Source: Leucoraja ocellata (lineage: Eukaryota). Taken from it: a stretch of DNA of 64,000 nt. Of this stretch, positions 1-64,000 are shown piece after piece; positions within the stretch are counted from its first letter, which is position 1; each line of letters opens with the position of its first letter. The stretch is taken from assembly GCA_036785375.1 (NCBI GenBank), contig JAWMAR010001356.1, positions 186,001 through 250,000 on the forward strand, written 5' to 3'. The translations under genes and the position numbers were made by a program. Under the pieces are notes generated by a model, which ran no database searches, had not been told where the DNA came from, and worked only from the letters and a program-made list of their open reading frames with translations.

Positions 1-11448: not shown

Positions 11449-12029
11449 CTATTTTGGACTTAGTGCAATTTCTTTTATTGTTTCTTTTTTTTCACTTTTG
11501 TGATAAATTAGTCCGCCGACTCTCACCCAGAGTCCCGCTGTTTTACCACTGTGTGTTCCTTCCACAGTCTTTTCTGAGACTTTTGCACTACACAACACAC
11601 CACACAATCTTCTAAGTGTCTCTGAAAATCGTGTTCCCGAAAATCTCCGGGCACCCCACCTATCTCCCCGTACAGAAAAGACAATTTTCATGTGGCCCGG
11701 TAGTGAGTCGTGAATCCTCATAGAGACTTCCGAGGGGAACTCGTTAACCATATCCAGGACTGCCCGTACCAGAAATGCGATTTGCTGTTCGGCGGTAGTC
11801 TGTCCGGTAGTCCTGCCGGGAAAGTCGCAAGGCGGACCGGCAGAGGGCCACAAATCGGACCTCACCTACTTCCGGTTGAAAATCGTTAAGCGGCGGCGGG
11901 CAAAAAGTAATGGCGGGCAGGTGTCCGGAAGCCGTTCAGCAAACTATTGGCAATTAACTCTTCAGCTACATCAATGTCCAGGCACCCAAACTAACCACCC
12001 GTACGGGAAACAAAAAGAGAGAATTCATT

Positions 12030-12790
12030 AAACAAATGGCGAACTTGTGAACCAACTGGACAACTAATGAACCAAGTAGTGGCATTCATTAACCAAGCGG
12101 TGAACTCGTGAACCAATTGGGATAATTCATGAACCAAGTGGTGAACTCGTGAACCAAGCGCAATAATTCATGAACCAAATGGAGAACTCGTGAACCAAGT
12201 AGGAGAATTCATTAACCAAATGGAGAACTCGTGAACCAATTGGGTGAATTCATGAACCAATTGGACTAGTGAACCAAGTGGTGAACTCGTGAACCAAGTG
12301 GGAGAATTCATGAACCAAGCGGTGAACTCGTGAACCAAGCGCAATAATTCATGAACCAAATGGAGAACTCGTGAACCAAGTGGGAGAATTCATGAACCAA
12401 ATGGAGAACTCGTGAACCAAGTGGGAGAATTCATGAACCAAATGGAGAACTCGTGAACCAATTGGGTGAATTCATGAACCAAGTGACGAACTCGTGAACC
12501 AAGTGGGAGAATTCATGAACCAAATGGAGAACTCGTGAACCAATTGGGTGAATTCATGAACCAATTGGACTAGTGAACCAAGTGGTGAACTCGTGAACCA
12601 AGCGCAATAATTCATGAACCAAACGGAGAACTACTGAACCAAGTCGGTCATTAATGAACCGAATGGAGAATTTGTGAACCAAGTGGGAAAATATTTCACC
12701 AGTCCAAGTAATTAATGAACATAATTGTGATCTCATGGCCGAAGTGGGAGAATTCATAAACTTATCAGCTAACTAAACACACGGGAGAAT
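12030..12790. repeat. Minisatellite, 20/21-bp subunits forming a ~41-bp dimer
   Basis: Alternating TCGTGAACCAAGTGGGAGAAT and TCATGAACCAAATGGAGAAC units, degenerating at both edges. Confidence 0.9.
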
Positions 12791-13237
12791 TCATGAAGTA
12801 GCCAAGTAACAGACATTCGGTGCGCTGTCAGATCTGGGAGAATACATTAACCAAGGGGTTTAGGGTTGAGGTCAGGGGTAACGGGGAGGTGGGTTAATTT
12901 TAGGCTTTGGTGTATGATTAATGTTTGGCTTAACATTGCAGACCTCTACGCAGGCCTGTAGTGCAGTGCATCACCACACGGTGGGAGTGTTGACCACTAA
13001 ATGGGCGGGTCTGCAGTGCAGTGGATTACCACACGGTGGCAGTGTTGACTCAGATGTCAACGTTTGTAGAAGCCCTGAAACCAGTTAAGATTTGGGATGA
13101 AAATCAAGGATTTGCAGATGCTGGTTGGAATTACAGCGGGTCGGGCAGCATCTCTGTAGAACATGGATAGGTGACATTTCAGCACAGGAACCTTCACATT
13201 TTACTAAAATAAATACATTAAGACAAACTAAAATATA

Positions 13238-13480
13238 GGTAGCACAGTTGTAGAGTTGATGTCTGGCAGTAGCAGTGACCTGGGTTTGACCCTGATCTCT
13301 GGTGCTGTCTGCACAGAGTTTGTATGCTCTATCTGTGACCACAGACATTTCCTCTGGATGTTTGCTTTCCTCCCACATACCAAAGATGTGCAGGTTTGTA
13401 AGTTAGTCGGCTTCTGTAAATTGTCCCTAATGTAGGTTAGGTATGGGTGATTGCTGGTCAGCATGGACTAAGTGAACCAC
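13238..13480 (+). mobile_element. tRNA-derived V-SINE (HE1-like)
   Basis: tRNA-like head ggtagcacagttg...gacctgggtttgaccctg, followed by a V-domain-like gagtttgtatgctct...gctttcctcccacataccaaagatgtgcaggt. Related minus-strand copies at ~27400-27582 and ~61995-62240. Confidence 0.65.
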
Positions 13481-13584
13481 TGAATGGGCTGGATTAATAC
13501 ATTGTAATTGGCTTAAAATTAAGGCCATGAATATTACACTATAACTTTAGCACTAATTTAACCAGGGAATATAACTAGGTCTAA

Positions 13585-14330
13585 ACAGTGCTGGAGGTAC
13601 TCAGTGGGTCAGGCACCATCTGTCTGACACAAAGTGGATGGACAGACATTTTGGGTCAGGAACCTTCTTCAGACTGATGGAATAGGTCAGAGAAAGTGGG
13701 GAGAGAGAAGGGAGCAGGACAAAGCCAGGCGAGTGACAGGTGGATACAGGTGAGGGGGTGGTTGGCAGATGGATGGAGTAGTGACAGAGGCTGGAGGTGA
13801 AAAGGACATAAAGGTTGTCAGATAAGGAGATGAGAGCATTGAAATGCTAAGCCAGAGAGATGGATATGGGTGCAAGGGGAAGGAGGAAAATATAAGATTC
13901 AGGAATGAGCAATGAGCGTACAGAGGGGTAGGAGCGGTGACTGAGTTGTTGGGGAAGTGTGGACACCAGGGTGGGGGTGCAGGGTAAGATGGGAGTTTCC
14001 ATCAGTATACTCATCTCCCACTCAAAGTGCCACATTTCCCTTTTACCCCCTTCAGCCCCACCCTGTCCCATTACACCTGTATATCTCCCTCAAGCTTTAC
14101 ATTTCACAGCTCCTCGCCTTCTGAAACATTCTTACCTCTCCATCTCCAGCCGTTGTCACTTACTCCACAATCAACCCCTCACCTTATCCACCCATCACTT
14201 GCTAAGCATTACCTCACCTTACCTCACTTTCCCACCTTTCCCCCACTCCAGTCTGAAGGATTACAAACAGATACATCTATCCATTTGCTCCACAGATGCT
14301 GCCTGGCCCACCAAGTTCCTCCAGCTCTCA
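13585..14330. mobile_element. Penelope-derived inverted-repeat element
   Basis: Left arm tgctggaggtactcagtgggtcaggcaccatctg...cttcttcagactga is purine-rich. The right arm is a pyrimidine-rich inverted copy ending gatgctgcctggcccaccaagttcctccagc. A similar structure lies at ~29697-30800. Confidence 0.55.
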
Positions 14331-14907
14331 AAATTCACTTTTAAAACAGCCAAAGAACATTTTAAATATTTGGGAATTGAAATCAATAGAAAATATCAAG
14401 CTATGTATAATAGTGAGATTAAACGAGTACTTACCAGTGCGAAGTTTGATCTGTATTTTATGAGGAGTTACGATGAGGGATTACGTGAAGAACCCACCCA
14501 GTGCGCAGGCACGGCATACTTCCAAGCAGCGGTGTGGAATCACAGGTAGACACAATATTGAAGTAAAGATAGTAAAGATTTATGAGACATCAGCTCGAGT
14601 TTGATCTATACAACGAGGGTGGGAGCGGAGGGCACGTAATCCCTCATCGTAACTCCTCATAAAATACAGATCAAACTTCGTACTGGTAAGTCTTTGTTTA
14701 ATCTCACTATTTTACTTCGGAGTCACGTGAGTGACTACGTGAAGACTTCAAAGGTCTGTGATTTCAAACCGTGTAACAGCTTTATCACTCACTGCCGAAA
14801 GTTCATCGAGGGAGGAAGTGGTATCTAAAGACCAACGAATTTGTTAGTTTTTTGAAACAAAATTGTTTATTTAACAATAACAAAAAATAGCTCCCCTGGG
14901 CTTTAAA

Positions 14908-15861
14908 TTATAAGTTTGCAGATTCTAAAATTTTTTCCGCAAACACGTCCTTCTCCATCAGCGGTTTGTGGTAGAATTTTTGGAACGTTGATTCCCTTGA
15001 CCATCCCGCTGTACTAAGGATGTGGTCTATGGGAACCTGCATCCGTTCCGCCACTGACGTGGACGCTGCCCTGGTTGAATGGGATTTAAAAACATCCGTG
15101 TTAATCCCCGCGGTTTTTAGGACCTGTTTCAACCACCTAAATATTGTCTGGCTGGTAACCCGTCCAAAAGGCTTTTTGTGGCTGACCCATAAGGCTTTTT
15201 CACTCCCTCTAAGTGTTTGGGTTGTGTCTACGTAGTCGTATAGATGGGTCATAACACACAGCCTAGGTTCTGGAGGGTAGGCCCGGAAGATTAACGGAGA
15301 GTTGGGTATATCTGGCCTGCTTTGTTTAACCAACCCCGGCATGGTAAATGTAATGGAATCTGGGGTGGTTACCATGTTGTCCAGTCTTAGTTGATGCAGC
15401 GACTGAACCCTTTGTGCAGAGACGAGCGCCATGAGCATGAGGGTCTTGATAGTGGACTGCTCCAGACTCAAGGATCCCACCGGAGGCCAACCTCTAAGGT
15501 GTGACAAAACTACACTTACATCCCATACATGGGTGTATCTGGGTGTAGGGGGTTTAGTATTATAAATCCCTTTGAGGAGTTTTATAACCAGAGGGTGGGA
15601 TCCAATGCTGTGATGTCCTGTAGGCATAAGGTAAGCGGACAGGGCGCTCCGTGCTGCATTGATGGCACTGTAGCTCATCTTTTGGTCATGGTGCAAGTGG
15701 CCCAGGAACTCCAGCACGTCCGTGATCGAGGCTGTCTTGTATGATGTCCCTGCATCCAAGCAGTACTGCTCCCATTTCCTGATGTAGGTCAAGTACTGCT
15801 TCTTGGTAGAGACTCGCAGGGATGCCGACATGGTGGTGATTGTTCGTTCTGATAACCCCAA
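14908..15861 (-). CDS. DIRS tyrosine recombinase
   Basis: Uninterrupted 317 aa with catalytic motifs LVSAQRVQSL (R), HSTRAASTS (HxxR), AGWS and TFQKFY (Y). Confidence 0.92.
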   Translation of the reverse strand: MGLSERTITTMSASLRVSTKKQYLTYIRKWEQYCLDAGTSYKTASITDVLEFLGHLHHDQKMSYSAINAARSALSAYLMPTGHHSIGSHPLVIKLLKGIYNTKPPTPRYTHVWDVSVVLSHLRGWPPVGSLSLEQSTIKTLMLMALVSAQRVQSLHQLRLDNMVTTPDSITFTMPGLVKQSRPDIPNSPLIFRAYPPEPRLCVMTHLYDYVDTTQTLRGSEKALWVSHKKPFGRVTSQTIFRWLKQVLKTAGINTDVFKSHSTRAASTSVAERMQVPIDHILSTAGWSRESTFQKFYHKPLMEKDVFAEKILESANL

Positions 15862-15878
15862 TCCCTGGTAAGGCCTGT

Positions 15879-16502
15879 TCAGAACCTAGAAACCAGGAGT
15901 TTCAATTTTTGATGGCATGGATGGCTTATGCCGGATACCGGGTGAGTCAATAGTTGTGGGTGGCTGTGAAAAACCATAGGTGACTCTACCACCATGTCGT
16001 GGAAAACTGGGAACCATGGTTGGGTAGGCCAGTCGGGTACAACCAGAATACCTGAAGCTGAGTCTGCTTTTATTTTCTGGAGTACCCGGCTGATGAGGCA
16101 GAAGGGAGGGAAAGCATAGAAAAAGAAATTTCCCCAATCCAGCGTGAAGGCATCTACCGCTGCTGCCTCTGGGTCTGGTTCCCAAGCCACATACATGGGT
16201 AGCTGGTGATTTAATCTAGACGCAAACAAATCTATATCTGGCGTACCGTATTGCTTAACAATTCTAGCAAATATTTTTGGGTCTAACATCCATTCGATGT
16301 TGTCATTGAATTTTCGTGACCTGGTGTCCGCCACTGTGTTTAGCTTGCCTGGTAAATAGGCAGCTGATAGCCAAATATGTCTCTCGACACACCATTGCCA
16401 GATTGTAGTAGTCAATTTGTTGCATGATACTGATTTTATGCCACCCATGTGCTGGATGTAAGACACCGCCGTCGTGTTATCAATCATTAACCTGACATGC
16501 AC
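15879..16502 (-). CDS. DIRS RNase H C-terminal part plus Dam-like methyltransferase domain
   Basis: IDNTTAVSYI..MGG, YLPGKLN..AD..SR, then DIDLFAS..N, DAF...W, YAFPPF, VVPDWPTQPW. Confidence 0.85.
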   Translation of the reverse strand: MHVRLMIDNTTAVSYIQHMGGIKSVSCNKLTTTIWQWCVERHIWLSAAYLPGKLNTVADTRSRKFNDNIEWMLDPKIFARIVKQYGTPDIDLFASRLNHQLPMYVAWEPDPEAAAVDAFTLDWGNFFFYAFPPFCLISRVLQKIKADSASGILVVPDWPTQPWFPVFHDMVVESPMVFHSHPQLLTHPVSGISHPCHQKLKLLVSRF

Positions 16503-17902
16503 ATGTGCATATCGGATGCATATGCTTTTAGCCCATAAAAGGCGGCCAGCATCTCCAAATAATTTATGCCAAGTGATTGTAGTAGCGATGCCTCTGAATT
16601 AGTCCATCTGCCACCTGTGCTGGATATAGAGTTAGTAGCTCCCCAGCCTAAAGCACTGGCATCCGTTGTAATGGCTATGTTAGGATTGGTGACGGCGATA
16701 GGACTGTAACTGTGCCAAATGTTATCCACCCACCACTGAAGTTCTGATTTGGCTTCAGCGGGTAAATCCATGGGTCGGTCATAATGCCCCCTACTTAGAC
16801 GTAGTGCATGTGTCCTTGCTCTTTGCAAATTTTGATAATGCAAGGGCCCATATTGTGCAGCTGGGAATGCTGCTACTATACTACCAATGACTCTGGCTAC
16901 ATGCCGGATCCTTGGTTGCGTTTTTGCGATTAAGTTGTTACAGGCTTCTGTTAATGTAGCCTTTTTGTCTCTTGGCAGAGTGACAGTCATACGGATAGTG
17001 TCAATAGTGAAGCCTAGGTAATCCATGTTAGTTGTTGGCTTCAATATTGATTTATCTGGGTGTAGAACAAATCCCAATGTTTCAAGGATTTGTTTAGTAG
17101 CTAAAACTCCTGCGACAGCTAGTTCCCTTGTTCTCCCCAATATGAGAACATCGTCCAGATAGGCCATGACTAAATGTTTCTGTTCTCTTAATTTTTTCAT
17201 GGCCACTTTGAGAATTTTAGTAAATAATCTGGGAGCTGTCGTTAAACCATTGGGTAATGCTCTATACTGCCATAGTTGCCCCATCCAGATAAATTTCAGA
17301 TATCTGAAATGATCCTTATGAATGGGTACTAAATAGTAAGCATCCTTGATATCTCTGCTTGCCATGAAGTATCCCTTGGAGATCAGTTGTCTGGCAGTAA
17401 CAAATGTCTCCATTTTGAAATGTTGATACTCAACAGACTGATTTAGTGATGTCAAATCAATGATAATACGACATCCACCATCTTTTTTAGTTTTGATAAA
17501 TATATTCGATACAAATTCCAATGGCTCGTGTCTGGCCCTCTCTATGATGCCCTTGGACACGAGCCTATCTAGTTCAGCTTGTCCTTCTACCTTTTCTGAT
17601 TCTGTGGGAAGGAATACCCTTTGGGGTATGTGCTGAACTGGCGGTTCTATGCCTGGTTTAAATTCAATTTTGTATCCACTGATACTGTTGAGTATAAACT
17701 TGTTGCTAGTAAAGGAGCACCAAACATGTTTGAAGAACCTTAAACGCCCTCCTGTTAATACAACACCCTTTGTCTGCGTATGTCGACAGGAACCAGACCC
17801 ACCTACCTCCATGTTTATTTCTGGGAGCGTTTGCGATGGGTTTGGCCCGAGGGTGTCCTTGTTGGTGCTGTGGTGGGGCGGCGTATCTTCCCACGGCTCC
17901 AT
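16487..17902 (-). CDS. DIRS reverse transcriptase / RNase H N-terminal part
   Basis: GGRL, KKDGGCRIIIDL..LN, HFKMET, DIKDAYY, LPNGL..APRLFTK, AYLDD, TDASALGWG, INYLEM. Frameshifted near 16500 relative to the next ORF. Confidence 0.9.
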   Translation of the reverse strand: MEPWEDTPPHHSTNKDTLGPNPSQTLPEINMEVGGSGSCRHTQTKGVVLTGGRLRFFKHVWCSFTSNKFILNSISGYKIEFKPGIEPPVQHIPQRVFLPTESEKVEGQAELDRLVSKGIIERARHEPLEFVSNIFIKTKKDGGCRIIIDLTSLNQSVEYQHFKMETFVTARQLISKGYFMASRDIKDAYYLVPIHKDHFRYLKFIWMGQLWQYRALPNGLTTAPRLFTKILKVAMKKLREQKHLVMAYLDDVLILGRTRELAVAGVLATKQILETLGFVLHPDKSILKPTTNMDYLGFTIDTIRMTVTLPRDKKATLTEACNNLIAKTQPRIRHVARVIGSIVAAFPAAQYGPLHYQNLQRARTHALRLSRGHYDRPMDLPAEAKSELQWWVDNIWHSYSPIAVTNPNIAITTDASALGWGATNSISSTGGRWTNSEASLLQSLGINYLEMLAAFYGLKAYASDMHMCMSG

Positions 17903-19041
17903 CCTGGGCCCCGCTCTAAAAAAGAGCTCTGGGGGTAGTGGGAGGCGGTCACCAGGCTTTCACCAGCTCGGTACCTGCTGGTGGATGCCGAGGCGTGCTG
18001 CCAACTGGGTGTCTTCACCCTGCTCGGTCCTGGCGCTGCCCTCATGAGGCCTACAGGTTTGGCCGCCTCTTCCAGTTCCTTGAGCCTTTTTGCCAAGTCG
18101 GCCCCGAATAGTAGCGCCTCCTTCTCTGGCGCCGGAGCTTTGCAGAGGCCCGCATATTTGGGGTTGAGGGCAGGCCTGATGTTTTCACGCCTTAGGTTGT
18201 TGAGCTCGTACTGTGTGTTACACATTAGGGCCAGCACATCCTGCTGAGGTGTAGAGAGCTCTGCGTTCCCGGTGGACCGAGCAAAGGCGGTAATGGCTGC
18301 AGTGTGGAGCTTCAGGATACGCTGCATCTTCAGCTCTTGTGTCCTGATATGCTGCCCCAGCTGGCTCCATATTTGGCCGTTTACGGTTTTTACCCGCAGC
18401 GCCTCGCAGTTTTCCGGCGCTGTGTAAGTGTCGAGGGCCTCTTGAATGACTTTCTCCTGCAATGGCTTATTGGAGAGCCTGTTGATACTGGCCGCCATTC
18501 TTGGTGGTAGTATCATTCCGGTTCTCGGGGGCGCCGCATACCTGCTGACTACACCCAGTAGCTCTTCTTCCTCCAGCTCGCCTGGCATGCTTGCGCTGTC
18601 GTCCGCCTGCCCTTGTGATAGGCCAGCCCAGTCCTGGCCTCCCTTACTGACCTCAAACAAGGAGGGAACAGAAGGGTGTGGTGATGGTTTGGAGGAGGCC
18701 ATAGCCCGTCCTCCTTGGAGATGCCTTGCCTGCATCTCCTCGTCGAGCATCTGCTCGAGCAGCTGCCTCATGCAGCTTAAGCGGCCGTCTCCCCGTTTCG
18801 CCGGTGGAGAGTGTTCCCGTTCCTCCGACGAGTCGGAGGCCACCGGCCGGTCTGTCTTACGGGTTGCTTTTCTCCCTGTGCGGGGCGTCGCAATCGGCGG
18901 CACAGGGAGCGGCTCGGCGTCGGGTGTGCGGGAGCGTCCAAACAGCTCCTCCGCCGCTGGTGGCTGCCGCCCAGATATTGACCCCTCCTCGGGTGGAGTT
19001 GGGCAGGCAGTCCTCTTTGTTGGTCGCTTTCGGGTAGCCAT
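17815..19041 (-). CDS. DIRS ORF1 (gag-like)
   Basis: 408-aa ORF with the DIRS ORF1-type segment PENCEAL.VKTVN..IW...RR.NIRP.LNPKYA.LC...LLFG.DL, shared with the other two DIRS copies here. Confidence 0.75.
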   Translation of the reverse strand: MATRKRPTKRTACPTPPEEGSISGRQPPAAEELFGRSRTPDAEPLPVPPIATPRTGRKATRKTDRPVASDSSEEREHSPPAKRGDGRLSCMRQLLEQMLDEEMQARHLQGGRAMASSKPSPHPSVPSLFEVSKGGQDWAGLSQGQADDSASMPGELEEEELLGVVSRYAAPPRTGMILPPRMAASINRLSNKPLQEKVIQEALDTYTAPENCEALRVKTVNGQIWSQLGQHIRTQELKMQRILKLHTAAITAFARSTGNAELSTPQQDVLALMCNTQYELNNLRRENIRPALNPKYAGLCKAPAPEKEALLFGADLAKRLKELEEAAKPVGLMRAAPGPSRVKTPSWQHASASTSRYRAGESLVTASHYPQSSFLERGPGWSRGKIRRPTTAPTRTPSGQTHRKRSQK

Positions 19042-19821
19042 GGCTTTTTCGTCCGTTAGCGACTCTGTAACACAAAAGACTCACTTACCTGAGGTCTTGT
19101 CTTTATGCTGCCGCTGGAGAGCCTGGCTCCAGCTGCTGCCGCTGTTGCGCTGCTGACGTAATGTCGCGCCTGCGCACTGGGTGGGTTCTTCACGTAGTCA
19201 CTCACGTGACTCCGAAGTAAAATGCTAATTATAGTCCCTTACTTAAGAAATTAAATACTTTAATTAAATTCTGGAAAACGCTTCCTATGTCTTTAATAGG
19301 TCGAATAAATGCTATAAAATTATCTTTATACCACCGATTCTATACCTATTTCAATCAATCCCTATATATCTACCAAAAAAGATTTCTTTTTAAACTGGAC
19401 TCAGACATTATAACATTTTATATGGGACTATAAATCCCACAGAATACTAATAACTCACTTGAGCAAAACTAAAGAATTGGGTGGTTTAACACTTCCTAAA
19501 TGTATGTACTATTACTGGGCAGTAAATGTCAAAAATATGATCCCCCTGATGGACAATTCTGCCCAGCAGGTGGATTGGATTATAATGGAGTGAGAGGACT
19601 GCTCCCCTTGTAATATTGGAGCGACTCTCCTCTCACCAATCAACTTGAATAATACTAATTATAATAAAAATCCAATTATACACAGTACAATTAGAACCTG
19701 GAAACAAATAAAACATAACCTAACATTAAGAAATCTATCTCTGTTATCTCCAATAGTTAATAGCCCACCGTTTAAACCCTCTATTATAGATAAATCATTT
19801 ACACAATGGGACAGAATAGGA

Positions 19822-22625
19822 ATTTTACTTCGGAGTCACGTGAGTGACCACGTGAAGATGGCCGTCCAGGCGCATGCTGGTCATCTCGTCAGACGCATTG
19901 CGCTGCCACCGCGGTAGGAGGTGTGGAACCTCTAAGCGGTGAGTGAAGGAAAACATGGACGTAAGTCTTTTGTACTTTTACTTTCAGGCTGCTTTTCTTC
20001 GGAGACTGCGTGCAGAGACACAGGCAAGTCTTATGTATGGAGAAAGGTGGGAGGAAGAATAGTAAGCGCATCGCAGTAAGCACTCAATAAGACAAAGTGT
20101 CTGAGAGTAGCGGGCGCCCGACTGAAAAGTCGATTGTAAATATATAACTATTTTACACGGGAGGGGAAAAGTCCCGTTGAAACTTCCATAGGGAGCAAGG
20201 TCATAAAGAAATAACAGACCTGGAAGACTATGTGGAGTCTGAACTATAGAATTTATAAACTGGAATTCCTCATGGGTAAAACAAACTCCAGAAGGAGTAT
20301 AAAAGACATGGGCTTAAAGAGCAACCGCAAGAGGTTCTGGGAAACGTTGGCCCAGATTTGAGCCAGCGACCAAAATGCCTGATGATAAAGATGAATATAT
20401 GGGCTGACCTGACACAGAGGCAGCACCAGAAATGTCTGAAAGACAATACAGGCGTTGGTCTACAGGAGACCCCGAATATGGAGCAGCACCCAAAAGTGGG
20501 CTGCCAATATACAGCTCAAATGAAGAGCTTGATGTAGCCAAAGAGGGACAAAAAAGCATCGCCCTATATTAGAGCCATCGCATGAAATACCTGATGATGA
20601 ATATCCAAGTGAAACCCATTATGAGGAGGAATATCCAGAATACTCTGATAATGAACCAGTTGAGGGCCAGAACCCAAAGCAAAAAATAAAAATGCCAGTG
20701 CTGGTCCAAAAGTTCTATAGTCCCAGACACAAGGGACAACGTCTTCCAGAGGAAATAGCAGAGAGTATAAATTACCTGCTTTCCCATCAATCACAAGATG
20801 CAACAATGGATGAAGTTATGAACAAATATGAAATCCCGCAGACCTGTGCTCTGCTTGGAGTGCCAGCTGTTAACAAAGAAGTGTGGAAGTATATGGGCAT
20901 TGTAGTAAGAGCTCAAGAAATTAGATTACAGCGGGAATTAAGATTGATTGGGTCAAATATTACAGCATTTGTCAAAGATCTGGAAGAAGGAAATGTGACA
21001 ATGGCACAACAGGATGTAATGGGAATGATGTGGAATGCACATTTTGAAATAAACTGTATTTGTAAAACTGCGTTAAGACCTAACATACAATCTAAGTTTG
21101 CAGGGCTCTGTAAACCATCTAATATACAATTGCCAAATGTACTCATTGGAGAAGAGCTTGCCAAATAACTAAAGGTTCTCAACGAAGAATCAAAAACCAT
21201 CGGGATGATGAAACCACCGATGTTTGCAGCACAGCTAGAAGGCAATATCCATACCGAAGGTGAACTGGTGATTGAACAAGTCGCTCGGACTCACATACAA
21301 GATACGGACATACAACCCCAGGACATGGAGGTCATGGTATTTCCACAAGGGGCAATGTACAAAAAGTGACACCAGTAAACTCTGAGGTAGGTGGCTCTGG
21401 TTCTGAAAGAAACATATCAGATGTATCCTACTTACAAGTTGGGGGTAGGTTACAATTATTTATAAAAGAATGGAAACTAATAACATCTGATGCATATATA
21501 CTGTGCAGAATTATGGGGTTTAGGATTTAATTTTACCAGAATTAAAATCCACCTACACAACATATTACAAAAAGAATATATTCCTGCTCTAAAGAAGAGA
21601 TGAGAAGAATTACAATAGAAATTGAGATTTGGAGTAAAAAAGGGGTAATAGAGAAAACAACTTATCAAAACCATCACTTTGTATCTAGTATTTTCTCTAG
21701 AACAAAAAAGGATTGGGGGTACTAGAATCATTTTGGACCTCACAAGTCTTAACTCTTTTGTGCAGTATAAACATTTCAAAATGGAGACTTGTACTAATGC
21801 TTTGCAATTAATTTCAACAGAATGCTATATGGCAAGCATTGATCTCCAAGATGCACATAATTCTGTTGTGGTGCATGTGCAACATCGCAGATATTTGAAA
21901 TGTGTCTGGATGTCTCAAATGTGGCAGTTTAAAGCCCCAGATTGTTTACAACACTGTTGAAGTCAATTTTAGCATTGTTAAGAACTCAAGGCCATTTGAT
22001 AATGGCTTATTTGGATGACATTTTAATTGTGGGAGATACTGAAGCCATGACAGCAGCTTCTGTTTTAAAAAGTAAACCTCACATTTCAAAGAATGGGATT
22101 TGTCATTCATTCAGACATATCCAGACTGACACCTAACAAAATAATTGATTACTTGGGGTTCACTATTAATTCAGAACACAAGACAGTGAGCTTACCCAGG
22201 GACAAAAAGTTGCAAGTGATTAAGGGTTGTAAGGAGTTAATTGCAGGCAAACAACCATCAATCAGTCAAGTAGCAAATCTAATTCGCAAGTTAATTGCTT
22301 CATTTACAGCTGTTCAGTTTGGACCTCTGCATTATCAGACAGCTGCAGTGCGCAAAGATATCAGTATTGGGAAGACATGCTGGACGTTACGATAGGCCTA
22401 TACAACTAACTAACACAGCTATTGAGGATATAAAATGGTGGATTAAAAATGTGAATTACTCTTACAGGAAAATTCTGAATGAATCACACCCTACCATTTT
22501 ATAAACAGATGCAAGTGCACTGGAATGGGGAGCTGCGGATGCCATCTCAAGCCGTGGAGGTAGATGGAATGCAGAGGAAGAACCTTTGCTCGAGACATAT
22601 GGCATAAATTATCTTTAATTACTAA
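19822..22625 (+). mobile_element. Second DIRS element, degenerate and 3'-truncated
   Basis: Starts ATTttacttcggagtcacgtgagtgac (same 5' terminus as the first element). gag remnant 20692-21168, RT remnants (IILDLTSLN, HFKMET, AYLDD), RNase H TDASAL. Many stops and frameshifts. Confidence 0.85.
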
Positions 22626-23029
22626 GTGTATTGGTTCACGATGCACGTCGATTTAAAAGTACTGATGTTCGAGGTGCACAATTTGCGGGTGAATTTGTTG
22701 ATGTGAATCGGTGTACTGGTTCACGATGCCCGTCGATTTGCTACGGGTCCAGTCATTGCTACACTGGATAGAATGATCATATCTGTGGGCTATAATAACA
22801 TGTTTTGTTATGATTAGTCAAGCAGAGTAGACAGGGACACAGACCAAACTAGATGTTGCATATCCCATGGACCTTGGGTTGCGTGTGATCATGCATCTAC
22901 ACCAGTATGTCAAGGTCCCTAAGAGCATCATAGACTCTGACTAGCAATATTGTTAGTTACATTAAACCTCGTTAGAAGGAATCACTACGAACGTTCAGCA
23001 GTACGCCAATCCTCGGGGACTATTCCCGT

Positions 23030-24945
23030 AGCTCCAGATGGACTATTACCGTACGGTTTGGGGCATGCTGCATGGGTGGCAGTGAGCCAGCAAATTCTAT
23101 TTGGAACCCATCTATACTGTGCAGTCATAACAAGTCAGATGTTACCCACCACCACTCATGCAAAAAGAAACGTAACCTCCCACCAACATGCGTTAGACCC
23201 ACAACCCAAATGTTACATAGTGAACCAGACCCACCTACCTCTGTGTTAGTTGGATTCTGGATCGTTATTTCCTTCCCCGATGTTTGGGGATTTGAGGTGC
23301 TGGTATGCACCAGCTGCGCATCTTGGCTGTCGGCCGGTTCAGGCCATGTCCTAATAAAGACTTCCTGCCGGTTCTTTCAGTCCTCGAGCTGAAGGTGGTT
23401 CCCACAGACTGTCTAGTGCTGGTCGAGGCATACGGGTGCTGGCATTGAAACGATGACTGTCTGTTTGCTGGTGGAGTCCAAAGTAGCCCCACAGCCTTCG
23501 ACTCGTCGTCCTGATCCTTCACCTGCCTGGATAGGTCTTCTCCAAACAGTAAATAGGGCGGCTGCACATTACTGGACTTGTACAACCCTGCAAACTTGGG
23601 GTTGAGAACAGGACGAATGGCATTCTTGCAAAAGCAATTCATTTCAAATTGTGCATTACACAACAATGCCATTGCGTCCCGTTGAGCCTCAGATAATGCA
23701 CAGTTGTCCACCGACCTGGCCACTGCTGTCCACCGACCTGGCCACAGCTGTCCACCGACCTGGCCACTGCTGTCCACCGACCTGTCCACTGCTGTCCACC
23801 GACCTGGCCACAGCTGTCCACCGACCTGGCCACTGCTGTCCACAGACCTGGCCACAGCTGTCCACCGACCTGGCCACAGCTGTCCACCGACCTGGCCACA
23901 GCTGTCCACCGACCTGGCCACAGCTGTCCACCGACCTGGCCACAGCTGTCCACCGACCTGGCCACAGCTGTCTACCGACCTGGCCACTGCTGTCCACCGA
24001 TCTGGCCACTGCTGTCCACCCCGATGCCAGCAGGTTCAGGATTCTCTGTAATTTGACCTCTTGGGCCAATGTAGCTCCAGATGGAACTGTTCACCGCCGG
24101 TACCTTGAGGGAGGCACAGTTGCTGGGCGCATGGTACCTCATGGCTGTCTCCATCATCACCTGCTGTTGAAGCTGGTGGCAAGCAAGGTAATTAATGCTG
24201 GCCGCCAGCTCTTCATCCAGCGGCTCCCCAACCAGCGACGACATTGCAAACTTGGAGACCATGGTTGGCACATGCACATCTCGCGGGTCCCTTATCGAAC
24301 GTTCTCCCCGCATCTCAGTGCAATGCAAGTGAGCCCAGGACTGGTGGTCTACACTCCCATCCTTGGATGGGGAGACATAATGCAGCCCTGCACCAGGCGC
24401 TGCTGTGGGCCCCCGAGATCCGCTGTGATATGACTCCCGACCGAGGAGCATATCAAGTTGGAGTATCTTCTCCATAAGATGCTCCACTCGGGAAAGGCGT
24501 CCGACAACACTCCCCGTAGGAGGAGGCGAACCCTCCCGGCCGGACTCATCCGAGTCAACCGGCCTGCTGGACTTGTCCTTCCCGACCCACAGGGTAGCCA
24601 CAGTGCTCTCCATGGGCACCGAGCCCAAAGTCGCTGGCTGCGCTGTCAGCGACTGCGATGGTGAAACGGAATGCCGCCCGCTGACCGCACTACTGCGGTC
24701 TTCCGAAGCGGTTCTCCTTGCGAGATTTCACCCTCGCCTTATCCATGGTGCTCCTGCTGTAACAAGACAGAAGACAAAACGACCGCAGACTAAGTTCAAG
24801 AACTTACCTGGAGGTCTTTTGAAACTTACCGCTGGTGAAGCGACACGCTTGCCAGCCAGTCAGAGCGCCATGCGTTAGACAGAATGACGCGCATGCGGGC
24901 TGACGGGGTCTTCACGTATTCATTCACGTGACCCCAAAGTAAAAT
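23030..24945 (-). mobile_element. Third DIRS element, 5' part only
   Basis: Terminus cttcacgtattcattcacgtgaccccaaagtaaaat (24910-24945). gag remnants (APSNCASLKVPAVN..IW; NAIRPVLNPKFAGL), and RT start EVGGSG...VGGRLRFF. Confidence 0.82.
23705..24020. repeat. 21-bp tandem repeat inside DIRS gag
   Basis: About 15 copies of GCTGTCCACCGACCTGGCCAC(A/T). Confidence 0.92.
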
Positions 24946-27330
24946 GGGGATAAATATGAGGTTATCCACTTTGGTAGCAAAAACAGGAAGGCAGATTATT
25001 ATCTAAATGTTATCAAGTTGGGAAAAGGGGAAGTACAACGGGATTGGGGGTCCTTGTTCCTCAGTCAATTAAAGTAAGCATGCAGGTACAGCAGGCAGTG
25101 AAGAAAGCGAATGGCATGTTGGCCTTCATAACAAAAGGAGTTGAGTATAGGAGCAAACAGGTCCTTCTGCAGTTGTACAGAGCCCTAGTGAGATTACACC
25201 TGGAGTATTGTGTGCAGTTTTGGTCCCCTAATTTGAGGAAGAACATTCTTGCTATTGAGGGAGTGCAACATAGGTTTACAAGGTTAATTCCCGGGATGGC
25301 ACTGTGATATACTGAGAGAATGGAGCAGCTGGGCTTGTACACTCTGGAATTTAGAAGGATGAGAGGGGATCTTATTGAAACCCTGAATAATCTTATCAGA
25401 TTATTACAGGTTTGGACACGTGAGAGGCAGGAAACATGTTCCCGATGTTGGGGGAGTCCAGAACCAGGGGCCACAGTTTAAGAATAAGGGGTAAGCCATT
25501 TAGAACGGAGATGAGGAAACACTTTTTCACACAGAGAGTTGTGAGTCTGTGGAATTCTCTGCCTCAGTGGGCAATTAAGAGAGAGCTTGATAGGGCTCTT
25601 AAAGATAGTGGTTGGGTGATATGGGGAGAAGGCAGGAACTGATTGGGGATGATCAGCCATGATCACATTGAACAGCGGTGCTGGCTTGAGGGCCGAATGG
25701 CCTACTCCTGCACCTATTTTCTATTGTGTCCATTTATTCCACAGATGATGCCTGACCCACCAATTACTCCAGCACTGTTGTTCCTGATATAGTGGTGGTC
25801 AGAGGATCTGGGGTGACGGAGGAACTGAAGAAAATCCACATTAGGCAGGAAATGGTGTTGGATAGACTGATGGGACTGAAGGGTGATAAATCCCCAGGGC
25901 CTGATGGTCTGCATCCCAGGGTACTTAAAGAAGTGGCTCTAGAAATCGTGGATGCATTGGTGATCATTTTCCAATGTTCTATAGACTCGGGATCAGTTCT
26001 TGTGGATTGGAGGGTAGCTAACGTTATCCCACTTTTTAAGAAAGGCGGGAGAGAGAAAACGGGGAATTACAGACCAGTTAGCCTGACACCGGTGGTGGGG
26101 AAGATGCTGGAGTCAATTATAGAAGATTGGATCGCAGAAACAGGCTCGGTCCTAGTCAGCATGTGGGGAAATCATGCTTGACTAATCTTCTGGACATTTT
26201 TGAAGATGTAACTAGGAAAATGGACAAGGGAGAGCCAGTGGATGTAGTGTACCTGGACTTTCAGAAAGCATTTGATAAGCTCCAACATTGGAGCTTAGTG
26301 GGCAGAATTAGGGCCAATGGTATTGGGGGTAGAGTACTGACATGGATAGATAAGTGGTTGGCAGACAGGAAACAAAGAGTAAGGGTTAGCAGGTCCCTTT
26401 CAGAATGGCAGGCAGTGACTAGTGGGGTACCACAAGGCTCAGTGCTGGGACCGCAGCTATTTACAATATACATCAATGATTTGGATGAAGGGATTCAAAG
26501 CAAATTAGCAAATTTGCAGATGAGACAAAGCTGGGTGGCAGTGTGAACTGTGAGGAGGATGCTATGAGAATGCTGGGTGACTTGGAAAGGTTAGGGGAGT
26601 GGGCAGATGCATGGCAGATGAAGTTTAATGCGGGTAAATGTGAGGTTACCCACTTTAGTAGCAAAACCAAGAAGGCAAACTATCTAAATGGCATCAAGAT
26701 GGGAAAAGGGGAAGTACAATGAGGAGTAAAGAGGTCCTTCTGCAGTTGCACAGAGCCCTAGTGAGACCACACCTGGAGTATTGAGTGCAGTTTTGGTCCC
26801 CTAATTTGAGGAGGGACTTTCTTGCTATTGAGGGCTTGCAGCGGAGGTTTACAAGGTTAATTCCCGGGATGGCGGGGCTGTCATATACTGAAAGAATTGA
26901 GCAGCTGGGCTTGTACACTCTGGAGTTTAGAAGGATGAGAGGGTATCTCATTGAAACATGTAAGATTGTTAAGGGTTTGGACAAGCTTGAGGCAGGAAAC
27001 ATGTTCCCGATGTTGGGGGAGTCCAGAACCAGGGCACACAATTTAAGAATAAGGGGTAAGCCATTTAGAACGGAGACGATGAAACACTTTTTCTCACTGA
27101 GAGTTGTGAGTCTGTGGAATTCTCTGCCTCAGAGAGCAGTGGAGGCAGGTTCTCTAGATGCTTTCAAGAGAGAGCAGGGTAAGGTTCTTAAAAATAGAGG
27201 AGTCAGGGGATATGGGGGAGAAGGCAGGAACAGGGTACTGATTGGGGATGATCAGCCATGATCACATTGAATGGCAGTGCTGGCTCGACGGACTGAATGG
27301 CCGATTCCTGCACCTATTGTTTATTGTCTT
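24946..27330 (+). mobile_element. Two consecutive CR1 (second family) 3' fragments
   Basis: RT remnants ([33 protein letters not shown]) with 3' ends ggccgaatggcctactcctgcaccta at ~25690-25730 and ~27290-27330. Confidence 0.85.
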
Positions 27331-28430
27331 TGTACAAGATTCCAGAACCCTGAATTGAAAGAATCTCGAATGAAATATGTTAGGAAATACCTAATGCCAA
27401 TTAGGAAATACCAATTAAACTATAAATCTGGATATCTTTGGAGTATGGGAGGACCTCAGAACATATGTGGAAAACACACTTGGTCACAGGAAGAGTATTC
27501 AAACTCTGTACGGATAACACATGGTGTCAGTTTCAAACCCAGGTATCTGGTGCTGTGAGGCAGCAACTCTACCACTGTGCTGCCCAATCTTTCCACAAAC
27601 ACTGAAACCCAAGAGAGGGTTTGAAACAGCGGCCTTACCTTAACGTCATCTCCATAAAGACTAGATCCTGAGACAATAGACAATAGGTGCAGGAGTAGGC
27701 CATTCGGCCCTTCGAGCCAGCACCGCCATTCACTGTGATCATGGCTAATCATCCACAACGGCAAACTTTGACCGCCCGAATCGAGGGGTATAAATCGACC
27801 CGGAGCGGGGCCTTACATCACCTGGCGCGGCTTAAACAGCCGCAGGACTTACCATTACCCACCGGGGCCTCTAACATCAAGAGCCTCGACCAGCTCGATG
27901 CAGCAGTTTGACTGCTTGACTGTGGGCAAGAGATAAGACTTTTGCCTTCCATCACAGTGAGGAGGTATTTGGAAATTCACTGTGATGGATGTTTGTGTGG
28001 AATTGTGTTACTTGTGTGTTTTGGTTTTTTTGTTGTTATGACTGCAGGAAAGTAATTTTGTTTGAACCTATGTTTCAATGACAATAAACAGCATTCTGAT
28101 TCTCTGATGCTGATTCAGACTGATGTATTTGGGAGAAAGCTGGAAAGAGACGAGAGCAGGACAGAGCCTGGTGAGTGATTCTGGATACAGTTGGGGGCTG
28201 ATTAGCAGATTGTGGAGTACTGACAAAGGCTAGAGGTGAAGAGGAGACGAGTGTCAAACAAGGGGAAGAGAGGTGTCATGCAAAGCCAGGGGGAAGGATC
28301 GGGGAAAGAGGGGAATGTGGGACAGGGATGAGTATACAGAGGAGGGGAAGGGGTAGGGAGACCGTTGAGTGAGGTGCACACCAGGGTGGGGAGTGCAGGG
28401 AAAGAGGGAAACCCCCTTAATCAAGACACT

Positions 28431-29045
28431 TATTGAGTATAGAAGCTGGGATGTAATGTTAAAATTGTACAAGGCATTGGTGAGACCAAATCTGGAGTAT
28501 GGTGTACAATTTTGGTCGCCCAATTATAGGAAGGATGTCAACAAAATAGAGAGAGTACAGAGGAGATTTACTAGAATGTTGCCTGGGTTTCAACAACTAA
28601 GTTACAGAGATAGGTTGAATAAGTTAGGTCTTTATTCTCTGGAGCGCAGAAGGTTAAGGGGGGACTTGATAGAGGTCTTTAAAATGATGAGAGGGATAGA
28701 CAGAGTTGATGTGGCAAGCTTTTCCCTTTGAGAATAGGGAAGATTCAAACAAGAGGACATGACTTCAGAATTAAGGGACAGAAGTTTAGGGGTAACATGA
28801 GGGGCAACTTCTTTACCCAGAGAGTGGTAGCGGTGTGGAATGAGCTTCCAGTGGAAGTGGTGGAGGCAGGTTTGTTGGTATAATTTAAAAATAAATTGGA
28901 TAGGCATATGGATGAGAAGGGAATGGAGGGTTATGGTATGAGTGCAGGTAGGTGGGACTAAGGGAAAAAAAGTTGTTCGGCACGGACTTGTAGGGCCGAG
29001 ATGGCCTATTTCCGTGCTGTAATTGTTATATGGTTATATGTTATA
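28431..29045 (+). mobile_element. CR1 (first family) 3' fragment
   Basis: Nearly identical to 4122-4735, including the tail. Confidence 0.88.
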
Positions 29046-31049
29046 TTCCCATCTCCAAATCTCATTTCCTTTTATCCCCTCCCGTCCCCTTACACCTGAA
29101 AACCTCCTTCCATTCAAAGCCGACGCTAGGGTCGGGTGATCGGGCGTAGGGAAGGGTAGTGGGATATATCTCCACTTTTTTCACTTTTTCGTTGGTTCAG
29201 AGGTTTTTCTTTTTTATCTCTCGTGTCTTTTACAAAATTCTTTCTTTTCTTTTTCTTTTCTTCTTCCTTTCTTTTCATTTTTCTTTTTTCCGATTTAGTT
29301 TTTAGTTCATAAAATGTTAAAATTGAAGCTTACGAACATTTTATAATTGTTATGTCGATGACTTTCTCCTTGTACAATTGCTTCTAATAAAATAAATATT
29401 AAAATAAAAAGCAGAGATTCCAGTCTTTGGAGATCCTTCGTGGAAATGAACACAATTTGGTCACACCTTCAGAAAAGAGCAGAGGGGAGAGGAGATGTAT
29501 TCTGGCAACACTGACACAAACATACTAAACCAAATAGATTTAGACCTATTCCAAAAAAAAACAGTATGGTGAATGGAATGCAGGATTACTTAATTTGTAT
29601 TGACACTTAAAACAAGTGTCATGAACACTAAACTACTTTCACTGCAACAGGAACCAACTAGGATTACTTTAGGGAATATAAAGAAGTCTACAAAGAATGC
29701 TGGATGTACTCAGTTGGTCAGGCACCATCTGCCTGACAGATGTTTCAGGTTGGGATCCTTCAGACTGAGAGAGTAGTGGAGAAATCTGGAAAGATGTGGG
29801 AGCAGGACAAAAGCTGGCAAGTGATGTGGATAGACACAAATGCTGGAGTAATTCACTGAGACGGGCAGCATCTTGGGAGAGAAGGAAAGGGTGATGTTTC
29901 AGGTAGAGGCTGTCCTTCAGACAACAAATACAAGCAATTGGCACTTGGTGGAGCAATGACAAAGGCGAGAGGTGAAGAGGAGACAAAAGGTTTAGATGAG
30001 GAGAGAGAGATGTGAAGCTGGAGGGCGGGATATGGGTTGAAGGGTAAAGAGGCAAAGATGAATGTCAGGGATGGGAGATGAGTGTGGAAAGTGGGGAAGG
30101 TGCAGGGTGAATGGGTGATGCGGGGAAAGGGAGAGTCCCCAGTACATTCATCCCTTTTCCCCATCCTATCCCATTGCACTCATATTCCTTCTACCAGGTT
30201 TACAGTTCACACCTTGCTTTCTCCTTCTGAGATGTTCATAAATCATAGCGGCGACGACAGAGGGTTCATGGCCGCCGACCACGGATGAACAAAGGAGGAG
30301 GACTGACTGAACCTTGTTGCCTTTCGCCACAGTGAAGAATGCTGTGCTGGATGTTTTGTGTTAAATTCTATTGCGTATTGTGTGTTCTTTTTAAGTGTAT
30401 CGCTGCTGGCAAATTCATTTCACTGCACCTTTGGGTGCATGTAACGAATACAATTGACTTTGACCTTTACACCTTTAGCCTTTGTCACTTACTGATTCAA
30501 TTATTTTTTGTCACATGTACCATGTGAAACAATGAAATGCTTTGTTTTGCATAAAACCTGGTAAAATCACGTGGCTGACCTCAACTGGGCAGTACACGAT
30601 GTTTTGGTGTTCCACCCATCTGGCAATTTCCTCTCCCCCCCCCCACCTGCATCCAGCCATCACTTGCTAGACTATTGCCCCACCTCACATTTCCAGCTTT
30701 CTCCCTTTACTCCATCATGCTGAAGGCTTCTGACCTGATACTTCATTGGTCCATTCCTTCCAGATGTTGCCTGACCCACTGGTTTACTCCAGCAGACTTT
30801 TTTCTCCCTCAAGATTCCAGCACCGTGAATTCTAGTATTTTAAACCAAGAATAGTCAGGAAAATACTTTCTCCTCCAAACATTTATTGGTCTGAAACCAG
30901 AGGTGGTTCTAAACAGTTCCTTACCTGCATCCCATCTCCATACAGTTCAGGTCCTGACAGATTGACAAAGTCAGACAATTCAAATTAATACACCACTAAT
31001 GATTCAAAATCTCCCACCATCTTCATCCCACCCTTAATCTCACAGCAAT

Positions 31050-33085
31050 ATTTTAACGACAAGGATTTGAAGGGCCTGAGCTCAGGGCAAGGTTGGGCAG
31101 GCAAAGAGGAGGCAGAAACGGTGCAAGAGAGAGGGTGTCCGTGCTAGGCTGAGAGATAATGCTAGCTGGCCGGCCAGCTCTCCCATCTATCCTACTCTCC
31201 AACGTCCGCTTCCTGGAAAACAAACTGGACAACATCCAACTACAGAGGAGTACACAGCGAGAGACTAGAGACTCCTGTGTCTGTGTTTTACTGAGACATG
31301 GCTCAACGATCGAGTCCCGGACGTGGCCATTCAGCTAGCCGGGCTAGTCTCGCACCGAGCCGACAGAGAACCATCACAGGTACACAAAAATGCTGGAGAA
31401 ACTCAGCGGGTGCAGCAGCATCTATGGAGCGAAGGAAATAGGCGACGTTTCAGGCTGAAACCCTTCTTCAGACTGATGGGGGGTGGGGAGAGAAGGAAGG
31501 AAAAAGGGAGGAGGAGGAGCCCGAGGGCGGGGGGATGGGAGGAGACAGCTCGAGGGTTAAGGAAGGGGAGGAGACAGCAAGGTCTAGCAAAACTGGGAGA
31601 ATTCAACGTTCATGCCATCCGGACGCAAGCAACCCAGGCGGAATATGAGGTGCTGTTCCTCCAATTTCCGGTGTTGCTCACTGTGGCAATGGAGGAGACA
31701 GAGAGGTCGGATTGGGAATGGGAGGGGGAGTTGAAGTGCTGAGCCACCGGGAGGCCAGGTAGGTTATTGCGGACTGAGCGGAGGTGTTCGGCGAAACGAT
31801 CGCCCAACCTCCGCTTAGTCTCTCCGATGTAAATCAGCTGACACCTAGAGCAGCGGATGCAGTAGATGAGGTTGGAGGAGATACAGGTAAACCTCTGTCG
31901 CACCTGGAACGACTGCTTGGGTCCTTGAATGGAGTCGAGGGGGGAGGTGAAGGGACAGGTGTTGCATTTCTTGCGGTTGCAACGGAAAGTGCCCGGGGAG
32001 GGGGTGGTACGGGAGGGAAGGGAAGAATTGACAAGGGAGTTGCGCGGTAAGACTCGAGGTGGTGGCATGTGTGTTTACATCAACACTGACTGGTGCAACA
32101 ACTCTGTCTTAGTCTCCAAGTTCTGTTCATTGCTGGTGGAGAATGCGATTGTGAGATGTAGACCTTTTTATTTGCCACGGGAGTTTACCACAGTGCTCAT
32201 TGTTGCTGCTCACATCCCGCCCAGTGCTAATGCTAAGGAAACACTAGCTGTACTGTACTGTATGGAGCTTTATGCAATCTACAAAACACACACCCAGAAG
32301 GACTGTTTATTGCCGTAGGAGATTTCAACCGTGCAAATCTCAAAACTGTGCTTCCTAAATGTTACCAACATGTGGACTTTGCAACGAGCGGGGAGAAGGT
32401 GCTAGATCTTGTTTACACCAATATGCCCAGCACGTACAGGGTGGAGTCACGCCCCCATCTCAGATACTCAGACCACATCTCTGTCATGCTGATCCCAGCA
32501 TACAGACTGCTTGTCAGATGCTCCAGACCAGCTAAGAAACAGGTGAAGACCTGGCCAGCAGGAGCCATCTCTGCTCTCCAGGACTGCATTGACTGGCACA
32601 TGTTTAGGGAGGCAGCAACCACCAGCGGCACCACTGGCTTGGAGGAGTACACGGCATCAGTGACTGGTTACATCAGTAAATACATTGATGACATTACTGT
32701 CACTGAGCTCATCACCACACATCCCCAACAGTAAACCATGGATGACTGCAGAGGTACGTGCGCTGCTGAATGCCCGAGACACGGCCTTCAGAGCAGGCGA
32801 TAAGGAGTCCCTGAGAACAGCGAGGGCCAAACTATCCCGGGCCATCAGGGAAGCAAAGCGAGCGCATGCAAGGAAAATCCACGGCCACTTCAGTGTCAGC
32901 AGGACACACTGAAGCCGTGGCAAGGCATCCAAGCCATCACCAACTTCAGGACATCAACACCAGCCTGTGACAGCGATGCCTCTCTGCCTGATGCGCTGAA
33001 CATGTTCTACACCCGGTTTGATGCACAGAACGACGTGGTGGCGAGGAAGATCACAACCCCCCCCCCCCCCCTGCGACCAGGTGGC
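31050..33085 (+). mobile_element. Rex1/Babar-type LINE, APE region, interrupted by a Penelope fragment
   Basis: [48 protein letters not shown]. Confidence 0.78.
31377..32046 (-). mobile_element. Penelope-like element 3' end: GIY-YIG endonuclease plus terminal repeat
   Basis: CNRKKCNTC...FTCISSNLIYCIRCSRC..IYIGETKRRL.DRF.EH, followed by the terminal repeat ctgaagaagggtttcagcctgaaacgtcgcc. Confidence 0.88.
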
Positions 33086-36000
33086 TATAGAAGCATAGAA
33101 GCATAGAGACATAGACACATAGACACATAGACACATAGAGACATAGACACATAGACACATAGACACATAGAGACATAGAGACATAGACACATAGACACAT
33201 AGACACATAGAGACATAGACACATAGAGACATAGACACATAGACACATAGACACATAGANNNNNNNNNNNNNNNNNNNNNNNNNNNNNNNNNNNNNNNNN
33301 NNNNNNNNNNNNNNNNNNNNNNNNNNNNNNNNNNNNNNNNNNNNNNNNNNNNNNNNNNNNNNNNNNNNNNNNNNNNNNNNNNNNNNNNNNNNNNNNNNNN
33401 NNNNNNNNNNNNNNNNNNNNNNNNNNNNNNNNNNNNNNNNNNNNNNNTAGACACATAGAGACATAGACACATAGACACATAGACACATAGAGACATAGAC
33501 ACATAGACACATAGACACATAGAGACATAGACACATAGAGACATAGACACATAGAGACATAGAGACATAGAGACATAGACACATAGAGACATAGACACAT
33601 AGAGACATAGACACATAGACACATAGACACATAGACACATAGAGACATAGACACATAGACACATAGACACATAGACACATAGAGACATAGACACATGGAC
33701 ACATAGAGACATAGACACATAGACACATAGAGACATAGACACATAGAAACATAGACACATAGAGACATAGACACATAGAGACATAGAGACACATAGAGAC
33801 ATAGACACATAGACACATAGACACAGACCCATAGACACATAGACACATAGACACATAGACACATAGAGACATAGACACATAGACACATAGAGACATAGAC
33901 ACATAGACACATAGAGACATAGACACATAGAAACATAGAGACATAGAGATATAGAGACATAGAGACATAGAGACACATAGAGACATAGACACATAGACAC
34001 ATAGACACAGACCCATAGACACATAGACACATAGACACATAGACACATAGAGACATAGAGACACATAGAGACATAGACACATAGACACAGACACATAGAG
34101 ACATAGACACATAGAGACATAGAGACATAGAGACATAGAGACATAGACACATAGACACATAGAGACATAGACGCATAGAGACATAGAGACATAGAGACAT
34201 AGAGACATAGAAAAATAGAGACTTAGACACATAGACACATAGAGACATAGAGACATAGAAAAATAGAGACATAGACACATAGACACATAGAAACATAGAC
34301 ACATAGACACATAGAGACATAGACACATAGACACATAGACACATAGTGACATAGACACATAGACACATAGAGACATAGACACATAGAAACATAGACACAT
34401 AGACACATAGACACATAGAAACATAGAGACATAGAAACATAGAGACATAGAAACATAGACCAGGCAGACCAGAGGGGGCAGACATACCCCCATCCATATA
34501 AACGGGACTGAGGTGGAGCGCGTCTCCAGCTATAAATTCCTCGGAGTACATATCTCGGAGGATTTGTCCTGGTCCCTCAACACCTCCAAGCTGATCAAAA
34601 AGGCACAGCAGCGCCTTTACTTCCTGAGGAGGCTCAAGAAAGCCCACCTGTCCCCCCAGATCTTGACCAACTTTTACCGCTGTACCATAGAGAGTATCCT
34701 GACCACCTGCTTCACGGTATGGTACAGCAGCTGCACTGCTGCGGACAGGAAGGCACTACAACGGGTGGTGAAAACCGCGCAGTACATCATCGGTGCCCCG
34801 CTCCCTGCCATGGATGCCCTCCACCGAAAACGGTGTCTGAGACGGGCTGGGAAGATCATCAAAGAACCCTCACACCCCAACCATGGACTGTTTGCCCTCC
34901 TCCCATCAGGGAGGCGGTACAGGAGCCTCAGGTCTCGTACCAGTACGATGAGGAACAGCTTCTACAACAACACAATCACATTGCTGAACTCGGAGTCCCG
35001 ACGATAGATTTCTCTGGTCCCTCCGTCCCCATTGTTTAATTATTCTGTATTTCCTGATTATTCTGTATCTTCCCTCTTTCTATTTTTTTTTTTTTTTGTT
35101 TTCTTTATGTACAACTACTACGGACTGACGCAAAACTGCATTTCGTTGTACTGATACTTGTATTTGTGCGATGACATTAAAGTTGAATTGAATTGAAATT
35201 GAATTGTAGACACATAGACACATAGAAACATAGACACATAGAAACATAGAGACATAGACACATAGAGACATAGAAACATAGACACATAGAGATATAGAGA
35301 CATAGAGACATAGAAACATAGACACATAGACACATAGACACATAGACACATAGACACATATAGACATAGACACATAGACACATAGACACATAGACACATA
35401 GACACATAGACACATAGACACATAGAGACATAGAAACATAGACACATAGAGACATAGAAACATAGACACATATAGACATAGACACATAGACACATAGACA
35501 CATAGACACATAGAGATATAGAGACATAGAGACATAGAAACATAGAAACATAGACACATAGAGACATAGAAACATAGACACATATAGACATAGACACATA
35601 GACACATAGAAACATAGACACATAGAGATATAGAGACATAGAGACATAGAAACATAGACACATAGACACATAGACACATAGAGACATAGACACATAGAGA
35701 TATAGACACATAGAGACATAGAAACATAGACACATATAGACATAGACACATAGACACATAGACACATAGACACATAGACAGATAGAGATATAGAGACATA
35801 GACATAGAGACATAGACACATAGAGATATAGAGACATAGAGACATAGAAACATAGACACATAGACACATAGAAACATAGAGATATAGAGACATAGAGACA
35901 TAGAGACATAGAAACATAGACACATAGAGATATAGACACATAGAGACATAGAGATATAGAGACATAGACACATAGAAACATAGACACATAGACACATAGA

Positions 36001-36456
36001 GATATAGAGACATAGACACATAGAAACGTAGACACATAGAGATATAGACACATAGACACATAGAGATATAGAGACATAGACACATAGAAACATAGACACA
36101 TAGACACATAGACACATAGACACATAGAAACATAGACACATATAGACATAGACACATAGAAACATAGACACATAGAGACATAGACACATAGAGACATAGA
36201 AACATAGACACATAGAAACATAGACACATAGACACATAGAGACATAGAAACATAGACACATAGAAACATAGACACATAGAGACATAGACACATAGACACA
36301 TAGAAACATAGACACATAGAGACATAGAGACATAGACACATAGAAACATAGACACATAGGCACATAGACACATAGACACATAGAGACATAGACACATAGA
36401 AACATAGACACATAGACACATAGAAACATAGAGACATAGAGACATAGAAACATAGA
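33085..36456. repeat. Octamer microsatellite (CATAGA[G/C/A]A)n in two blocks (33085-34457, 35206-36456)
   Basis: Direct inspection. Continuous with the (TTTCTATG)n 3' tail of the minus-strand CR1 starting at ~36449. Contains an N gap. Confidence 0.95.
34458..35205 (+). mobile_element. Rex1/Babar-type LINE 3' fragment
   Basis: ERVSSYKFLGVHISEDLSW...KKAQQRLYFLRRLKK...HPNHGLFALLPSGRRYRS, tail (GAATT)n. A near-identical copy lies at ~38220-38937. Confidence 0.87.
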
Positions 36457-63331: not shown

Positions 63332-63740
63332 TTTATCCGTTCCTATGTTTGTTTCATATGCGCTGAGAAGAAACAAACTGAGACCAAGTGAGACCTGCTG
63401 TTGATTAGAAAATACAGTTCGATGCATCGCAGATCAAGGACCACCACAATCTCAAACAATTAGAAAGCACAGTGAAAGCAAATTGATGCACAATGTTCCA
63501 CTAATTTGGAACTAAACCGCATCCACTTCATAGTCAAAGGATCGAAAGTCATAGCACATAAGGCGTTTAAATCGGCAATCTCACTGCAGCAAAATCACAT
63601 AACATTCTAAAGCAACATCGAACCAGCATTGCAATGAATGGGTAATTAATGTAGAAGAACAATTTAATATAATTATTAGAAATATAGGTTAAAATTACAA
63701 CTGGATACATCTAGAGACTGAATATGATGAAGTTTCTTAC

Positions 63741-63783
63741 CGCTGGTTACCGTCACCATGCTGCCTCCTCCCCAGTATTCAAG
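63741..63783 (-). CDS. IGHJ: Immunoglobulin heavy-chain joining (JH) segment, germline (unrearranged)
   Basis: Minus strand reads CTT GAA TAC TGG GGA GGA GGC AGC ATG GTG ACG GTA ACC AGC G|gtaag = LEYWGGGSMVTVTS. It has a WGxG motif and VTV, a phase-1 GTAAG donor, and an RSS directly abutting its 5' end. Confidence 0.95.
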
Positions 63784-63811
63784 CACAGTGAGACAGACCC
63801 GCACAAAAACC
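63784..63811 (-). promoter_or_regulatory. Recombination signal sequence of JH, 12-bp spacer
   Basis: Reading away from the J coding end on the + strand: heptamer CACAGTG (63784-63790), spacer AGACAGACCCGC (12 nt, 63791-63802), nonamer ACAAAAACC (63803-63811). Both motifs are perfect consensus. Confidence 0.95.
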
Positions 63812-64000
63812 TCACATACAGTCCACACTCAGGTTTCATTTGAAACACGATTTTAAATGGTCCAGCAGTTCACAGAGAACACAGTAAATATACATAACAC
63901 CAACAATCTCCCTTCGTCTCACTTGCGTTATGGAATGAGTATATTTTCGTGGTCTATGATTTTACACAACGCTATCGGTATGCGTGAGGCGAATATAAAA

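Follow-up and report, generated by a model that had tools for sequence, protein, structure and literature searches.

A skate IgM heavy-chain cluster with a D1-type 12-spacer signal on JH: a probable hybrid joint in the germ line

Antigen-receptor loci differ in the presence of D segments and in which segment bears the 12 or the 23 signal. Germline hybrid joining has been proposed as the cause of such differences, on the basis of one shark example (PMC2193153). The stretch of Leucoraja ocellata DNA analysed here (64,000 nt, hereafter the window) contains near its end an immunoglobulin JH segment that carries a 12-spacer RSS, and the question that it raises is how a heavy-chain J came by such a signal and what the cluster can still do with it. 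The answer favoured here, with a probability of roughly 0.68, is that the 12-RSS of D1 was joined to J with loss of both D segments, most likely through RAG-mediated hybrid joining in the germ line, leaving a cluster predicted to rearrange V directly to J.

The signal, CACAGTG-12 nt-ACAAAAACC, lies at 63784-63811 of the plus strand (heptamer 63784-63790, nonamer 63803-63811) and is the single match to the RSS consensus within the window, with none of 100 shuffled controls matching, so that the intact, full-consensus 12-spacer signal abutting J described in the initial annotation is confirmed; no consensus RSS with a spacer of 21-24 was found within the 64 kb. The heptamer is adjoined by a JH coding segment of 43 nt that reads, on the minus strand from 63783 to 63741, LEYWGGGSMVTVTS and is followed by a GTAAGA donor. 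The features of the cluster are as follows, L031 being positions 248001-258000 of the window's own contig (C1356, own assembly G000).

L031:2713-2668, minus strand: leader, with a GT-AG intron (beyond the window)
L031:2490-2187, minus strand: V exon, open (beyond the window)
L031:2148-2186: V 23-RSS (beyond the window)
63812-64000, minus strand: remainder of the V-D1 interval, continuing beyond the window to the V 23-RSS
63784-63811, plus strand: 12-spacer RSS, in its sequence the V-facing 5' RSS of D1, now on J
63783-63784, no strand: junction between the intact heptamer and a J without its first 5 nt, placed by paralogue comparison
63741-63783, minus strand: JH coding segment, donor GTAAGA
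58994-59290, minus strand: Cmu1 exon, open, AG/GT, donor common to the paralogues
57266-57583, minus strand: Cmu2 exon, open
55546-55845, minus strand: Cmu3 exon, open
53353-53744, minus strand: Cmu4 exon with secretory tail and stop
50220-50370, minus strand: transmembrane-like exon near 50290, limits approximate, from a motif scan only

The origin of the signal is indicated by the comparison with the other clusters of the same genome. The 28-mer RSS occurs letter for letter at 21 genome loci, at 20 of which D1 follows, the window being the exception; these 20 loci are IgM clusters laid out as V(23)-(12)D1(22)-(12)D2(12)-(23)J. When the own genome is searched with 63700-64000, all other matches are split into bases 1-84 (the J side) and 85-301 (the signal side), the two halves lying about 740 nt apart, and alignments against four paralogues end at L031:1783 or begin at 1784, that is, at 63783/63784. 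Relative to the 20 unrearranged clusters, 717-743 nt are missing, comprising D1, the 22-RSS, D2 with both its 12-RSS and the 23-RSS of J; the 5' side of D1 in these paralogues agrees with the window's RSS, spacer and upstream flank in 20/20 cases, and the flanks of the window's cluster are 97-99% like those of ordinary clusters. Straight after the heptamer, paralogous D1 segments start with TAC and the window has CTTG; in paralogous J segments CTTG is preceded by five nucleotides (CCTAT or ACTAT in 19/20) that are absent from the window's J. The joint has thus lost 0 nt on the signal side and 5 nt on the J side, contains no D base, added base or microhomology, and is single-copy in the own genome (search with up to 2 mismatches). 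Read base against base, the RSS at 63784-63811 is the 5' signal of D1 moved onto J and not a native JH signal; the polarity that the initial annotation had called TCR-like is therefore neither TCR-like nor ancestral. A reinserted copy of the excised D1-D2 piece was not found in the window or in C1356:248001-293931; the D1 3' signals in the genome number 25, corresponding to the 20 unrearranged and to 5 V-D1-joined clusters, and neither a reciprocal joint nor an orphan D1 signal survives.

As for the identity of the cluster, the CH4 exon shares 97% identity with an Amblyraja radiata protein and 71% with shark IgM heavy chains, which, together with four open constant exons and a secretory tail, bears out the earlier IgM assignment and makes this a skate IgM cluster; leader-VH, JH, four Cmu exons, the secretory tail and the transmembrane exon (the latter by motif only) are all contained in one minilocus. 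The layout is V(23)-403 nt-(12)J-Cmu1-4 with open frames, a single open frame running from J through the secretory tail, and the V with its 23-RSS located 403 nt from J would permit direct V-to-J joining, as had been predicted. The D1, D2 and J 23-RSS of the V(23)-(12)D1(22)-(12)D2(12)-(23)J order, all present in the 20 paralogues, are absent, and the window's cluster is a derived member of the elasmobranch IgM heavy-chain clusters. Other expectations of the first reading did not hold: the sequence beyond the window, where D segments with 12/23 signals had been anticipated, contains V and its 23-RSS, with no D at all between V and J; nothing pointed to the suggested TCR-type partners, as neither the window nor the last 36 kb of the contig (C1356:258001-293931) yielded another strong RSS or a reading frame resembling an Ig V; and the J, described as divergent, is typical within its genome, where WGGG is read in 38/40 JH and a start with LEY in 6/40. 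A motif scan of the window and of C1356:258001-293931 found no TCR-like element.

Two further observations concern the rest of the window. Positions 1-11211 are a partial duplicate (94-99%) of 45849-58598 containing Cmu2, the Cmu4-tail and the transmembrane-like exon; this copy is without the Cmu3 stretch (54783-57126), no Cmu1, J or V was found upstream of it, and it is a truncated constant-region copy. A short palindromic element is present in the J-C intron at 63105-63332 and at about 60810-61000; since the former copy is absent at the matching place of two other clusters (L034 and L036), it is taken as an insertion polymorphic among clusters.

The cluster belongs to a family in which germline joining is common. 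A J pattern search of the own genome yielded 40 JH loci, a lower bound, consisting of 20 unrearranged clusters, 19 pre-joined ones and the window's; the 19 comprise 4 VD-D-J, 13 VDD-J, 1 VDJ (L076, out of frame) and L063, which is described below. With the window's cluster counted, the pre-joined share of the family is 20/40; 17 of these begin V-D1, and a full VDJ is found only at L076. Across the 40 loci the JH is preceded by a 23-RSS in 37, by none in 1 and by a D-derived 12-RSS in 2. Four of the junctions are multi-copy (L059/L060, L066/L071, L067-L070 and L073-L075) and are therefore germline, because each occurs in 2-4 copies; with 19/39 of the other JH loci pre-joined, RAG has been repeatedly active on this germ line.

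Under the preferred explanation, RAG would have paired the 5' 12-RSS of D1 with the 23-RSS of J, which is a legal 12/23 pair whose members have the same orientation. Normal joining of a same-orientation signal pair inverts the interval between the signals. A deletion such as that seen in the window would result, following V(D)J chemistry, from the joining of a signal end to its partner's coding end: the D1 signal end would have been attached to a J coding end shortened by 5 nt, with the intervening piece of about 740 nt discarded. What is observed at the junction, namely a signal end on the coding end of its 12/23 partner, a break at the heptamer border and a small loss, corresponds to the definition of hybrid joints as products in which an RSS is exchanged between coding ends with loss of bases, which have been considered an evolutionary route for swapping 12 and 23 signals (PMC2193153). 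A two-step history, with an inversion first and a new cut at the signal joint afterwards, was also considered and rejected; it would leave inverted D bases, of which the junction has none. Against the hybrid-joint reading counts the rarity of such joints in mouse, where somatic ones are about 3 logs less frequent than normal D-JH joints (PMC2194253, in part).

The same end product would be reached by an ordinary germline V-DDJ cluster, in which a D1-D2 and a D2-J coding joint were made in two normal steps and trimming erased every D base; indeed, a one-step hybrid joint and two coding joints with total loss of D cannot be told apart by their products, and the predicted V-to-J joining would be the same. 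For this route standard deletional joins suffice, and V-DDJ is a known configuration (PMC2435157, in part; PMC2193153), found in nurse shark as a normal intermediate that is prominent in one group (PMC2435157, in part); moreover, germline joints show little N addition (PMC2193156, in part), and in one V-D1 joint of this genome (L062) only 2-3 nt of D1 are left, at least 8 nt having been lost from its V (5') side. It requires, however, that 11-13 nt be lost from the 3' side of D1 together with all 8-12 nt of D2, and that the loss halt exactly at the heptamer. In the six independent germline D1-D2 joints with a recognisable D1, the loss at the D1 3' end is 0, 0, 0, 0, 2 and 2 nt (a seventh joint, of the L067 type, is left out of the count, its D1 being not assignable), and none of the 19 other pre-joined clusters is V-DDJ. 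The trimming counts favour one-step joining over two coding joints, and among RAG-dependent routes the hybrid joint is the likely one; what weighs against it is that heavy D trimming does occur here (D1 of L062 and the 5' end of D2, which has lost 4-7 nt in pre-joined clusters) and that a sample of six joints is small. On balance the V-DDJ route is judged unlikely.

Whether the junction is inherited at all is a separate matter, since it might come from a clone of lymphocytes in the tissue that was sequenced or from a mis-assembly. That it is single-copy, unlike the four junctions mentioned above, and that many partial IgH rearrangements occur in shark thymocytes (PMC2435157, in part) are compatible with such an origin, as is the result of the independent data, in which no read or contig bridging the junction was found in 8 runs, these being weak tests. 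Logan contigs from four DNA-type runs (3 samples of 1 study, possibly of another species) stop at L031:1783 or begin at 1784; given that at five sites differing from the window they carry the letter of the paralogue majority, these contigs look collapsed and cannot show that the junction is absent. A somatic joint would lead one to expect its unrearranged source in the assembly, which retains four near-identical cluster pairs (0-0.3% difference); the other 39 loci include no such twin, and even the locus that comes closest on both flanks is 2.9% different on one of them. Within its contig of 294 kb the junction is 44 kb away from an end, and a mis-assembly has no reason to halt at the edge of a heptamer and no repeat to exploit there. 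A somatic or artefactual origin is accordingly regarded as quite unlikely, and from the missing twin and the 19 other pre-joined clusters the junction is taken to be probably a germline one. Also in favour of the germ line, private substitutions in the window's cluster number 4 in about 2 kb (L031 positions 1622, 1678, 2576 and 2624), 2 of them within the upstream kilobase, for which the other 20 clusters have 0-9, with one outlier of 29. The two flanks have different nearest neighbours (L044 and L053), but so do those of most other clusters, and the difference therefore says nothing for a join between clusters.

A deletion independent of RAG, for instance by slippage from one heptamer to the other (those of D1 and J are alike) in an ancestor that had a shortened J to begin with, is very improbable. 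Both heptamers end in GTG and point in the same direction, and one unrearranged J (L055) is 3 nt short at its 5' end; however, slippage from heptamer to heptamer would have retained the whole J, from which 5 nt are gone, a loss of those 5 nt is seen in none of the 37 J segments that have a 23-RSS, and two random breakpoints at these two spots have a chance of about 1e-5 by a rough estimate. The idea of a separate IgM lineage whose J has a TCR-like polarity of its own, with 12/23 D segments or TCR partners, to which the Ig-TCR trans-rearrangement and IgH-TCR linkage reported in sharks (PMC12227049, in part) might lend colour, has a negligible probability, given that the RSS is D1's own, that no D lies between V and J, that the flanks are ordinary, that 37/40 JH have a 23-RSS and that no TCR-like motif occurs in the examined part of the contig.

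In B-cell precursors, the arrangement of the signals predicts that one deletion obeying the 12/23 rule would produce a D-less VJ-Cmu gene with a single junction, in an assembly resembling that of light chains; such joining would be possible because the V 23-RSS is the usual signal of the family and the 12-RSS is at consensus. Joined bluntly, V and J would put 17 nt between the Cys codon and the Trp codon, which is an out-of-frame distance; the frame is predicted to come back if 2 nt are lost or 1 nt is gained, with a Cys-Trp gap of about 15-21 nt and a CDR3 of about 5-7 residues. For comparison, VDJ joints of single nurse shark cells measure 24-78 nt (PMC2435157, in part), and mice lacking D segments make VH-JH chains with shorter CDR3s that support all B-cell subsets, inefficiently because the join is 23/23 (PMC1237122, in part). 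No transcript of the cluster was seen: in three raw RNA runs, from a different organism than the DNA-type runs and sampled to 1-5% each, 0 reads fell on the stretch, and one putative-RNA contig set covers leader, V and J of the family without a V-J joint, neither result bearing on whether the cluster is expressed.

Loci of the V(23)-(12)J type are those of lambda-type light chains and of TCR alpha and gamma. The skate cluster shares with them the one-step V-to-J joining and the order of spacers, a likeness in layout only; its V, J and C are those of an IgM heavy chain. The D-less heavy-chain layout is also that of the mouse VH-JH case, which was engineered and breaks the 12/23 rule, whereas the skate layout obeys it (PMC1237122, in part). 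Germline-joined IgH clusters of sharks and skates are known as VD-J, VDD-J, VD-DJ and VDJ (PMC5192425, in part; PMC2193153; PMC2193156, in part), and like them the window's cluster is a V-D1-D2-J IgM minilocus changed at its RSS borders with trimmed coding ends; coding joints, however, keep D and lose the RSS, while here an RSS is kept, all D is lost and the J signal has changed from 23 to 12. One germline hybrid joint has been described in shark IgH, a D1-D2 inversion (Kokubu et al. 1988, described in PMC2193153), in which a signal end likewise sits on the coding end of another segment with the 12 and 23 spacers swapped; that case was an inversion and kept both D segments, whereas in the skate a same-orientation pair was involved, the D segments were deleted and V-D-D-J became V-J. 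Hybrid joints between DH and JH are known at the mouse IgH locus too, as somatic events (PMC2194253, in part). Germline IgH joining and one germline hybrid joint were, in short, already known, and what is apparently new is the deletion type that removes both D segments and leaves a V-J heavy cluster: neither a D-less V-J nor a 12-spacer-J heavy cluster was found in the literature searched, most subscription papers being outside its scope.

The parent layout, in 20 copies, and its product occur in one genome and are 97-99% identical, which lets the step be followed at the level of single bases; it is one that removes D rather than reshuffling it. The cluster also offers a natural test of whether a heavy chain that lacks D and is put together under the 12/23 rule becomes expressed and selected. 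It remains one of 40, is possibly neutral, and brings in no enzyme or pathway that was not known before. More tentatively, a germline hybrid joint may have made a putatively working D-less V-J locus and, taken with L063, signal swapping may be a recurrent and recent route; if this were true, skate IgH clusters would change RSS polarity and segment number through signal swapping, and the window would show, in a present-day animal, the step by which D-bearing and V-J antigen-receptor loci are proposed to have parted.

L063 (C353, J near 2382276) is a candidate second instance of the same D-J signal pairing. It consists of a V-D1 joint in open frame, the 22-RSS, the 5' 12-RSS of D2, a stretch of 7 nt and J; five nucleotides of that stretch form a palindrome of the J end, and these can be taken for an inverted or an altered D2 as well. 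The palindrome and inverted-D2 readings need a same-orientation D-J pairing, and the cluster, less clean than that of the window, is a candidate for a second hybrid joint, or for an inversion with re-cutting, that left VD1(22)-(12)J. Four clusters on C388 (L067-L070) have a common long V-D-D junction which, before the D2 3' RSS, ends in TTGTA, which is the D1 5' end in reverse complement and not the usual end of D2, possibly through inversion or an open-shut history. Finally, J coding ends behind an intact 23-RSS vary in length, being 3 nt shorter at L055 (C1824) and 2 nt longer at L067-L070 and L073-L075; these ends are candidate germline open-and-shut joints.
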